64,000 bases of DNA, taken from assembly GCA_003173895.1 (NCBI GenBank), contig PJMG01000005.1:18275-82274 (forward strand). Direction: 5' to 3'. Positions 1 to 64,000 of the stretch are shown in pieces (position 1 is the first letter of the stretch; each line of letters begins with the position of its first letter). Source of the DNA: Candidatus Levyibacteriota bacterium. GTDB lineage: Bacteria; Patescibacteriota; Microgenomatia; Levybacterales; UBA12049. The notes beneath the pieces are model-generated. The model was given only the letters and a program-made list of their open reading frames with translations, searched no databases and was not told the origin of the DNA. Both the position numbers and the translations under genes were made by a program.

Positions 1-58
1 GTTACATTTGTCAAGGGGTTGCTTGAGTTTTTGATGTTGATTTATTATCATATAACTA

Positions 59-1012
59 ATGCCAGAAAATGAAGTAAAATTTTCAACTGATATTAAGAGC
101 TTTCCTAATAGCAATACTAATATAGAAGATCCACTTTTAGACTTTCTGGACTTCTTGCCCCATAAAGGATCTCTTAAATCACTTGAAGATATATTTGAGG
201 CAATTGGAAGAGGAGAAATATCTATAGCAATTTTGTCTATAGATCATCCGGATCTAAGTCAATTTAACGAAGCTACTTATCTACTCGCATCTTCTGATAA
301 AACCATCTCTGTTACGTCAGAAAGCAGTTTTAATGCAGCTAAAATAACAATCCGGCCAGTAGATTTTACATTTGTTTCTGGCGATGATGAAACAGAAAGT
401 GGTAGTAGAAGACAAGAAAAAAAACCAGCTTTAGAGTTTTCTGTAGTAAAGATAAAGGTAAACGACGATAGTAGTATAGAAACTACAGAATTACCCTATC
501 CCAAAATATCTATTACTTATCAATTAGATGTGACTAAACCAGATCTTACAGATGTCTTTCATGTACATATTAGTGAACCAGATGGATTATCTACTATTAC
601 TATTAATGATAACGAGAATAAAGATGAAATAACTCAAGTACATAAAATAAGAAGTTATGCAGCTAATATCATTTATAATTCTCAAAAATCTGTATCAGAG
701 ACAGAGAAAAAAGTAGAGTTAACAGAAGACATAGCTAAAGATTTCCTAAAAACTCCTTTAAATCCAGATTTAAGTCCTGATAAGAAGCAGGCAGCTAGAG
801 ACAAAATTAATAAAGAACTTAAATCTTTAACTAATAGGGAAAGAGATGTATTAAGATTAAGATTTGGTGTAGATGATGGTAAAATAAGAACACAATTAGA
901 AGTGGCGAAAGAATTAGGAATTTCTCGTGGACGTGTTAGGCAATTAGAAATGGTAGGATTGGCTAAAATACGTCATAAGTTACTTACAAAACAAAGATTA
1001 GAAAATAATTAG
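59..1012 (+). CDS. Protein with C-terminal sigma-70 region 4 HTH only (no recognisable region 2/3)
   Basis: The C-terminal ~55 aa (RERDVLRLRFGVDDGKIRTQLEVAKELGISRGRVRQLEMVGLAKIRH) closely match the RpoD region 4.2 consensus (LTxRExxVLRxRFG...TLEEVGxxFxVTRERIRQIEAKALRKLRH). The N-terminal 250 aa lack the region 2 signature. Confidence 0.6.
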   Translation: MPENEVKFSTDIKSFPNSNTNIEDPLLDFLDFLPHKGSLKSLEDIFEAIGRGEISIAILSIDHPDLSQFNEATYLLASSDKTISVTSESSFNAAKITIRPVDFTFVSGDDETESGSRRQEKKPALEFSVVKIKVNDDSSIETTELPYPKISITYQLDVTKPDLTDVFHVHISEPDGLSTITINDNENKDEITQVHKIRSYAANIIYNSQKSVSETEKKVELTEDIAKDFLKTPLNPDLSPDKKQAARDKINKELKSLTNRERDVLRLRFGVDDGKIRTQLEVAKELGISRGRVRQLEMVGLAKIRHKLLTKQRLENN

Positions 1013-1437
1013 TCTTTAAATTTTACTCTCTTCTGGCAGTTTTTACATAATCCAAAGAATTCTAAAGTATGTCTTTTTATTAAAAAATCATGGTCACGAG
1101 CAATTTCCTTTTCAATTTTTGGCACCATAGTGTCTGGAATATCTTCGATAGCTCCGCAATTCTCGCAAATTAAATGATGATGATCGTCGCTACTGATCTC
1201 ATATCTAGCTTTTCCTTCTTGAAACTCCAATCGTCTTAAAATTCCATGTGCAGTAAGTGTATTTAAAATTCTAAAAATAGTAACACGATCCACGCCTAAT
1301 TTTTTCTGCATAATTTCTATTAGCGACTGTGCATCCACTGGTCTTTTCTCTATACTTATTGTTTCTAAGAGAAATTTTCTAGCGTCTGTAGCTTTTAAAT
1401 TATGATCAGAAAGCGTTTGTTGTATATCATTTTTCAT
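1009..1437 (-). CDS. Fur-family metal-responsive transcriptional regulator
   Basis: 142 aa. Has the HHHLICENCG...CKNC metal-binding motifs and an N-terminal winged helix typical of Fur/Zur/PerR. Confidence 0.75.
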   Translation of the reverse strand: MKNDIQQTLSDHNLKATDARKFLLETISIEKRPVDAQSLIEIMQKKLGVDRVTIFRILNTLTAHGILRRLEFQEGKARYEISSDDHHHLICENCGAIEDIPDTMVPKIEKEIARDHDFLIKRHTLEFFGLCKNCQKRVKFKD

Positions 1438-1555
1438 AAAAGGATTATAGCATAAAGTTTATTTTTTTAGCTTAAAAGTGACAAAAGTTTCTGCCTATAA
1501 TTGCTAGTTAGGTTTGACAAAATGTTAGTAAACATATATGAATTAAGTAAGTATA

Positions 1556-2728
1556 ATGAGTTTATTTATTCCAGCTCTTAAAAATAAATTAGAGGATAAT
1601 TCTAACGCAGAATTTGATAAATATTATCAAACACTTTCTTTAATAGCTGAAAAAGCCAGAATCATTATGAATGGTAAATATAGCTCCGTGTTTAAAATGG
1701 TAAATGGGCAAGTAGAGAGAATTTATGCTTCATCTCCTATTTTATTTAAACTCAAGCCCCGACCTTCGGGTAATACCGCTTTAGCCTATAAAGAATTTAA
1801 ATCTTATCTATTAAATAAAAATCAACTTATAGAAATCCATCCAGAATTCGAAAATTTTCAAGCAGGATCAGATATATCCGTTCCTTTGTACTATAAAAAT
1901 GAAGTTTTCGGAGTTTTATCTATATTATCACATCCTGATAACTCGTACTCTACAAATGATCTGAATAAATTAGAAGCTTTTTCTAATATAGCCACACAGT
2001 TACTAAAAGATAATAAAGAATTATTAAAACTTAATCGTAATTTAAATTCTTATAATCTTTTTCTATCAATGACTGCTCATGAACTTAAAACTCCTCTTAC
2101 TATAGTCTCCATTTATTCTCAAATATTAGCTCAAAAAACAGATTCTCACAAATTAGAAAATAAAATTAAACCTAAATTATTATCTCAAGTAGAAAGATTA
2201 ACTAAATTAACTAATGAATTAATGCAAATAAATCAAATAAAATCAGGTAAGTTAAAATTTAATATTAATGAAAATAATATTAAAAATCTTATAGAAGAAG
2301 TTCTAACTAATTTTAAAAACGCCTATCCAAATTACATATATATATTTAGCCATAAACTCTTAAAAGAAGATGAAACTGTACTTATAGATAGAGATAAAAT
2401 AATTCAAGCGATAATTAATTTGCTAGCTAATGCAGTTAAATTTTCTCCTGAAAATTCTACTATTAAATTAAATTTATTTAGGAATAAATCTTTTGTACTG
2501 TTGGAGATAGTAGATCAAGGAGTAGGTATAGCTAAAAATAATTTAGCTAAAATTTTTACTCAATTTTATAAAGGAGAAAAAAATAAATATGAAGGATTGG
2601 GTTTAGGACTATACTTAGTAAAGTATGTTATGGAAGTGCATAAAGGTAAAATAACAGTTGAATCAAAGGCAAATAAAGGAACTACTATAACTCTTTATTT
2701 ACCTCTTCCCCATGATAGAAAAAGATAA
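1556..2728 (+). CDS. Cytoplasmic sensor histidine kinase (GAF-like N-terminus)
   Basis: H-box MTAHELKTPLT; N-box NLLANAVKFSP; G1 DQGVGI; G2 GLGLGLYLVK. No transmembrane segments. Confidence 0.8.
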   Translation: MSLFIPALKNKLEDNSNAEFDKYYQTLSLIAEKARIIMNGKYSSVFKMVNGQVERIYASSPILFKLKPRPSGNTALAYKEFKSYLLNKNQLIEIHPEFENFQAGSDISVPLYYKNEVFGVLSILSHPDNSYSTNDLNKLEAFSNIATQLLKDNKELLKLNRNLNSYNLFLSMTAHELKTPLTIVSIYSQILAQKTDSHKLENKIKPKLLSQVERLTKLTNELMQINQIKSGKLKFNINENNIKNLIEEVLTNFKNAYPNYIYIFSHKLLKEDETVLIDRDKIIQAIINLLANAVKFSPENSTIKLNLFRNKSFVLLEIVDQGVGIAKNNLAKIFTQFYKGEKNKYEGLGLGLYLVKYVMEVHKGKITVESKANKGTTITLYLPLPHDRKR

Positions 2729-3989
2729 TGAATTATATTCTCCTTCTCATTTAATAATAGCTCCAGAAAAACAAATATTACTTGATAGAATGGATAGTTT
2801 AAGGAAATTGCCAGAGTCATTTATTAGATTACACTTTCAACTCTTAGATTCTTTAAAAGACGTGGCTAATGGTTTTACTTCCTCATTCTTAAATGAAATA
2901 AAGCAAATATCTCAGAAAAAATTAAAACCAGAGGATATGAAAAAATATCTTTTTTTTAACGAAGGGTTACCAGGCTCTGGGAAAACATATTCTACTTCCC
3001 TACTCTTAGACTACTTCACTGAAATTCAAACTAATGTAAAAGAAAGATATAACATTAATATAAAAGTTACTCATTTGCATTGGGATTATGTAGAAAGAAG
3101 ATTAATTAAAAAAAGAATTCTGCCAAAAACTAATCGACCCTCTACTGCTGAGGAATTAATTATGGTTAATAACGAAATTATAAAAATGATCTTAGAACAA
3201 CTAAAAAAAAAGAAACCAACGATCATACTAATTGATGAACCTAATGGTACAGGACTTCCCCGAGGAAGTAGAAGAGAAAGACATGCTCGTGAATATCCTA
3301 TAGACATTTTACCTAATATTTTAAATACCAGAATGGAATTTAATCATGTAAATAGAAAAAAATTATGTATTGCAGCGTGTGGATATATAGCAGGTCCAAA
3401 TATGGAGATTTTTAATCGCTATCGAGATTTAATTAAATCTGTTAGAAATCTGAATCAAGCAAATGAGATAAATAGAATTTTTAAGAAGAAAATTTTTAAA
3501 AATAATTCAGACTGGGAAGAAGCCAAAAGTGGTGGAAATAAAAAAGTAATTGATAGAGCTGCATCAGCAGGGAAAATATATTTATTAGCTAATGATTTAA
3601 AAAATAAATTGTCTAAATTTATATTAACTATAATTACTACTAATAATTTTACAAAATTTAGTACGAAAAATTTCGCTTCTTCTCTTATGAAAGAACTAAA
3701 ATGGCTTGCTCAAAATGAAGAAAATGATTCTTACGAATTTAATTTACTAATTGATCAAATTTATCAAATATCAAAGAAGAAAGGATTAATTACATTCGAT
3801 TTTAATATGTTAAAAAGAGTATGTGAAAGAATAGCAAATGCTTTAGTTTTAGAAAAAAATATATTTGGTGAAGAATGGGAGGAAAAACCTGACTTCGCTA
3901 CGATTATTTATAATAATCCTTCCTTACCTAACTTAAGCAAAGAAGAGTTTTTAATTATAAAGAGATTAGAAAAAGAATTATCGAAGTGA
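2712..3989 (+). CDS. P-loop NTPase of unknown function, translationally coupled to the histidine kinase
   Basis: Walker A GLPGSGKTYS and Walker B-like IILIDEP. Its start overlaps the kinase stop by 17 nt. Confidence 0.5.
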   Translation: MIEKDNELYSPSHLIIAPEKQILLDRMDSLRKLPESFIRLHFQLLDSLKDVANGFTSSFLNEIKQISQKKLKPEDMKKYLFFNEGLPGSGKTYSTSLLLDYFTEIQTNVKERYNINIKVTHLHWDYVERRLIKKRILPKTNRPSTAEELIMVNNEIIKMILEQLKKKKPTIILIDEPNGTGLPRGSRRERHAREYPIDILPNILNTRMEFNHVNRKKLCIAACGYIAGPNMEIFNRYRDLIKSVRNLNQANEINRIFKKKIFKNNSDWEEAKSGGNKKVIDRAASAGKIYLLANDLKNKLSKFILTIITTNNFTKFSTKNFASSLMKELKWLAQNEENDSYEFNLLIDQIYQISKKKGLITFDFNMLKRVCERIANALVLEKNIFGEEWEEKPDFATIIYNNPSLPNLSKEEFLIIKRLEKELSK

Positions 3990-4035
3990 CTAATTTGAAT
4001 ATCCTTAAAAACTTTTATATTATATTAAATAAAAG

Positions 4036-4740
4036 ATGAAATCTTTAAATGTAATTTTCACACTTTATTCTCTAACTGCACTGATTATAATTATTGAGAG
4101 ATTATCTACTACTACACGAATACTTTTACCTCCATATAATTTTATAAGACTTCATGAATTAAATCAGACAGTAATATTTTTATCTATAACAGTTATTTTA
4201 TCTTTTTTTATTCTAAAACTTGTAACCAATAATTTTGAGGCGCTAAAGCAAAAAAGTGGTTTTTGGCTGACTTTATTATTTATTGTCGGAACTTATCTTT
4301 ATGGAGCAGGAGAAGGTTGGCATGAAGTAGCCAGTTTTACTTTAAACCAATATTGTAATCTAAATCATTTAGCAGATAATTTGTGTAATGGTCTTTTTAT
4401 TAATGATTATTACACTGGAAATATTATATTTTTCATTGGTGGAGTTTTAATGAATACTACCTTAATGATATTGTCCTTAAAAAAGCCGGTCAAGAATTTT
4501 AATAATAAAGATATGAATATTTTACTTCTTAATAGTGTCGTTTATGCTTTTACATGGTTTGCTTATGCGGCATTTGATAAAGTGCTAATTGGTTTAATTT
4601 TTTCAGCTACTTTAACATTAATTTCTGGATATTTGTTTCTTAAAATTAAAAATAAGTTTAGAGAATATCCATATATAACTTATAGTGCAATTGCTTACCT
4701 TTTAGCTACGCTAACCACTTTGATAATTAAATTAGTTTAA
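4036..4740 (+). CDS. Hypothetical polytopic membrane protein
   Basis: 234-aa ORF with several hydrophobic segments. Confidence 0.5.
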   Translation: MKSLNVIFTLYSLTALIIIIERLSTTTRILLPPYNFIRLHELNQTVIFLSITVILSFFILKLVTNNFEALKQKSGFWLTLLFIVGTYLYGAGEGWHEVASFTLNQYCNLNHLADNLCNGLFINDYYTGNIIFFIGGVLMNTTLMILSLKKPVKNFNNKDMNILLLNSVVYAFTWFAYAAFDKVLIGLIFSATLTLISGYLFLKIKNKFREYPYITYSAIAYLLATLTTLIIKLV

Positions 4741-4755
4741 TTATCTGTTCATTCT

Positions 4756-5427
4756 TTACAAAGCTTGTAATTGTGATAGTGCCCGTTTCATTCCTCGAGG
4801 ACACGGATCAGTATCATTACCTGTGTCTCGATGGGGATATGTAGCTTTCTTTTCATCTTCAGCCGGTCGTACTGGTAAGAGAATAGGATACCCTTCAGAT
4901 AGTTGTATAAGTCCTAGTAATTGTTGATTTGTAGAGTCAATTATTATTTTTTGTCCGGATGCTGTTGCTAAAATAGTGTTAGATAACTCATCCACCATTC
5001 TTTGACGATGCCAATTTGCAGAATCTGGTGTATAATTTCCATCTGTACCTGTACTGAGTCTGGCTAAAAGATTAGTTTGTTCTACAGATAAATTATGCTT
5101 TCTTGAAGTTTGACTTAAATTTCTTAACCAGCTTATAGATAACATTTCTGCTGCATCTTTACCGGAATCCACTTGTTTAGCACTTATTACTAGTCTATCC
5201 GGAATAGCTATCCAACTTCTTATTAATCTTTGTCTGACTGTATTATTATTTATAATTGCTAATGCTAACCTATCAATTCCTACCTTAAAAAAATTATCTA
5301 TTACTCCTCCCGTTTCAATAAGTCCTCCTCCACCATATTCCGCTTTTCTGACATGATCAATAAAATTTAAATTAGTTTTCCAGTTTGCGGCATCCTGAGG
5401 AGTTAAATTAGTAGAGATTTCTCTCAT
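4756..5427 (-). CDS. Hypothetical protein
   Basis: 223-aa ORF with a Gly-rich segment (GGGGLIETGG). Last gene of a three-gene minus-strand operon. Confidence 0.5.
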   Translation of the reverse strand: MREISTNLTPQDAANWKTNLNFIDHVRKAEYGGGGLIETGGVIDNFFKVGIDRLALAIINNNTVRQRLIRSWIAIPDRLVISAKQVDSGKDAAEMLSISWLRNLSQTSRKHNLSVEQTNLLARLSTGTDGNYTPDSANWHRQRMVDELSNTILATASGQKIIIDSTNQQLLGLIQLSEGYPILLPVRPAEDEKKATYPHRDTGNDTDPCPRGMKRALSQLQAL

Positions 5428-5492
5428 ATAATTTATTTTAGTATGTGTAATTTAATTACACTTGTCAAGCGAAGTGAACATAATATATAAGA

Positions 5493-6539
5493 TTAATTAG
5501 TAGGTTCGTTTTTGGGTGGTATAAAATAATTCCAAAAATTTTCTATCATAACTTTTATTATATTTTGTTTTCCTATAGCTATTTGTTCTGATGTCATATC
5601 TTCAATATTTAAATTACCTCTCTTTAATACATTCATAAAAATTTTATTTGCATCTGTTGGTATTATAGTTCTCATTAATTGTTCTCTGAGATAAACAAAA
5701 TCTGTTTTTATCCTTTCTAATCCTAATGCAATTAATTCACGTTGATTTAAGTTAACTCTACCAGTTTTTTCTGCAGCTCTTTTTCCTGCTTCTTCCAATG
5801 CCGATGGATTAGCGGTAATTAATTCCAACTTCCCTATTTGATAATTAGTAAGATCATGCTTTTCTTGTAGAATAGTTTTTCCAAATTCATTAAGTTGACT
5901 GAATCCTGCATCCTTTGCTAAGAAAAATAAATCATAGTCATCTATTCCGAAAATAACACCAAATAATTTTTTAGTTATTTCAGTAGGCATTTTCATTTGT
6001 GAATATTTTCTAGGATCAAAAGAACCTAAATCCGGAGCATTAGTAGCATTTAAGTGTTGGGTATGTGTAGCTATAACTTGATCAAAAAATTCTTGGGGAG
6101 ACAAAGAATAATCTAAAACAGCAGAAGAATTTACAGTTTCTACTCTCGGATCTTTTATCGCTTTCGCCACAGCGGCTACCATAAGAACTGTCCTAGCCAT
6201 ATCTGCAGCAGCTTTATTAATAAAGTTTTCATCCGGTTCTGAATAAAAGTCAGTAGGATGATTTTGAACTAATTCAAGATATAATTTGTTATCTTCTAAT
6301 TTAAATTCTAGACGTGTTAAAGGTAAATTTGGATCATCGATAAAAGTAATGCCCAGATTATCTGAGTCAGTAATAAAAATACGTTTAGCAATATTCGCAG
6401 ATTGCTCCACCGCTTGGATAGGGGAATGGGTTAGAATATCTAAAGTTTTGTCAACTGTGTTTAAAAAATTATTTCTTCTTTGTTCTGCATTTACTTGAGC
6501 TTCTGCATATGAAAAATCATGTTGTTCTTCAGGTGTCAT
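5493..6539 (-). CDS. Hypothetical protein
   Basis: 348-aa ORF with no recognised motifs. Confidence 0.5.
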   Translation of the reverse strand: MTPEEQHDFSYAEAQVNAEQRRNNFLNTVDKTLDILTHSPIQAVEQSANIAKRIFITDSDNLGITFIDDPNLPLTRLEFKLEDNKLYLELVQNHPTDFYSEPDENFINKAAADMARTVLMVAAVAKAIKDPRVETVNSSAVLDYSLSPQEFFDQVIATHTQHLNATNAPDLGSFDPRKYSQMKMPTEITKKLFGVIFGIDDYDLFFLAKDAGFSQLNEFGKTILQEKHDLTNYQIGKLELITANPSALEEAGKRAAEKTGRVNLNQRELIALGLERIKTDFVYLREQLMRTIIPTDANKIFMNVLKRGNLNIEDMTSEQIAIGKQNIIKVMIENFWNYFIPPKNEPTN

Positions 6540-6564
6540 AAAAATATCATAACAAATTTTGAAT

Positions 6565-7194
6565 TTAATTTTCCTCTTCAGGTTCTGCTAGATTATAATC
6601 TTTAAGTAAAACTCTTAAACGTTTGATATCCATTTCCATAATTGGGTCATAATCCATTTTTAATCTGTTATCTAAAAATTTTAAAAGAGGTTCATCATAA
6701 TATTCATCATATGAATTTACCCAGTCTCTTATAATTTGTCTTCCTACTTGGGCTTCTTCTACAGCATTATTACTTTCACCAGCTTCCAGTTGAAATCTAT
6801 CCATAAGTAACCCAGTTTCTACTAAAATAATTCCTGCTTCAAAACCAGAAGCTCCGTCTTTATCAAAAATACCTAATTCGCCCTCAGATTCTATACCAAA
6901 ATATTCATCAGCTGTTTCATAGAAATTGGTTTTACCAATATACTCATCATTCTCATTAAACATTTCTTTTAAGAGTCTAGCCTTATAATAAGGAGTAGCA
7001 GCTGTTTGATCTACTAAAAATTTTAGTTCTAATAATAAATTTTTTCTTTGAGTAATAAGCTCTACCGGTGAAAAATTTAATCTTCCCATAGTCCATGGAT
7101 CATCTACATTTAATTCAACCAGTCTTTTAAATATTTCGAACACTCTGGAAGCATTAGCTTCTGGTGTAGGGGATGAATTTTCAGGTGTTGGCAT
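6565..7194 (-). CDS. Hypothetical acidic protein
   Basis: 209-aa ORF rich in Glu/Asp. Confidence 0.5.
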   Translation of the reverse strand: MPTPENSSPTPEANASRVFEIFKRLVELNVDDPWTMGRLNFSPVELITQRKNLLLELKFLVDQTAATPYYKARLLKEMFNENDEYIGKTNFYETADEYFGIESEGELGIFDKDGASGFEAGIILVETGLLMDRFQLEAGESNNAVEEAQVGRQIIRDWVNSYDEYYDEPLLKFLDNRLKMDYDPIMEMDIKRLRVLLKDYNLAEPEEEN

Positions 7195-7271
7195 ATCAGC
7201 AACAATATAACAAAAGAAACCTATAATAGCAAGAGGTTTTTTATGTTGATTTTTTAAGCTATAATCATTTA

Positions 7272-8441
7272 ATGAAAGCTAAATTCATTTTCTTTTTCAG
7301 CTTTATAGTTTTAGCATTTTTAAGTTTAATTTTACCCAAATTTACGTTTGCTCAGGTAGATCAGTCCTCTTCTCCACCTCCAGATATAAAACAAACTTTT
7401 GCTAAAGGAGTAGTGATAAGTTTATCCAATGGGTCTCAAAAAACATTTGAAAATAACATAAGTTATGTTTTACAAATGGCTAAGGTAAAAATTACAGAAG
7501 GAGTGGAAAATGGAAAAGTAGTTCAGATAACTTATGATCCACAAAACATTCCAGATTTAAAATTGCACTTAGGAGATCAAGTTATCGTTACTCGCGAAGT
7601 GCAGAATGGAAAACAAGTAAATTATTATATCAATGATAAATATAGACTTCCCTATCTCGAAATAGCCATTATAGCTTTTTTAATACTCGCTGTTTTAGTA
7701 GTGGGTAAAAAGGGACTGGGAGGATTAATAGGCTTTTTATTTAGTATTTTTATAATTTTTATTTATATTGTTCCTCAAATTTTAAAAGGTGCAGATCCAC
7801 TAACTATTTGTTTTATAGGTTCTATAATTATCCTATTTATTTCTACTTATATAGCTCATGGAATTTCTTATAAAACGACTATTGCTGTAATATCTACATT
7901 AATTTCTCTCTCTTTAACCTATTTTATTTCTAAATTTTTAGTTAATTCGGCTATAGTTACAGGATATGGTAATTCGGACGCAGCAGATTTAAGATTTAGC
8001 ACTTCGACTGTCATAGATTTAAAAAGTTTATTACTCGGTGGAATTATGATAGGAACTTTAGGAGCATTAAATGATATTACTACTACTCAAGCAGCGACTA
8101 TAAAAGAAATTTTTGATTTGCATAAAGAAATTACATTTAAGCATTTGTTTATTAAAAGTTTAAATGTGGGTCGTGAACATGCAGTATCTATTATTAATAC
8201 TATTATTTTAGCTTATGCTGGGGTATCTTTAGCAGTTTTTATATTTTTTATGTATAACCCACAACACTGGCCTTATTGGGTAATTTTAAATAGCGAGAAT
8301 GTAGCTGAGGAATTAATAAAAACTTTAGCAGGAACTTTCGGTTTGTTATTAGCAGTTCCATTAGTTACTCTACTTGGTTCCTTATTTTATGCTAAAGATG
8401 TTAGAGAAGGTATGAAAAAAGTAGTTTATAAACTTAGATGA
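7272..8441 (+). CDS. Polytopic membrane protein with N-terminal signal/anchor (possibly YibE/F-like)
   Basis: N-terminal hydrophobic segment, a soluble ~100-aa domain, then 6-8 TM helices. Confidence 0.45.
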   Translation: MKAKFIFFFSFIVLAFLSLILPKFTFAQVDQSSSPPPDIKQTFAKGVVISLSNGSQKTFENNISYVLQMAKVKITEGVENGKVVQITYDPQNIPDLKLHLGDQVIVTREVQNGKQVNYYINDKYRLPYLEIAIIAFLILAVLVVGKKGLGGLIGFLFSIFIIFIYIVPQILKGADPLTICFIGSIIILFISTYIAHGISYKTTIAVISTLISLSLTYFISKFLVNSAIVTGYGNSDAADLRFSTSTVIDLKSLLLGGIMIGTLGALNDITTTQAATIKEIFDLHKEITFKHLFIKSLNVGREHAVSIINTIILAYAGVSLAVFIFFMYNPQHWPYWVILNSENVAEELIKTLAGTFGLLLAVPLVTLLGSLFYAKDVREGMKKVVYKLR

Positions 8442-8442
8442 A

Positions 8443-8952
8443 TTACTGCCTAAGAGCTACAATAACGTCTTGTTTTTTACCATTTATTAATTTCTTACCT
8501 TCTACAAGTAAAAAGCTATTTCTCCTAGCTGATACAAAATCTCTACCCTTATCTAAATCTTCATAAACAGCAGCTCCCTTTTGACGTAATTTTACTTCTG
8601 CATACCATGTCAATGGACGTGTAGGATCCCAAAATTCTGTCATCGTTGGAGGTAAAAGTAACTCTTCTATTTGACCATTATCTGGATTTTTTCCTTTCAC
8701 ATTAAGTGAGCCACTAGGTGAGATAATAGAACCATCTTTTTGAAAAATAGTGACAATTTGTGCACTAGTAAGACTATCTAAGAATAAAACTAAATTATCA
8801 CCTATATTAATATACCCTCCCTCAACTCTTCTAATAATATCAGCAATTGTAGGTACTGTTTCTTTTTGTGCTACAGTTCCTTCAAAATAAGTAACTTCTT
8901 TTTTTAAGGGTGGTCCTTCCTGTGGCATAATATAATAAATATTATACACCAT
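8443..8952 (-). CDS. Hypothetical protein
   Basis: 169-aa ORF. Confidence 0.45.
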   Translation of the reverse strand: MVYNIYYIMPQEGPPLKKEVTYFEGTVAQKETVPTIADIIRRVEGGYINIGDNLVLFLDSLTSAQIVTIFQKDGSIISPSGSLNVKGKNPDNGQIEELLLPPTMTEFWDPTRPLTWYAEVKLRQKGAAVYEDLDKGRDFVSARRNSFLLVEGKKLINGKKQDVIVALRQ

Positions 8953-9029
8953 AATATCAATAAGTGTTAATATAAAAACATACTAATGCTTTTCAGATAC
9001 TTTTCAGAGTGTTCACATAAGCTTAAAAA

Positions 9030-9491
9030 ATGAAGAAATTTATTCCTATAACCTTACTTGCCATTGTTTTTTTTGCGTTGGTTTGGATACGATCTTTTAA
9101 AAATAATGATGAAAATGTTACTGTAGGTAATTCCAACCAAACAAATTTAACTAGTACTCCGACTCCATCTTCTTCCGGTGGAAATAGCACTCCAACCTCT
9201 TCATTTGCTAAATATAAAGATGGGACATATACTGGTCAGGTAGCAGATGCATTTTATGGAAATCTACAAGTCCAAGCCACTATCTCTGGAGGTAAAATTA
9301 CTGATGTACAATTTTTACAGTATCCAAATGATAATGGAACTACGCTAGAAGTTAATAAGCAAGCAATGCCTATTTTAAAACAAGAAGCCATTACGAAACA
9401 AGCAGCCAATGTAGATATCGTAACTGGTGCATCTCAATCTAGCCAAGCTTTCCAACAGTCACTTCAATCTGCTTTGAATCAAGCAATGTAA
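9030..9491 (+). CDS. FMN-binding domain protein (NqrC/RnfG-like), membrane anchored
   Basis: N-terminal TM anchor, an S/T-rich linker, then an FMN_bind-type domain carrying the flavinylation motif D-I-V-T-G-A-S (Dxx[ST]GA[ST]). Confidence 0.65.
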   Translation: MKKFIPITLLAIVFFALVWIRSFKNNDENVTVGNSNQTNLTSTPTPSSSGGNSTPTSSFAKYKDGTYTGQVADAFYGNLQVQATISGGKITDVQFLQYPNDNGTTLEVNKQAMPILKQEAITKQAANVDIVTGASQSSQAFQQSLQSALNQAM

Positions 9492-9493
9492 AA

Positions 9494-10216
9494 ATGAAAA
9501 TATCTAAAACTATCATGGGTATGCCTTCTACGATTGAAGTTGTAGATCAAAATGCAGAAGAAAAAGATATCCAAAAAGTTTTTAATTATTTTCTAAAAAT
9601 TGATAATCGGTTCAGTACTTATAAAACTGATAGTGAAATTTCTAAAATAAATCGAGGAGAGATTGATTCTAAAAATTATAGTCACGAAATGAAAAAAATT
9701 TTAAAACTTTGTGAGGAAACTAAAAAAGAGACCAATGGATATTTTGATATTAAAATAAACGGAAAATTTGATCCTTCAGGATTAGTAAAGGGATACACAA
9801 TCTTTAATGGAGCAAATTTACTAACCAAATTAGGATATAAAAATTTTTATGTAGAAATAGCTGGAGATATTGAAATAAGAAGTAATAAAAAATGGAAAAT
9901 AGGAATAAAAAATCCTTTTAACACCAGAGAAATTGTTAAAGTTTTAAATTTGACTAATGGTGGTGTTGCTACCTCAGGAAATTACGAAAGGGGAAAACAT
10001 ATTTTAAACCCAATTGAGAAAAATTTAGCAAATGAGATTGCCTCAATAACTATAATTGGCCCAAATGTTTATGAAGCTGATAGAATGGTTACTGCTGCAT
10101 TTGCGATGGGCGAAAAAGGAGTTAATTTTATCGCACATCTTTCCAGTTTTGAATGTTATATGATTAAGAAAGATAAGACAGCAGTTTATACTCCCGGGTT
10201 TGAAAAATATTTATGA
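9494..10216 (+). CDS. apbE: ApbE-family FAD:protein FMN transferase (compact, no signal peptide)
   Basis: N-terminus ...FSTYKTDSEISKINRGE; SGLVKGYTI (GxAKGYA motif); VATSGNYERGKH (VATSGDYER motif); C-terminal HILNPIEKN and IIGPNVYEADRMVTAAFAMG blocks. Confidence 0.7.
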   Translation: MKISKTIMGMPSTIEVVDQNAEEKDIQKVFNYFLKIDNRFSTYKTDSEISKINRGEIDSKNYSHEMKKILKLCEETKKETNGYFDIKINGKFDPSGLVKGYTIFNGANLLTKLGYKNFYVEIAGDIEIRSNKKWKIGIKNPFNTREIVKVLNLTNGGVATSGNYERGKHILNPIEKNLANEIASITIIGPNVYEADRMVTAAFAMGEKGVNFIAHLSSFECYMIKKDKTAVYTPGFEKYL

Positions 10217-11739
10217 AATACATTGATTCTTTTTTAAATAAATTCACAATGTATAAATTTACTATGTATTATTTACTAGTAATAATTGGTATGGCTGTTA
10301 TTTTTAGTTTCTTTAAAATTATACTTTATAATCCTCTAGATATTTTACTTAGTACTATCTTAGCTGTAATTTCTTGTTATATTTTTAATTGGATTTTTTC
10401 TGTGATTTTTAAAGCTCCTACCAGTTCTGATTCTGCTATTATAACAGCATTAATTTTAGTGCTGCTTATTCCTACTAAATTTCCCATGAACGCTACTTTT
10501 ATTTTACTTGCTTCATTTTTAGCCATGGCATCTAAATATTTTGCGACTATAGATAAGCATCACCTTTTTAATCCTGCTGCAGTTTCTTTAGCTGCTATAG
10601 CATTATTATCACCAGAGCATTCAGCTATTTGGTGGGTGGGAACTACTCCTCTCATGCCATTTATAGTGATAGGTGGACTTTTATTAATGAGAAAAATTCA
10701 ACGAGAAAGTATGGTTATTACATTTTTTATATCTTATTTTATTATTTTAGGCGCTATTGCCATTTTTAAAAACGAATCAATTTTAACTCTCTGGCAAAAA
10801 TCTATATTAGAATCTTCACTTTTTTTCTTAGGTTTTGTAATGTTAACAGAACCTTTAACTTCCCCTGCCACTAAAATTAAAAGAATATATTATGCCATTT
10901 TTGTATCTATTCTTTTCGCTACGCCTCAAATTAATTTATTTAATTTTTCTCTAACGCCAGAATTAGCACTTTGTGTAGGAAACGTTTTTTCATATATCAT
11001 AAGTCCGTTTCAAAGACTAGAATTGTTTCTTAAAGAAAAAAGACAAATAGCATATGATACTTACGAGTTCGCATTTGAAAAACCTAAAAAATTTGCTTTT
11101 ATACCGGGACAATATATGGAATGGACATTGCCTCATAATGATGTAGATTTGCGTGGAAATAGACGATATTTTAGTTTGTCTTCTGGTCCTTTGGATAATG
11201 AAATATCAATTGCTGTTCGTTTTTATACTCCCCCGAGTTCTTTTAAGAAAAATTTACTTGATTTAAATGGTGATAAAAAAATAATCGCTTCCCAAGTGGC
11301 TGGAGATTTCACTTTATCTAAAGATTTAGATAAACCACTAGTTTTTATAGCTGGAGGAATAGGTATAGCTCCTTTTAAAAGCATGATTAAAAATATTATG
11401 GATAAAAAATTAAAGGCAAATATTATTTTACTTTATGCTAATCGACATATCGAAGATATTGCTTATAAAAATTTATTGGATCAGGCAGAAAAATTTGGTA
11501 TAAAAACTATTTATACTTTAACAGATGTTAAAAGTACTCCTAAAGATTGGAAGAGTGAAACAGGTTATGTTAATGAAAATTTAATTAAGCGAGAAATTCC
11601 TGATTTTAAAAATAGAATTTTTTATATCTCAGGTCCACAGCTCATGGTAGATAATTTTAAAGAAATTTTAGGAAAGATTGGCGTAAAAAGGAAAAATATA
11701 AAATCAGATTTCTTCCCAGGATATAATGAGAGTAAATAA
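10213..11739 (+). CDS. Fusion of an RnfD/NqrB-like membrane domain to a ferredoxin-NADP reductase-type FAD/NAD(P)H domain
   Basis: N-terminal ~290 aa are polytopic and carry HLFNPAAVSLAAIAL (cf. RnfD NPFNPAMIGYVVLL), ALILVLLIPTKFP, and a candidate flavinylation Thr in LTSPAT. C-terminal domain has RRYFSLSS (RxYS FAD motif), FIAGGIGIAPF (GGxGxxP) and ISGP. Start overlaps the apbE stop by 4 nt. Confidence 0.6.
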   Translation: MKYIDSFLNKFTMYKFTMYYLLVIIGMAVIFSFFKIILYNPLDILLSTILAVISCYIFNWIFSVIFKAPTSSDSAIITALILVLLIPTKFPMNATFILLASFLAMASKYFATIDKHHLFNPAAVSLAAIALLSPEHSAIWWVGTTPLMPFIVIGGLLLMRKIQRESMVITFFISYFIILGAIAIFKNESILTLWQKSILESSLFFLGFVMLTEPLTSPATKIKRIYYAIFVSILFATPQINLFNFSLTPELALCVGNVFSYIISPFQRLELFLKEKRQIAYDTYEFAFEKPKKFAFIPGQYMEWTLPHNDVDLRGNRRYFSLSSGPLDNEISIAVRFYTPPSSFKKNLLDLNGDKKIIASQVAGDFTLSKDLDKPLVFIAGGIGIAPFKSMIKNIMDKKLKANIILLYANRHIEDIAYKNLLDQAEKFGIKTIYTLTDVKSTPKDWKSETGYVNENLIKREIPDFKNRIFYISGPQLMVDNFKEILGKIGVKRKNIKSDFFPGYNESK

Positions 11740-11741
11740 AG

Positions 11742-12686
11742 TTAAATTAGATTTACCGAAGATTGCTTAATATAATTTTCCGCAGCTTGTATAAAATTAC
11801 CTCTTAATAGTTCTTCTCCATGTCTTAATGCTTGACCTGCTACCTGTGCCATACCCATAAGCTGAGTAGGTATATCAAAATCATCAGTACTATGGAAACC
11901 TTCATGTTGAGGCCATTTCCAGGAGATTTCTGGTTCAAAATGAGCAGTAGTATAAATACCAACTAAGGGATTAATTCCTTGATCCTTATTTTTAAATCTT
12001 AAAATATGATCTGCGCTAGATTTTCTAATAAAATCATCTCTAATTCTTTCAGAAAAAGTATTTGTATTTAAATAATCATATAACCAAGATCTTTTGCCAG
12101 AATTATCAACTTGCCAGTGAATTAAGGGAACTATCTCATTTTGCGAAGAGGGATTAAGTAAATTCTTTGTCATAAGATGCTCTCTTAAAAAATCTAATTG
12201 TTTCATTAAAATGCCCCAAAATGGACCCATTTTACTGTGTTGTTTGCGTAATAACTGTGTTTCCAAAGTTTGATTTTTAATGTTTAATATTCTACCCCAA
12301 TCTTTTATAGCATCATATGCCTCATCTGTGTCCCCAAACGGAGCTATGGCAGATAATAATTGACCAAATTCTTTAGGAGATAGTCCTTTATTTAAGATTC
12401 CAAAGAATTCTGTAACTTGAGTGTCAGAGTGATAAATAGAATAAAAATGGATAGGAGCATTTCCGATAGAAAAATCACTAAGATGAGGTCTACCTCTCTT
12501 TTCTTCTAGTGTTGTGCCTAAAAGTTGATTGGCTGAAATAGGAGGAATAGCTGAGATAGTCTCTGTTGAATAACTTTTTTCATTTTCTGGCATAGCAATA
12601 TTGGGCATTTTATCAAAAAATATAAAATTAAAGCAAATTTTATTTTTCCTCCTGCAATTATGTCTAAAATATTTCATTATATTCAC
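11742..12686 (-). CDS. Hypothetical protein
   Basis: 314-aa ORF. Confidence 0.45.
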   Translation of the reverse strand: MNIMKYFRHNCRRKNKICFNFIFFDKMPNIAMPENEKSYSTETISAIPPISANQLLGTTLEEKRGRPHLSDFSIGNAPIHFYSIYHSDTQVTEFFGILNKGLSPKEFGQLLSAIAPFGDTDEAYDAIKDWGRILNIKNQTLETQLLRKQHSKMGPFWGILMKQLDFLREHLMTKNLLNPSSQNEIVPLIHWQVDNSGKRSWLYDYLNTNTFSERIRDDFIRKSSADHILRFKNKDQGINPLVGIYTTAHFEPEISWKWPQHEGFHSTDDFDIPTQLMGMAQVAGQALRHGEELLRGNFIQAAENYIKQSSVNLI

Positions 12687-12753
12687 TAAATTAAAAAATG
12701 CAATTTTATGTTTATAAATAGTTGAATATATACGAATTCCTATTTACAAATAT

Positions 12754-13254
12754 TTGTATTATGAGTATATTATTCCTATGGATGATAATAAGATTGACGA
12801 AAAAGTAGTGGATGGTGAAATAGTAAATGAGAATTTAAGTCAAACTACTGAATCTACTTTAACTGAAGATAATTCTACAGTAATCTCTAGTTTAGACGAA
12901 ATGATAAAATTGAATTTTAAGCGCATTGGTGAATTAGCAGCTGAGCAAAAACAAGCTAAAGATATGATCGAAGATGCTTTAGCCGGAAGTGAAAATTATA
13001 AAAACGCATCTGAAAAAGCTCAAGAATCTACTAACGAAAAAAATTCAGTTAAAAAAACACTTCAAAGTACTCCTGAGATGTTAAATCTTTTAAATAAATT
13101 AAAAGAAATAGCTTCAGAATTAAAAGAGAAAAAACTAGCTCTTTCTGACTATGTTCTGGAATATCAAAGACTTTCTGGCGCTACGGAAGTAGATCTCGGA
13201 AATGGTGAAGTTATGCAAATAGAAAATAGCGCTAAGTTAGTAAAGAGAAAATAA
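12754..13254 (+). CDS. Hypothetical acidic coiled-coil protein
   Basis: 166-aa ORF. Confidence 0.45.
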   Translation: MYYEYIIPMDDNKIDEKVVDGEIVNENLSQTTESTLTEDNSTVISSLDEMIKLNFKRIGELAAEQKQAKDMIEDALAGSENYKNASEKAQESTNEKNSVKKTLQSTPEMLNLLNKLKEIASELKEKKLALSDYVLEYQRLSGATEVDLGNGEVMQIENSAKLVKRK

Positions 13255-13260
13255 TTTTTT

Positions 13261-14187
13261 ATGGCTAATCCAGAAGATCCAAATTTAACAGGTGGCACTC
13301 CTCCGAAAGATAGTGAAATAACTGCAGAAACATTGCCTGGTTTTGATCAGTTCCTTGACATGTATGTTAATGCTGCTAACCTAATTATAGGTTTTGCAGA
13401 AGCAAGTGGAGTAGAATTAGAAGATTTTCCACCTGGAATAGTAATAATTACAGATCTGGATCTTTTTAAAGATATAAGAGGTTTAACTGAAGGGAGTGTA
13501 TACAATCCATCAGCGCGGGCTCTAATAATTTCTGCTGAAAGTATAAAACACGCTGCAGATCCTAATGAAGATCACAGGTATGATCTTAGTGTGGCTAGAT
13601 TACTCTCAGATGAATTAACACATGCTGCTAGTACAAAAAAGCTAGACGACTCCACAATTCAATCTGGATTTGCTTTTTTTACACCAAGTTCTCAACCTAG
13701 AACTCCGAATAAATATAAATTCTATAATGAAAGAGATTATGGTAAATATCGCGAATGGTTAGGACTCGCTCCTCAATCGCCCGTAAAACTATCAGAAAGA
13801 AAAAAAAGTCTAACTGATAAAGAAAATTACACTGAAAGATTAACAAATCTAATTGCGGAATACCTTTTGGGAGGTATTGATGATTATTATTTATATGATA
13901 AGGAAGATAGTGGAACTATGATGCTTTATAGCTTAGATGATAATCATCAAAGAATTTCAGGAGATGAATTCATTTTTAAAATTGATCATAGTATTAATGG
14001 TAAAACTCATGTGGAGTGTCTAGAAGATGCTTTTAAAGCTTTAACTAGTGGAGATATAGATGCGCTAGAGAAGATATATTTATCTGGTCGTAATCGTGAC
14101 GGTTCTCCCAGAATAGATAACCTTAAAAATTTATTAGGGCATTATAATTTAACGCGCAGGGTTCCTGTCCAAAGAAGGAGCAATTAA
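13261..14187 (+). CDS. Hypothetical protein
   Basis: 308-aa ORF. Confidence 0.45.
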   Translation: MANPEDPNLTGGTPPKDSEITAETLPGFDQFLDMYVNAANLIIGFAEASGVELEDFPPGIVIITDLDLFKDIRGLTEGSVYNPSARALIISAESIKHAADPNEDHRYDLSVARLLSDELTHAASTKKLDDSTIQSGFAFFTPSSQPRTPNKYKFYNERDYGKYREWLGLAPQSPVKLSERKKSLTDKENYTERLTNLIAEYLLGGIDDYYLYDKEDSGTMMLYSLDDNHQRISGDEFIFKIDHSINGKTHVECLEDAFKALTSGDIDALEKIYLSGRNRDGSPRIDNLKNLLGHYNLTRRVPVQRRSN

Positions 14188-14192
14188 AAATT

Positions 14193-14822
14193 CTAGATTT
14201 TCCCTCTCATTTTATTTTCATTTCTTATCTCTTTGGAAATAATTTTTAGATTTTGATCCAATGTATAAACATATACTTCGCCTAAGCCTATTTCTAAATT
14301 AGAAATGTCAGAATCTGAGATATTTTCTAAATATTTAACTATACAGCGAATGGCATTTCCTGATGAAACCATAATGACATTTTTATCTTCTTTTAAAAGC
14401 GGTTCGATATTTGATTTATAATATGGAATTTCACGATCATAAACATCTTTTAAAGTTTCTCCCTTTGGAATTGGGACATTCCAACCTCGTCTGATTTCAT
14501 GGAATTTTTCTTCTCCTACTTCTTTTTCTATTTCCCATTTATTTTTTCCAGTAAAATCTCCATAATTTCTTTCATTTATAGCTCTAGAAATTGTAATAGG
14601 AATTTGTTGATTAATGGTTTGCTCTATTATTTCTAAAGTATGTTTAGCTCTGATTAAATCCGAAACAAAAGCTTGATCAAATTTAATGTCCTTTATTTGC
14701 TTACCTGCATTTTTAGCTTCTTCTATACCCTGCTGATTTAAATCAGGATCAGCCCAGCCGGTCCAAAGGCCTTTTTCATTATATTCTGAAGTTCCATGTC
14801 GTACTAAAACTAATTTTGCCAT
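14193..14822 (-). CDS. gpmA: 2,3-bisphosphoglycerate-dependent phosphoglycerate mutase
   Basis: LVLVRHGTSEYNEKGLWTGWAD (RHGxSxWN His-phosphatase motif); 209 aa. Lies immediately downstream of eno on the same strand. Confidence 0.85.
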   Translation of the reverse strand: MAKLVLVRHGTSEYNEKGLWTGWADPDLNQQGIEEAKNAGKQIKDIKFDQAFVSDLIRAKHTLEIIEQTINQQIPITISRAINERNYGDFTGKNKWEIEKEVGEEKFHEIRRGWNVPIPKGETLKDVYDREIPYYKSNIEPLLKEDKNVIMVSSGNAIRCIVKYLENISDSDISNLEIGLGEVYVYTLDQNLKIISKEIRNENKMRGKI

Positions 14823-14823
14823 A

Positions 14824-16206
14824 TTACTTTTTTAATAAATTTTCTATTTCTAATAATCTATTATATTTTGCTATTCGTTCTCCCCTATTAGGTGCGCCAA
14901 ATTTTACCATATCACTGTTAGTTCCTACGGCTAAATCCGCGATAAAACTATCATTAGTTTCTCCGCTTCTATGAGAAATTATAGTTTTAATATTGTTATT
15001 TTGACACAATTTAATCGCTTCCAAAGTTTCTGTCAAAGTTCCTATTTGATTTAATTTTATTAGGACTGAATTAATAGCTTTTTCATCAATGGCCTTTTGA
15101 ATTCGTTTAAGATTAGTAGTTACTAAATCATCACCTACGATTATAAATCTATTTCCAATAGCATTAGTTAAGTCTGACCAATTTTGCCAGGCATCTTGAT
15201 CAAAGATATCTTCTAACAAGGAAATAGGATAATTATTAGCCCAGGCTATAATTTTTTGTTGCCACTCAGTTGCTGAGACAACTTTATTATTCTCACTTTT
15301 TAAAACATAATTATTATTTTGGTAAAATTCTGAGGCTGCTGCATCTACTCCGATAGTAAAATCTTCATTTAATTTATAATCTGCTTTTTCGACTGCTTGC
15401 ATAATTAAATCTAAAGCTTCTTCATTGGATTTTAATTCTTTAGGGCAGAATGCTCCTTCAAAACCTACACCGGTAGAATATTTTTTTTCTTCTAAAATAG
15501 TTTCAAGTGTTTTATAGATTTTTATAATGGCTTGAATTTTTGAATTAAAATTTGAAAATTTCTCTAAATTAGGAATTATGGAATATTCTTGAATATCAGT
15601 AACCCAATTACCATGTTTTCCACCACAGATAAGGACAGATAGAGGGTTTGGAATCTTGAAATTAGTAGCGGCTTCGCGAGCGTTAGCCGATTCGGTCTGA
15701 GCCTCACGGTCGAAGACGTGGTGATCTTTTAGAGATTGCTCCTGCCCGCTAACGCCTGAGCGTAGCTCTGGCAGGCGGGTCGTCGTTTCACTATTCGCAA
15801 CGACGTATATATATTCAAATAGTTCTAGATTTTGTGATTTAGCAGCAGCTCTGGCGACGCTTAAAGATACAGATAAAATAGCATTTGCTCCTAAATTTGA
15901 TTTATTTTCTGTACCATCCAAATTTATCATGATTTCATCGATTCCTTTTTGATTTTCTACATTTTGTCCTACTAATGCCTGAGTAATTTTAGTGTTCACA
16001 TTTTCTACTGCTTTTAAAACACTTCTCCCTTGAAAGTTATTTGGGTCATTGTCTCGCAGTTCTAAAGCTTCATATTTCCCAGTAGAAGTTCCAGAAGGAA
16101 CAGAAGCAATGGATATAATCCCATTTTCTAAGATAACTGTGATTTGAATTGTTGGGTTAGCATTACTGTCTAAAATCTGAGTTGCTTGAATATTTTTAAT
16201 TTTCAT
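14824..16206 (-). CDS. eno: Enolase, carrying a ~45-aa in-frame insertion
   Basis: N-terminus IQATQILDSNANPTIQI; GVDAAASEFY; IVGDDLVTTN; ISHRSGETNDSFIADLAVG. At 460 aa it is longer than typical enolases because of an insertion between the FEYIY and IPNPLSVLICGG blocks. Confidence 0.9.
   Translation of the reverse strand: MKIKNIQATQILDSNANPTIQITVILENGIISIASVPSGTSTGKYEALELRDNDPNNFQGRSVLKAVENVNTKITQALVGQNVENQKGIDEIMINLDGTENKSNLGANAILSVSLSVARAAAKSQNLELFEYIYVVANSETTTRLPELRSGVSGQEQSLKDHHVFDREAQTESANAREAATNFKIPNPLSVLICGGKHGNWVTDIQEYSIIPNLEKFSNFNSKIQAIIKIYKTLETILEEKKYSTGVGFEGAFCPKELKSNEEALDLIMQAVEKADYKLNEDFTIGVDAAASEFYQNNNYVLKSENNKVVSATEWQQKIIAWANNYPISLLEDIFDQDAWQNWSDLTNAIGNRFIIVGDDLVTTNLKRIQKAIDEKAINSVLIKLNQIGTLTETLEAIKLCQNNNIKTIISHRSGETNDSFIADLAVGTNSDMVKFGAPNRGERIAKYNRLLEIENLLKK
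15667..15805 (-). repeat. GC-rich, hairpin-rich in-frame insertion inside eno (RPE-like palindromic element)
   Basis: A ~138-nt stretch of >55% GC in a ~30% GC gene. Contains nested inverted repeats (cgtcgtt...aacgacg; cccgc...gcggg; gcctg...caggc) and keeps the reading frame (46 codons). Confidence 0.55.
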
Positions 16207-16267
16207 GCAAGTATATTGTATATTAAAACTAAATATATTTAAATTATTGACTTTAATCTAAATTATT

Positions 16268-16720
16268 TTGTATATTAATATTATGGCAAAAGAGTTTCCT
16301 CATATTCCAGGAGTAACCCAAGAAAATTATTTTGAAGTAGTTAAAGATACTTTATCAGGTAGAGATATAATTATTCAAGCTGACGCTAGTACTCCAGGAG
16401 CGATTCTGGATACAGTTGTAGAAATGGATCCTAATCTGCTGCCGACAGATACCATATATAAAATTGATGATGGTGGGAAAGTGATCATTATGGATCAAAG
16501 TGGTAATACTTTAGATGGTCTTTTAGCCACCGATATACCAGATTCTTCAAATACTCCTGCAGACAACTTTGGAGAGACACATGTGACAGGATATATTAAC
16601 AACAATAAGATTGATCAACATATTATTACTAATGCAGTTCAACCGGATAAATCCTTAACTTTTCCTATGAAACCACCAGTTACATTCAGAAGACCTGCAG
16701 TAAAACCTCAAATCCCTTAA
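16268..16720 (+). CDS. Hypothetical protein
   Basis: 150-aa ORF. A candidate promoter TTGACT-N17-GTATAT lies ~25 nt upstream. Confidence 0.45.
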   Translation: MYINIMAKEFPHIPGVTQENYFEVVKDTLSGRDIIIQADASTPGAILDTVVEMDPNLLPTDTIYKIDDGGKVIIMDQSGNTLDGLLATDIPDSSNTPADNFGETHVTGYINNNKIDQHIITNAVQPDKSLTFPMKPPVTFRRPAVKPQIP

Positions 16721-16763
16721 AATAACTCTACAATTAAGCTCGAAATTCATATATTATTATTCT

Positions 16764-19223
16764 ATGGATGAGAAGCTATTAAATACAGATCCTGAAAAAG
16801 GTTTATCATCAAATGAAGTTAATAAAAGAATTGCTCTTTATGGCAAAAATATAGTTCTAAAAAAGAAAAGATTTAAACCATTTTTCGAATTTCTACAGAT
16901 TCTGCTTAGTCCACTTATTTTTCTTTTAATTGGTGCTAGTCTTATTTCTGCTGCAGCAGGAGACAAAATAGATTTTTTTATCATTCTCGCGATTATTTTA
17001 GTTAGTGGCACCGTTTCATATTTTCAGAAGTCAAAAGCAGAACATGAAGCTGAAAAACTAAAACAAAAAGTTTCCGTTCAAACTACAGTTTTAAGAGACA
17101 ACGCTAAAAAGGAAATTCCAATAGTGGATTTAGTGGTAGGAGATATTGTATTTCTTAGCGTGGGTGATTTGGTTCCTGCAGACTGTAAAATTTTAACTTC
17201 TAAAAGTTTAAGTATAGATGAAAGCACTTTAACTGGTGAATCTTTCCCTAAAGATAAAAATAAGAATGATATCGCTTTTATGGGAACCAATATTCTTTCT
17301 GGTGAAGGAGTGGTTGTAGTGGATGCCACAGGCAGACAAACCAGATTTGCAATGCTTTCTAAAGAAATTATAAAACCTAAACCTCCAACTGCATTTGATT
17401 TAGGACTTAAAAACATCTCTATTTTAATAGTTAAATTTGTAATAGTGATGTCGATAGTAGTCTTTGCAGCCAATTCTATTCTTCATGGTAATATTCTACA
17501 GTCACTTCTCTTTGCATTAGCCATAGCTGTAGGGATTACTCCTGAAATGTTACCGATAATTTTAACTATTAATCTTTCCAAAGGCGCAGTAAGAATGGAA
17601 AAAAAAGATGTAGTTATAAAATATTTACCCGCGATTCAGAATTTAGGCGGAATGAATATTTTATGTACAGATAAAACTGGAACTATAACAGAAGGAGATA
17701 TAAAACTCCAAGGTTTTGAAAATTATAAAGCAGATCAGGATACAAATATTTTTGATTTTTGTTTTTTAAATAGTTATTTTCAATCAGGGTTTAAAAATCC
17801 TCTGGATGGCGCAATATTGGAAAATAAAGCGGATTTTAAACTAAATTTAAATGAGTTTAAACTAGTCGATGAAATTCCTTTTGATTTTGAAAGAAAAAGA
17901 TTATCTATTGTTCTTTCTCAAAAAAAGAAGAATATTTTAATAACTAAAGGTTCAGTAATTCCAGTTCTGGAAAAATGTACATCAGTTTTAGAGAAAAATA
18001 AAAATGTAAAATTAACTGAAAATATTAGAAAAAAACTTCTTAAGAGATATCAGGATTTAAGTAAAAAAGGATTTAGAGTTATCGCTATTGCTAAAAAAAA
18101 TATCGCATATAAAAAAACATATGAAGAAAAAGATGAAAGTAGTTTAGAATTTTTAGGATTTATTTACTTTTTCGATCCTATTAAAAAATCAGTTAAAGAA
18201 ACACTAAAAGCATTAGAAAAAAATAAAATAGAAATAAAAATTTTAACTGGCGATAATGAGTTTGCCTCACGTACAATCTGTGAAAACGCTGGGCTTAAAG
18301 TAAATAATATTATTAATGGAAGTGATTTTGAAAAATTGACTTCAGTAGAAAAATTAAAAACAGCACTTGAAACTACGATTTTTACCAGACTGACACCTGA
18401 GCAAAAAGCAGAAATAATAAATGTGCTTAAAAATGCCGGAAAAACTGTTGGTTACTTAGGCGATGGAATTAATGATGCTCCTCCTCTTAAAAATGCTGAT
18501 GTAGGGATCTCTGTTAGTAACGGTGCAGATATAGCTTTGGATATAGCCGATGTAGTTTTAATGCAAAAGAGTTTGCATGTTTTAAATGCTGGCGTAGAAG
18601 AAGGAAGAAAAACTCATATAAATATTTTTAAATATTTAATGATGGAAATTTCTTCTAATTTTGGTAACATGATAACAGTTTCTATTGCTTCATTTCTCTT
18701 GCCATTTATTCCTATGCTACCCACTCAAATTCTGTTAAATAATTTTCTTTACGATGTCTCCCAATTTGCCATCGCTACAGATCATGTAGATTCCGAATTA
18801 CTTTTAGAACCTAAAAAATGGAATATAAATTTCATAAAAAAGTTCATGCTACTTTTTGGCAGCATTAGCTCTATTTTCGATTTCATAACATTTTTTACTT
18901 TATTCTATTTTCTACATTTTACTATTGGTTCATTTAGAACAGGATGGTTTATAGAAAGTTTACTAACTCAAACTCTAATTATTTTTAGTATTAGAACTGC
19001 CAGAAGTCCTTTTATAAAAAGTTTACCTTCGAAAACTCTTGTTTTCAGTTCGATAATTGTTATTTTAATAGGAATATTTATTACTTTCCCACCCATTGGT
19101 CATTATTTCTCATTTTCTGTGATGCCTGCCATTTTCTACCCCCTGCTAGCGTTAATAACTGTTTGTTATTTTGTAATAGTTGAGATTGTTAAAGGTAGAT
19201 TTTATAGAGTTAATAGGCTGTAA
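16764..19223 (+). CDS. Cation-transporting P-type ATPase (P2/P3-type, Ca2+/Mg2+-like)
   Basis: DKTGTITEG phosphorylation motif; PEMLPII in TM4; TGDN; GDGINDAPPLKNADVGISV; 819 aa. Confidence 0.85.
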   Translation: MDEKLLNTDPEKGLSSNEVNKRIALYGKNIVLKKKRFKPFFEFLQILLSPLIFLLIGASLISAAAGDKIDFFIILAIILVSGTVSYFQKSKAEHEAEKLKQKVSVQTTVLRDNAKKEIPIVDLVVGDIVFLSVGDLVPADCKILTSKSLSIDESTLTGESFPKDKNKNDIAFMGTNILSGEGVVVVDATGRQTRFAMLSKEIIKPKPPTAFDLGLKNISILIVKFVIVMSIVVFAANSILHGNILQSLLFALAIAVGITPEMLPIILTINLSKGAVRMEKKDVVIKYLPAIQNLGGMNILCTDKTGTITEGDIKLQGFENYKADQDTNIFDFCFLNSYFQSGFKNPLDGAILENKADFKLNLNEFKLVDEIPFDFERKRLSIVLSQKKKNILITKGSVIPVLEKCTSVLEKNKNVKLTENIRKKLLKRYQDLSKKGFRVIAIAKKNIAYKKTYEEKDESSLEFLGFIYFFDPIKKSVKETLKALEKNKIEIKILTGDNEFASRTICENAGLKVNNIINGSDFEKLTSVEKLKTALETTIFTRLTPEQKAEIINVLKNAGKTVGYLGDGINDAPPLKNADVGISVSNGADIALDIADVVLMQKSLHVLNAGVEEGRKTHINIFKYLMMEISSNFGNMITVSIASFLLPFIPMLPTQILLNNFLYDVSQFAIATDHVDSELLLEPKKWNINFIKKFMLLFGSISSIFDFITFFTLFYFLHFTIGSFRTGWFIESLLTQTLIIFSIRTARSPFIKSLPSKTLVFSSIIVILIGIFITFPPIGHYFSFSVMPAIFYPLLALITVCYFVIVEIVKGRFYRVNRL

Positions 19224-19226
19224 AAT

Positions 19227-20219
19227 TTACTTGCTTAATTTTTTAATTTCCTCTTTTAATTTATTTAAAGATCCTTCATTATAAATACTTACGCTTAATA
19301 CTTCTTTATTTTTAAATAATTTTTGTAAATCTTTAAGTTTTTTATTATCGATTAAATCTATTTTAGTAAAAAGGATAACTTCTTTTTTACTTTCTAATTC
19401 TTTAGAAAAGCTACTTAATTCTGCTCTTATAGTTTCATAATCTTTTTTAATATTTTCACTTTGAGAGTCAATGCAATGAATTAAAACTTTAGTTTTTTCT
19501 ACGTGTTTTAAAAATTTTATTCCCAATCCTTTCCCTTTAGACGCACCTTCTATTATTCCGGGAATGTCAGCAATAACGATATGATTAGATTGCTTCACTT
19601 CGTTCGCAATGACGGGAGTAAACATTACTCCTAAGTTTGGTTCTAGTGTAGTAAAAGCGTAGTTTCCGATTTTAGGATGAGCATTAGTTAAAACTTTTAA
19701 CAAACTACTTTTTCCAGCGTTTGGAAGTCCTATTAAACCTATGTCTGCAAAAAGTTTTAGAACTAAATGAATTTTCTTTTCTTCTCCAGGTTTACCATTT
19801 TCAAAATGTCTAGGTGTTTGATTAATGGAACTTCTAAATTCACTATTTCCTCTTCCCCCATTTCCACCCTTAGCTATTAAAAATTTATCATCTTCACTTT
19901 CTACATCCCAAATTTGTCCAGTTTCTTCATCTGTTACTTCAGTTCCCAATGGTACTAAAAGCACTAAATCTTCTCCAGTTTTACCTCGGTTATATTCAGT
20001 TTTTCCTTTTCCACCATCTTCAGCTTTTATATTTTTCTTAAACCTAAATTTACTAAGTGCATCTATATCATTAACTCCTTTTACATAAATATCTCCACCC
20101 TTTCCCCCATTTCCACCATCTGGACCACCAAAAGCAGTCATAGCATTCCTTCTCAAGTGCATTAAACCATCTCCGCCGTTCCCCGCTTTAACTGTAATTT
20201 TCACATCATCAATTAACAT
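19227..20219 (-). CDS. obg: GTPase Obg (short form lacking C-terminal extension)
   Basis: Gly-rich Obg fold at the N-terminus (MLIDDVKITVKAGNGGDG...GGPDGGNGGKGGDIYV); G1 GLPNAGKSSLL; G3 DIPGIIEGAS. Confidence 0.85.
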   Translation of the reverse strand: MLIDDVKITVKAGNGGDGLMHLRRNAMTAFGGPDGGNGGKGGDIYVKGVNDIDALSKFRFKKNIKAEDGGKGKTEYNRGKTGEDLVLLVPLGTEVTDEETGQIWDVESEDDKFLIAKGGNGGRGNSEFRSSINQTPRHFENGKPGEEKKIHLVLKLFADIGLIGLPNAGKSSLLKVLTNAHPKIGNYAFTTLEPNLGVMFTPVIANEVKQSNHIVIADIPGIIEGASKGKGLGIKFLKHVEKTKVLIHCIDSQSENIKKDYETIRAELSSFSKELESKKEVILFTKIDLIDNKKLKDLQKLFKNKEVLSVSIYNEGSLNKLKEEIKKLSK

Positions 20220-20285
20220 ATGTATATTTTAGCAGATTGTACAAGCAAATTGCCTTAGTTTTCAATTCTATAATATAATTCAAAA

Positions 20286-20888
20286 ATGTCGCCAGAAAAT
20301 GTAATTGAAAATGAAAATCGCACGTCTAAAGTTATCCATGTTCGAGCACATCATATTTGGCGGACTAAAAATGAATATGCTACTTTATTTTTAAACGCAT
20401 TAGGTGGGAATATTGATCATAGTGCAATAATTGAGCATATATCACATTTAGGTGTAAACGATTCAGAATATAGAGAAGATGTATTTGCTGACATTGACGA
20501 AAATTTTTCAGATGTTTTTGATAAAAGGTTTGATTACTATATGCATTTGGCTGATTTAAAAAACACAGACATTTTGTCTATAGGTGTAGCTAAAGATGGC
20601 ATTTGTGAATCATGTATAATTGGAAAACACTGTTTAAAACGATTTATAACTAAAGATGATAAAACTATCGATATAGTAGAAGAAGAGACATCTCGAGCCA
20701 CAGCATTACTTACTATAATTAGCGCTAGTTTGCCTTTTGAGTTAACAGAAGGTAGAGATTTTAAATGGGTTAAGGAAATTGTTCCATTAGAAGTAAATAA
20801 TGAAATAGTCGATACAGAAGTTGATCAGTTAGAAATTAGAGTGGGTTTAGTAAGGCAGGCTTTTAAGTTAAATCAATATCAAACTTAA
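20286..20888 (+). CDS. Hypothetical protein
   Basis: 200-aa ORF. Confidence 0.45.
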   Translation: MSPENVIENENRTSKVIHVRAHHIWRTKNEYATLFLNALGGNIDHSAIIEHISHLGVNDSEYREDVFADIDENFSDVFDKRFDYYMHLADLKNTDILSIGVAKDGICESCIIGKHCLKRFITKDDKTIDIVEEETSRATALLTIISASLPFELTEGRDFKWVKEIVPLEVNNEIVDTEVDQLEIRVGLVRQAFKLNQYQT

Positions 20889-20934
20889 TTCATAATTCTT
20901 GATTCATAATTCTTACTTGACGTATTATTAATAG

Positions 20935-21894
20935 GTGAAGAAATTTTTAACTCTTTTCTCTTTTGTTTTACTTTTGCTTTTTGCTAGCTACTATTATTTA
21001 AATAGAGCTGGTTATTTAAATAAAAAAATAGTTATCAATTTATCTTCACCTTTGCCGTTCAGTTTGTCCTTAAATCAAAATCCTACTGTTTCTACTTTAG
21101 ATCTTTGGAATCCGACTAAAGCACATGGAGAAAGTGCATCACTGGATTTGACAGCTAAAAGTGCTATTGCTTATGATTTAACTACAAATCAAGTTTTATT
21201 AGATAAAAACCCTACGGAAAAACTTCCCATGGCATCTTTAACTAAGGTTATGACCGCTATAATTGCTTTAGAACATCCGTTGCCATCAAATCAATATTTA
21301 GTCAAATCATCTTATTTAGTAGGCAATGATAGTATGGGATTAGATGTAGGTGAAGTTTTAACTTTAAATGATTTACTTTATGGTTTAGTCTTACATTCAG
21401 GAAATGATGCTGCAGAAACATTAGCAGGAAATTTTCCAGGTGGCAAAACAGCTTTTATAAAAGCTATGAATGATAAAGCTCAAGCTTTAGGGCTTTCAAA
21501 CACACATTTTACTAATCCTACTGGTTTAGAGGGGGATGGTAATCAATATACCACCGCTTATGATTTACTCGTAATTACCCGTTATGCATTAGAAAATTTT
21601 CCTATTTTTGATCAGGTAATTTCCACTTTTGATTACACTATTCCATCTACTTCTACTCACAAAGAATACGATCTAGAAAATGAAACTAACTTACTCACTA
21701 GTTATCCAGGCGTAGTGGGAGTTAAGGATGGATATACAGATGAAGCAGGTTTATGTTTGGATACTTATTTAGACTATAAAGATCATAAAATAATTGCAAT
21801 CATACTTGGTAGTGATGATCGACGAGGTGAAATGAAAGAAATTTTAGATTATTCACTTGAGTCAGAAGGTGTGACTCCCCCACCCCATGATTAA
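20935..21894 (+). CDS. D-alanyl-D-alanine carboxypeptidase (peptidase S11, PBP5-like)
   Basis: Signal peptide; SxxK MASLTKVMTA; SxN HSGNDAA; KTG-like VKDGYTDEAG. Confidence 0.75.
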   Translation: MKKFLTLFSFVLLLLFASYYYLNRAGYLNKKIVINLSSPLPFSLSLNQNPTVSTLDLWNPTKAHGESASLDLTAKSAIAYDLTTNQVLLDKNPTEKLPMASLTKVMTAIIALEHPLPSNQYLVKSSYLVGNDSMGLDVGEVLTLNDLLYGLVLHSGNDAAETLAGNFPGGKTAFIKAMNDKAQALGLSNTHFTNPTGLEGDGNQYTTAYDLLVITRYALENFPIFDQVISTFDYTIPSTSTHKEYDLENETNLLTSYPGVVGVKDGYTDEAGLCLDTYLDYKDHKIIAIILGSDDRRGEMKEILDYSLESEGVTPPPHD

Positions 21895-23110
21895 AAAAAT
21901 TTTTCTGACACTCTCAATCCTAATTTTATCTTATTTTTTAATTAGTAATATTTTTATTGGTATAAAAACCATTCCTACAGAAGGAGATAGTGTAGCTTAC
22001 CACATACCAACAGCCAAAAATATTCTGCGTGGGGAAATTTTAAAACCTGATTCTTATTTAGCTTATTATCCCAGTATTGGCGAAATTTTATTAGCCATAT
22101 TTATTTTGTTAAAAATTTCTCTGAATCTCTTTAATGTTTTGGCAGCGATTTGTTTATTTATTTCATGCTTTTTCTTAGCTAAAAAATATAATCTTTCTAA
22201 AGAAAATTCATTTTTCTTTGCATTTTCCATCACTACTTTAAATGTAGTTTTAAGATGGTTAAATGCACAAATTATAGATATTTGGTTAGCAGTTTTTTAT
22301 GTTTGTTCTCTATTAGCTATACTTAATTTAAGTAAAAAATGGCAAAGCTTTTTAATTTTAGGAATTTTTTTAGGATTGCTATTAGGTACTAAATACTCTG
22401 CTCCACTTTTTGTCTTTATTTTAGTTATATTATTCTGGAATAAAATTAAATCAAATTTAAACTTCTCTAATTTTTTAGTTGGAAGTTTTCCATCTTTAAT
22501 TTTAGGTTTATCCTGGTATATAAGAAATTTAATTTTGGTTGATAACCCCTTTTATCCTCAACCATTTTTAATTTTTAAGGGCTATAAACCTTGGGATTTA
22601 TTAAATATCCACATCTATCAAATTTTACTTTTAAAACCCACATTTTTCTTAAACGCTATTATAAGTGAAATTAGTTTCTGGTCAATATTAATTTTTTTAA
22701 TTTCACTTGTATTTAGTTTAAATTATATTGGACGAGATTCTTCGCTTACGCTCAGAATGACAGAAAAGTTTAAGATAATTTTTAACAATTCTCTATTTAA
22801 ATCTCTTTTATTCTTATTTATCCTAAACTTTTTAGGATTTTTAGTTTTGCCTACCATTTTTAGATATTCTAATGTAGTTTCTAGTTTTAGATATTCTCTT
22901 CCAGTCTTTATTCCAGGAATATTATTAATATTTATTATTTTCCAAAAATTAAAAAAGGAAAACTATCTTTATTTTTTAAGTATTGTTAACGCGTTAGTAA
23001 TTCTCATTCCTCCCTATCGTCCTAAAATCACTATTTTTATCTTTTTAATTACTATAATTATTTTTACTATAATTAACAAACTCAGATTTCTTTTATCTAG
23101 AACAATATGA
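21887..23110 (+). CDS. Polytopic membrane protein (possible GT-C-type glycosyltransferase)
   Basis: 407 aa with 10 or more hydrophobic helices. Overlaps the stop of the upstream carboxypeptidase gene. Confidence 0.4.
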   Translation: MIKKIFLTLSILILSYFLISNIFIGIKTIPTEGDSVAYHIPTAKNILRGEILKPDSYLAYYPSIGEILLAIFILLKISLNLFNVLAAICLFISCFFLAKKYNLSKENSFFFAFSITTLNVVLRWLNAQIIDIWLAVFYVCSLLAILNLSKKWQSFLILGIFLGLLLGTKYSAPLFVFILVILFWNKIKSNLNFSNFLVGSFPSLILGLSWYIRNLILVDNPFYPQPFLIFKGYKPWDLLNIHIYQILLLKPTFFLNAIISEISFWSILIFLISLVFSLNYIGRDSSLTLRMTEKFKIIFNNSLFKSLLFLFILNFLGFLVLPTIFRYSNVVSSFRYSLPVFIPGILLIFIIFQKLKKENYLYFLSIVNALVILIPPYRPKITIFIFLITIIIFTIINKLRFLLSRTI

Positions 23111-23380
23111 ACATTCACAATCACATGAGCACCCGTTCATATGTCCACCACCTTGATAACCCATACCACTTTGTGTATGTAACATGACTTTCATCATACC
23201 TTCTAGCTTTGCCACTCTTTCTTTGAGTTTATATATCTTTTTTATGATCATAAAATTAGGTATATCACCACTAAACCATCCTCCATCTCCCATTTCACTT
23301 GGTTCAGAGTCCATCTCTGCGGATGTATCAGTAGTTTGATTTTCATTATCTTTATCTGTTTTATCTGACATTTTCTCCAC
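23093..23380 (-). CDS. Small acidic protein with Cys-rich C-terminus (GGGHMNGCSCDCECSYCSR)
   Basis: 95-aa ORF with a C-terminal CxCxCxC cluster. Confidence 0.4.
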   Translation of the reverse strand: MEKMSDKTDKDNENQTTDTSAEMDSEPSEMGDGGWFSGDIPNFMIIKKIYKLKERVAKLEGMMKVMLHTQSGMGYQGGGHMNGCSCDCECSYCSR

Positions 23381-23469
23381 CTCCCTTCTATATTGTTTGT
23401 AATTTAAAAATGTAAGTGGAATAGAATTTTCCAGTAAGAAATAGGTTAAAAAAACTGAATTTTTTTACC

Positions 23470-23497
23470 TTGCATAAGTTTTAAATTAGTCTATACT
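23470..23497 (+). promoter_or_regulatory. Candidate sigma-70 promoter TTGCAT-N16-TATACT
   Basis: Hexamers seen directly in sequence ~15 nt upstream of the 23512 start codon. Confidence 0.4.
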
Positions 23498-23511
23498 AGA
23501 TAAATATTTTT

Positions 23512-23862
23512 ATGAATAATGAAACAATAACTCAAATAGAAAAGCTTGGAAGATTTAACAGTGGTAGATTAAATATTTCTACATATGTTGAAAATATAGT
23601 TCCTCTAAATCCTAGTGAATCTTTAATAGTAGAAGCAAAAATAGAATATTATCTATCTAGAAGAAATTGGTTGAAATTTGTGATAAGTGGGGGTAAGGAT
23701 GATAGTAGAAGAGTTTTAAGAGCAAATATTTTAGATAAAAATATCAGAAAAAATGATATTCCTATTTTTCATAAAGAGGCTATAAAACTTCATTTACCAT
23801 CTGTTACTAGGGTTAAGATTAATCGTGGAGTAGATAATGATGAGCTAGTAAGAATTTATTAA
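23512..23862 (+). CDS. Hypothetical protein
   Basis: 116-aa ORF. Confidence 0.45.
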   Translation: MNNETITQIEKLGRFNSGRLNISTYVENIVPLNPSESLIVEAKIEYYLSRRNWLKFVISGGKDDSRRVLRANILDKNIRKNDIPIFHKEAIKLHLPSVTRVKINRGVDNDELVRIY

Positions 23863-23993
23863 TTAATATAACCTAGAATTTTATTGAAAACCTCTACCTC
23901 TCTTGCTATACTATGGAATCTGAAATGCTAAAATTAGAAGCTGGATTTCAAGAAGCCACTCCTTAATAGGTTTAAAGCGAAGTTTTATAATGT

Positions 23994-24065
23994 CGGGGGT
24001 AAAGGACTTGAACCTTCGACCTCACGGTCCCAAACCGCGCGCTCTACCAACTGAGCTAACCCCCG
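23994..24065 (-). tRNA. tRNA-Pro (anticodon UGG)
   Basis: Manual cloverleaf fold. Acceptor CGGGGGU/ACCCCCG; D-arm GCUC-AGUUGGUA-GAGC; anticodon stem CGCGG/CCGUG with loop UUUGGGA; T-arm GAAGG-UUCAAGU-CCUUU. CCA is not encoded. Confidence 0.8.
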
Positions 24066-24178
24066 GATGTATACAGATTTTATCATATAATCCATTTACA
24101 TTTAAAGTCGAATAATACATTATGAATTCTACTTAAAGTAAGGTGTCTACTATAGGACTAATTTACATGCACATTTCA

Positions 24179-24207
24179 TTGACGAGGGAATATTTAGGTG
24201 ATATAAC
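24179..24207 (+). promoter_or_regulatory. Candidate promoter TTGACG-N17-TATAAC
   Basis: Good -35/-10 hexamers in the intergenic region. Lies ~12 nt upstream of a 24-codon ORF (24219-24293) that is followed by a terminator. Confidence 0.35.
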
Positions 24208-24320
24208 CCAAATTAGGTATGAAAAACAATATATTAAATACATTATTATTTTTAGTCGACCCACAGAAGATTATGCTGCTGCGTTTGTTTTAAGTGAATT
24301 TTAAAATTCATATTTAAGAC

Positions 24321-24348
24321 AAACCAGCTTTAAACAGCTGGTTTTTTT
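24321..24348 (+). terminator. Rho-independent terminator (stem accagct/agctggt, loop ttaaac, then T7)
   Basis: Perfect 7-9 bp stem followed by TTTTTTT. The AA run on the 5' side could make it bidirectional. Confidence 0.6.
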
Positions 24349-24362
24349 ATAGGAGAAATAAT

Positions 24363-24527
24363 ATGACAAAAGATTTTTATAAAATAACTATTTATTTACT
24401 AATTTTAGTAATATACATAATTTTTGTTGATTTTATTTATCCTGATAGTATTCACCAGAATTCTCAAAATACTTTTATTATTGGTAAATTTTTAATTCCT
24501 AAAACCCTCGCGGCTTCAAGTAAATAG
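24363..24527 (+). CDS. Small hydrophobic protein (54 aa), absent from the ORF track
   Basis: AGGAG Shine-Dalgarno 7 nt upstream of the ATG. Sequence MTKDFYKITIYLLILVIYIIFVDFIYPDS... contains one TM helix. Confidence 0.4.
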   Translation: MTKDFYKITIYLLILVIYIIFVDFIYPDSIHQNSQNTFIIGKFLIPKTLAASSK

Positions 24528-24595
24528 TGTTAAATTACACACATTTGAGTCCTATAATTATTGCATTAGTACATAAAATGTAGTATAATTCCCCC

Positions 24596-25015
24596 ATGAA
24601 TTCGGAAATTTTAAAACATACTTTACATCATCCATTAGCTCATCTTAACTTTAGAGGAGCTATAAGAAGAGCAGGAGAAATTGCAAATACTAATAATCCT
24701 GTTTTAGTAACATTACAACTAGAAAGAAAAGATGGTAAAGCCATGGAAGGGATAAATGAGATGTATTGGGACTATTATCTTAGTCTTTTGGTAACATCAG
24801 CAACAGAAAGTTTTAGAATTAGTAGGAGAATAGCTCATAATGATACTGGTTTTAACGATAAAGTTAAAGACAAAGTTTTACGAAGAGTAAATAAGCTAAA
24901 TGAGAGATTAAAAAACTTCAATCTATCTTCCAATGTTTTTAAATATACTTACACACAAGATATGGGTTCTAATTATAGCGTTGTATCTACAACTCCCTGG
25001 ATGAACAAAGATTAA
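24596..25015 (+). CDS. Hypothetical protein
   Basis: 139-aa ORF. Confidence 0.45.
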   Translation: MNSEILKHTLHHPLAHLNFRGAIRRAGEIANTNNPVLVTLQLERKDGKAMEGINEMYWDYYLSLLVTSATESFRISRRIAHNDTGFNDKVKDKVLRRVNKLNERLKNFNLSSNVFKYTYTQDMGSNYSVVSTTPWMNKD

Positions 25016-25051
25016 GTTTAAACCGATAATCTCCTTTACTTGTTTTTAAAC

Positions 25052-25618
25052 TTATTTATTCTCTGTTTTTTGCGCCGATTCCCTTAGAACCCAATTATGT
25101 GATACAGTAGGTTCACTACATAAATTGCGATTAAAACAGCATGGTCTTCTCATGCCTTTATTGAGCTTTGATAGCGCTACTTCTATATGCTTTTGACGCG
25201 TTTCTGGAGTTTTAACTGCACGAACCCAACGAATCCAATCCCAACGGGCCATTGGTGTAATATCTTTCCATAAAGCTTCAGCTTTGGGTGAAGTTGCTAA
25301 TGTTTTTCTTAAATCCTCAGGCACATCAGGTTCTATCCACTCTTTGGTCGGTTCTAGCGAAACTTTTATAATATCGTTCGCTTCTGCGTGAATTTCATCA
25401 AGCAACTTTTTATCAGGCCTAAACCAATGACTTGATCCCTGTCCGGGTACATAATGGCCATCCGGTTCTAGCACTGCCTTAAAAGGGACATTATTTAAAG
25501 TACCCTTAACCATAGTCATTCCTCTGGACGGAAGTTTGGCGCTTGCCTCATTAGGTAGTTTGAGAATTGTCCAGGAATTGATATTAAATAGTTTTGTTTC
25601 AAAACTTATAGTGGACAT
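25052..25618 (-). CDS. DUF1905/YdeI-family protein
   Basis: C-terminal PMARWDWIRWV...KTPETRQKHIE block typical of the YdeI/OmpD-associated family. Confidence 0.5.
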   Translation of the reverse strand: MSTISFETKLFNINSWTILKLPNEASAKLPSRGMTMVKGTLNNVPFKAVLEPDGHYVPGQGSSHWFRPDKKLLDEIHAEANDIIKVSLEPTKEWIEPDVPEDLRKTLATSPKAEALWKDITPMARWDWIRWVRAVKTPETRQKHIEVALSKLNKGMRRPCCFNRNLCSEPTVSHNWVLRESAQKTENK

Positions 25619-25654
25619 ATACTATATGTAGTATACCAAAGATTAAAAATTCTG

Positions 25655-25727
25655 GGTGGCTGACGGGTGATGCTCCCGCTACCTCCTGTTCCACAAACAG
25701 GCGTTCTGCTGTTGAACTACAGCCACC
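25655..25727 (-). tRNA. tRNA-His-like cloverleaf (anticodon GUG, G-1:C73) with non-canonical D and T loops
   Basis: Perfect 7-bp acceptor stem GUGGCUG/CAGCCAC plus an extra 5' G paired to discriminator C. D-stem GUUC/GAAC, anticodon stem CCUGU/ACAGG with loop UUGUGGA, T-stem GCGGG/CCCGU. D-loop AACAGCA has no GG and T-loop AGCAUCA has no UUC. Confidence 0.5.
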
Positions 25728-25730
25728 ATA

Positions 25731-26249
25731 TTATTTATTTAATAATAAAGTTAATTTATCAAATTCGTTCTTATAATGATGTACTAAATAGTGACAATTA
25801 CTACAGAGCCAGATTAAGTTAGTAAGATTATTATTTTTTCTATTTTTATCATAATGATGAATCATTAATACTCTTTTATCAGTTGTTTTACATAATATAC
25901 ATACTCGATCTATATTTGAATCAATCAAAATTCTTCTATATGCTGATTCACCGTATTTCCAGTTTTTATGATTTTCTCCTATAAAAACCTTTTCATTTCT
26001 CCAAATTGTTTGACATTGTTTATTGCAAAAATATTTACCACTCTTTGATCTTTTTAGTGCTAAAGGAGATTTATAAACTTTCTTATTACAAATCGAACAA
26101 TTAACTATTTTACCTTTTAAATTGCCTTTATTTCTACATATTGCTGAACAATATTTTCCCCAGCCTTTTTTTATATGACTTGGTTTAGCATAAAATATAT
26201 TTTTACATTCCAGGCATATATTTTTGGGCATGATTAATTTATAAATCAA
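25731..26249 (-). CDS. HNH endonuclease with N-terminal zinc-finger repeats
   Basis: Two CxxC...GKYCSxxC/GKYFCNKQC repeats followed by an HNH core (HHYDKNRKNNNLTNLIWLCSNCHYLVHH). A TTGACA-N17-TTATAA promoter lies upstream on the minus strand (~26262). Confidence 0.7.
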   Translation of the reverse strand: MIYKLIMPKNICLECKNIFYAKPSHIKKGWGKYCSAICRNKGNLKGKIVNCSICNKKVYKSPLALKRSKSGKYFCNKQCQTIWRNEKVFIGENHKNWKYGESAYRRILIDSNIDRVCILCKTTDKRVLMIHHYDKNRKNNNLTNLIWLCSNCHYLVHHYKNEFDKLTLLLNK

Positions 26250-26290
26250 TATATATTATATTGTCAAAGAACAAGTTTAAATAGAAACTG

Positions 26291-26317
26291 ACGCTCTAAC
26301 CATTGAGCTATGGCCAC
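26291..26317 (-). pseudogene. Orphan 5' half of a canonical tRNA-His (G-1, acceptor strand, D-arm, no downstream partner)
   Basis: Minus-strand GGUGGCCAUAGCUCAAUGGUUAGAGCG matches tRNA-His 5' halves such as E. coli GGUGGCUAUAGCUCAGUUGGUAGAGC. No anticodon arm, T-arm or 3' acceptor strand follows. Confidence 0.45.
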
Positions 26318-26388
26318 CAAACTAGCTTAAATTATATCATTGAATAAGAATATTTTCTATTAAATAAATATTTTATATAATACTTTTT

Positions 26389-26976
26389 ATGGAAGATTTT
26401 AGAGCAATTGGTCCAAACTTAGCAAAACTTATGCCATCTTATCTGGATGGACAAATTAAAACTAGTCCAGAATCTACGGGTTTAGAGATTAAGACACAAG
26501 AATTTTATGCTAATCTAGAAACTATTTTAGATGGTAAAAATTTAAAAGAAGGAACTATTGGAGGTAATGATGAAAATCAAATAAAAGCTTTTGTAGAAAT
26601 AGCTAAAACTTTAGGATTTGGAGAACTTTTTTCTAGTGAGGAATTGCCTCGATATGTTTCATTAAAAATCGGTCGTGTAGAAGATCATTCAAATATTCTA
26701 GGTCTGGTTCTTACTAGTCGTTATGGATGGACTCATAAAGGTACGGATATAACTATGAGCGTTTTAACTTCTCCCAATGCTAGTTTAATTTCTGCGACTT
26801 CAGAACCTAGTAATTTTTCTATACTCAATGAGCCTGACGAAGAAAATACGCCAGAAACTGTTTTGTGGAGACAACATTTGTCTACTGAAGGAGAAATAAC
26901 AGGAATAAGTAAACTCTTAACTGATGGTTTAAGTGGTAGTGCTCCCTATTCTATAGAATGGCTTTCTAGTTTTTAG
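26389..26976 (+). CDS. Hypothetical protein
   Basis: 195-aa ORF. Confidence 0.45.
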   Translation: MEDFRAIGPNLAKLMPSYLDGQIKTSPESTGLEIKTQEFYANLETILDGKNLKEGTIGGNDENQIKAFVEIAKTLGFGELFSSEELPRYVSLKIGRVEDHSNILGLVLTSRYGWTHKGTDITMSVLTSPNASLISATSEPSNFSILNEPDEENTPETVLWRQHLSTEGEITGISKLLTDGLSGSAPYSIEWLSSF

Positions 26977-27160
26977 GTTTATCTGCGGGAGGGGAATCTG
27001 GACTAGGAGGATTTAAAGGTTGATCTGGGATTACAGGCTTTTTAAATACATCTCCTCCACGTCTGCGTCGCTCTTGTTCTGCTTGTTTTTTGCTAAGAGC
27101 ATCTGCTAGTTGTTTTGCAATATCTGGGTTTTGTTCTGGTTCTTGAGTATGCATAATCAT
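26966..27160 (-). CDS. Small charged, Pro-rich protein (64 aa)
   Basis: Immediately downstream of the P-loop kinase gene on the same strand, with a 3-nt gap. Confidence 0.35.
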   Translation of the reverse strand: MIMHTQEPEQNPDIAKQLADALSKKQAEQERRRRGGDVFKKPVIPDQPLNPPSPDSPPADKPKN

Positions 27161-27163
27161 ATT

Positions 27164-28261
27164 TTAATCCTCCAGCGTAAGTTTAGCAATTTCACTAAAC
27201 TGCGCTGCCCACTCTAAAACTTTTGGATCACTAACATCTAAAATATTTAATGACTTTGATCCGTTAGATATGTGATTTGAATTATCTATTATTCCAGTTT
27301 GTAAAATAGAATTGGCAGGGAGTCCGTTTATAAGTGTTAAAAAATTAATTAATCCCATTCCACTTTCAATAATAGCTTTTAGTGGAACTGTCCTATCTCT
27401 ATAAATGACTGCTCTTCTTAAACATTCTTCCAAAGGCGTATAAACATAAGTTAAAACTACTTTGTAACCTTTAGCTACACAGTCTAAAATTTGTTCTAAG
27501 TTTTTATCTAATTTTCTAAATGAACCTTCGTAAAATACGTTAAGATTGCGTCTTAAAGCTTCATCAAAAATTTCGTCTGATAAGTGATGCGCTATTTCAC
27601 TACTAGCTTCGATATGAGCCCTATTTTTATGATCATAGCCTGGGATGGCATGTTCTCTAAGAGCATCAGGATCTGCACTAACTATATGAGAATTTTGAAC
27701 TAAAACTCCTTCTCGAGCTAAAGATTTACCTGCTCCCATAGGTCCTGCTAAAATTACTATCATTTTAGGATCTGTAGCTTCCTTTCCGTCTAAAATTTCA
27801 TGTACTATTTGAGCTTTTATATCTTGAAAATCACTATGTGCGAGTCTATCTCTTACCTGTTGGACTAATGTAGTATATTCATCAGATTGAGTTAATTGTC
27901 CTAGTCTAATTTCGGAAATTTTAATAAGATTTCTTAAAGTTTCTAAAGCTTTATTTTGAAGAGCCTTATATGCTTGAAGATATTCTGGAAGAGTTAAACC
28001 CATTTCATGTAGTTTTATCTCTGTATCTAATTCAGAGTTAGTGTATGCATTAATAACATTGGAATTAGTAGTAAGATTTAGTCCATTAGTTTTTAAATGT
28101 TCTAATTCTCCAAATAAGGCTTTTCCTTCTTCTGGATTTTTAATAACGTAAAAATTAGTAGCTATCTCAAGTTCTTCTAAAGAAACCTGAGTACGGGGAG
28201 TTTTTTCTATATCCCTAGTTTGGAGATCAATTCTTGGCAGATTTTGCTCCGTCATATTCAT
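27164..28261 (-). CDS. P-loop kinase, zeta-toxin/AAA_33-like, with N-terminal extension
   Basis: Walker A ILAGPMGAGKSLA in the C-terminal ~200 aa. Overall layout resembles zeta-toxin / nucleotide-kinase folds. Confidence 0.45.
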   Translation of the reverse strand: MNMTEQNLPRIDLQTRDIEKTPRTQVSLEELEIATNFYVIKNPEEGKALFGELEHLKTNGLNLTTNSNVINAYTNSELDTEIKLHEMGLTLPEYLQAYKALQNKALETLRNLIKISEIRLGQLTQSDEYTTLVQQVRDRLAHSDFQDIKAQIVHEILDGKEATDPKMIVILAGPMGAGKSLAREGVLVQNSHIVSADPDALREHAIPGYDHKNRAHIEASSEIAHHLSDEIFDEALRRNLNVFYEGSFRKLDKNLEQILDCVAKGYKVVLTYVYTPLEECLRRAVIYRDRTVPLKAIIESGMGLINFLTLINGLPANSILQTGIIDNSNHISNGSKSLNILDVSDPKVLEWAAQFSEIAKLTLED

Positions 28262-28358
28262 TAGTGTCTAAAAAATGACACATTAATATTATAAGCTATT
28301 TTACCTTATTTTGCAAACTTATAGTAAATAGCAAGCAATAGCAGTATAATGGCTTATT

Positions 28359-29609
28359 ATGTCTTCTGAAAGACAACCTATCAGCATGCCTTCTTCGATT
28401 AATGGAGGAGAAAATTTTATAAAAGATGTGATGCCAACAGCCACTATGGCGGAAGTCATAAAAATAGTGGAATTAATGAGCAACTTGAAAGATAGTGATA
28501 AAGTAGTTATACAAATGGGAGGACCATTAGGTGATACTACAGTTCAAACAGCTCAACTTCGAGGTCTATTAAATATAATAGATTATTTAGATAAAAAAGT
28601 TTCTATAAGTGTTTGTGTGGATGCTGATAAACAGAAATTATTAGAACCATATGAAAAAATTCATAAAAATCTTCAAGTAATTGGAGTTTCAAATACTTCC
28701 GATGCAACTAATAATTTAATTCAAGATGCTAGAGATAGTGGTAAGAGTATTTTTATTTTTGATACCAGAGATAAAAAAAACTCACCTTCGGGAACTAAAC
28801 TTAGAATTGATAAAGAATATAATGAAGGAAAAAATACTACAATTGTTAGAGTTTCTAATGTTTTTAAAGCTGCTCTTTTTTCATACGAGGATTCAGGATT
28901 TGATAGAGTCGGAATTTTTATGAAAGGTCTATTTAATCTACCCGCGAACTCATTTTCTGATAGAAAAGCCAGACCACATATTCCTATTATAGGAAGTCGA
29001 GAAGAGTTAAGAGAAATATTTAACGAAGAACTAGGAATTGATTATAATACTGTTCAGATTACTATTTTACCTGAAGCCGGTATAGCTGAAAAAAGATATC
29101 CACTACTCTACTGGTTTAAAGCATTCAGAAAAACTTTATCATATTTAGCAGAACATAACTTTGACAAAAATATTACTCTAAATATTATTTATAATCAGGA
29201 TGCTCATCCAGAAATGATCACTCCACTCAGACTTTTTTCTCTAGCATTTTTAGGTAGTGGTATAAAGGGAAAAGTAAATTTCCTTTCTGGTCCTATAGAA
29301 AATATTGCTAAATTTTTAGCTACTCAAGATATCGTAGATACTAATGACACGGGATTTAATCATATCGCTGCAGGACTTACTTTTTATGATGACAATGGAA
29401 ATGAATTGAGAGATCAGGAAACTCCTGAAGTAGTTGGAGTTTATTTAAATTCCCATTTAATGGAGGATTGGACACTAAATGAAAAACAAAGAGGTATGGC
29501 ACCTGATGTTTTAACATATAGAGGCATAAAAGAAGTGGAACCAGAATTAGTAGCACTTTATAATCTGCAAGCTATGTTAAGAAGAGGATTATTAAATTAT
29601 TTTAGTTAA
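28359..29609 (+). CDS. Hypothetical protein
   Basis: 416-aa ORF. Confidence 0.45.
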   Translation: MSSERQPISMPSSINGGENFIKDVMPTATMAEVIKIVELMSNLKDSDKVVIQMGGPLGDTTVQTAQLRGLLNIIDYLDKKVSISVCVDADKQKLLEPYEKIHKNLQVIGVSNTSDATNNLIQDARDSGKSIFIFDTRDKKNSPSGTKLRIDKEYNEGKNTTIVRVSNVFKAALFSYEDSGFDRVGIFMKGLFNLPANSFSDRKARPHIPIIGSREELREIFNEELGIDYNTVQITILPEAGIAEKRYPLLYWFKAFRKTLSYLAEHNFDKNITLNIIYNQDAHPEMITPLRLFSLAFLGSGIKGKVNFLSGPIENIAKFLATQDIVDTNDTGFNHIAAGLTFYDDNGNELRDQETPEVVGVYLNSHLMEDWTLNEKQRGMAPDVLTYRGIKEVEPELVALYNLQAMLRRGLLNYFS

Positions 29610-29616
29610 TTTATAA

Positions 29617-31509
29617 TTATTGATTAGCTATGATGACGTCATAAGGCTCATTTAAATAATCACAAATTTCTTGCAATTCATCTTGGGTATATGCTTCTCC
29701 TTTTCCAAAGACCTTAGATAATAAGATTATCTGATTTATAGTATCAGCAGCTCTACGAAGAGGTTCAGTTACTCGTATAAATCCTTTTTTATTAACAGAT
29801 TGAGTAGGGTCTAAGGTATAACGCGAATAACGCGTATTTTTAAAAGTAAGAGCATTTTGTAAATGTAAAGCAGTAGTCATAGGCTCTTGTGTCATATATT
29901 GTCCGATTAATCTGCTTATAAGTACCATAAATTCTGCTACAATTCTTTCAGAGGTCCTATCTAAGAAGTATTTGTTATCTATGGAATGAATATATTCTCC
30001 ATGTTCATGTCTTTTCCTTGCTAATGTATCAGCAATAGTTCGAGCTTGTTGTAATACTCTACCCTTTTGGGTATTTTCCATATAGGGTAGATCTCCCATA
30101 GCGTAAGTTAAGTTATTAGTAATATATATTGTAGTTAATTCTAAATTTAAATTTGGATCTACTCCATCTTCAAAAAACTCCTTATTAAAATCAATAGTAA
30201 ATGTTATGGTAGGGTGAGTCATACCAGCAGCCATATTTAAATTACCATAAGCAAATTCATCGGGGAAAATTGGTACACCCAATTGTTTATAACGTCTTTT
30301 AATAGCTTCTTCTATTAATTCAGGTTTACCTGCTAAAAGCGACGCAGCATCACCAGTACTTATTTCTAATCTAAATCTTCTCTCTGATAATTTTTTAACC
30401 CAAAATGCATCTTCAAAAAGTTTAGCTTCTTCGGTATCAACAGTAATCGCCTTTTTTTGTATTCTTCTTTGCATTATATTTTCAGCTTCTACATTAGATT
30501 GTCTAGCTAGTTCAATAAGTAAAGGTTCAAATTGCCCGGGAGCTATAGGTAAAATTAATGGTGAAGGTAACTCTTCTTCTACCTTTTCTTCTTTTCTTTT
30601 GAAAGCAGTTGCTATTTTAGTATGAAATTTAATTAAGATTTCTTCATTAGTATCTTCATCTGTAGAATCTACATAACTTCTTACAGACTCCCAAAGTGCG
30701 CGTTCTGTTTTTCCTTTTGGAAAGTTGTTATCATCTTTCATAAAAGAAAACAGTTTATTAGCATAATATGTTAAAGCCATTTTTAACTGTCCACTATGCA
30801 TATACTTACCTTGAAATTTCCCGGGAGTTTCTATAAGACCAATCATCTGAGATAAAGTACCATAACTAGTATAAGTATCCTCAGGTAATTTAACTCCTAA
30901 CAGAGTTTTACGTTCCTCGTCTGAGAGTAATAAATTATCTCCATCAAATTTAACATCCATCATAAAATGTGTAAGAGCGTTAACCATTTTAGCTGGAATG
31001 TGATTTTTTTTAGTTTCTGCTTCTTCGGGAGTTAAATAATACTCATCAAATTGGTCTTGTAAACTTTCTACATATGCTTTATCTAAATAGGGAGATTCCC
31101 ATAGAACCTTTAAATTTTTTTCTACTGTTGGTTTTTCACTATCGCGCCTTAACCTTTCTTCACGAGATTGTTGTGCGTATGCATTGAGAGTAGGTATAGC
31201 CTGTTCTTCTAAAAAACTAATAAGTTTAGTTTGTCCTATAGCATCAGTAATTCGCTGTCTGATTTTACTTGTAGTAACAGTTTCCTGAGAAAATAAAGCT
31301 GATCGAGCCAATCTCCCTTTTTCAGATTGAGCGGAATCAATAAAAGTCTGTTGATCTCCTTTTGAAAGAGGGTTAATGATACCTTCTCTTAAGTGCGCTT
31401 CTAATTCATCAATATTTTCAGTGCCTAATAAATTTGCATACGCGGTTTCATTAATTATAGATCGAGGATCTTTTGGATTATAATTTGAATCACTTTCTCT
31501 TAATGGCAT
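29617..31509 (-). CDS. Large hypothetical protein
   Basis: 630-aa ORF. Confidence 0.5.
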   Translation of the reverse strand: MPLRESDSNYNPKDPRSIINETAYANLLGTENIDELEAHLREGIINPLSKGDQQTFIDSAQSEKGRLARSALFSQETVTTSKIRQRITDAIGQTKLISFLEEQAIPTLNAYAQQSREERLRRDSEKPTVEKNLKVLWESPYLDKAYVESLQDQFDEYYLTPEEAETKKNHIPAKMVNALTHFMMDVKFDGDNLLLSDEERKTLLGVKLPEDTYTSYGTLSQMIGLIETPGKFQGKYMHSGQLKMALTYYANKLFSFMKDDNNFPKGKTERALWESVRSYVDSTDEDTNEEILIKFHTKIATAFKRKEEKVEEELPSPLILPIAPGQFEPLLIELARQSNVEAENIMQRRIQKKAITVDTEEAKLFEDAFWVKKLSERRFRLEISTGDAASLLAGKPELIEEAIKRRYKQLGVPIFPDEFAYGNLNMAAGMTHPTITFTIDFNKEFFEDGVDPNLNLELTTIYITNNLTYAMGDLPYMENTQKGRVLQQARTIADTLARKRHEHGEYIHSIDNKYFLDRTSERIVAEFMVLISRLIGQYMTQEPMTTALHLQNALTFKNTRYSRYTLDPTQSVNKKGFIRVTEPLRRAADTINQIILLSKVFGKGEAYTQDELQEICDYLNEPYDVIIANQ

Positions 31510-31610
31510 AATTTATTACGTTGATGGACAGGAGCTTAAAACATTATACTATGTGGCTAATTCTTAATCAATCAGATTTTGTTGAATCTACGACAAAAAT
31601 TATTGAAGTG

Positions 31611-31683
31611 TGCGCCCAGAGGGATTCGAACCCCCGACCCCATCGTTAGAACCGATATGCTCTATCCACTGAGCTATGGGCGC
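31611..31683 (-). tRNA. tRNA-Arg (anticodon UCU)
   Basis: Cloverleaf fold. Acceptor GCGCCCA/UGGGCGC; D-arm GCUC-AGUGGAUA-GAGC; anticodon stem UAUCG/CGAUG with loop GUUCUAA; T-arm GGGGG-UUCGAAU-CCCUC. Closely resembles E. coli tRNA-Arg(UCU). Confidence 0.8.
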
Positions 31684-31743
31684 ATATATCCATTTTACCA
31701 AAGGAAGGTATTGAATTCAATGAAGCTATAATTAATCTAATAG

Positions 31744-33264
31744 CTATAGGTGCTTAGTTAAAGAAAACATAAAACGGATTATGGTTTGTAAGTCTACATT
31801 TTCAGATTGAGCTTGTATATATAAACGAGGAGAAACAAAAGCATCTAAATAAGCATCGTTAATTATATCTAATGCCCGACTAATAGGATTACTGGGATAA
31901 GTTTGTGGCCGATCTGTATCATCACTTGTAGTCTCAAAAGGAAAAAAAGAAAGAGGAGGATTTACAAAAACATGAGTCACATCAGCGGTAAATTGCTTAA
32001 ACACTGCTGAGACTATTGGATTTTTTAAAAATTGTTTTTTTTGGGAAGGAGACAAATTATGTAAACGCGATAATATACCATATGCTAAACGTTCGAATCT
32101 AAACAAATTATCATTTTCATCTTGATATCTTTGGTCTGTATTCGCCTGCGGATCTAAAAAGGGAAATTTTACTCCCAAACTTTCCATATGTTGCTCCATT
32201 TTAAAAATGGTTGCTATATCAGGTACAGCTAACCAGTTAATCACTTCTACAGAATTAGTGTAATATAAACCTCTAGCATATAGCCATGGATCTTGATTAA
32301 ATTTTTCTAAAAACTCAGTAAGTTGAGAAGTATAAGTAGTTAAATAATTAAATGTTCTTCCACGATGAAGATACTTTTTATTTTCAGGTAAATGCCATCT
32401 GTCATTAAGAGAATGTCTTATTTCATGTAAATTTACCCATACCGCCTCTTCTAAATGTTCTTTTTTTATATTTTGAATTTGATTTTGATTAAGATTGTTA
32501 AACATAAACTTCAAAAGTTCGGTGGTATACATATCAAAACCTAACGCTGCACCCTCCCCTTGAGCATTTCCTCCTTGATAGTATCCTAAATATTGATTAA
32601 CAATAGATGGATGTGTGAGGATAGCAGTGGAAGGTAAACAAATAGCAGCTCCAGGTATAATATTAAATAAATTTTGATAAAAATCATGCATGTTTTGGGT
32701 AGTTTCTGTATCGGCTTCTCGTAGTACACCAGTCGGATATTGTTGTAAAACAGTAAGCGCTTTGGTTCGTTCTCCTTGTTTTCCTTGAGCAAGATTTAAA
32801 ATATTTTCCCACTGTTTAAACTGAAATTCTGGATCACTAGAATCTAATTCTGTAACTCTTGCTAAGTCATCACCCCAATTATCTCTAAAATATACTAAAC
32901 ACTCTTGAAATTTTGCGCCTTCAGCAGTGTTAGTTTTTACTCTACCTTTTCTATCTAAAAATGTTCCCTTAGCACTATCTTCTAAAAGTTGAGTTAATTC
33001 TGGATGAAAAGGGGGAAAATCAGGCATAAACCCAAATTTTCTCTGAAATTCAACTAAACTTTGATAATATGGTAGAAAATCAGTAATACCTAACCGTTCA
33101 AAATTTATTTCTACTTGTTCTGGAGAAAAATTCTCTTCTGGCTGTGTTTCCTGATTAAATTTAGTTAAAAACCTATTTAATTGATTTTCTGCTCCTGCTC
33201 CTACGACTGCAGCAGCAATTGATCCACCTATTAATTTTCGTCTACTAATATCTTTTTCTAACAT
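31744..33264 (-). CDS. Putative secreted protein with HExxH motif (possible Tat signal, zinc-metallopeptidase-like)
   Basis: N-terminus SRRKLIGGSIAAAVVGAGA resembles a twin-arginine signal peptide. HEIRH motif present at NLHEIRHSLND. Confidence 0.35.
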   Translation of the reverse strand: MLEKDISRRKLIGGSIAAAVVGAGAENQLNRFLTKFNQETQPEENFSPEQVEINFERLGITDFLPYYQSLVEFQRKFGFMPDFPPFHPELTQLLEDSAKGTFLDRKGRVKTNTAEGAKFQECLVYFRDNWGDDLARVTELDSSDPEFQFKQWENILNLAQGKQGERTKALTVLQQYPTGVLREADTETTQNMHDFYQNLFNIIPGAAICLPSTAILTHPSIVNQYLGYYQGGNAQGEGAALGFDMYTTELLKFMFNNLNQNQIQNIKKEHLEEAVWVNLHEIRHSLNDRWHLPENKKYLHRGRTFNYLTTYTSQLTEFLEKFNQDPWLYARGLYYTNSVEVINWLAVPDIATIFKMEQHMESLGVKFPFLDPQANTDQRYQDENDNLFRFERLAYGILSRLHNLSPSQKKQFLKNPIVSAVFKQFTADVTHVFVNPPLSFFPFETTSDDTDRPQTYPSNPISRALDIINDAYLDAFVSPRLYIQAQSENVDLQTIIRFMFSLTKHL

Positions 33265-33373
33265 AGCCCATATTGTATAAAAAATGAATCAAAAATTCAA
33301 TAAAAATAAGTACTATATTAATTATTAGAAATATTGAACTAGTTTGATAGAAGTAAATAAATTAAATAATTTA

Positions 33374-34150
33374 TTATAATTCCCACCATTGATCCGGTAT
33401 TGGATCTCTGAAGAAAAGAATGCGGCGAGAAGGAGGTGGAGTAAAACCTTTAATTTCTTTATATAAGTTGTACATTACATATTCAAATTCCTTCAAAGCC
33501 TTATTATTAATCTTTGCTGCTCTGCGCTCGCGTTTATGTAGTCGAGCTTGAGAAAGGTCTAAGGGCATGAATTTCCAACTTCCATCCGAATATATAAAAT
33601 TTTCAAAAATATCATCTGGAGCTAAATGATGTCCTTCCTGAGTTAACTTATTAGTCCAATCAGTAACTTTAGCTTTAATTTCAGGCCAATGATTATGAAT
33701 AATATTTACGAATTTAGGGTCATTAATAGGATCTTTAGATAAAGGATCATTTTGATATGCACGTAATCTTTTTTTGCCATACATAATAACTCCTTTTTGG
33801 TCTTCATCAGTCATTACTATTCTACGGCGATCAATTTTTCTTACTGTTTCCACTACAGGTATACCTAATTCTTTAAATACATTTCTTTTCTCTATAAACT
33901 GATCTGCATTATTCCACTTAAGAAATTTTTCTACTAAATAAATAGTACGAGTTCCAAGGAGAGCTATAAGCTTATATTTGGTCTCTTCTCCACCATTTAT
34001 TTTTTCTGCAGAAAGAACGTTTATTTTAGTAATATGAGGTTTACCTGTTTGAGAATCAATTATACGTGGATGAATTAACCGTAATTCATTTGACTCTACG
34101 GATTGAGGAGCTATGTAGTCTAACAAACTCATGTCGAGAATATAACACAT
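33374..34150 (-). CDS. Hypothetical protein, possibly an atypical kinase-like fold
   Basis: HHLAPDDIFENF and FMPLDLSQ weakly resemble the catalytic and DFG-like loops of RIO/Kdo-type kinases. Confidence 0.3.
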   Translation of the reverse strand: MCYILDMSLLDYIAPQSVESNELRLIHPRIIDSQTGKPHITKINVLSAEKINGGEETKYKLIALLGTRTIYLVEKFLKWNNADQFIEKRNVFKELGIPVVETVRKIDRRRIVMTDEDQKGVIMYGKKRLRAYQNDPLSKDPINDPKFVNIIHNHWPEIKAKVTDWTNKLTQEGHHLAPDDIFENFIYSDGSWKFMPLDLSQARLHKRERRAAKINNKALKEFEYVMYNLYKEIKGFTPPPSRRILFFRDPIPDQWWEL

Positions 34151-34215
34151 CTTATAATAAATTGCAAAATTACATTTATTGCTTTTGATTTAGTAAAAAA
34201 TTACAATAATTCTCT

Positions 34216-35394
34216 ATGAGTTTAGAGCAAGAAGGAGCTGAAGGTTTATCTCAAGTCAGCTTAAGAGATAGATTAGTAGCTACTAGTGAAATTTTCAGAT
34301 GCGATAAATACCTTTTATATCCTGATTTAGGAGATTTTCCAGCCTACCAAATACCTAGGGTATTATTAAATCATGTTAAAATTGTAAGTTTGTTAGATAT
34401 ACCGAGAGAAAATATTAATCCGTTATTTGAACTTCAAAATGCTGTTATTAAACTTTTGGAATCAGGGAGTAAAAATCCATTTGCTCTAGCTAGTAAGGAA
34501 TCTATAAATGCTTACATTAATTTAGCCCAAATGCATTTGGCAGTGGGGGAATTTTCAGAAGGAAGTGAAATTTTAAACCAGCTAAATCCTGATGATGTCA
34601 TTGATATAAAACTAGAAATAGCAAATGAAATTATGGAAAGACCTATGACAGAAGATGGGTGGGTTTTTATAAATGATATTTTTGATCATAGAGGAGACTA
34701 TGATCCAGAACAATTGGTGAATACTTTACTCAGAAGAGCATCTATCCAACCTACTTTAGAAAATAAGATAACAGATTTAATGGACACATTAGAACTATTA
34801 GGAACATTTAATAAACCTACTGCAGGCACTTTTGATTTTGCTTATGAGAAGATTGCGCTAAATTTAGCTAATTTGGCAAAAAACGAACCAGAAATGCATT
34901 CTTTTACAGATAAAATTCTTACAACTGTAGAAAAATTGATTGGGGAAAATGTAGGAGGTTATAATAGAAATGCAGAGGGATTAACGATAGCATCTATAGA
35001 TCTTTTTGATCAAGCTATATCTTCATGGGATTTAGGTTCAAGTTATTTATCACCAGATAATGATATACGTTTAACAGAATATATGGCAGATATGATGGAA
35101 GTTAATTCTCCTCTCTTAAAGCCATTAATACTTGCTAATCCAAATTTAAATCCATTTAAACTATTTGTAGAACAACATTCTAAAAAAGAACTTTTAATAA
35201 CTAGAATTTTAGCAAATATGCTACAAATGTTTCCCGTTAATACAGTTTTTAACTATGATCGTTACAAAAAAATCCAACTAACTCCTGAAGAGTTATCTAA
35301 TCTCAGGGAAGTGGAAGTTGTTGAACTTAATAATTTATCAAGCGAAGATGAAGAGCTTAAAAATGCACTAGAAATATTAGGTTTGAGCAAATGA
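34216..35394 (+). CDS. Hypothetical protein
   Basis: 392-aa ORF. Its stop codon abuts tRNA-Gly. Confidence 0.45.
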   Translation: MSLEQEGAEGLSQVSLRDRLVATSEIFRCDKYLLYPDLGDFPAYQIPRVLLNHVKIVSLLDIPRENINPLFELQNAVIKLLESGSKNPFALASKESINAYINLAQMHLAVGEFSEGSEILNQLNPDDVIDIKLEIANEIMERPMTEDGWVFINDIFDHRGDYDPEQLVNTLLRRASIQPTLENKITDLMDTLELLGTFNKPTAGTFDFAYEKIALNLANLAKNEPEMHSFTDKILTTVEKLIGENVGGYNRNAEGLTIASIDLFDQAISSWDLGSSYLSPDNDIRLTEYMADMMEVNSPLLKPLILANPNLNPFKLFVEQHSKKELLITRILANMLQMFPVNTVFNYDRYKKIQLTPEELSNLREVEVVELNNLSSEDEELKNALEILGLSK

Positions 35395-35465
35395 GCGGGC
35401 GACCAGACTCGAACTGGCGACATTCTGCTTGGAAAGCAGATGTTCTACCACTGAACTACGCCCGC
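35395..35465 (-). tRNA. tRNA-Gly (anticodon UCC)
   Basis: Acceptor GCGGGCG/CGCCCGC; D-arm GUUC-AGUGGUA-GAAC; anticodon stem UCUGC/GCAGA with loop UUUCCAA; T-arm GCCAG-UUCGAGU-CUGGU. Confidence 0.8.
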
Positions 35466-35512
35466 GAACTCCGTTTGGGACAAAACCTACGGTTTCTTCC
35501 CAACGATCTCCC

Positions 35513-35565
35513 CTAAAAAGTTGCGCGACAACGGTAATTCCGAAACGAGCGTTGTAACCGCGCAA
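35513..35565 (-). terminator. Rho-independent terminator for the 35628-36203 gene
   Basis: Minus-strand hairpin uugcgcg-guuacaacg...cguugu-cgcgcaa followed by CUUUUU. Confidence 0.5.
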
Positions 35566-35627
35566 TTATTGATAGTAATTATTATATCAAAAAAACAGAT
35601 ATAAACAAAAGAGAAAATTGTTTAAAT

Positions 35628-36203
35628 TTACTTTATGTATGTGTGCAATAAGGTTAAGTATTTTCCATAATTAGCGTAAATTAAATACGCATTAATTAAA
35701 ATTAAAAGTGGAAATACCATAAATTTTTCTACGAAACTTCCAGTTCTGACTCTTAAAAATTCTAAAGGTGGAAAACCAAATTTGATTGGTATCGGAAAAA
35801 GCCAGGGTACACCTTCACGAGTGAAAGTATCCATTATTAAATGCGATCCATAGCCTATCATAAAACTCCACCAAACTATGTTCATATTTACTAAAATTAC
35901 GTGGTTGGCTAATTGTAATAAGTAATGCGAAAGAAACCCAAAAAGCGCAAATCCCAATAAAGAATGTGAAACATGTCGATGTCCACCTAAAAAAGGTGTA
36001 AACACTCGACTATACACTCCTCCAGCTGGTAATTTATGCCAAAGATCTCCTGTGGGTTGATCGATATCAGGCGTTAAACCACCTATCATATTAGCACTAA
36101 AAGCGAAAAATGCAGTTCCAAGTGAAATGTGAAATAAAGGGAAAGTTACTATAATAGTATTTAAAGCTGTGAAAGCTGCTAAATCATGAGTTCTTCCTGT
36201 CAT
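35628..36203 (-). CDS. Membrane-bound metal-dependent hydrolase-like protein (YdjM/DUF457-like)
   Basis: N-terminus MTGRTHDLAAF, His-rich, 4-5 TM helices. Confidence 0.35.
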   Translation of the reverse strand: MTGRTHDLAAFTALNTIIVTFPLFHISLGTAFFAFSANMIGGLTPDIDQPTGDLWHKLPAGGVYSRVFTPFLGGHRHVSHSLLGFALFGFLSHYLLQLANHVILVNMNIVWWSFMIGYGSHLIMDTFTREGVPWLFPIPIKFGFPPLEFLRVRTGSFVEKFMVFPLLILINAYLIYANYGKYLTLLHTYIK

Positions 36204-36273
36204 ATATTTATGATAGCAAAAATATTTCTTGAAGGAGTTGGGATTTTAAGATACAATACTACTATTATCTCAC

Positions 36274-36357
36274 GCTGCGGTGGTGGAATGGCAGACACGA
36301 GGGCCTTAAGAGCCTTTGCCTTTAACGGGTGTGAGGGTTCGACTCCCTCTCGCAGCA
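36274..36357 (+). tRNA. tRNA-Leu (anticodon UAA), type II with long variable arm
   Basis: Acceptor GCUGCGG/UCGCAGC; anticodon stem AGGGC/GCCUU with loop CUUAAGA; long variable arm; T-arm GAGGG-UUCGACU-CCCUC; discriminator A. Confidence 0.75.
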
Positions 36358-36390
36358 CTTAACTTCATTTGTATACGACTCACTCTTTTA

Positions 36391-37017
36391 TTATTCTGTA
36401 GGAAGCTGTTCTAATTTTTTCATTGCCTTTGCTCGATTGTATCGCTGAAGCATAACAGAATAACCAGTATAGGCAAGTGCTACTGGCCACGGAAAAGTAA
36501 AAAAAAGCAATCCACCCACTAATAAATGTCCAATCTCTCCCCATTTTGTAATACCAATTAATCCTTCTAATTGTTCTCTATCATGTGAATCCAGTTTAGG
36601 TCGTTTAAAAATTCTTTTTACTAATTGCCCGCCGGTTGGTACTAAAAACTTAACTAATCTTATTCCAAGTACTTCATAAAGGGGCATTTCAAAACTTTTA
36701 GGCTTAAAGTACCAATTAGCTACTCTATTCAGAAATGATTTTCTTTTCTTCTTATTCCATCCAAATGTGTCTGGAGCAAAACCTACTGCTTTAAGCCAGT
36801 CTTGATCATTAAGTTTTGCAAGTGCTTCCGGATCAGTTAATAAACTTCTGTCTATATCAGGTTTTTTAATTTCTGTTTCAGGTGAAAGATTTTTTTGTAA
36901 AGAAGACCTTTCTGGATCAACAGAACTCATTCGTCTATCATTTCTCAGTTCATTATTGGGAGGAATGCTACCATTAAAACTATCTGGACTCTGAGACGGC
37001 ATTTCAGAATTTGGCAT
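36391..37017 (-). CDS. Hypothetical protein with C-terminal membrane segment
   Basis: 208-aa ORF. Confidence 0.45.
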   Translation of the reverse strand: MPNSEMPSQSPDSFNGSIPPNNELRNDRRMSSVDPERSSLQKNLSPETEIKKPDIDRSLLTDPEALAKLNDQDWLKAVGFAPDTFGWNKKKRKSFLNRVANWYFKPKSFEMPLYEVLGIRLVKFLVPTGGQLVKRIFKRPKLDSHDREQLEGLIGITKWGEIGHLLVGGLLFFTFPWPVALAYTGYSVMLQRYNRAKAMKKLEQLPTE

Positions 37018-37135
37018 AGGTAAGATATTATGGGATTAAAATGATTTTGTCAAATATAAAAGATAAGAGTAATATGAGCTGATAAATGAGAATCCGCTTT
37101 AATCGATCTAGACTAAAAGGAATTAGTATTAAATA

Positions 37136-37423
37136 CTAAGAAGGTTCGTGAACGACTAAAAAATTTCCTACTGGTAAACGCATTCTACCTGAAACTCTAG
37201 TAGAGGGTAAGTTACTACTACGAGCTGTTTCAGCACTTCCATAACCTTCAGGATAAGTAGCATTAGGTGCATAATCTTCTACTATAACCGGTTCTCCATT
37301 AAGTGTTCCACTATTTTGCCAATTTGTTGTGTGATCAGCAATTACGGGGTCTTCATTTATATTAATTGTACTGTAAACTATGGTTCTGCAAAATTTGATT
37401 TTATTGTCAGGTTTTTCAACCAT
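37136..37423 (-). CDS. Hypothetical small protein
   Basis: 95-aa ORF. Confidence 0.35.
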   Translation of the reverse strand: MVEKPDNKIKFCRTIVYSTININEDPVIADHTTNWQNSGTLNGEPVIVEDYAPNATYPEGYGSAETARSSNLPSTRVSGRMRLPVGNFLVVHEPS

Positions 37424-37462
37424 AAAATGACTTTATCATATTGTATGTTTTAAATCAAACAA

Positions 37463-39118
37463 TTATCTTCCAAACATCTTATTTAATTCTTTAAAAGAAA
37501 ATAGAATACTGGTTGGTCTGCTGTGAGGGCAGGTAGCATTGTTAACTACTTTTTGTAAACTAGAAACGATATCTTTCATTTGTTCATTGGTCAATTTATT
37601 TCCAGCTTTAACGGCTGCTCGACAGGCTAAAAATGCTAACATTTCTTCACTCATTGAATCTAAATTTTTTACTTGACCATTATCCTCAATAGATTCTAAA
37701 AGATTTTTTATCAAATCTTTAGGATTTCTATCTTTAAGTAATTCAGGTAAATGTGTAATGGACATTTGATCTTTGGCTAGAGAAAAAATAATGCCTAGGT
37801 TTTTAAAAAATCCTTGGTATTCTCCTAAAATTAGAATTTCTGATTTATTGAAATTGATGGTAATGGGAGTAGCAAGTTTGTATGTTTTAGTTTTTTCCTT
37901 TAAAAATTCTTCTTTTAGTTTTTCAAAAATTATTCTTTCATGAGCTGCATGTTGATCGATCATTAAAAGACCGTGTGAAGTTTGAGTTAGAATATATAAA
38001 TTATTAAATTGAATTATAAAATTATCTTCTATTCTAAATTTAGGTAATTTCTCTAAAACATTTTCTTTTAAGAATTGTCCAGCCACAGAATTAGTCAAAC
38101 CAACTCCAGTTCTTTTCCAGGAAAGATTTTGAAAAGTTAAATTACTATTCTGCAATGTTTCACTTACCGCTTGTTTAATAAAATTAAAAACCGTTTGCGC
38201 ACTGACTAGACTGATTTGTTCTTTTCGAGGATGAACATTTACATCCACCATTTCATATGGAAGATTAAGATATAAAACAAAAACTGGATACGTCGTAGGT
38301 TCTAGCATATTTCCGTATGCTTCTTTAATCGCTGTATTTATTAATCTATCAGTAACTTTTCTATTGTTAATAAATAAAAATTGCTTATTAGTGGATGAAG
38401 TATGGAACTGTGGTTTAGAAATAAAACCAGAAAGTTTTAAATAAGAATCATTTAATTTAAGCGGAATTAAAAGAGAGAAATTTTCTTTTAAAAATAAATT
38501 TATTCTTTCAGAGATATTAGATAGTGCCGGAAAATCTAAGAGAATTTTAGAATTGTGTTTTAAGGTAAAATGAATCTGAGGATAAGATAAAGAAAAACCT
38601 ATGACTAAATCGATAATATATCTAAGTTCGGTCTGTTTACTTTTTAGAAATTTTCTACGAGCTGGAATATTTTCAAATAAATTATCGGCTATAACTACAG
38701 TCCCACTTGGCATTCCTGTCTCTTTTTGACTAATTAATTTATTATTTCGAATTTTAATTTCATTTCCTACGATAGATTTTTCGATTTTACTTTTTATAGT
38801 TAAATCAGAAATAGCTGCTAAACTGGAAAGTGCTTCGCCTCGAAAACCTAAAGTAGAAATTCCTATTAAATCCTCTGAAATCTTACTAGTGGTGTGAGGC
38901 TTAAAAGATTCTAATAAATCTTCTTTGGACATGCCTTCACCATTGTCTGTTATTTGAATTTTTTTCAGCCCTGCATCTTCTAAATAAATTTGAATATGAG
39001 TGGCTTTAGCATCTATAGAATTTTCTATTAATTCTTTAACTGCAAAGGCCGGTCTTTCGATGACTTCTCCTGCTGCTATTTTAGAAATTATTTCTGGTGA
39101 AAGTGCATGAATTTTCAT
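37463..39118 (-). CDS. mutL: DNA mismatch repair protein MutL, endonuclease-type
   Basis: GHKL ATPase N-terminus (ISKIAAGEVIERPAFAVKELIENSIDAKAT) and C-terminal endonuclease motif DQHAAHERIIFE. Confidence 0.9.
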   Translation of the reverse strand: MKIHALSPEIISKIAAGEVIERPAFAVKELIENSIDAKATHIQIYLEDAGLKKIQITDNGEGMSKEDLLESFKPHTTSKISEDLIGISTLGFRGEALSSLAAISDLTIKSKIEKSIVGNEIKIRNNKLISQKETGMPSGTVVIADNLFENIPARRKFLKSKQTELRYIIDLVIGFSLSYPQIHFTLKHNSKILLDFPALSNISERINLFLKENFSLLIPLKLNDSYLKLSGFISKPQFHTSSTNKQFLFINNRKVTDRLINTAIKEAYGNMLEPTTYPVFVLYLNLPYEMVDVNVHPRKEQISLVSAQTVFNFIKQAVSETLQNSNLTFQNLSWKRTGVGLTNSVAGQFLKENVLEKLPKFRIEDNFIIQFNNLYILTQTSHGLLMIDQHAAHERIIFEKLKEEFLKEKTKTYKLATPITINFNKSEILILGEYQGFFKNLGIIFSLAKDQMSITHLPELLKDRNPKDLIKNLLESIEDNGQVKNLDSMSEEMLAFLACRAAVKAGNKLTNEQMKDIVSSLQKVVNNATCPHSRPTSILFSFKELNKMFGR

Positions 39119-39125
39119 ATTGTTT

Positions 39126-39230
39126 GGGGTCCTGCCGGTTGTTTCCCTCCCAAGGGTGCTCGCAATGGGGGTAATTCTGATGAATTAAAATGCTGCGCGC
39201 CATCGAGAACCCTTCCACAACCGTCACCCC
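39126..39230 (-). other. GC-rich structured element in the mutL leader (candidate ncRNA or miniature palindromic element)
   Basis: ~105 nt of >55% GC. Long-range pairing ggggt/acccc and ggttgt/acaacc encloses internal stems gggtgctcg/cgagaaccc. Confidence 0.4.
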
Positions 39231-39350
39231 TGAAATTATTTTAATTATTTATAAATATAGTATAAGAAGATGAGAAGTTCAATCAAATCTACTTAGAGAA
39301 AAAGTTTGTTATGTTAATTATATATTAGTTCAAAAGAAAATTAAACTTAT

Positions 39351-41036
39351 TTACTTAAAATAATCTTTGGGTTGAATTTCTACTGCACCGCTGTTAAGTA
39401 ATTTATTTCGCTCCTCTAGGGTCAATCCCTTGACGCCATAAATGTTTGCCCCTTCAAGATTTGTAGCTACACCTCTCCACTTTCCCAAATTCCAGAGGTC
39501 TGTACCCTGAAGATTTGTTCCTTCAAGGTTTGCATTTTGAAGATCTGCTCCTTCAAGATCTGCACCCTGAAGATTTGCATTCTCAAGGATAGTCATCTCA
39601 AGATTTGCTCCCACAAGAATAGTTCTCTCAAGGTCTGCCCCTTCAAGATTTGCATACCTAAATGTAGCACCCGATAGAATAAGATCATTAAATTCGCATT
39701 TCTTCAAATTCAATCCGTCAAAGTGAACACCGGATGCATTAAGAAATTTAATTTGATTATCGTGTCTTAATTCTCCATTTTGTAAGAAAACATCCCTTAT
39801 TTTTGCTGCTGCCTGGAGAAAAACTTGTAAAAATGCTAGATCTACTACATCAGGTTGTTGATTATTAGAGTCAGTAATTATCCTATCTCGAAAATGCTCT
39901 ACAGCTAGGTTAAAAATACGCTGGTGAAATCTTTCATTTCCTTCGTTTTCTAAAAATTGAAGCAGTTGTTTCGCTGCGAATTCTTGAATACTTAAATCAG
40001 TATTTTGTAATGCTTTTACAATTGATTTAAATTGCGCTTCCTTAGATATAGTTTTTTCTTGAATAGGATGTCTTTCTTTCCACTCCTTGACGTACTTTCT
40101 GATCTCACCAGCTAACTTTGTACCTTCAGCAGCTAAAGCTTTGCTGCTTCTGTCTACTGCATAATTAATTCCAACCGATAGCCCTACTGTTATGGCAATA
40201 CCTAAAAGTACATGAGGACTAACTCCTAAAGCTGTTGCTGCAGCAATAGTGAGAGCTTTAAAGATTATCTTTGCGTTTTCATTAAGAACAGGTGTTCCTG
40301 CTTGTACTGCCGTATTCATAACAGTTTCAATAACTGGTTGAACTAATTCTTTTCCAGCAGCAGGTATACCACTTAGATCCATTACGGCTTGGAAAGTAGC
40401 TGCTGTTACTTCAGCGCCTCTTTCTTCCATTTTATCAAAAGCTTCATCTACAGATACTTGTCCTGAAGGGACAATTGATTGATCTAAAGGGACTAAAGCA
40501 GTGGATGTTTCTGAGGATACTTCTGATTCAACTCCTCGTCTGGGAGAAAGTTGAGAAGAAGGCGGTATTTGAGCTTGAGATTCAACAACTGGTGAATTTG
40601 TTTCTGTTGGTATATTTGTTCCCTCAGCTGTCTTAATCTCACTAAACTTCATAGCAGAAAGTACTAAAAGATCTGGACCTAAAAATCCTCCTGGTGTATT
40701 AAAGTGAAGTTGTGGAGAATCAGAAGAAACAGGAATAGTTTTGCCCGAAGATGAAGGAGAGTAGTTTAAATCATTAGGATTAACAACCAGTGGTGTTACT
40801 AAAAGATTTCCTTGATCATCTGAGTGTATCTCTCTAATATCTAAAGTATTCGTTTGTAAATTAAAGCAAGTGACAATTAGACCATCTACATCTTTACCAC
40901 CTAATTCTTTTTTAGTATCAACAATACCGTTATTAGCTGGAGCAATGGCAACTGTTGCATAATCTTTGCCGTTATATTTTATGAGGCTAACTGGTTTTGG
41001 GTCTCTATTGTGAAGAAAACCTTCGATTATATGCAT
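39351..41036 (-). CDS. Pentapeptide-repeat protein with N-terminal TM-containing domain
   Basis: C-terminal tandem A(N/D)LxG repeats (ANLEGADLERTILVGANLEMTILENANLQGADLEGADLQNANLEGTNLQGTDL). Confidence 0.75.
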   Translation of the reverse strand: MHIIEGFLHNRDPKPVSLIKYNGKDYATVAIAPANNGIVDTKKELGGKDVDGLIVTCFNLQTNTLDIREIHSDDQGNLLVTPLVVNPNDLNYSPSSSGKTIPVSSDSPQLHFNTPGGFLGPDLLVLSAMKFSEIKTAEGTNIPTETNSPVVESQAQIPPSSQLSPRRGVESEVSSETSTALVPLDQSIVPSGQVSVDEAFDKMEERGAEVTAATFQAVMDLSGIPAAGKELVQPVIETVMNTAVQAGTPVLNENAKIIFKALTIAAATALGVSPHVLLGIAITVGLSVGINYAVDRSSKALAAEGTKLAGEIRKYVKEWKERHPIQEKTISKEAQFKSIVKALQNTDLSIQEFAAKQLLQFLENEGNERFHQRIFNLAVEHFRDRIITDSNNQQPDVVDLAFLQVFLQAAAKIRDVFLQNGELRHDNQIKFLNASGVHFDGLNLKKCEFNDLILSGATFRYANLEGADLERTILVGANLEMTILENANLQGADLEGADLQNANLEGTNLQGTDLWNLGKWRGVATNLEGANIYGVKGLTLEERNKLLNSGAVEIQPKDYFK

Positions 41037-41053
41037 AATTTATTTAGTGTATC

Positions 41054-41545
41054 TTATGCTGCTTGAGCTGACAAGGGTGAATTAATTGAAACATTTCTTC
41101 TAGCTGAAGCAAACTGTGCGCCTACTGCCATTAATTGCTCTGTTTCTCTTAAATCTTTATTTAGATATTTAGAAATTCTTTCAGGATCTAATATCTGAGA
41201 AGCTCTTCTTAAAATCCTTCTTTGTCTTTCTAATCTCCTTGTCTCTCTTTTATTTTTAGGAACTATTGTTTCTAATTCTTGTTGGCGATAAGCTAAATCA
41301 TCAGCTACTGATCCTTCAAAAAATATTACTGTAGAAAGAGGATTTACTTTATTGCTTGCAACATCTCTAGCTAATGGTTCTAACTGATGGAGTAGGTTTT
41401 CATCTTGATAAAATTTATTTAGTTCTTTACGAACTAATACACCTGCTTTAAAAGTATCTATTACTCCCTTTAAGCCTTTTTCTTTACCTGCTTCTTTTAA
41501 CACTGATACATATGGAGTTTCATGTACGGCTTCTGTTGGTAGCAT
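41054..41545 (-). CDS. Hypothetical protein
   Basis: 163-aa ORF. Confidence 0.45.
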   Translation of the reverse strand: MLPTEAVHETPYVSVLKEAGKEKGLKGVIDTFKAGVLVRKELNKFYQDENLLHQLEPLARDVASNKVNPLSTVIFFEGSVADDLAYRQQELETIVPKNKRETRRLERQRRILRRASQILDPERISKYLNKDLRETEQLMAVGAQFASARRNVSINSPLSAQAA

Positions 41546-41629
41546 GAAGACAATATACCAAAGTTTAAATACAAAAACAAGAGAGTTTATCTCTCTACAG
41601 TGATTTTCAATTTTAGATTGATAAACAGT

Positions 41630-44290
41630 TTAATCTACTTCTAAATATTTTTTATTTTCATCATCTAATAGTCCTAATTTTTCCTTAATTTCTGCGAGTT
41701 TATTTAAAGCCTCTAGCGGTGTTAAATTAGCGATATCTAAATTAGCTAGTTCTTTTTGAATTACATGAAAAAGGATTGTTTGTTGATTTAGTCTATTGTC
41801 ATCCTGGAACGAAGTGATAGGTCGTTTAACTCCCTCCAGAATGACATTGGAACTAGTTCTGATTTCTAATTCGTGTAAAGTTTTTTCCGCATCTTTTATG
41901 ACGCCTTCAGGTAAACCTGCTAGTTTAGCTACTGCTACGCCGAAACTATGCGAAGCTCCTCCTGGTAAGAGCGTATGAAAAAAAACAGGTTGGTCATTAT
42001 GTTCGCTTACACTCATATGAAAATTTTTAATATTAGAATGCTCATTTTCTAATTCTTGAAGTTCATGATAATGAGTTGCGAAAAGTGTCTTAGGTGCAGG
42101 TTTAAGACAGGTGGCTAAAAACTTAGCCACAGATGAAGCTATAGAAATTCCATCATAAGTACTAGTTCCCCGCCCTATTTCATCCATAATTATTAGGCTA
42201 TTTGAGGTCGCATTATTTAAAATATTAGCAGTTTCTACCATCTCTACCATAAAAGTGGAAAGTCCAGAAGTTATATTATCAGCTGCGCCTGAGCGAACAA
42301 ATATTTTATCCACTAACGATAATTTAGCCTGTTTAACAGGTACAAAACAACCAATCTGATTCATGAGTAAAATAATCGCAACTTGTCTTATAAAGACAGA
42401 TTTTCCAGCCATATTAGGACCTGTGATAACCAATAAAGTTTGGGAAATATTATCTAAAGTTACATCATTGGGTACGAATTGCTGATCCATAGGTAATAAT
42501 CTTTCTACTACCGGATGTCGACCTTTTTCGATTTTTATTTCTCCGGAATATAAAATTTTAGGACGAACATAATTATATTTTTGGCTAATATTGGCGAAAT
42601 TAATTAAAATATCTAAAGTAGCAATTCCTACACAAGCTGACTGAATTTGGCTCGTGTAATTTAAAACCAAATCTAAAGTTTGCATAAACAACTTATACTC
42701 TAAGTCATTTACTTTTTCCTGAGCTGAGAGAATAATCTCTTCATGTTTTTTAAGATCATGAGTGATAAATCTTTCACCATTTACTAAAGTTTGCTTTCTC
42801 ATATAATGTTTAGGTACTAAATTAGAATTAGATTTGCTAACCTCTATATAAAAGCCAAAAACCTGATTAAATCTAATCTTTAAAGAAGAAATCCCTGTTC
42901 TTTCTCTTTCCTGTTTCTCAAGTGTTTCAATAAAAGATTTACTGTTATGAATAATGTTTTGTAATTGGTCTAAATCTGGGTTTACTCTTTTTTTAATCAT
43001 TCCCCCATTTCGTACATCAATAGGCGGTTCATCTATAATATTTTTTTCAATTATTTCTATGACTTTTTTAATATCACCGGAAATTAATTTATAAATATTT
43101 TTAAAAATTTCAGCAGTTTGTTCCTTTACTAATTTTTTAATTTCTAAAACTTGAATAATGGAAAGTTTTAAATTTACTAAATCCCTGGCATTGCCGATAT
43201 TAACACTAAGTCTGGATAAAATACGTTCGACATCAGAAACTTCTTTTAAAGTTTCATTTAAATCCTTACGTTTAATATTTTCTTTTATTAATTCTTCCAC
43301 TCCATCATGTCTCTTTAAAATTTCCTCTTTTTCTATTAAAGGCTTTTTAAGCCATTGTTTGAGTAAACGTCCTCCCATCGCAGTTGTTGTTTCATCTAAT
43401 AAATCCAGAAGTGAACCTTTAGTATCGCCTTCTCTTATCGTGGAAAATAATTCCAGATTAATCATCGTAGATCGATCTAACAGTAAAGAATTCTTCTGTT
43501 CGTAAAAAATAATTTTTTTAATATGCGTTAAATGCGCTTTTTGAGTGGTGATTAAATAACCTAAAAGACTACTTGCGACTTGAATTGCTAGTGTTTTTCC
43601 ATCAAGTCCAAAGCTGGAAAGTGTAGAAATTTTAAAATGATTTCTTAAAAAATTATCTGCATCGTTGGTGTAATAATTCCAATCCTTAAAAGGATAAACA
43701 TTAATATTTAATTTTTTTAATAACTTTAATAAATTTCCATCATTGTATAACTCTTCTGGTAAAATACATTCTGTGGGGGAAAGTCGAGTTAACTCATTGA
43801 TTAACCATTCATTTATGTTGCTTACTTCAACTTGTGTAGTTGCAAAATAGCCTGTGGATACATCAGAAACAGCTAAAGCTATGTTATTATCATCAATAAT
43901 TAAACTAATTAAATAATTATTACTTTTTTTCTCTAAGGCTCTTTCATCCATTACAGTTCCGGGTGTTACCACTCTTATAACATCACGTTCTACTAATCCA
44001 CGTTTATTCGGTGGACTTAACTGTTCGCAAATGGCCACTTTATATCCTGCTTTAACGAGTTTAGCCAGATAACTATCTACTGCGTGATAAGGAATTCCAG
44101 CCATAGGAACTTTTCTATCCTTGCCTGCACTTTTATGAGTAAGAGTAATATTTAAAACACGAGATCCTATAAAAGCATCATCCATGAAAAGTTCATAAAA
44201 ATCACCCATGCGGAAAAATAAAAGACAATCTAAATATTTAGCCTTAATTTCACGATATTGTTTAAGAAAAGGGGTAGTAAAATTATCCAT
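41630..44290 (-). CDS. mutS: DNA mismatch repair protein MutS
   Basis: Walker A GPNMAGKSVFIRQ; Walker B LIIMDEIGRGTSTYDG; ...FATHYHEL; 886 aa. Confidence 0.9.
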   Translation of the reverse strand: MDNFTTPFLKQYREIKAKYLDCLLFFRMGDFYELFMDDAFIGSRVLNITLTHKSAGKDRKVPMAGIPYHAVDSYLAKLVKAGYKVAICEQLSPPNKRGLVERDVIRVVTPGTVMDERALEKKSNNYLISLIIDDNNIALAVSDVSTGYFATTQVEVSNINEWLINELTRLSPTECILPEELYNDGNLLKLLKKLNINVYPFKDWNYYTNDADNFLRNHFKISTLSSFGLDGKTLAIQVASSLLGYLITTQKAHLTHIKKIIFYEQKNSLLLDRSTMINLELFSTIREGDTKGSLLDLLDETTTAMGGRLLKQWLKKPLIEKEEILKRHDGVEELIKENIKRKDLNETLKEVSDVERILSRLSVNIGNARDLVNLKLSIIQVLEIKKLVKEQTAEIFKNIYKLISGDIKKVIEIIEKNIIDEPPIDVRNGGMIKKRVNPDLDQLQNIIHNSKSFIETLEKQERERTGISSLKIRFNQVFGFYIEVSKSNSNLVPKHYMRKQTLVNGERFITHDLKKHEEIILSAQEKVNDLEYKLFMQTLDLVLNYTSQIQSACVGIATLDILINFANISQKYNYVRPKILYSGEIKIEKGRHPVVERLLPMDQQFVPNDVTLDNISQTLLVITGPNMAGKSVFIRQVAIILLMNQIGCFVPVKQAKLSLVDKIFVRSGAADNITSGLSTFMVEMVETANILNNATSNSLIIMDEIGRGTSTYDGISIASSVAKFLATCLKPAPKTLFATHYHELQELENEHSNIKNFHMSVSEHNDQPVFFHTLLPGGASHSFGVAVAKLAGLPEGVIKDAEKTLHELEIRTSSNVILEGVKRPITSFQDDNRLNQQTILFHVIQKELANLDIANLTPLEALNKLAEIKEKLGLLDDENKKYLEVD

Positions 44291-44369
44291 TGAAAGTATT
44301 TCTATAATACAAAAGTAGATTAAGATTTACAAATTTAAAAAGCAGATTAGATGTAGTAGAAGATAAACT

Positions 44370-44714
44370 TTAATGAATACTATCATCTCCAATTCCAGTA
44401 CTACTAGGGAGTCCATGAAGATAAGCACGTCTCCGGCCGGTTATAAATGATTCAAAAAGTTCCGGAGGATTAAATTCTAAATAATACACTTTATAAACTG
44501 GAGCTTGTCCTATATTTATAAGGTTATTATTAAATCCATCTGCTATATCCTGCATTAATTGCTGATCTCCAAGTTGCTCCTGTAATCCTCCATAAGCTAC
44601 TACGACAGGTATAGGATTTCCTGCTGAATTAGTTCCGATAGACAGACTAGTATCAATCACTACATGATGTTTTTGTATGAAACCAAATTTCTCTGTAAAA
44701 TCTTCTTTTAGCAT
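44370..44714 (-). CDS. Hypothetical protein
   Basis: 114-aa ORF. Confidence 0.4.
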   Translation of the reverse strand: MLKEDFTEKFGFIQKHHVVIDTSLSIGTNSAGNPIPVVVAYGGLQEQLGDQQLMQDIADGFNNNLINIGQAPVYKVYYLEFNPPELFESFITGRRRAYLHGLPSSTGIGDDSIH

Positions 44715-44782
44715 GATATAAAACTTTACAATATTATTAAGATAATAATCAAGTAAAGTTAATAATTTATCTTTTAAATATC

Positions 44783-45967
44783 CTACTCGTATCTCAATGC
44801 ATCTATAGGACTCATGTTGGCTGCACGTTTCGCAGGATAAATTCCAAAAACCAAGCCAATTATAATAGAAATTATTACAGAACCAATAATGGATAAATAT
44901 GGAGGTGTAAAAGGAACTTTAAGTAAACTAGATGCTATAAGTCCTACCACTATTCCTAGTAAAGTTCCAATAAGTCCACCACTGACTGTTAAAACTACAG
45001 CCTCTATTAAAAACTGAGTTAAAATATTTCCTTCTTTAGCTCCGATAGCTTTTAGAAGACCAATTTCTCTGGTTCTTTCTGTCACAGTAACAAGCATAAT
45101 ATTCATAATTCCAATTCCACCAACTAAAAGCGATATTCCTGCAATTCCCGCCAGAACTGCACTTAAAATTCCTGTAATACTTCCCACTGTTGCCAATAGA
45201 TTCTTAGAAGTAAAAACCGCATATTTACTAATTACTTGAGGATCAGTTACATTATGACGATCTAAAAGTAATTGTTTTACATCTTTAGCCGCGATATCTA
45301 TTTGATTAGGATCTGGAACGTACGCTTCAATAGAATTTAAAGTAGTTCCGCCAGCTATAGATGAGAGTGCTGTAGTGACTGGAATAAAAATCGTAGTATC
45401 TGGATTTCCTGCTATACTACTTCCTTGACTCGGTAATACTCCAATGACATAAAATGATTTATTTCCAATCTGAATCAATTGTCCTACTGGATTTGAATTA
45501 GTACCGAATAAATCCGTTTGAACTTGAGAGCCAATAACTGCTACAGTCGCATAAGAAGTTACATCATCATCAGTAAAAAAGGCACCTAGTGAAGTATTTA
45601 AATTTAAAAGAGTAAAATAAGCGGGTGTTACGCCAGTAATAGAATAGCTAGATGATTGACCATTAGCAGAAACTGTTTTAGTCCTAATTACTTCTTCATC
45701 AATAGTTTGAATTTCAGGCAATTCTTGTTTTATAGCAGTGGCGTCATCTAGTGTTAAGTTAATACCTTGCTCAGATACTATATAAAGTAGATTAGTACCT
45801 AAAGCTGATATTTTAGAAGTAATAGCCGCTGTAGCGCCTTGGGAAATAATAAGTACTAAAGTCACAGCAAATATGCCTATGATTATACCCAACATAGTTA
45901 AAATAGTTCTTAAAATATTAGATTTTAAAGAATTTAATGCTGTTAAAAATATTTCTGCGTAATTCAT
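44783..45967 (-). CDS. ABC transporter permease, FtsX/MacB family
   Basis: N-terminal TM, a large extracytoplasmic domain, then three C-terminal TM helices (FtsX fold). Overlaps the ATPase gene by 4 nt. Confidence 0.8.
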   Translation of the reverse strand: MNYAEIFLTALNSLKSNILRTILTMLGIIIGIFAVTLVLIISQGATAAITSKISALGTNLLYIVSEQGINLTLDDATAIKQELPEIQTIDEEVIRTKTVSANGQSSSYSITGVTPAYFTLLNLNTSLGAFFTDDDVTSYATVAVIGSQVQTDLFGTNSNPVGQLIQIGNKSFYVIGVLPSQGSSIAGNPDTTIFIPVTTALSSIAGGTTLNSIEAYVPDPNQIDIAAKDVKQLLLDRHNVTDPQVISKYAVFTSKNLLATVGSITGILSAVLAGIAGISLLVGGIGIMNIMLVTVTERTREIGLLKAIGAKEGNILTQFLIEAVVLTVSGGLIGTLLGIVVGLIASSLLKVPFTPPYLSIIGSVIISIIIGLVFGIYPAKRAANMSPIDALRYE

Positions 45968-46665
45968 TGTTTATTCTTCTTATCACTAATTATCTCACCA
46001 TCTTTAATTTGTATTACTCTTTTAGCATAAGCTGCAATGTCTGGTTCATGCGTTATAACTACTATAGTATGATTCTGTTTATTTAAATACTGAAAAAAAG
46101 ACATTATTTCATGGGATGTTTTACTATCTAAATTTCCAGTTGGTTCATCAGCTAAAAGAAGAGACGGATTCATAACTAAGGCTCGAGCAATTGCTACTCT
46201 TTGAATTTGTCCACCTGATATTTGATTAGATAAATTATCTGCTTTACTTTCCAAATGGACTAATTTAAGCATTTCCATGGCTCGGTCTCTTCTTTGTTCT
46301 TCCGAAACTTTAGGACCATATAACATTGGTCTTTCTACATTTTTAATTACAGAAGTACGCGCTAATAAATTAAATGATTGAAAAACAAATCCTATTTCTT
46401 TATTCCTAATTTCTGCTAATTGATCTGAAGTAAATTTACTTATATCTACCCCATTTAAAAAATATTTTCCATCAGTTGGAGTATCCAATGCTCCCATAAT
46501 ATGCATGGTAGTAGACTTTCCCGATCCTGAGGGGCCCATAATTGCTACAAATTCGTCTGAATAAATATCTAAGCTAATTCCCTTAAGCGCCACATATTCG
46601 GAATCCCCGGTCTTATATACTTTTTTAATATTCTGAAATGAAATTAGAGGTTTTTGTTTTTGCAT
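45964..46665 (-). CDS. ABC transporter ATP-binding protein (MacB/LolD-type)
   Basis: Walker A GPSGSGKST; signature LSGGQIQRVAIARAL; Walker B LLLADEPTGNLD. Confidence 0.9.
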   Translation of the reverse strand: MQKQKPLISFQNIKKVYKTGDSEYVALKGISLDIYSDEFVAIMGPSGSGKSTTMHIMGALDTPTDGKYFLNGVDISKFTSDQLAEIRNKEIGFVFQSFNLLARTSVIKNVERPMLYGPKVSEEQRRDRAMEMLKLVHLESKADNLSNQISGGQIQRVAIARALVMNPSLLLADEPTGNLDSKTSHEIMSFFQYLNKQNHTIVVITHEPDIAAYAKRVIQIKDGEIISDKKNKQ

Positions 46666-46675
46666 ACATAATTTA

Positions 46676-47944
46676 TTATTGAGCAGGACCGCCTGTTTGA
46701 TTATTAGTTAAAGTAGTATTTCCTAAAATTACTTTAGTACCCGCGTTAATACCTTTTATGACTTCACTTCGTGTAAATCCATGTAAGCCAATAATAACGG
46801 GAATAAATTTAATTTTTTTATTAGTTTCTAATACTTGTAAGGCTTTACCATTTTGGTATGGGACTATAGCTGAATTAGCTACTGTTAAGACATTTTTAGA
46901 TTCAGCAGTGGTAATAGTTAAATTAGCTGTCATGTTAGGCTTAATATTATTATCAGGATTATCTATAATCACAAAAACATTATAGTTTATAACTCCAGCA
47001 TTATTAGTTCCATAACTATCTATTTGATTTACAGTTCCAGTATATGTTTTATTAGGAATTGCACTAAAAATCAAATTAGCTTTTTGATTTAATTTAATTT
47101 TATCTACATCAACTTCACTTACAGCAGTTTCTATAGCAAAACCATTATTATTCCCAATTACCATAACAGGAGTAACATTAACTGTACTGGGAGTAGTAGA
47201 AGTAGACAAATTACTAGATGTAGCACTATTTTGCTGAGCGATAACTTTAGCACCTACCAAACCAATAAGATTAGAAATAATCCCTGTAATGGGTGCTGTT
47301 ACAGTAGAATTTTGAGTAGCTTGATAAGCAAGTGATGCACTATTAAGTGCAGCTTGATCCTGTGCTATAACAGCTTGCTGATTTTTATAGTTAGACTCAG
47401 CAGCTAGCCACGCTGAATTTTCTTCTATATATTTTGGATCAGAAGTATCTGGGTTAGCAGTTCCAGCGTCATTTACAAATGTTTGATTAGCTATAAACAT
47501 TTGGTTTTGAAGCGTATTTAGTTGAGCTTGGGCTGCTAATAAATTACTTTGCGCACTTAAATAATTAGCATAAGCTGCTGCCTGTTCTTGAGCAGTAGCA
47601 GTGCTTCTTACATCAAATAATTTATCTCCAGCATTAACGTTATCTCCATCTTTTACATAAATTTTACTTAAAGAACCAGTAGTTGGTGAATACACATCAG
47701 TTTCACTCCCTGCTATTACATTTCCTGTTTCTGTAACTATTTGGCTAATATTTCCTCGAGCTACAGTATCAAATAAATACTGATTTTTATTTCCTCTGAA
47801 AAAAATGGATTTAATTATAAAAAGTAAAATTAAAATACCTATTATAGCTAAGATTTTTTTAAACCAATTAGCTCGGATAAACCATTTCTTGAAATCGTTT
47901 AATTTTCTAAAGGGGAATAATAAAATATTATTAACTTTACCCAT
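46676..47944 (-). CDS. HlyD/MacA-type periplasmic adaptor (membrane fusion protein)
   Basis: N-terminal TM anchor, lipoyl-like hairpin, coiled coil (AAQAQLNTLQNQ), beta-barrel. Confidence 0.7.
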   Translation of the reverse strand: MGKVNNILLFPFRKLNDFKKWFIRANWFKKILAIIGILILLFIIKSIFFRGNKNQYLFDTVARGNISQIVTETGNVIAGSETDVYSPTTGSLSKIYVKDGDNVNAGDKLFDVRSTATAQEQAAAYANYLSAQSNLLAAQAQLNTLQNQMFIANQTFVNDAGTANPDTSDPKYIEENSAWLAAESNYKNQQAVIAQDQAALNSASLAYQATQNSTVTAPITGIISNLIGLVGAKVIAQQNSATSSNLSTSTTPSTVNVTPVMVIGNNNGFAIETAVSEVDVDKIKLNQKANLIFSAIPNKTYTGTVNQIDSYGTNNAGVINYNVFVIIDNPDNNIKPNMTANLTITTAESKNVLTVANSAIVPYQNGKALQVLETNKKIKFIPVIIGLHGFTRSEVIKGINAGTKVILGNTTLTNNQTGGPAQ

Positions 47945-47993
47945 GAAAGTAATATAATTATATTTTATTTAAAGATTAGAGTCAAAGAAATTA

Positions 47994-49133
47994 TTAACTT
48001 AACATTTGTAATAAAGTTTTAGGATCGCCATTATCATCTATAAATTCAGATCTAGATTCATGCTCTAGTGCCATTTTATTTTGCCCTTTTTTAGTAGGAT
48101 GAATTCCATCTAAATCTTCTTTTTTTAGTAAATTAAATTCATCAATTAAAATAACATTAATACTATCTGGGAAGTCCACATTAAATCTAGAAACAGCACG
48201 AGCCATAGCAATATTAATCCTTTTAGAAAGAATACTCGCTATCTGTTTTTTAAATGGAGAATCAAGTTTAATAGTAAAAGTTGGAATATTTTCCATTCTG
48301 GAAATAAAAGTCACCTCATCTGAAAGACCAATATTAGGTAAGCTTTCCATAACTATATTATTTAGATGAAGGCCATTAACTTTATAATCTAAAATTCTAC
48401 CCAGGAGTAGAAGAATTTTATCTTCATATACTTGGATATTAGAAGTTAGTGCATCTATTAAATTTTCTAAATAGCTAATGTCTTCTTTAGCTAAATCAAT
48501 TTGATTTTTACTTAAAATTTGATTAATTTTCTCTTCGCTATAATTAGAATTAAATAATATTTCAGCTACATCATTTCCGCCTACATCCATAGTTATATCT
48601 GAATTTTGTTCTTCACTTAAGTAGTTAGGAATTGTTTCTAACTGACTAAACGCATCATTTGTAGTAGATCCATCTTCGGCTAAATTTTTAACACTCCAAT
48701 TCCAACTAGGATTCATTCTATTTATATCATTTTTCATTACATCGCTTTCAGAATAATAACCGTCATCTGTAAAACCATGTGCGATACTGTTTCCTATAAC
48801 TATAATTTTATTACCTTTAACTGTTTCAGGAGTATAAGTAGCTTTTGTAGTCTGCTGAGCACATTTATAATTCTCTAAATTATCATTAAAATCTAAAAAT
48901 TCATCAATTTTATTTTTTAAATGTATTTTTTCTCCAAAATTATTAAAGAATCTGCTTGCCCATCTCCAAACGAAATTAGTTGCCGCTTGCTCTAGAAGTG
49001 CGCCAACGGTAACTGTAGCTCCTCCCCATAATAAATCTCTACGCGTAAGTCCATCTTCTTCAGAGCTATTATTCTCTTTTACAATTTTTCTTTCGAATTC
49101 AGCCATAATGCTTAAGAAATTATAGCGCGACAA
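47994..49133 (-). CDS. SGNH/GDSL-family hydrolase
   Basis: Block I IVIGNSIAHG (Ser nucleophile); block III GGNDV; block V DGIHPT (DxxH). Confidence 0.55.
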   Translation of the reverse strand: MSRYNFLSIMAEFERKIVKENNSSEEDGLTRRDLLWGGATVTVGALLEQAATNFVWRWASRFFNNFGEKIHLKNKIDEFLDFNDNLENYKCAQQTTKATYTPETVKGNKIIVIGNSIAHGFTDDGYYSESDVMKNDINRMNPSWNWSVKNLAEDGSTTNDAFSQLETIPNYLSEEQNSDITMDVGGNDVAEILFNSNYSEEKINQILSKNQIDLAKEDISYLENLIDALTSNIQVYEDKILLLLGRILDYKVNGLHLNNIVMESLPNIGLSDEVTFISRMENIPTFTIKLDSPFKKQIASILSKRINIAMARAVSRFNVDFPDSINVILIDEFNLLKKEDLDGIHPTKKGQNKMALEHESRSEFIDDNGDPKTLLQMLS

Positions 49134-49194
49134 GCATTTACGTCAAGTAAGAATTTTACAAATCTTTTACCTTATGCTATCCTAGCCAATTGAT

Positions 49195-49632
49195 ATGGGA
49201 GAAGTGATCAATCTTAGCGAATATAGACGCGAAAAAGAAACACAAAATATCATTACTCAATTCTTGGAAAGTAAAATAGATCTTTATCAGACTGTTAATT
49301 ATTTTAACGATTATTGTATTGATGAATTAAATTTTGATCCAAGTGTCACTCTGGGTGATAACAATTCATCCCTAGATGCATTAGATAGAGTTTATACATT
49401 TGAATTCAGAGAAAATACGGAACATCAATTTTTTCTCAGTATTTTTAGTAAGTTACTAAAAGGACAATTAGATATTCAGAATGGTCCTATAGTGGTTGAT
49501 AAACTTTTACAAGGTTTTGGAGAAATTTATTGGCAACCACAAGTTAGATTCCAAATAATTGATAGATTAGATAAAACAGGTTATCAACGAATAACTAAAG
49601 TTACATTTCAAGAAATGCCCACAACATCTTAA
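49195..49632 (+). CDS. Hypothetical protein
   Basis: 145-aa ORF. Confidence 0.4.
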   Translation: MGEVINLSEYRREKETQNIITQFLESKIDLYQTVNYFNDYCIDELNFDPSVTLGDNNSSLDALDRVYTFEFRENTEHQFFLSIFSKLLKGQLDIQNGPIVVDKLLQGFGEIYWQPQVRFQIIDRLDKTGYQRITKVTFQEMPTTS

Positions 49633-49634
49633 TA

Positions 49635-51461
49635 TTAATTTCCTCTCTGTGCGCGGACGCGGTCGATTTTAGATAAATATCTTTTTCTAGGTCTTAAAGA
49701 TTTAGGAGTGATTTCGAGCAATTCATCTGCTTCTATAAAATCTAGATATTGTTCTAAACTCATTTTTAAGGGAGGTACTAAAATAGTGGAGATATCAGAG
49801 TTCGAAGCTCTCATGTTAGTTAATTTTTTACCTTTAGCCACATTAATTTCTATATCATCACGTCTGCTGTTAAAACCTATAATCATACCTTCATAAACAT
49901 TTTCTCCAGGCTCTACAAAAGTTATTCCTCTTTCCTGGGCATTTTCCAATCCATATGCTAATGCTGGTCCACTTTCTGAAGCTATAAGTACTCCATTTCT
50001 GATTTTATCTATAGCAGGTTTCATAGGCTCAAAATCCATAAAAACCGAAGAAATAATAACTGTACCTTTAGTGGCAGTTAACATTATATTTCTAATACCA
50101 AAGATATTTTTACTGGGGGCTTTATATACGAAACGTGTAATTCCTTTTTCACTTAGCATATGAAGCATATCTGTTTTTCTAACTCCCATTTCAGTCGTAA
50201 TCACTCCCATAAATTCATCGGGTACATCTATAGTTACTTCTTCTACAGGTTCTAATGTCTGTCCATTTTCATGTTTTAGAACTACTTCAGGTTTACCTAT
50301 TTCAAATTCATATCCTTCCCGTCTTAAAGTTTCCAGCAAAATAGATAAATGTAATTCTCCCCGTCCAAAAAGTGTAAACTTTTCACCGTTTTGTTCATAC
50401 TTGAGAGCTACATTAGTTTCAATTTCTTTTTTTAAGCGATCTGCTATTTGTCTAGAGGTAGTATATTTCCCTTCTTTACCAGAAAAAGGTGAAGTATTAG
50501 GTCCTAAAATAATTTTAATAGTTGGTTCATCAATTTGAATTCTAGGAAGTGGTTCTTTAACACTAGGATCTGATAATGTATCTCCAATAGAAACATCATT
50601 AAACCCAGTTAATTCAATAATTTCACCAATTCCTGCACTTTCCACTTCAGTTTTATGTAATCCTTGGGAAATAAAAATATTAGCTGCGCGCGAATTTGTT
50701 ACACCTTTTTCAGAAATTAAAATAGCCGCGTCTCCTTTTTTGATCTCCCCTCTTTTAATTTTTCCAATAGCGTGTTTCCCTTTATGTTCATCATAAGAAA
50801 GAGCCGAAACTAACATTTGAAATGATCCTTCTTCAAACTGAGGAGGGGGCATATAATTTATTATTTCGTCCATTAAAATAGTTAAATCGCTCGCATTTTT
50901 AGCTTCCTCTACAGTTCTTCCTGCTTTTCCTTCACGCCCTATAGCGTAAATAACTGGAAATTCCAGTTGATCTTCGTGAGAAGCTAAATCTAAAAATAAA
51001 TCATGAGTTTTAGTTAATGTTACAGGAATATCTGCTAAAGGTTTATCGATTTTATTAATAACTACTATAACTTTTAAATTTAAATCCAGAGCTTTTTTAA
51101 GAACAAATTTAGTTTGTGGCATAGGCCCTTCCTGTGCATCTATTAAGAGTATAGCTCCATCTGCCATACCTAAGGTTCTTTCCACTTCTCCTGAAAAGTC
51201 AGCATGACCGGGAGTATCTATAATGTTAATTCGATAATCTCTATAATTGATTGCAGTATTTTTAGCTAGAATCGTAATCCCACGTTCACGCTCCAGAGGA
51301 TTTGCATCTAAGATAGTTGTTTGTTGCATCTCTGCTTCATTCTCACGAAATGTATGAGATTGCTTTAATAGAAAGTCTACTAAAGTAGTTTTTCCATGGT
51401 CGACATGCGCTATAATAGCAATATTACGTAAATTTTTATAATCCATAATGATTATTGTCAT
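49635..51461 (-). CDS. typA: Translational GTPase TypA/BipA
   Basis: G1 IAIIAHVDHGKTTLVD; G3 DTPGHADF; NKIDK; 608 aa with EF-G-like domain layout. Confidence 0.9.
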   Translation of the reverse strand: MTIIIMDYKNLRNIAIIAHVDHGKTTLVDFLLKQSHTFRENEAEMQQTTILDANPLERERGITILAKNTAINYRDYRINIIDTPGHADFSGEVERTLGMADGAILLIDAQEGPMPQTKFVLKKALDLNLKVIVVINKIDKPLADIPVTLTKTHDLFLDLASHEDQLEFPVIYAIGREGKAGRTVEEAKNASDLTILMDEIINYMPPPQFEEGSFQMLVSALSYDEHKGKHAIGKIKRGEIKKGDAAILISEKGVTNSRAANIFISQGLHKTEVESAGIGEIIELTGFNDVSIGDTLSDPSVKEPLPRIQIDEPTIKIILGPNTSPFSGKEGKYTTSRQIADRLKKEIETNVALKYEQNGEKFTLFGRGELHLSILLETLRREGYEFEIGKPEVVLKHENGQTLEPVEEVTIDVPDEFMGVITTEMGVRKTDMLHMLSEKGITRFVYKAPSKNIFGIRNIMLTATKGTVIISSVFMDFEPMKPAIDKIRNGVLIASESGPALAYGLENAQERGITFVEPGENVYEGMIIGFNSRRDDIEINVAKGKKLTNMRASNSDISTILVPPLKMSLEQYLDFIEADELLEITPKSLRPRKRYLSKIDRVRAQRGN

Positions 51462-51590
51462 CCTGAACTTGATCCAGGATCTTCTTAATTCAGAGAGGAT
51501 GCTGAAATGAATTCAGCATGACATTTATATTTTACCTTTTTTAGCTTGATTTGTCGAGCAGAAAGCTCTGAAATACGATAAAATTAGAAT

Positions 51591-52622
51591 ATGAAAAAAA
51601 GAAAAAGCAGGATAAGTGATAGTTCACAGTTTACAGTTTACAGTTATAATAGAGTTTTGAAAACAATAAAAGACTGGTTTAATAAAAAATGGGCTATTGT
51701 TTTGTTTCTATGTATTTTAATAGCATCCTCATTAATATTGATCTTAAAAACAAATGCTAAGTTTTCTAATTCTAAAATTTCAGAGAGTTTAGTACATGAA
51801 AATAAAACTTTTAAGACCGAATCAGCATTTGCTCAGATTTTAAAAGAAGCCAGTCTTTCTGGGAAAATTGCTACGCCAACTGTTTCTTTATCTCCTGCTC
51901 TCCAACTCTCCCCCACCGCTACGCCAGATTTAGGTTATTGTTTAAATGTTCCTATACTTTATTATCATCATACAGAACCTTGGTCTCAAGCTGTAACTTT
52001 AGGACATACTTCCTTAGCAGTAGATAGCGGAATTTTTGATGAGCAAATGAGTTATTTAACATCTCATGGATATAATACTATTTTTGCGGATGAATTAGTT
52101 AATGATTTAGTCAACCATATTGAGCCTCCTGCTAAAAGTGTAGTAATTACTTTAGATGATGGTTATCAAGATAATTATGATTATGCTTTTCAAAGTGCTA
52201 AAAAATATAATGTTAAATTAAGCTTAATGGTACCAACAGGTCTACTTGGTATAACTTCAGGTACTAATACTTATTTTAGTTGGGATGAATTATCGACTAT
52301 GGTTTCATCAGGTTTAGTCCGCGCTTATGATCATACTTGGTCTCATTACGCATTAAATGATGGAAATACTCAGAAAGATCAATTTGAAATAATGACTGGC
52401 CAAAATGAGTTACAACAGCATTTAGGAACTGTTTATAATATTTTTGCTTATCCTTACGGCTCAGGTGCTACTTCTAATATAGTTACAGATATTTTATCTA
52501 AAGATGGATTTGTAGGAGCTTATTCTACGATTCCAGGAACTTATCAATGCACTTCATATATTTTAGCTTTGCGTAGAACTAGAATTGGTTCCTCACCTTT
52601 CCCAGCCTTTGGTATTGAATAA
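51591..52622 (+). CDS. Polysaccharide deacetylase (NodB/CE4) with N-terminal TM anchor
   Basis: ITLDDGY (TFDDG motif) and HTWSH His motif. Confidence 0.7.
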   Translation: MKKRKSRISDSSQFTVYSYNRVLKTIKDWFNKKWAIVLFLCILIASSLILILKTNAKFSNSKISESLVHENKTFKTESAFAQILKEASLSGKIATPTVSLSPALQLSPTATPDLGYCLNVPILYYHHTEPWSQAVTLGHTSLAVDSGIFDEQMSYLTSHGYNTIFADELVNDLVNHIEPPAKSVVITLDDGYQDNYDYAFQSAKKYNVKLSLMVPTGLLGITSGTNTYFSWDELSTMVSSGLVRAYDHTWSHYALNDGNTQKDQFEIMTGQNELQQHLGTVYNIFAYPYGSGATSNIVTDILSKDGFVGAYSTIPGTYQCTSYILALRRTRIGSSPFPAFGIE

Positions 52623-52625
52623 ATG

Positions 52626-53180
52626 TTAAGAGTTAGTAATAGTAGGTGGATTAAGCGGAGGAGCAGTAAGCTTGTTTCTTCCAATTAATTCATAAGATAT
52701 TTTGGGCTCATTTAATTGTCCAAGCAAGGGGATATTATCCACAGTTTCCATTATTCTAATCCGACGAATAGCTATATTTGGTAATGATGTGGGTAAAGCA
52801 TCTATAGAAGTTTGTATTTTTATCTGTTTCTTTTGTCTTAATAAAGTTATACCTGAATCAATTGTCTTCTCGACTATATTAGTCCATTCAGATTGAGCTG
52901 GCATTAAAGCATTAATAAAAGTTTCATCAAAAGGATTACCAAGTGGTAAAACTATCTGTAAGTCGTCGAGTTTCCCTGTCTTTACTGCTTCTATAATTTC
53001 TTCTTTTAAATCCTCTATTTGTCCGTTAAAAATGCCTTCTTCTAAGAATAAATCTTCACAACTACTTTGTGCCATTGGATCATTTAAAGATCTATCTCTA
53101 CAATCATCCAACACTTGTACTATTTTAGTATCTGATATTTCCCCGTTTAAAAATAAATTTCCTTGTTCAAATTCTGACAT
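52626..53180 (-). CDS. Hypothetical protein
   Basis: 184-aa ORF. Confidence 0.4.
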   Translation of the reverse strand: MSEFEQGNLFLNGEISDTKIVQVLDDCRDRSLNDPMAQSSCEDLFLEEGIFNGQIEDLKEEIIEAVKTGKLDDLQIVLPLGNPFDETFINALMPAQSEWTNIVEKTIDSGITLLRQKKQIKIQTSIDALPTSLPNIAIRRIRIMETVDNIPLLGQLNEPKISYELIGRNKLTAPPLNPPTITNS

Positions 53181-53255
53181 AAAATAATTATAACAAGATT
53201 TTAAAAATCATTATACTATGGTATTTTAAATTCTTGAGGTACAAATTATTTTAAT

Positions 53256-54047
53256 ATGCTTGAAGCAGATGATGAGAGAGCTAGAATACTAGCGTTAGAA
53301 ACTAAAAGATTAAATGTTCAGAATAAATTAATTGAAAATACAGTAGAAAAATTAAAAATGATTACTTCTCTATATTTTGATCTTCCCTTCCCAAATAATG
53401 TAGGAAACGAAGATGCTTCAAAAATAGTTCACGCAAATAATCAAGAATTAGAAGATGCTTTAGATTTACAAACTTTTAGGGTAACAACTTTTTGTCAACA
53501 AATATTAAATAGTTTCAAAAACCCAAATAATTTACGTACATATCCAAGTAATAAAGAGAAACTCTATCCTGCTTTAATAGGAGTTATGATAAAAGACAAT
53601 ATGCCGCCTTTATTTGTATCTTTATGGCAAGATCAAAAAATTGATTCCGAAGCACGAACTATAAGTTATATGCGACTACTTATACCGACTACTTCACAAA
53701 AAGGAAGAACTGGTAAAACTAATTATATTTTAGCAAATTTCTATATACCAACCATATTTTTCCCAGATAAAATGGGATTAAGTATAACTGAAGTAGATAT
53801 AGATAATAACTATTCTTATATAGACGCTGCTTATTATCTAAATTATGATGCCTATAACAATAATTGTCCCACTTATGATTGGGCAAGTGATCATACAAAT
53901 CCACCTTTAAGAATAAAACAAAAATTTGATAAGGCTATTTTAATTGGCAAAAATATTATAACTTACGAACCAGATTCTTATTTATTAAATGACAATATTA
54001 TTGCTAGTAATATTTCATCCATGATGAGTTATCAACCAATAAAATAG
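53256..54047 (+). CDS. Hypothetical protein
   Basis: 263-aa ORF. Confidence 0.45.
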   Translation: MLEADDERARILALETKRLNVQNKLIENTVEKLKMITSLYFDLPFPNNVGNEDASKIVHANNQELEDALDLQTFRVTTFCQQILNSFKNPNNLRTYPSNKEKLYPALIGVMIKDNMPPLFVSLWQDQKIDSEARTISYMRLLIPTTSQKGRTGKTNYILANFYIPTIFFPDKMGLSITEVDIDNNYSYIDAAYYLNYDAYNNNCPTYDWASDHTNPPLRIKQKFDKAILIGKNIITYEPDSYLLNDNIIASNISSMMSYQPIK

Positions 54048-54107
54048 ATATAATTTGATATTCTTTTTTCTCTTGTTATTTTTATTTCTTTCGTATAAAT
54101 TTTAATT

Positions 54108-55352
54108 ATGACTTCGGGTTTAAAAACTATCATTCATATCGATTTTGATTCGTTTTTTGCTTCATGTGAACAACAAAATAATGCTAAATTCAGGAATAAA
54201 CCTTTAGCAGTATTAGCTGCGAATGGCGCTACTGCAATTATCGCTGCATCTGTAGAAGCTAAGAAATATGGTATTTATGGACGGGATCGAACCTATAGAG
54301 CATACGAACTCTGTCCTAAGTTATTAACTACTAAAGCTAACTTTTGGTTATATTTTGAAGTCTCTAAAAAGTTTTTATCTATCGCTAATCGTTTTTCACC
54401 ACTGGTAGAAGTATTTTCTATTGATGAGCTTTTCATGGATGTTACAGAAACTCAAAAACTTTTTGGAGGAGTAGAAAATTTAGTTAAAAGTTTTAAAGCC
54501 TGCATAAAAGCAGAAATTGGAGAATATATTACTGCGAGTTTTGGTATTTCATATAATAAACTTTTATCTAAATTAGCTTCAGGTATTAATAAGCCAAATG
54601 GAGTTTATGAAATTACTAAAGAGAATTTATTTGAAACTTATAACAAATGTAAATTAAATGATATTTGTGGTATAGGATACAGAATTGAAGAGCACTTAAA
54701 TAAAATTGGAATTTATACTTTACTCGATTTAAATAAGGCTGACTTGAGACGTTTAAAATTAGAATTTGGCAATATAGAAGGAAATTTTTTAAAAAACGCG
54801 GGAATGGGAATTGGAAGTGATCAGTTAACTCCATATACTCAAAAATCTGAAACTAAATCTTTAAGTCGCCAATATTGTTTAGCAGAAAATACTTATGAGA
54901 TGAAAATCGTACGCGAAAATATTTTCGAATTATGTGAAGAAGTTACACTAAAACTGCGAAAACTAAATAAACAGGCTAAAATAGGTGGAATTTATTTAGG
55001 TGGAGAAAAATCTTATCACGATAGTAAAACTATGACTAATTACTTCTCAGATCCTCTAATTTTGTTTAATATTTGCAATAAATTTTTTAATCAGTGGAAT
55101 CCTAAAATGGTCAGGCGTATTTCTATTTGGGTTGCTAATCTAATTGATGACATAGCAGTTCCTGCTTCTCTGTTCGAAGAAGAAAATAGAAATGTGAAAG
55201 TTCAAAATACTATTGATTTAATTAATGAAAAGTTTGGAGATTATACTATTCGCCGTGCAGCCCTTCTAAAAGCTGATAAATTAAAAACAGTCCCAAATGG
55301 TTTTCTAGCCGACAGAAATCAAAGAAATGAACTAAGACACTTTACTATATAG
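54108..55352 (+). CDS. dinB: DNA polymerase IV (Y-family, DinB)
   Basis: N-terminus IIHIDFDSFFASCEQ (UmuC/DinB motif I); SIDELFMD; 414 aa. Confidence 0.85.
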   Translation: MTSGLKTIIHIDFDSFFASCEQQNNAKFRNKPLAVLAANGATAIIAASVEAKKYGIYGRDRTYRAYELCPKLLTTKANFWLYFEVSKKFLSIANRFSPLVEVFSIDELFMDVTETQKLFGGVENLVKSFKACIKAEIGEYITASFGISYNKLLSKLASGINKPNGVYEITKENLFETYNKCKLNDICGIGYRIEEHLNKIGIYTLLDLNKADLRRLKLEFGNIEGNFLKNAGMGIGSDQLTPYTQKSETKSLSRQYCLAENTYEMKIVRENIFELCEEVTLKLRKLNKQAKIGGIYLGGEKSYHDSKTMTNYFSDPLILFNICNKFFNQWNPKMVRRISIWVANLIDDIAVPASLFEEENRNVKVQNTIDLINEKFGDYTIRRAALLKADKLKTVPNGFLADRNQRNELRHFTI

Positions 55353-55395
55353 TAGTATTGAAATAAGAAAAAAACATGCTATAATTTCCCCTATC

Positions 55396-56232
55396 ATGGC
55401 AGAACAAGAACAGAATCCAATTACTACAGAAGCTAATGAAGTAGAAATTATAAATATCCCAACTAATACACGAAGACAAGTTATTAAGGATGCGTTCAAA
55501 TGGGCAGGTATAGGTGCAGGTTGGACGGGATTGTTTACAGCAATTAATGTAGCTGGCGCTGCTATCCAAGAACCTAAAGTTATTTCTAAAGCAACAGAAC
55601 AAGAGCAAGAAGCTACAAAAGCGATAGAAAGTGGTGAAAAATTACAAACTAAATTTTTCGCTAGAGATATAGTCGAAGCAAGTTCGAGGATTACTTCTGA
55701 TACAACAGTTGAAAATCTTTCACTTATAATTAGTGGTTGGTTTGCGGGAACAGCAGTAGGAGGTTTCTTATTAAGAAATCATTCAAAATTATTTAATAGT
55801 ATAGTGGGATCTACGACAGCTGTGGGAGGTAAAACTGTCGATGTAGCGTCTACTTTAGTCTTTGCAACCAAAATGAATGATCCACGTTTTAAAGAATACA
55901 ACGTAGGTTTATATTTTAATGAAGTAAATCCTCTTTTTTCACCTAATCCTTCACCTGAAGAAGTAATAACAAAAAGTTTATTCTTAATCGCACTTATCGG
56001 TCTTTCATCATTCAGATTTCCAGCATTTGGAAGAGGATATTTAGGAGCATCACCAGCAATTCTAAAAAATAATTTAGAAGTTGCTCATACAATTGGAACA
56101 GCATTAGAGTTAGGTGATCAAGTAAAATCTTTAATAGAGCAAGGTAGAGATGCTAATTACATTAAAAATTATTTACAACATACTGGAGAAAACCAATCTC
56201 AATTTAAGGATATTAAAACTAATACAGATTAA
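55396..56232 (+). CDS. Hypothetical protein
   Basis: 278-aa ORF. Confidence 0.45.
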   Translation: MAEQEQNPITTEANEVEIINIPTNTRRQVIKDAFKWAGIGAGWTGLFTAINVAGAAIQEPKVISKATEQEQEATKAIESGEKLQTKFFARDIVEASSRITSDTTVENLSLIISGWFAGTAVGGFLLRNHSKLFNSIVGSTTAVGGKTVDVASTLVFATKMNDPRFKEYNVGLYFNEVNPLFSPNPSPEEVITKSLFLIALIGLSSFRFPAFGRGYLGASPAILKNNLEVAHTIGTALELGDQVKSLIEQGRDANYIKNYLQHTGENQSQFKDIKTNTD

Positions 56233-56276
56233 ACTAAAACTATTCACCTTAAACATACAGTTTTTATTAATTAAAG

Positions 56277-58634
56277 TTACTTAATCCCCTTTTTCTTAAA
56301 AACTATAAAATCGTCAAATTTCGCAATTTCTATATAATTTTTATCTTCTTCTAAATCGGCAGCCATTTTTTTCTGAGCAGGAAGTGAAGGTGAAGCATAT
56401 TTATCATTTAATAAAAACGTCACTATGTCAGCCTGCTCTACTCCCACAGGAATAGTATAAATATTTTCTCTGTGGGATAAATGAGAACCTAAATTATTCG
56501 AAGCGGCTATACTATATTTTTTATCAATTTGCGATAAAAAATTAGCTATTTTATCTCGATCCTGAAGTGGCTTATCAAACATATCAGTATTGGAATTTCT
56601 ATCAAATGGTAATGGTCCAAAGAAATATGAACTAATTAAGGCTAATAAAATTATAACTGTAGCTATTAATTTATTTGAGGGAAGTTTTAACTTATTTTTA
56701 AGATAGAAAACACCATTTAGAAAACTAATGAAAACAAATGGCGTTATAGGGCCGGTATACTGATAATAAATTTCATGAAGTTCGGGTTTGGTACTCAATA
56801 AGTTTAATAATAATTCAGGTAGAGGAATAATTAAATATAACGGCGCGAAAATCGATAAGAATCCTACATGCATAAATAATTGACTTAAATATAAAAGTCT
56901 ATCAGGAGCCAGTAGCGTAGAAAAAGTTTTATTAGGAGAAAGAACTATAGTTTTTAAAATTTGACTAGGAGTGGTTCCAAAATCAGAATAATATGAAAAT
57001 GCGAAATGAGCTCCATTATGAAAATGAGGTATTATAACTAAGAATAATAAGAAAAATAAGATTAAAGATAAGACTGAAATTATACCGCCCAAAATCCTTT
57101 TCTTTTTTGAAATTATGACATATATCCCAAAAATAGATATAAGCAACCAAATTTCTTCTTTACAAAGTCCAGCTAAAATTAGAAATATAGTCATCCAAAT
57201 ATATTTTTTCTTTTTAAGAAAATAAAATGCTCCTAGGAAAAATGTCGGGATTAAAGAATCGGAGTGGAAATCATATAAATTCGAATCTCCTATAGCTGGA
57301 TAAAGTAAATATGAAAACACAAAAGCAATTGAAATTGATTTCTCTTTAAAAGTATTTTTAGCAATTAAAAATATAAAAATTGCACCTAAACCTATAACTA
57401 TAGATTGAATTAATAAAAGCATTCTGGGATCTTCCCAAATTAGATAAAATGGAGCTAAAAGCACAAGTAAAAAGTCTGCATGTTGAGATAAGCGTGAAAC
57501 ATTATTTGTACCATCAGGATTGGTCAATTGGAAAATATTCCCATGTATCGTATTCCAAACAGTTTGATCCATATTCCCTAAATCAAATCTGCCTGTATAA
57601 AAGTTTTTATATCTTAAAAAGCTGGCTACTGTAAAATATAAAATGTAACAGCAGATTAAAAATCCAGTTAAAATTTCGTATCTATATTTACTTAAAAAGT
57701 TTTCTATTTTCTCACTTGTATTTTTAAATTTATTTAAGAGCATAGTTATACCAAAAAATAAAACTTCGCCCATAATTAAAATTATTCTAGAAAATATAGA
57801 AGTAATAGCAGCAAAAGATGCTGGTAAAAATTTTAAAAATCCAGCTGTAGCTATAGCTTCACGAACACCTAGGCCCATAGGTGTTACAAATGATAAAAAT
57901 CCTATAAGGCGGGCAAATATTAAAAACGCAGATATCTCTAAAAACTTACTTACTGGAAAATTAAAAATAGCAATTACAGAGAAATATGATCCAACTCCAA
58001 ATAGTGCCTCACTAATAATGGCATTAAAAAATAAATCTAAATTTTTCTTAATTCCAAAACCTTCAAAAATTTTTATGAATCCTGCCACTTTTTTAGTTTT
58101 TCTAAATTTAATTAAAAATCCTAATAAAATTAAACAGATTAAAATAGTTCCCACTAAAATAATGCCAGAAATAAAAGAAAAACTTTTATAAATAGAAAAT
58201 ATTAAGTTAATAGCAAAAAGAGAAAGTATTAAATCAGCAATTACGATAAAAATGGATTCTAGAGCATATAAAGAAAGTGTAGTGGTTTTTCTTAAGTCAT
58301 CTTTAGAAAAAGAAGATACTCTGGAAATAATAGACCAAAAATTACCAGGAACATAACGTCGTATTTCAGATGCTTCCCAAAGATATGCCGTTTCAAAAAG
58401 TGAAATTTTCTTTTCAGATTTAGTAGAAATAATTTTTTTCCATACATATGCTCTCTGAAAAAAGTAAAAGATAAAAAATACTAAAGATAAAAATATTAAA
58501 AAGAAATTAGGTACAGGTACCTTTAAAAGTATAGAAAAATTAGAAAATATTACTTTAAAAACGAAAATCAGTGCAATAATCGATAGAGGAATTCCCAGAA
58601 AAAATTTAATAAGTGAAATAATTTTATTTTGCAT
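56277..58634 (-). CDS. Large polytopic membrane protein (two membrane domains; possible lipid/glycan transferase or flippase)
   Basis: 785 aa with 20 or more hydrophobic helices. N-terminal third resembles MprF-type flippase-like TM domains. Confidence 0.5.
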   Translation of the reverse strand: MQNKIISLIKFFLGIPLSIIALIFVFKVIFSNFSILLKVPVPNFFLIFLSLVFFIFYFFQRAYVWKKIISTKSEKKISLFETAYLWEASEIRRYVPGNFWSIISRVSSFSKDDLRKTTTLSLYALESIFIVIADLILSLFAINLIFSIYKSFSFISGIILVGTILICLILLGFLIKFRKTKKVAGFIKIFEGFGIKKNLDLFFNAIISEALFGVGSYFSVIAIFNFPVSKFLEISAFLIFARLIGFLSFVTPMGLGVREAIATAGFLKFLPASFAAITSIFSRIILIMGEVLFFGITMLLNKFKNTSEKIENFLSKYRYEILTGFLICCYILYFTVASFLRYKNFYTGRFDLGNMDQTVWNTIHGNIFQLTNPDGTNNVSRLSQHADFLLVLLAPFYLIWEDPRMLLLIQSIVIGLGAIFIFLIAKNTFKEKSISIAFVFSYLLYPAIGDSNLYDFHSDSLIPTFFLGAFYFLKKKKYIWMTIFLILAGLCKEEIWLLISIFGIYVIISKKKRILGGIISVLSLILFFLLFLVIIPHFHNGAHFAFSYYSDFGTTPSQILKTIVLSPNKTFSTLLAPDRLLYLSQLFMHVGFLSIFAPLYLIIPLPELLLNLLSTKPELHEIYYQYTGPITPFVFISFLNGVFYLKNKLKLPSNKLIATVIILLALISSYFFGPLPFDRNSNTDMFDKPLQDRDKIANFLSQIDKKYSIAASNNLGSHLSHRENIYTIPVGVEQADIVTFLLNDKYASPSLPAQKKMAADLEEDKNYIEIAKFDDFIVFKKKGIK

Positions 58635-58699
58635 TTAAAGATACTAATCATTCTAGCAAAAATTATAGATTTTTTAAATTTGATATAATGGTTCATATT

Positions 58700-58773
58700 G
58701 CGCCTGTAGCTCAGCGGATTAGAGCGCTTCGCTTCGGACGAAGAAGTCGGGGGTTCAAGTCCCTCCAGGCGCA
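58700..58773 (+). tRNA. tRNA-Arg (anticodon UCG)
   Basis: Acceptor GCGCCUG/CAGGCGC; D-arm GCUC-AGCGGAUUA-GAGC; anticodon stem CUUCG/CGAAG with loop CUUCGGA; T-arm GGGGG-UUCAAGU-CCCUC; discriminator A. Confidence 0.8.
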
Positions 58774-58781
58774 CTGATTAG

Positions 58782-59201
58782 CTATTTTCTTCTAGAATTT
58801 AAATCTCCTAATTGTCTCTCAATTCGTGCAGCGAGACGGGGTTCTATTCCAGATAGAATTGGTTGTGTTTTAGCCTCTGATAATTTAACTAGAAACTCTG
58901 GATCATTACCTACTCTCCAGTCATAAAATAATATAGTAGCTTTATCATCTTTTTTGTAGATTTCAAAATAAAGGGGAATCCTAAATGATTTAAAAAATCT
59001 TCCCGCAAAAACATAATCTATAAATTTAGTTCCTTGTTGAGCGTTTGGGAATATATCTCTTATTTCACCAAGTGTAAGTATTTCCCCGTTTTCTATTCTT
59101 CCCGCAATTAAGGCATAAGGTGTCCCTTCCTCTAAGCCTGCATATTTTACATTTATTTCAGGATTATAAAAAGGATAATTTTCGTTTTCTGAATTAACCA
59201 T
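58782..59201 (-). CDS. Hypothetical protein
   Basis: 139-aa ORF. Confidence 0.45.
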   Translation of the reverse strand: MVNSENENYPFYNPEINVKYAGLEEGTPYALIAGRIENGEILTLGEIRDIFPNAQQGTKFIDYVFAGRFFKSFRIPLYFEIYKKDDKATILFYDWRVGNDPEFLVKLSEAKTQPILSGIEPRLAARIERQLGDLNSRRK

Positions 59202-59350
59202 GCGGTAAGTATAACAAATAATTTAAATTTATCTAGCTTTAACTGGAAAATTCATTAAATAATCCTATAGTAATAGTCCTATAAATTTGATAATATATCC
59301 ATAGCTAAAATAGCCTGCCTCGCTAACTTCCTATTTTTAAATAAACTATA

Positions 59351-61498
59351 ATGGAAAACATTTCTCTGATAATTCCTCTTAATGACGAAATAATTGACTT
59401 TTCTAGGTTCATTTTTGGTTTAAACGAAGCACTATCTGAAAGAAAATTTATCAGAAGAGGTAGAAATATTGAATACGAGGTTATAATAGTCGCCCAAAAT
59501 CCAGAAAACCCCAGCCTTAAGAATATTAAAAATCTTTCAGAGAATTTTTCTATTAAACTTCTTATTGAAAGTAAATCTAAAAATGTTACTCAATTTTACG
59601 CTAAAGGTTTTTCCTATGCTAAATATGATATTTTAGTTAAAGTTAATCCTGATCAATTATTTTTAACTGACTCTTTGCTAAGAATAATTAATGAAATAAA
59701 AAAAGATACTGATTTAGTGATCATCTCAGAAAGTGAGCAAAAAGAATTATTTAAAACCGTTAATGATCAATTTCTTTTTAAACTTCAAAAAGATTTTCAG
59801 GCAAGTACTTTTGTTTTCACAAAATATGTATGGAATACAATTCACTTTGACTCCAATTCCGAAATAACCTTTAATATCGAATTTTTACATAGAACTATTC
59901 AAGCAGGATTTATAGTAAAAAACTTTAATTTCAACTCTCCTAAAAATAAAATTCAGCTGTCCCGTTTAAGAGAATTTAAAAATTTATTAAGCACCCTAGT
60001 CTATGTGATGCTTATAAGAACCGAGCGACTTTCTCCTCAATATCTACCCTCTGCTACAGAAGAAACTATGCTTAATGCAGGATTAGGTTATAGGAAACAT
60101 AAATTCATCACTCATACAAAATTGCCATTTAAAGATAGTGCCGTTGATTCTTTTATCTTTAAACAAGTTCTTTTTTTTGTTTTAATTATCGAATTTATAG
60201 TTCTAGGTTTAATTATTAATCCACTTTTAATTACCCAAATAATAGTAGGTATAATAAGTTTCATTTATTTTATAGACATATTTTTCACATTTTATTTAGT
60301 AGTTAAAACTATTCGTAGCTCCTATGAAATAACTTATACGGACAATGAATTAAAGGAAATTAAAGAAGAAAATTTACCTGTTTATAGTATCTTATGCCCT
60401 TTATATAAAGAGACGCATATGATTCCACATTTTTTAGATGGAATTGGGAAATTAGATTATCCTAAAGAAAAATTAGATGTAATACTTCTTTTGGAAGAGG
60501 ATGATAAAGAAAGCATAAAAGCAATTAGTTATATGAATTTACCACCATTTGTTAGAACTATTATAGTTCCTCACTCTCTACCAAAAACTAAACCTAAAGC
60601 TTGTAATTATGGGTTATCTCATGTTAAAGGAGAATACATCGTAGTTTACGATGCTGAAGATATACCAGACCCTATGCAACTTAAAAAAGCATATATAGGA
60701 TTTAATAAATCAGATAGAAAAGTGGTCTGTTTACAGGCAAAACTTAATTATTATAATCCTACTCAAAATCTTTTAACGCGCTTTTTTACTGCCGAATATT
60801 CTCTTTGGTTTGATGTTACTCTAACCGGACTTCAATCTATCAACACCAGTATTCCTCTTGGTGGAACTAGTAATCATTTTAGAACAGAAGATATTAAGAG
60901 ACTTAATGCTTGGGATCCATTTAATGTTACAGAAGATGCGGATTTAGGAGTAAGGTTATTTAAACAAGGTTATAAAACAGCAGTTATTGATTCTGTTACT
61001 TTAGAAGAAGCCAATAGTAATGTAGGTAATTGGCTCAGACAACGTTCACGCTGGATTAAAGGATACATGCAAACATATTTAGTACATAGTCGTGATATGG
61101 TCCCATTCTTTCGTAAATGGGGTATTCATGCACTTATTTTCCAATTAGTAATTGGGGGCAGAATCGCTTTTCTGTTTATAAATCCACTTTTATGGATAAT
61201 TACTATTTCTTATTTTATATTTTATGGTATAGTTGGTCCAAGTATAGAAGCTATATATCCACCTTTTATTTTATATATGGCTATTATCTCTCTTATTTTT
61301 GGTAATTATCTTTACATTTTTTGTTACATATTAGGCTGTGTTAAAAAAGGACAATGGCATCTTATAAAATATGTTTACCTGATTCCTTTTTATTGGTTTT
61401 TAATGAGTTTAGCTGGATGTATGGGTTTTTATCAATTAATTTTTAAACCACATTATTGGGAAAAAACTGTACATGGTTTGCATCTTAAAAAAATATGA
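59351..61498 (+). CDS. Processive family-2 glycosyltransferase (cellulose/chitin-synthase-like) with extra N-terminal domain and C-terminal TM helices
   Basis: GT-A core with YSILCPLYKE, DxD (YDAEDIP), TED (VTEDADL) and Q(R/Q)xRW (QRSRWIKG). Membrane helices flank the catalytic domain. Confidence 0.75.
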   Translation: MENISLIIPLNDEIIDFSRFIFGLNEALSERKFIRRGRNIEYEVIIVAQNPENPSLKNIKNLSENFSIKLLIESKSKNVTQFYAKGFSYAKYDILVKVNPDQLFLTDSLLRIINEIKKDTDLVIISESEQKELFKTVNDQFLFKLQKDFQASTFVFTKYVWNTIHFDSNSEITFNIEFLHRTIQAGFIVKNFNFNSPKNKIQLSRLREFKNLLSTLVYVMLIRTERLSPQYLPSATEETMLNAGLGYRKHKFITHTKLPFKDSAVDSFIFKQVLFFVLIIEFIVLGLIINPLLITQIIVGIISFIYFIDIFFTFYLVVKTIRSSYEITYTDNELKEIKEENLPVYSILCPLYKETHMIPHFLDGIGKLDYPKEKLDVILLLEEDDKESIKAISYMNLPPFVRTIIVPHSLPKTKPKACNYGLSHVKGEYIVVYDAEDIPDPMQLKKAYIGFNKSDRKVVCLQAKLNYYNPTQNLLTRFFTAEYSLWFDVTLTGLQSINTSIPLGGTSNHFRTEDIKRLNAWDPFNVTEDADLGVRLFKQGYKTAVIDSVTLEEANSNVGNWLRQRSRWIKGYMQTYLVHSRDMVPFFRKWGIHALIFQLVIGGRIAFLFINPLLWIITISYFIFYGIVGPSIEAIYPPFILYMAIISLIFGNYLYIFCYILGCVKKGQWHLIKYVYLIPFYWFLMSLAGCMGFYQLIFKPHYWEKTVHGLHLKKI

Positions 61499-63135
61499 AA
61501 AACTTTATTTGTAACATTAAAAATTTCTGGGAAAAACATAATGATTTAATAATTTTTGTATTAACTTTTTTAATAAGTTTAGCTTCTCAAATATATTTTT
61601 ATACTCATGGTAATCAAAATTTATCTGATTATGATGCTATAGCCAGACTCAATATTGCTAGGAAAATAATAGATAGTTTAACGCCGGGGATAGGACAATT
61701 AGGCGGTATTTGGTTACCGTTTCCTCAGATTTTAATGATTCCTTTTATTTGGAATAATTTTCTTTGGCACACAGGTATAGCAGGCTCTATAGTTTCAGGT
61801 ACTGCATTTATTCTAAGTGCCATTTATCTTAGGAAAACAGTATTACTTCTGACAAATAATAAAAAAGCAGCGCTTTTAGTGTGGTTTATTTTTGTAAGTG
61901 ATATTAATCTTTTACTGCTTCAAACTATGGCCATGAGTGAATCATTTTTCTTATTTTCTATGATTATGATTCTTTATTTTTTAACTAAATGGGTAAAGGA
62001 TCATGACTTTGTAGATTTTTTACTACTTGGGTTATTTGTTACTTTTATTACCTTGACTCGCTATGAAGGATATTTCGTTTTTATAGGAGTGTTCATTAGC
62101 GTTTTTCTAGAATGTATATTTTCTTATTGGCGATATGAAGGAAAAGATAAGGTAGAAGGGATGATGTTAGTGTTTTTAACTGTGGCTGGTTTTGGTATTT
62201 TTCTGTGGTGTTTATACTGTGCACTTTTTTATAAAGATCCACTTTATTGGCTTCATGTCTATTCATCAGATAAAGGACAGGTTTCTACATATTCTGCGTC
62301 CATAGAAAATGTTAAGACAAATACCACGATAGTAGGTAAAGGTGCTCTTTCAATTACGCAAAGTTTTTTAACTTATTCTTCTGCCATTTTATGGACTAAT
62401 GGAATAATTACTTCTTTACTAGCTCTTTTTGGATTTATTCTTATTACTATTAATGTTTTAGAAAGAAGATTAATAAGAAGTAAGATTAGACTATATTTGC
62501 CGATCATCATAATAAGCACTGTTTTATTTAGTCTTCTAGTATATGGATATCAAAGAGGTTTTATTCCAGCTATAGAATTCCCGCCCATTACCATAGTACA
62601 TTTACTTAGTAAATCATTTAATGATTTCTCACATTCTAATATTCGCTATGGTGTAATTATGGCGCCTTTAATTTTTATTTTTATAGGTCTCATAGCTTCT
62701 AGAAATAAAGTATTTGGAGTATTAATTACACTACTAATTGCTTTCCAGATTTTCACTTATTTCTATACTCCCCTTTTTCTTTATTTCTCATTTCCTGCTT
62801 CTTGGGGATATTCTATTCTCAAACCTGTTCCCTGGTTTATTTCTCACTATGATGGAGGATTAATCTTAACCAGTTCTAACAGGCATGAGAATTTTATGTT
62901 TCAAACGGGATTACCCTATAAAGATTTTATTTATGAAGGATCTCGCGAATATTGGACTACCTCACTTAATGAACCTGATATGTATGCTACATGGATTTTA
63001 TATGATGAAACTAATACTGGAGATAATGTTACCAGATATTTGACAGACTATGCTCATTATATTTTAGATACTAAATACAAACTTTTATACTACCAAAATG
63101 GTGTAAAGATATATAAATTAAAGGATACTAATTAG
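61495..63135 (+). CDS. Polytopic membrane protein, possible GT-C-type glycosyltransferase (ArnT/PMT-like)
   Basis: 546 aa, ~12 TM helices, acidic motif (SDYDAI) in the first loop. Start overlaps the GT2 stop by 4 nt. Confidence 0.4.
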   Translation: MKNFICNIKNFWEKHNDLIIFVLTFLISLASQIYFYTHGNQNLSDYDAIARLNIARKIIDSLTPGIGQLGGIWLPFPQILMIPFIWNNFLWHTGIAGSIVSGTAFILSAIYLRKTVLLLTNNKKAALLVWFIFVSDINLLLLQTMAMSESFFLFSMIMILYFLTKWVKDHDFVDFLLLGLFVTFITLTRYEGYFVFIGVFISVFLECIFSYWRYEGKDKVEGMMLVFLTVAGFGIFLWCLYCALFYKDPLYWLHVYSSDKGQVSTYSASIENVKTNTTIVGKGALSITQSFLTYSSAILWTNGIITSLLALFGFILITINVLERRLIRSKIRLYLPIIIISTVLFSLLVYGYQRGFIPAIEFPPITIVHLLSKSFNDFSHSNIRYGVIMAPLIFIFIGLIASRNKVFGVLITLLIAFQIFTYFYTPLFLYFSFPASWGYSILKPVPWFISHYDGGLILTSSNRHENFMFQTGLPYKDFIYEGSREYWTTSLNEPDMYATWILYDETNTGDNVTRYLTDYAHYILDTKYKLLYYQNGVKIYKLKDTN

Positions 63136-63988
63136 TATTTCTTACTGTACGTCTAGAAGCACCATTACTATATCCATTTCCATTTTCTTGCTCTTTACCA
63201 TTCAAATGACCATTCTCTGGTTCTATTTTTACTAAAGAAGGAGTATCTAAAACTGTTAATCTATTATTTTCGTCTTTATTTACATGCATACGTACGCGAG
63301 TCTTACCAGGAATAGGTATAATATTCTCTGGATCTTTAGTGACAAAATATATTTCATTAAAATCAGCTTCACGTCCTAATATTGAATGTTTAATATTATC
63401 AAGTAACTTAAAAAAGTTTTTTTGAAAGACATTCTCAATATAGGTTAAAATTTCATCTTTTTTTTGATTTCCTATAATAATAATTTTTATTGACTCACTA
63501 GTAGGAGACATACTAACAACTTCTGCAGGAATACTTAAAAAGAATCGTCCACTATAGGGAGAATTTTCTATATCATTTCTTATGTCGTTAAAATAATTTA
63601 CGAATAAAGAATGTCCAATAGTATCCCATAAAGGATTAACAATTAATTTAGTAGAACTTTTTAGATCATGATCTATGATAGAAACAGCTTCTTCGAAGAA
63701 ATATTCATCAGGGATTAAAAATTTAGTATTATAGTTATTTATAAAATCTAGGTTTGTTTTAGAGATAGTATGATTTCTAGCAAGATTAATTTTTTCTTTT
63801 ATCTCTTCTTCTGATGAATCATCTAGAGGAGCATTTTTGTTATAACGTTTTCTACGACCCCAGGGAGCCAGAAGATCAATCGCTACACAATACGTACGCT
63901 CTTGTAATGCACGCTTTTGCACGTCATCTAATGACTCATTTTGTCTTTTTTTCTTTTCCCACAATTCTATGGTTTGGATAGCTCTCAC
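63128..63988 (-). CDS. Hypothetical protein
   Basis: 286-aa ORF near the window edge. Confidence 0.4.
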   Translation of the reverse strand: MRAIQTIELWEKKKRQNESLDDVQKRALQERTYCVAIDLLAPWGRRKRYNKNAPLDDSSEEEIKEKINLARNHTISKTNLDFINNYNTKFLIPDEYFFEEAVSIIDHDLKSSTKLIVNPLWDTIGHSLFVNYFNDIRNDIENSPYSGRFFLSIPAEVVSMSPTSESIKIIIIGNQKKDEILTYIENVFQKNFFKLLDNIKHSILGREADFNEIYFVTKDPENIIPIPGKTRVRMHVNKDENNRLTVLDTPSLVKIEPENGHLNGKEQENGNGYSNGASRRTVRNTN

Positions 63989-64000
63989 TGCTCCAACTAA

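Follow-up and report, generated by a model that had tools for sequence, protein, structure and literature searches.

An in-frame insertion in a Patescibacteria enolase gene with a dispersed 39-nt palindromic repeat at its centre

REP elements, which include GTAG-tagged and CGTC-tagged superfamilies, are GC-rich imperfect palindromes of 20-40 bp (Di Nocera et al., 2013, PMC3733652), and Rickettsia palindromic elements (RPEs) are palindromic repeats of ~150 bp that are described as confined to Rickettsia in the summary of Ogata et al. (2000, 2002) given in PMC10969869. MITEs such as Correia, ERIC, RUP, and QMITE are characterised by target-site duplications and by terminal inverted repeats that match a parent IS (PMC10969869).

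The 64-kb stretch of DNA analysed here, referred to as the window at its full length, holds an enolase gene in which an earlier note had described a palindromic element of 138 nt inserted in-frame, and had likened it to RPEs and MITEs. I consider it likely that the insertion is real, translated, and in-frame, and that its core is one copy of a dispersed, selfish 39-nt repeat of the REP/RPE type. Translation of the insert would follow from the open frame and from the structure model.

The enolase insertion and its composition

The enolase gene (positions 14824..16206, minus strand) is an intact 460-aa ORF with the Pfam domains Enolase_N (residues 3-133) and Enolase_C (residues 184-458), and the inserted codons occupy the linker that leads from the N-terminal domain to the TIM barrel. 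When the window enolase was aligned with 58 orthologues (59 sequences in all), the linker, bounded by L129 and P186, measured 56 residues in the window enolase, 15 residues in 45/59 sequences, and at most 24 residues elsewhere, with a range of 14 to 24 residues in relatives. The alignment delimited an insertion with a net excess of 41 codons (123 nt) over the 58 orthologues, all of which showed an empty site. The earlier note was right to place extra codons at a GC island, which turned out to be the most GC-rich stretch of the 64 kb, but had counted 46 of them. Motifs of the catalytic region were retained in the same alignment, in which any invariant column is necessarily conserved in the window enolase because it is one of the 59 sequences. 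A homologue search that covered 5.8 billion protein clusters scored 8000 matches, and the best 120 of these 8000 measured 411-437 aa compared with 460 aa here and belonged to Patescibacteria of the Microgenomates/Dojkabacteria type; the closest homologue among the matches listed was 58% identical. The enolase gene of the closest relative (29.7% GC) has an ordinary AT-rich linker of 8 codons at the place of the insertion.

Solved enolase structures aligned with residues 3-134 and 181/185-458 only, and with nothing in between. The AlphaFold2 model showed a confident fold overall (mean pLDDT 89.6, pTM 0.89), with a pLDDT below 50 for residues 142-163 and a low-confidence helix for residues 162-182. 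Judging from this model, the insert probably forms a surface or inter-domain loop that is modelled as disordered and that would leave the enolase fold undisturbed, in agreement with the surface loop that had been anticipated earlier.

The GC-rich tract with foreign codon usage extends over ~15661-15807 on the minus strand (codons Y134-N182) and has a GC content of 56.5%, compared with 30.7% for the window. The highest 100-nt GC content of the 64 kb fell within this tract (0.61, against a mean of 0.307 and an sd of 0.061) and exceeded that of all six tRNAs in the window. GC3 amounted to 0.55 in codons 134-182 versus 0.18 across the remaining enolase, and, when all 30-codon windows from 58 ORFs were compared, the tract was the top GC3 outlier (0.63 versus 0.17 ± 0.07). 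It was likewise the top outlier in synonymous codon usage (-1.68 versus -0.87 ± 0.12), ~6.7 sd off the mean of 3281 windows. Only the enolase frame was free of stops across the tract, and the other 5/6 frames contained stops. The insertion and the GC island are real and exceptional, and unameliorated GC3 in a genome with a GC3 of 0.17 suggests either a recent event or a palindrome sequence that is held by selection.

The island had been described as full of inverted repeats, and those named at the time were all present, but palindromy of the island as a whole was within chance and not significant: inverted repeats of at least 6 nt numbered 5 compared with 2.4 ± 1.5 in shuffles (p 0.07), the longest inverted-repeat arm gave p 0.16, the RNA fold z-scores of the two strands were -0.85 and -1.13, and the DNA fold z-score was -2.0. 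Significant structure was confined to the central 39 nt, with a DNA fold z-score of -2.5 for the window copy and of -3.2 to -4.5 for common variants of the 39-nt repeat, and the tract minus these 39 nt folded no better than shuffles (z -1.1). The tract showed no terminal inverted repeats, with the ends of the 147-nt tract aligning at p 0.23, and the flanks of the enolase insertion shared chance 4-mers only. The chance-level tests of the whole island had first favoured a unique foreign patch.

Searches of sequence collections with the island and its translations were negative. Rfam returned no family matching the island at gathering and permissive thresholds (E up to 10), a tRNA/tmRNA scan found none within it, no prominent promoter or terminator was detected at the element, and Pfam and PHROGs gave no match to any frame of the insert. 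An exhaustive phmmer search with the 50-aa insert yielded a single spurious hit to a VCBS-like repeat protein. Searches of the window with blastn and nhmmer found no second copy of the island, and the GC-rich island upstream of mutL, which had been put forward as a possible member of the same family, was unrelated, so that the 64 kb gave no support to a family of such elements in this genome. DNA-mode BLAST of the island against plasmid, phage, and E. coli collections returned nothing similar and protein-mode BLAST of the insert returned no match in plasmids; the lack of plasmid, phage, or E. coli matches indicates that the island is not a common contaminant. An intein and a self-splicing group I/II intron were dropped as candidates on size and motifs, as the insertion comprises 41 aa without a family match and the smallest mini-inteins have ~130 aa. 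Bypass of the T4-gene-60 type, a DGR variable region, and a retron were also dropped, with size, motifs, or a second template copy lacking.

The 39-nt repeat family

The exact 19-mer GCTAACGCCTGAGCGTAGC (15748-15766) was used as a seed and scanned against the GTDB species-representative genomes, which resulted in 104 matches compared with ~4.3 expected (2 x 596 Gb / 4^19). Three of the 104 matches had no flanking arms, in line with the chance level. When 99 distinct copies were aligned on the seed, conservation extended over exactly 39 nt and information was zero on both sides; as the family was ascertained via one exact 19-nt seed, the part of the loop that it covers is conserved by construction. 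The consensus of the repeat reads CCCGCCCGC-TAACGCCTGAGCGTAGCGATG-GCGGGCGGG. The window holds a complete copy, CCTGCCCGCTAACGCCTGAGCGTAGCTCTGGCAGGCGGG, at 15741..15779 on the plus strand, as identified by nhmmer and by identity to the dispersed copies: a profile of the 39-mer matched these positions with an E-value of 6.6e-11 and matched nowhere else in the window, which sets the copy number in 64 kb of the source genome at one. Read from the minus strand, this copy encodes (T)RLPELRSGVSGQ(E) at residues 143-156, which fall within the stretch of enolase with a pLDDT below 50. The insertion of a palindromic element in-frame was thus borne out in that a repeat is present, but with a unit of 39 nt in place of 138 nt, and with the other 84 inserted nucleotides matching nothing.

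A Gottesmanbacteria MAG (L037) and another Patescibacteria MAG (L055) each have a copy that is identical to the window copy over 39/39 positions, and a further copy (L034) is identical to it over 38/39. Both of the fully identical copies sit at unrelated sites in other phyla-level lineages. Against this identity, and against a GC3 of 0.55-0.63 compared with 0.17 in the genome, it is scarcely credible that the insertion is an ordinary lineage-specific loop that has grown in place with no mobile component, although linker length does vary between 14 and 24 residues among relatives, and the lineage is isolated, with the closest orthologue among the matches listed being 58% identical and the insertion undatable. 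Growth in place is refuted for the 39-nt core and is formally possible for parts of the 84 nt only.

Seed matches were spread over 68 assemblies, mostly Patescibacteria, with at least 40 of the 68 labelled as lineages of this group (Davies-, Roizman-, Levy-, Gottesman-, Woese-, Shapiro-, Nomura-, Komeili-, Portnoy-, Zambryski-, Magasanik-, and Berkelbacteria, Saccharibacteria, and Paceibacterota). Other host assemblies carried generic or doubtful labels (Syntrophobacter, Gammaproteobacteria, 'bacterium'), which makes the true host range of the 39-mer uncertain; one assembly labelled 'Syntrophobacter' had a GC content of 38%. Up to 12 exact-seed loci were found in one MAG and 8 in another, and most copies within one genome shared a single arm variant, as expected from local amplification. 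Seeds of 19 and 20 nt found no match in the viral contigs of IMG/VR. A search of 8 million full texts, with the subscription literature lying outside this collection, held no description of the 39-mer sequence, of its arms together with 'palindrom', or of REP-type repeats in CPR, and accordingly no earlier description of the family was found in the searchable literature.

The common variants of the repeat fold as a rod with the pairs 1-6:30-35, 7-11:23-27, and 13-15:20-22, a CTGA loop, and a 4-nt 3' tail. This structure was 95.7% paired on 35 distinct variants, and double changes from C-G to U-A occurred at pair 2:34 in 7 variants and at pair 3:33 in 6 (13/35). The covariation score of stem 1-6:30-35 was equalled by 0/500 shuffles, a type of control that overstates covariation here because the copies share descent. 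A full-length 9-bp register of the 39-mer was unsupported. Helix 5-9:35-39 found support via a compensatory change at pair 7:37, and is the mirror image of the rod's outer stem, that is, the same structure on the opposite strand. As both helices are supported, either DNA strand appears constrained to form a hairpin, which suggests a role at the level of DNA rather than of a single RNA strand. In diverged copies, which were retrieved by a profile search of the fetched loci, the inner stem was kept by compensatory changes around the CTGA loop.

Intragenic copies, defined as those that lie in a stop-to-stop ORF of 150 aa or more and are flanked by 30 aa or more on either side, accounted for 27/105 copies, or for 30 in a second count with called ORFs. 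The 39-nt unit equals 13 codons, and all three of the 3/6 frames that are stop-free were used within genes, giving the peptides ARPLTPERSDGGR in the forward frame (9 copies), and ARLPSLRSGVSGQ (14 copies, the same frame as in enolase) and PARHRYAQALAGG (4 copies) in reverse frames. These peptides recur in unrelated genes, namely those for YchF, IMPDH, Rho, TopA, PheS, GatA, Era, TatD, CobU, XerC/D, and enolase. A Pfam family was detected in 9/10 host ORFs tested, and a single domain match spanned the element in CobU, TatD, the PheS core, the Era GTPase domain, the GatA amidase, and a class IV aminotransferase; for GHMP kinase, XerC/D, and TopA, the best-scoring reported match adjoined the element and did not run across it. 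The hosts that were recognised from their translated sequence, without a search, include IMPDH and Rho. In the YchF gene of a closed Roizmanbacteria chromosome, exactly 39 nt are inserted between native AT-rich flanks, and comparison with Thermus YchF (PDB 2DBY) showed a 14-residue gap exactly at the element. The earlier expectation that the element behaves like an RPE by inserting in-frame into essential genes is supported by these findings, the repeat being multi-copy in many related genomes and present in other essential genes.

The classified intergenic copies comprised 27 in tandem, 14 in convergent, and 3 in divergent positions, and several copies lay in tRNA spacers. In one MAG, the 39-mer was nested in larger GC-rich repeat clusters. 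No gene or transposase recurred within 3 kb of ~100 copies, which indicates that the repeat is non-autonomous and that the mobilising activity is not nearby. Target-site duplications were absent, as the flank-repeat lengths of 92 copies equalled the shuffled expectation, and the only trace of a target consensus among the copies was a weak preference for G/C at -1/+1.

A functional nucleic-acid signal, be it a structured or antisense RNA, an intron, a bypass element, or a protein-binding or DNA-uptake site, would fit the very strong conservation across deep lineages, the conserved CTGA-loop hairpin, and the depletion of the family between divergent genes. I nevertheless regard such a signal as improbable. 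The 13-codon unit and the exclusive use of stop-free frames in genes argue for translation, the occurrence of the same helix on both strands suggests DNA and not one RNA strand, and the unit falls below the size of group I or II introns. Besides, there was no Rfam match at E up to 10 and no outstanding promoter or terminator, and a matching pair of bypass take-off and landing codons is absent from the sequence.

The 39-mer was also found at many contig ends in other assemblies. This shows that the repeat does perturb assembly, and an assembly or binning artefact, in which the contig was joined to DNA of another organism over about the length of a read, would further agree with a compositionally foreign tract of about short-read length in a metagenome-assembled genome. 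Yet the frame was kept without a stop, for which random DNA of 57% GC has a ~6% chance (1/3 x 0.18), and the same element lies in-frame in intact genes of many independent assemblies, including the closed chromosome CP066689.1, so that an artefact is very improbable.

The remaining 84 nucleotides and the origin of the tract

The 84 inserted nucleotides outside the repeat are contained in 15661-15740 and 15780-15807. On one side of the 39-mer lies a separate hairpin (15781..15805, plus strand) with a 7-bp stem, CGTCGTT ... AACGACG, which encodes V135-T142; it is unrelated to the 39-mer and matched nothing else in the window and nothing in 714 kb of loci that bear the repeat. On the other side lies an orphan GC-rich segment (15661..15740, minus strand), which encodes (E)QSLKDHHVFDREAQTESANAREAATN and was likewise unmatched in the 714 kb of repeat-bearing loci. 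A 19-mer seed from this segment gave 8 hits in JGI metagenomes, all of which came from one GC-rich soil locus and did not extend, and they were attributed to chance. The similarity of the orphan segment to the inverted 39-mer was borderline (p 0.05), and that of the whole 84-nt remainder aligned to the 39-mer was not significant. The full tract of 123-147 nt had no repeated relatives in the window or in the 714 kb of repeat-bearing loci. Two readings remain for these 84 of the 123 inserted nucleotides, which are either small insertions beside the 39-mer or part of one patch from a GC-richer donor.

According to the second of these readings, the whole tract of 123-147 nt came from a GC-richer donor in one recombination or repair event with the 39-mer as a passenger, and the donor may have been a different Patescibacteria gene in which the 39-mer already lay in-frame. 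Foreign codon usage also extends into residues with aligned counterparts in the native linker (YVVANS, ATN), the GC-rich stretch (141-147 nt) exceeds the net insertion (123 nt) in length, and one frame is open throughout the tract, as it would be in donor coding DNA. Furthermore, the element elsewhere (in YchF) is exactly 39 nt in AT-rich flanks, so that the extra 84 nt need another source. Against this stands the lack of a donor: degenerate peptide scans that spanned the entire tract gave no confirmed match in the GTDB representatives, JGI metagenomes, or IMG/VR, where a common core of 13 aa does not pass the tblastn filter, none of the 120 best enolases listed (of 8000 scored) exceeded 437 aa, and the exhaustive phmmer search produced the spurious repeat-protein match only. 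A single foreign patch is a possible origin of the tract, but a doubtful one.

In the favoured explanation, a copy of the dispersed repeat forms the core of the insertion. The family behaves like a selfish element of the REP/RPE type, small and non-autonomous, and a hairpin can form from either of its strands. Its copies are found at unrelated sites with sharp ends and without target duplication, and those that survive within genes may do so because the unit comprises exactly 13 codons and has three stop-free frames, with only landings in permissive loops being tolerated. In enolase, RLPELRSGVSGQ would have been added to a disordered inter-domain loop, leaving the fold undisturbed. The 84 remaining bases share equally foreign codon usage and, for this reason, are probably also a recent arrival, either with the repeat or beside it. 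As to what moves the repeat, my guess, as opposed to a result, would be a trans-acting enzyme that recognises single-stranded hairpins in a HUH/RAYT-like manner.

Significance and comparison with described repeats

The tiny genomes of Patescibacteria are regarded as poor in mobile DNA. If MAGs of Microgenomates, Parcubacteria, Saccharibacteria, and Berkelbacteria have a repeat in common, near base for base, this repeat would trace gene flow among them directly, and its presence in enolase, PheS, GatA, TopA, YchF, Era, and IMPDH would constitute a second independent case, after the RPEs of Rickettsia, in which selfish DNA remodels the essential proteins of a reduced genome. In practical terms, the 39-mer breaks assemblies where it lies at contig ends, and it inflates protein lengths in a manner that can be mistaken for lineage-specific protein features. 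It may tentatively be proposed that the repeat represents an undescribed family of 'protein-coding palindromes', specific to Patescibacteria or centred on them, which is actively spreading inside class-level lineages and from one to another, with neither target duplication nor a nearby transposase. If so, a 13-residue peptide would be added repeatedly to essential proteins of minimal genomes, the near-identity of copies would be a sign that CPR bacteria are still exchanging DNA, and a hairpin-recognising mobilisation system that is not yet known would be implied.

Short mobile GC-rich palindromes that invade coding sequence in a very AT-rich genome are known from yeast mitochondria in the form of GC clusters and 'byp' elements. 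These are organellar, and byp is skipped by the ribosome, whereas the frame is open here and translation is the simpler reading. MITEs share with the 39-mer that they are short, non-autonomous repeats able to create in-frame fusions. Membership in this class, which had been suggested earlier, was rejected since terminal inverted repeats and a target-site duplication were both tested for and were absent; the 39-mer is a hairpin in itself and does not consist of a sequence flanked by terminal inverted repeats.

With REP elements, the 39-mer shares a size of 20-40 bp, a GC-rich imperfect palindrome, dispersed copies, the lack of transposase coding capacity, and a hairpin with a short unpaired tail at one end, and it has the sharp ends, the fold (z -2.5 to -4.5), and the compensatory pairs (2:34, 3:33, and 7:37) of a hairpin unit. 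Its copy number reached 12 exact-seed loci in one MAG, compared with one copy in the 64 kb of the source genome. The placement of the classified intergenic copies, which are mostly tandem or convergent and rarely divergent, is REP-like, but 27-30 of ~100 copies are intragenic, whereas REPs are intragenic only occasionally. It differs in that its unpaired 3' tail is CRGG (CGGG or CAGG) and not GTAG or CGTC, the one GTAG being located at positions 22-25 inside the stem, in that about a quarter of the copies are intragenic and in-frame, and in that copies are singlets as opposed to the inverted doublets of REPs. No RAYT-type gene was found within 3 kb of any copy, the hosts are Patescibacteria, and the sequence is near-identical across class-level lineages. 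Lacking a GTAG or CGTC end tag and a detected RAYT, the family was not formally assigned to the REPs.

As far as RPEs are characterised in the summary cited at the outset, the 39-mer resembles them in lying in-frame in unrelated housekeeping genes of a reduced genome, where it encodes a conserved peptide and is tolerated. By the same summary, it differs in its length of 39 bp versus ~150 bp, in the use of three frames, and in its occurrence in many phyla-level CPR lineages versus Rickettsia alone. The match to RPEs in class that had been claimed earlier did not hold, the 39-nt unit being far shorter than the ~150-bp RPEs, and membership in RPE-1 to RPE-10 (units of ~100-150 bp) was rejected on length. 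By analogy, the 39-mer family may best be described as REP-like in its size, palindromy, dispersal, and placement, and as RPE-like in occupying housekeeping genes in-frame.

Copies of the 39-nt repeat in enolase and IMPDH genes and in tRNA spacers

The 9-nt sequence AGCTCTGGC occurs as a direct repeat in the window (15764-15772 and 15847-15855), with one copy lying within the GC-rich palindromic 39-nt repeat (39-mer) and the other 83 nt off in native enolase sequence; this arrangement probably arose by chance, ~0.15 being expected in the region. Among the loci fetched from other genomes, two IMPDH genes carry the 39-mer at an identical site (L037, 760-798; L034, 4728-4766). Here, the peptide that precedes the repeat, SGVSGQ or NSVSGQ, echoes the C-terminal peptide of the 39-mer itself and is written in different codons: it may be what is left of an ancient partial copy that has since ameliorated, or it may reflect a target preference. 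Copies were also seen in tRNA spacers at five loci: L017 (~1150-1260), L033, L073, L077, and L099. The L017 spacer contains a second 3' half of tRNA-Glu, duplicated downstream of the complete gene, with the 39-mer sitting in the T-loop of this duplicate.

Contig ends and record labels

The 39-mer seems to break metagenome assemblies, since many copies lie within ~100 nt of a contig end (L006, L020, L032, L047, L048, L054, L010, L023, L052, and L063). Some third-party MAGs are recorded as 'Syntrophobacter' or 'Gammaproteobacteria', labels that do not look trustworthy: the loci concerned (L004 and the other CAZNJP01 loci, L027, L031, L034, L073, and others) have a GC content of 0.35-0.42, and the IMPDH of L034 is very similar to the Gottesmanbacteria copy among the loci.

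Other GC-rich features of the window

The different GC-rich element that the earlier note had placed upstream of mutL is present as a 118-nt island at 39119-39236, adjoining the mutL start codon (mutL 37463..39118, minus strand), and is unrelated to the 39-nt repeat. The island had no Rfam match at E up to 1 and a fold z of -1.25; it may act as a leader, or may encode a small RNA not yet described. Another GC-rich sequence of ~100 nt, at 35466-35566 between the stop of an ORF (35628..36203, minus strand) and tRNA-Gly, folds into two hairpins; its sole Rfam match was a weak one to the 23S-methyl motif (E 0.82), and it is possibly an unannotated small RNA. The ORF at 39351-41036 (minus strand) ends in pentapeptide repeats (ANLEGADL...) at codons ~513-542, where the local GC3 of 0.5 is the second-highest in the window.

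Related palindromes and nesting

Palindromes with arms of the 39-mer type (CCCGCCYGC/GCRGGCRGG) and other loops were found in L011 (134-175), L010, L018, L076, L079, and L102, and also adjoin the 39-mer itself in L004, L086, and L087. In JAHJSD01, a single Patescibacteria MAG, a larger repeated GC-rich unit encloses the 39-mer. Taken together, the common arms with different loops and the nesting in JAHJSD01 suggest that the 39-mer and the same-arm palindromes form a superfamily with nested insertion.

Follow-up and report, generated by a model that had tools for sequence, protein, structure and literature searches.

The locus lies within the window, the whole 64-kb stretch of DNA that was analysed, between tRNA-Pro and a series of poorly annotated genes upstream of an HNH gene, which is where the earlier note had placed it. 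Its features, by rising coordinate, are as follows.

23992-24065: tRNA-Pro, a neighbour of the locus
25052-25618: DUF1905/OmdA gene, the next gene downstream of tRNA-His
25619-25654, minus strand: native downstream flank leading into the DUF1905/OmdA gene, recognised by homology with the related loci L270, L092, L165 and L005
25655-25727, minus strand: tRNA-His(GUG) of subtype group A2 with G-1:C73 and an altered elbow, from ARAGORN, Rfam, fold and covariation
25731-26231, minus strand: gene for a free-standing zinc-finger HNH endonuclease of 166 aa, from the ORF, family residues and PHROG 1271
26238-26267, minus strand: promoter of the cassette described below, TTGACA, a 17-nt spacer and TTATAA/TATAAA, from the sequence and family motif counts
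26268-26284, minus strand: junction and left end of the cassette, from the sequence and alignment to L023 and L013
26285-26318, minus strand: 5' part of a canonical tRNA-His of type I (the orphan, G-1 to U33), from nhmmer, Rfam and the match to L270
26331-26359, minus strand: promoter-like site, TAGAAA-17 nt-TG-TATAAT, assigned to the disrupted resident tRNA-His gene, from a consensus scan

ARAGORN called a tRNA-His(gtg) at about 25655-25727 on the minus strand, and the Rfam covariance model RF00005 accepted the cloverleaf, its 49.4 bits exceeding the gathering score of 29. The minimum free energy fold was likewise a cloverleaf including G-1:C73 (-30.8 kcal/mol, z = -3.2), in agreement with the GUG cloverleaf and G-1:C73 pair that had been read from the letters before. 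According to both ARAGORN and a tRNA-His 5'-half HMM, the 64-kb window has no tRNA-His besides this one. The D-loop reads AACAGCA and the T-loop AGCAUCA, and the letters given for them in the earlier note were correct. That note had taken both loops to be degenerate and minimalist, with both tertiary-interaction partners lost. When the loops were aligned to those of relatives (A18 G19; A54 G55 C56 A57 U58), only G18, U55, T54 and A58 turned out to be altered, leaving G19-C56 as the one pair of the canonical elbow (G18-U55, G19-C56, T54-A58) that is present. The other two pairs are exchanged in a covarying manner: G18:U55 is replaced by A18:G55 in 17 of 17 family cases, and T54:A58 by A54:U58. 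G18 was missing from all 17 tRNAs with G55 and from none of about 62 with U55. This covariation across the family argues for an alternative elbow and not for a lost one.

The stems were equally well maintained. In an alignment of 37 distinct A2 sequences 99.1% of the cells were paired and 10 stem pairs carried compensatory changes, a covariation score that 0 of 500 shuffles reached; G-1:C73, the GUG anticodon, A18G19 and the T loop were invariant. Compensatory covariation in this tRNA is strong. The element-borne tRNA-like structure formerly offered as an alternative is not needed. The odd elbow is limited to tRNA-His in these genomes, the neighbouring tRNAs being canonical. The gene at 25655-25727 is a predicted functional tRNA-His, with an elbow that is altered yet internally compensated.

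Three nucleotides separate G-1 of this tRNA (25727) from the stop codon (25733-25731) of the HNH gene, an intact ORF for 166 aa that begins with ATG at 26231. In the protein, two fingers of the form C-x2-C...C-x3-C precede the nuclease motif CxxC-HH-N-CxxC-H, in which CxxC zinc ligands flank the HNH residues. All Cys, His and Asn residues invariant in the family are present (C111, C114, H125, H126, N138, C143, C146, H147 and H151 across 23 homologues), and the family is under strong purifying selection, with 46 invariant columns. Its best family match was to phage HNH endonucleases, PHROG 1271 'HNH endonuclease' matching residues 4-160 with E = 1.4e-15, which together with the invariant residues bears out the zinc-finger HNH endonuclease proposed from the sequence at the outset. 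Pfam PF13392 reached 16.8 bits, below its cut-off of 24.8, and sequence matches in the PDB were weak (IscB HNH, E = 2e-4; group II maturase HNH, E = 0.0085), as was a match to the MYM zinc finger. For the AF2 model (pLDDT 86) most top Foldseek matches were HNH nucleases, every one at E > 0.05. Viral contigs contained only distant full-length homologues (at most 30% identity), none of them beside tRNA-His, and gave no sign of a phage vector.

On the far side of the HNH gene lies an orphan of 34 nt (26318, G-1, to 26285, U33), made up of the 5' strand of the acceptor stem, a D arm of canonical form (AAUGGUUA) and the 5' strand of the anticodon stem. It was the second-best match in the window to the tRNA-His 5'-half HMM (nhmmer E = 7e-7), ranking above true non-His tRNAs, and gave a weak truncated match to Rfam. 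About 30 of its 34 positions, including GAGCGUCAG, are identical to the intact tRNA-His of Roizmanbacteria L270. A tRNA-His 3' half was found nowhere in the 64-kb window, and neither was a 3' tRNA direct repeat. The previous description of a 5' half of a normal tRNA-His lacking its 3' half therefore stands, whereas the length of 27 nt assigned to it was too short.

The orphan sits behind a promoter-like site of the type found ahead of HNH-less tRNA-His genes. This site ends 12 nt ahead of the orphan G-1 and has 10 of 12 consensus matches plus a TG extension, although in this AT-rich region a promoter scan of the window alone finds such consensus sites no more often than it does in shuffles. 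A TGnTAnAAT box was read by eye at a similar short distance before G-1 in many of 53 HNH-less group-A tRNA-His genes. Our promoter calls rest on such conservation across loci, window hits on their own not rising above shuffles. The cassette promoter begins with TTGACA at 26267-26262, 36 nt ahead of the HNH ATG, so that the HNH mRNA is probably leaderless. A strict consensus scan omits this promoter because its -10 hexamer lacks T6; across the family, TT[GT]AC occurs 30-50 nt ahead of the start codon in 51 of 78 loci versus 5% in shuffles.

Between promoter and orphan, the left end forms an inverted repeat, AGTTT/AAACT, together with 26285-26289. Its family form is TGTGGA-N(3-8)-TCCACAG/A, of which the window copy is a diverged version that can be aligned to L023 and L013 and is without the CCACA core. 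The left-end motif was present 46-55 nt before the ATG in 44 of 78 loci (4% expected), and CCACA at the left end in 31 of 78 (1.4% expected). We used these position-specific counts in place of generic inverted-repeat enrichment upstream of the promoter, where perfect stems of at least 5 were seen in 66% of loci versus 43% of shuffles, a weak effect.

The HNH protein is encoded in 440 GTDB species representatives. In all 80 CPR/Patescibacteria loci fetched, which come from many candidate phyla, the HNH gene is followed by tRNA-His(GUG) on the same strand, the tRNA often overlapping the HNH stop codon. A clear orphan 5' half was found upstream in about 20 of the 80, at the same distance from the HNH start; these orphans end at tRNA profile positions 33-39, 44-60 nt ahead of the ATG, and are eroded to varying degree. 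Orphan halves were seen only at HNH-occupied sites, and 5' orphans were essentially absent from 53 HNH-less group-A sites. Four loci (L204, L046, L023 and L009) in addition retain a 3' orphan downstream. At L046 the acceptor of the 5' orphan, GGTGGTCG, is the exact complement of that of the 3' orphan, CGACCACC, and the acceptor of the working copy differs. At L204, L046 and L023 the 5' and 3' orphans are matching pieces of one resident gene with a foreign complete tRNA between them, and such foreign tRNA types at split resident genes are a sign of transfers.

Most family cassettes carry a canonical tRNA-His. The odd type does occur in the cassette, as the earlier note had supposed, but is not confined to it: among metagenomic copies 53 lack HNH and 11-12 have it, and the odd type is clearly the resident gene in L185 and L204. 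Either HNH has often been lost secondarily, or some lineages have this type as their native gene. Among deduplicated A2 sites HNH was present in 8 of 18 and absent in 10, compared with 0 of 26 sites of subtype A1. HNH proteins of the A2 group are 55-69% identical, which indicates that the association is old in this clade, and it could now be largely vertical. We do not read the high identity of group-A tRNA-His between genomes (0.82-0.97, versus 0.61-0.87 for their Arg/Gly tRNAs) as recent transfer, since it is confounded by the choice of group-A loci by a 19-nt T-arm pattern and since the HNH proteins are only about 60% identical. A recent origin of the orphan by local duplication or chimerism from the working copy was likewise rejected, an orphan and its own working copy being no more alike in the acceptor than random pairs (permutation p = 0.41).

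Presence or absence of the cassette at one conserved site was observed in three comparisons. Locus L185 (empty) and L204 (occupied) share both flanks at about 73% identity; in L204 the break in the resident gene falls exactly at ...TGTGGA / ACAGA..., and HNH and a complete tRNA-His of a different type make up the insert. From such empty and occupied pairs, the cassette can be seen to have entered the resident gene between tRNA positions 38 and 39. L141 and L008 have identical tRNA-Arg genes, and only L008 has HNH and an orphan. The third comparison involves L270, which has no HNH, an intact canonical tRNA-His of the orphan's type and, as in the window, OmdA as the next gene. The 60-90 nt that follow the tRNA are homologous between L270 and the occupied A2 loci L092, L165 and L005; of this flank the window retains only the parts AATTTTTAA and TTTGGTATA. 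The other four of the five OmdA-anchored contexts were non-syntenic and uninformative; L270 was decisive. Because it pairs an intact canonical tRNA-His matching the orphan with the shared flank, the odd tRNA-His of the window most likely came with the cassette. The same comparison shows that the resident gene of the window lineage appears to have been a canonical tRNA-His, now replaced by a different allele.

We consider it probable that the region represents a single member of a family of selfish cassettes, each about 0.6 kb long, that is widespread in CPR/Patescibacteria, and that this copy has inserted into the resident tRNA-His. The cassette is composed of the left end, a sigma-70-type promoter, the zinc-finger HNH gene and a complete tRNA-His(GUG) directly after its stop codon. 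As shown by comparison, it appears to occupy a former resident tRNA-His, inserted at 38/39, with the resident 5' half left upstream as the orphan; the resident 3' half is retained downstream in four loci and otherwise missing. The family as a whole appears to swap tRNA-His versions between lineages. A homing-type HNH element that disrupts the resident tRNA-His and supplies a replacement had been suggested from the window alone, and is supported by the 80 of 80 linkage, the orphans, the empty and occupied pairs and the intact HNH-less gene at the orthologous site of L270.

HNH cleavage, its target site and the mobility of the cassette are what we infer from comparing sequences. The putative HNH enzyme would cut cassette-free tRNA-His DNA near the anticodon loop, and repair from a cassette-bearing copy would install the cassette. 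Where the resident 3' half is missing, recombination inside the shared 3' strand of the acceptor may have replaced it. The working allele would have been imported with the cassette. HNH and tRNA-His would be co-transcribed from the cassette promoter, with RNase P freeing the tRNA and G-1 kept. The host would lose nothing, because the cassette supplies a whole replacement tRNA-His. Later loss of the HNH gene and the orphan could leave the imported tRNA allele alone.

An alternative is that the orphan travels with the cassette, as a left homology arm or regulatory piece, and that the A2 tRNA-His is native, the cassette having inserted ahead of it. We regard this as distinctly unlikely. It would account for the working tRNA-His of L008, which is 100% identical to that of HNH-less L141, and for the L008 orphan, which shares the rare acceptor GGTGGATG with L141. 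Orphans within one HNH clade are alike and better conserved (0.72-0.86) than spacer or synonymous sites, which is not expected of a purely neutral relic, and group-A tRNA-His occurs in many HNH-less genomes. Against this stand the intact type I tRNA-His with the same downstream flank at the orthologous L270 site, the resident genes split around foreign complete tRNAs at L204, L046 and L023, and the position of the window orphan behind a promoter-like site typical of HNH-less tRNA-His genes. Moreover, HNH is confined to A2, and the odd elbow occurs only in the tRNA-His of these genomes.

Very unlikely, too, is a domesticated HNH protein that serves as a co-transcribed partner of tRNA-His, for instance in processing or regulation, is inherited vertically across CPR and is not, or never was, selfish. 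The invariant gene order in 80 of 80 loci from many candidate phyla, the strong purifying selection, the lack of close homologues on viral contigs and HNH clusters that broadly follow taxon labels (in a crude UPGMA tree only) would all suit such a partner. Its presence is patchy among near relatives, however, split resident genes and orphans are the footprints of insertion, phage HNH endonucleases give the best family match, and tRNA-His appears to be functional without HNH in most related genomes.

It is highly improbable that a pseudogene in decay, or some structure other than a tRNA, accounts for the cloverleaf. Its RF00005 score is the lowest among the six tRNAs of the window, and ARAGORN misses the sister tRNAs at L007, L021 and L055, all three of which nhmmer recovers. 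Nevertheless the score clears the gathering threshold by some 20 bits, the invariant features and 10 compensated stem pairs extend over 37 sequences, and no other tRNA-His exists within the window. The chance that orphan, HNH region and 3' half make up an intron-containing or split tRNA-His that is spliced is negligible. The break does fall within or beside the anticodon loop, a place that group I introns occupy in bacterial tRNAs, but Rfam intron families gave no match even at E = 10, and a ribozyme core could not be accommodated in the about 53 nt of non-coding DNA ahead of the HNH ORF and the 3 nt after it. The downstream gene forms a complete cloverleaf, the orphan acceptor pairs at only 5 of 7 bases with the 3' strand and its anticodon-stem strand has a mismatch, and orphans are variably eroded in relatives.

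The selfish cassette shares traits with several known systems. SegB of T4 is a free-standing GIY-YIG homing endonuclease encoded in the phage tRNA gene cluster that acts during co-infection, and genes of this type spread by cleavage and repair, dragging neighbouring tRNA genes along. The cassette resembles SegB in having a free-standing nuclease gene among tRNA genes and in its presumed spread by cleavage and repair, which would likewise carry neighbouring tRNA genes along; in contrast to the cassette, SegB is not known to split a tRNA gene or to leave orphan halves. Integrase-driven islands and prophages also land in tRNA genes, create a partial tRNA duplication at the junction and regenerate an intact tRNA, as the cassette does. 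They are many kilobases in length, rely on a tyrosine or serine recombinase and leave a duplicated 3' end, whereas the 0.6-kb cassette has a single ORF, for the 166-aa HNH protein, no recombinase gene and a 5' half as its usual remnant.

Patescibacteria are known to carry group I introns in tRNA-Asn and tRNA-Asp at position 35/36, four of the tRNA-Asn introns containing HNH genes (PMC13011429). Host phylum, the targeted anticodon-loop region and the nuclease superfamily are thus the same; such introns restore the gene by RNA splicing, whereas the cassette has no ribozyme and brings a second complete gene instead. A further parallel is found in the mobile endonuclease ORFs (mORFs) of mitochondria, which carry a foreign copy of the gene end they displace, as in atp6 of Allomyces macrogynus and atp6, atp9, cox2 and nad3 of Glomus (PMC3630166). 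In both systems an endonuclease ORF sits in an essential gene, a horizontally acquired replacement copy is expressed (predicted for the cassette), the native part is kept alongside as a remnant, and native and inserted copies differ in sequence type. mORFs are found in fungal mitochondria, target protein-coding genes, replace only the C-terminal part, usually by in-frame fusion, and encode LAGLIDADG or GIY-YIG enzymes (PMC3630166). In contrast, the cassette has a bacterial host, a tRNA target, a whole gene with its own promoter, a zinc-finger HNH enzyme and a 5'-half remnant. It would add a new type, bacterial and directed at a tRNA, to the known elements that pair an endonuclease ORF with a replacement gene copy. 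Here a bacterial nuclease gene would enter an essential gene with no intron involved and would bring along a full spare copy of the gene it destroys.

The unusual elbows of cassette tRNA-His might be self-immunity alleles, a suggestion that we regard as speculative and rather unlikely. Among 82 cassettes, at least 24 show A18:G55, A54:U58 or GGCRGCA T loops. The nuclease would in this case recognise those stretches of D-loop or T-loop DNA that are most conserved in ordinary tRNA-His genes, limiting the cassette to a tRNA in which both tertiary partners are changed. If so, an arms race with a selfish nuclease would reshape the supposedly invariant tRNA core and drive repeated tRNA-His replacement across CPR. 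Whatever their origin, the covarying A18:G55 and A54:U58 pairs constitute natural experiments on the tRNA elbow.

With 166 aa, two zinc fingers, an HNH domain and a known insertion point, the protein is a compact candidate site-specific nuclease. For annotation, orphan tRNA halves and ARAGORN-missed tRNA-His genes beside small 'hypothetical' HNH ORFs in CPR become interpretable. The cassette would also provide a concrete mechanism for horizontal tRNA gene replacement, which may help to explain an observation made across these bacteria, namely that tRNA-His is less conserved than the neighbouring tRNA-Arg.

The window carries a tRNA-His(GUG) gene directly behind a zinc-finger HNH gene, with the 5' part of another tRNA-His gene (the orphan) on the far side:

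25052-25618, DUF1905/OmdA gene beside tRNA-His
25654-25726, minus strand, tRNA-His(gtg) called by ARAGORN
26231 (ATG) to 25733-25731 (stop), minus strand, HNH open reading frame of 166 aa
26318-26285, minus strand, 5' orphan of tRNA-His, reading GGUGGCCAUAGCUCAAUGGUUAGAGCGUCAGUUU
26389-31509, block of 5.3 kb between the orphan and tRNA-Arg(TCT) (31610-31683)

The cloverleaf described in the earlier note is real, being recognized by both ARAGORN and the Rfam tRNA model (49.4 bits, gathering score 29; no other of the window's six tRNAs scores lower). With G-1 (25727) included, it is the minimum-energy fold and contains the G-1:C73 pair (−30.8 kcal/mol, z = −3.2); genomic G+C is ∼30%. Only 3 nt separate the HNH stop codon from G-1. 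The encoded protein has two C-x2-C...C-x3-C zinc fingers followed by a CxxC-HH-N-CxxC-H nuclease motif, and the residues of both are invariant in 23 homologues. PHROG 1271 ('HNH endonuclease') matched residues 4-160 with E = 1.4e-15, Pfam HNH_3 (16.8 bits, threshold 24.8) and zf-FCS scored below threshold, and PDB sequences returned IscB HNH (2e-4), a group II maturase (0.0085) and a MYM zinc finger (0.018). An AF2 model (pLDDT 86) retrieved mostly HNH nucleases as top PDB matches, all at E > 0.05 and none significant. On this motif and profile evidence, which bears out the zinc-finger HNH gene reported beside tRNA-His, we treat the protein as an HNH endonuclease. The 64-kb window holds no second copy.

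Homologues of ∼165 aa numbered 634, the protein was encoded by 440 GTDB species representatives, and all relatives fetched were CPR/Patescibacteria. tRNA-His(GUG) followed HNH directly on the same strand in 77 of 80 loci by ARAGORN and in the remaining 3 by nhmmer; most of these tRNAs are canonical. The reading frame often overlaps the tRNA, since several C-termini (...VAVVQK or ...WWL) translate the tRNA 5' end. Three motifs preceded the ATG in 78 loci: TGTGG, the orphan anticodon plus G37, at 50-90 nt (peak ∼65; 26 loci versus 4% of shuffles); the left-end motif CCACAG/A or CAGAA at 40-70 nt (peak ∼50; 44 loci versus 4%); and TT[GT]AC, a −35 box, at 30-50 nt (peak ∼37; 51 loci versus 5%). 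With the −35 box as close as ∼36 nt to the ATG, HNH is probably expressed from a leaderless mRNA. The left end of the cassette forms a TGTGGA...TCCACA palindrome.

Comparison of loci with HNH (occupied) and without it (empty) located the insertion point. Occupied L204 and empty L185 have both flanks in common (∼73% identity). The empty tRNA-His reads ...TTTGTGGA ACAGAAAGT..., and in L204 the resident gene is broken exactly at TGTGGA / ACAGA, between positions 38 and 39. Starting with TTTTCCACAAACC, the insert continues with promoter, HNH and a complete tRNA-His of a different type and closes with AAATAAG, so the whole tRNA-His is part of the mobile unit and the orphans are what is left of the resident gene. 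Similarly, L141 (empty) and L008 (occupied) have identical tRNA-Arg genes, and L008 carries orphan, HNH and tRNA-His in place of L141's lone tRNA-His. Comparison of loci shows the cassette architecture, its insertion site, its presence/absence polymorphism and the replacement of resident tRNA-His genes by foreign complete ones.

The window orphan extends from G-1 through the 5' strand of the acceptor, a canonical GG D arm, position 26 and the 5' strand of the anticodon stem to U32-U33. It was correctly recognized in the earlier note, D arm included, but is 34 nt long rather than 27. Against a tRNA-His 5'-half HMM it ranked second in 64 kb (E = 7e-7), and a TG-TATAAT box lies 12 nt before it, the layout seen before HNH-less tRNA-His genes. 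The same HMM detected 5' orphans in ∼20 HNH loci, ending at tRNA positions 33-39 and lying in every case 44-60 nt upstream of the HNH start codon; many additional loci show eroded remnants. Orphan identity was 0.72-0.86 compared with 0.17-0.47 for spacer, and also exceeded that of synonymous sites. 3' orphans directly follow the working tRNA, the complete copy after HNH, in L046, L023, L009 and L204. In L046 the 3' orphan CGACCACC exactly complements the 5' orphan acceptor GGTGGTCG, and the acceptor of the working tRNA that lies between the two differs from theirs. No tRNA-His 3' half was found within the 64-kb window, as first reported; this may be explained by the shared acceptor 3' strand CAGCCACC, as the right-hand cassette junction would fall within the tRNA, in this strand. 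Orphans were absent from 53 HNH-less sites with the same tRNA-His type, with one exception. In HNH-less L183, 23 nt of the group-A (odd-elbow) tRNA-His 5' end, GGTGGCTGTAGCTCAAAAGTAAG, are duplicated ∼50 nt upstream of tRNA-His, which may be the footprint of a lost cassette.

The odd tRNA at first looked like the native copy in the window, since among ∼65 metagenomic tRNA-His genes recovered with its 19-nt T-arm pattern just 11-12 had HNH. Three results reversed this view. After deduplication, HNH was limited to subtype A2, defined by the window's D stem GTTC/GAAC (8 sites with, 10 without; subtype A1, 0 with, 26 without; Fisher p = 2.5e-4, the loci not being phylogenetically independent). In CPR contigs with the odd tRNA-His, no tRNA but tRNA-His has the AGC-type elbow, and the window's neighbouring tRNAs are all canonical. 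Finally, the intact tRNA-His without HNH that the earlier note proposed to seek in a relative was found in L270 (Candidatus Roizmanbacteria), where a canonical gene lies directly upstream of DUF1905/OmdA as at the window site. Its 5' half agrees with the window orphan, GAGCGUCAG(G/U)UU included, and with the orphans of L170, L189, L124, L007 and L008; its downstream flank (60-90 nt) is homologous to the HNH-positive A2 loci L092, L165 and L005. Therefore, one orthologous site occurs in three states: the canonical gene alone; canonical 5' stub, HNH and A2 gene; and the A2 gene alone, which would follow loss of stub and HNH. The proposal that an HNH element disrupted the resident tRNA-His and supplies its replacement is thus upheld by the split L204/L185 gene, the orphans and L270. 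Group-A tRNA-His must be truly native somewhere, because it is the victim in L185/L204. A2-group HNH proteins are 55-69% identical to one another; the association is therefore old in this clade, and may now be mostly vertical.

HNH would cleave cassette-free tRNA-His genes close to the anticodon loop, and the cassette would be copied in by repair. HNH and tRNA-His would be co-transcribed and the transcript processed by RNase P; later, recombination between the two 5' halves could remove stub and HNH. In 36 HNH-bearing CPR loci, mean identity was 0.64 for tRNA-His versus 0.71 for the neighbouring tRNA-Arg(TCT), and was lower for tRNA-His in 545 of 630 locus pairs, which fits repeated tRNA-His replacement.

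SegB of phage T4 is a nuclease encoded by a free-standing gene amid tRNA genes. The closest analogues are the mORFs of fungal mitochondria, in which a foreign C-terminal gene segment arrives with an endonuclease ORF and the native segment stays as a remnant (PMC3630166). Patescibacterial tRNA anticodon loops also harbour group I introns, of which a few carry HNH genes (PMC13011429), whereas the cassette is without a ribozyme. Full-text literature searches returned no description of it.

The suggested loss of both tertiary partners in the odd tRNA is more aptly called a coordinated exchange: G19:C56 is kept, and G18 and U55 change together. Among 82 HNH-linked tRNAs, G18 was missing in 17/17 with G55 and in none of ∼62 with U55, and A54:U58 replaces T54:A58 in two groups. 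In 37 distinct group-A sequences, 99.1% of stem cells were paired, with compensatory double changes in 10 stem pairs (102 cells). None of 500 shuffles reached the covariation score, and slid registers lowered the paired fraction to 37-54%. G-1:C73, GUG and A18-G19 were invariant, as was T loop A54 G55 C56 R57 U58, the T arm being preset by the search pattern. Judged by its sequence, the odd group-A tRNA-His is functional in design. In CPR contigs holding it, neighbouring tRNAs all have canonical or near-canonical T loops (UUC/UCC). A further variant, GGCRGCA, occurs in two HNH-linked loci (L021 and L055), each with an A18 D loop. HNH-adjacent L028 combines T loop TTTGATT with a D loop lacking GG, and its G19:C56 may have changed to A19:U56. 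Metagenome contigs L093, L196, L198 and part of L120 are dense tRNA arrays (up to ∼21 genes per 5 kb) in which TGCRA (G55) is the T loop of most tRNAs and GG is missing from the observed D loops (A18); the alternative elbow is therefore used by whole tRNA sets.

In ∼20 related loci tRNA-Arg(TCT) lies directly upstream of HNH/tRNA-His, unlike the window with its 5.3-kb block. The block encodes two unknown proteins (195 and 416 aa), a 64-aa ORF, a zeta-toxin/AAA_33-like protein (365 aa) and an RNB-domain protein (630 aa). It may be an inserted island; a search for a tRNA-Arg 3' repeat found none. OmdA homologues are 75-82% identical over thousands of proteins whose gene contexts differ greatly, one being a 1.3-Mb contig with an acyl-CoA dehydrogenase gene, which suggests wide horizontal spread. 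HNH-less A2 locus L140 has at least 10 tandem GGAAATT repeats immediately upstream of tRNA-His. In L008 (Levybacteria MFOV01000025.1, 3536-3900), an 88-aa GIY-YIG ORF (Pfam E = 9e-15) directly follows tRNA-Arg(TCT) and has 25 nt of the tRNA-Arg 3' end duplicated behind it; this insertion, missing in L141, is a second nuclease cassette with partial tRNA duplication, its polarity mirroring the HNH case.
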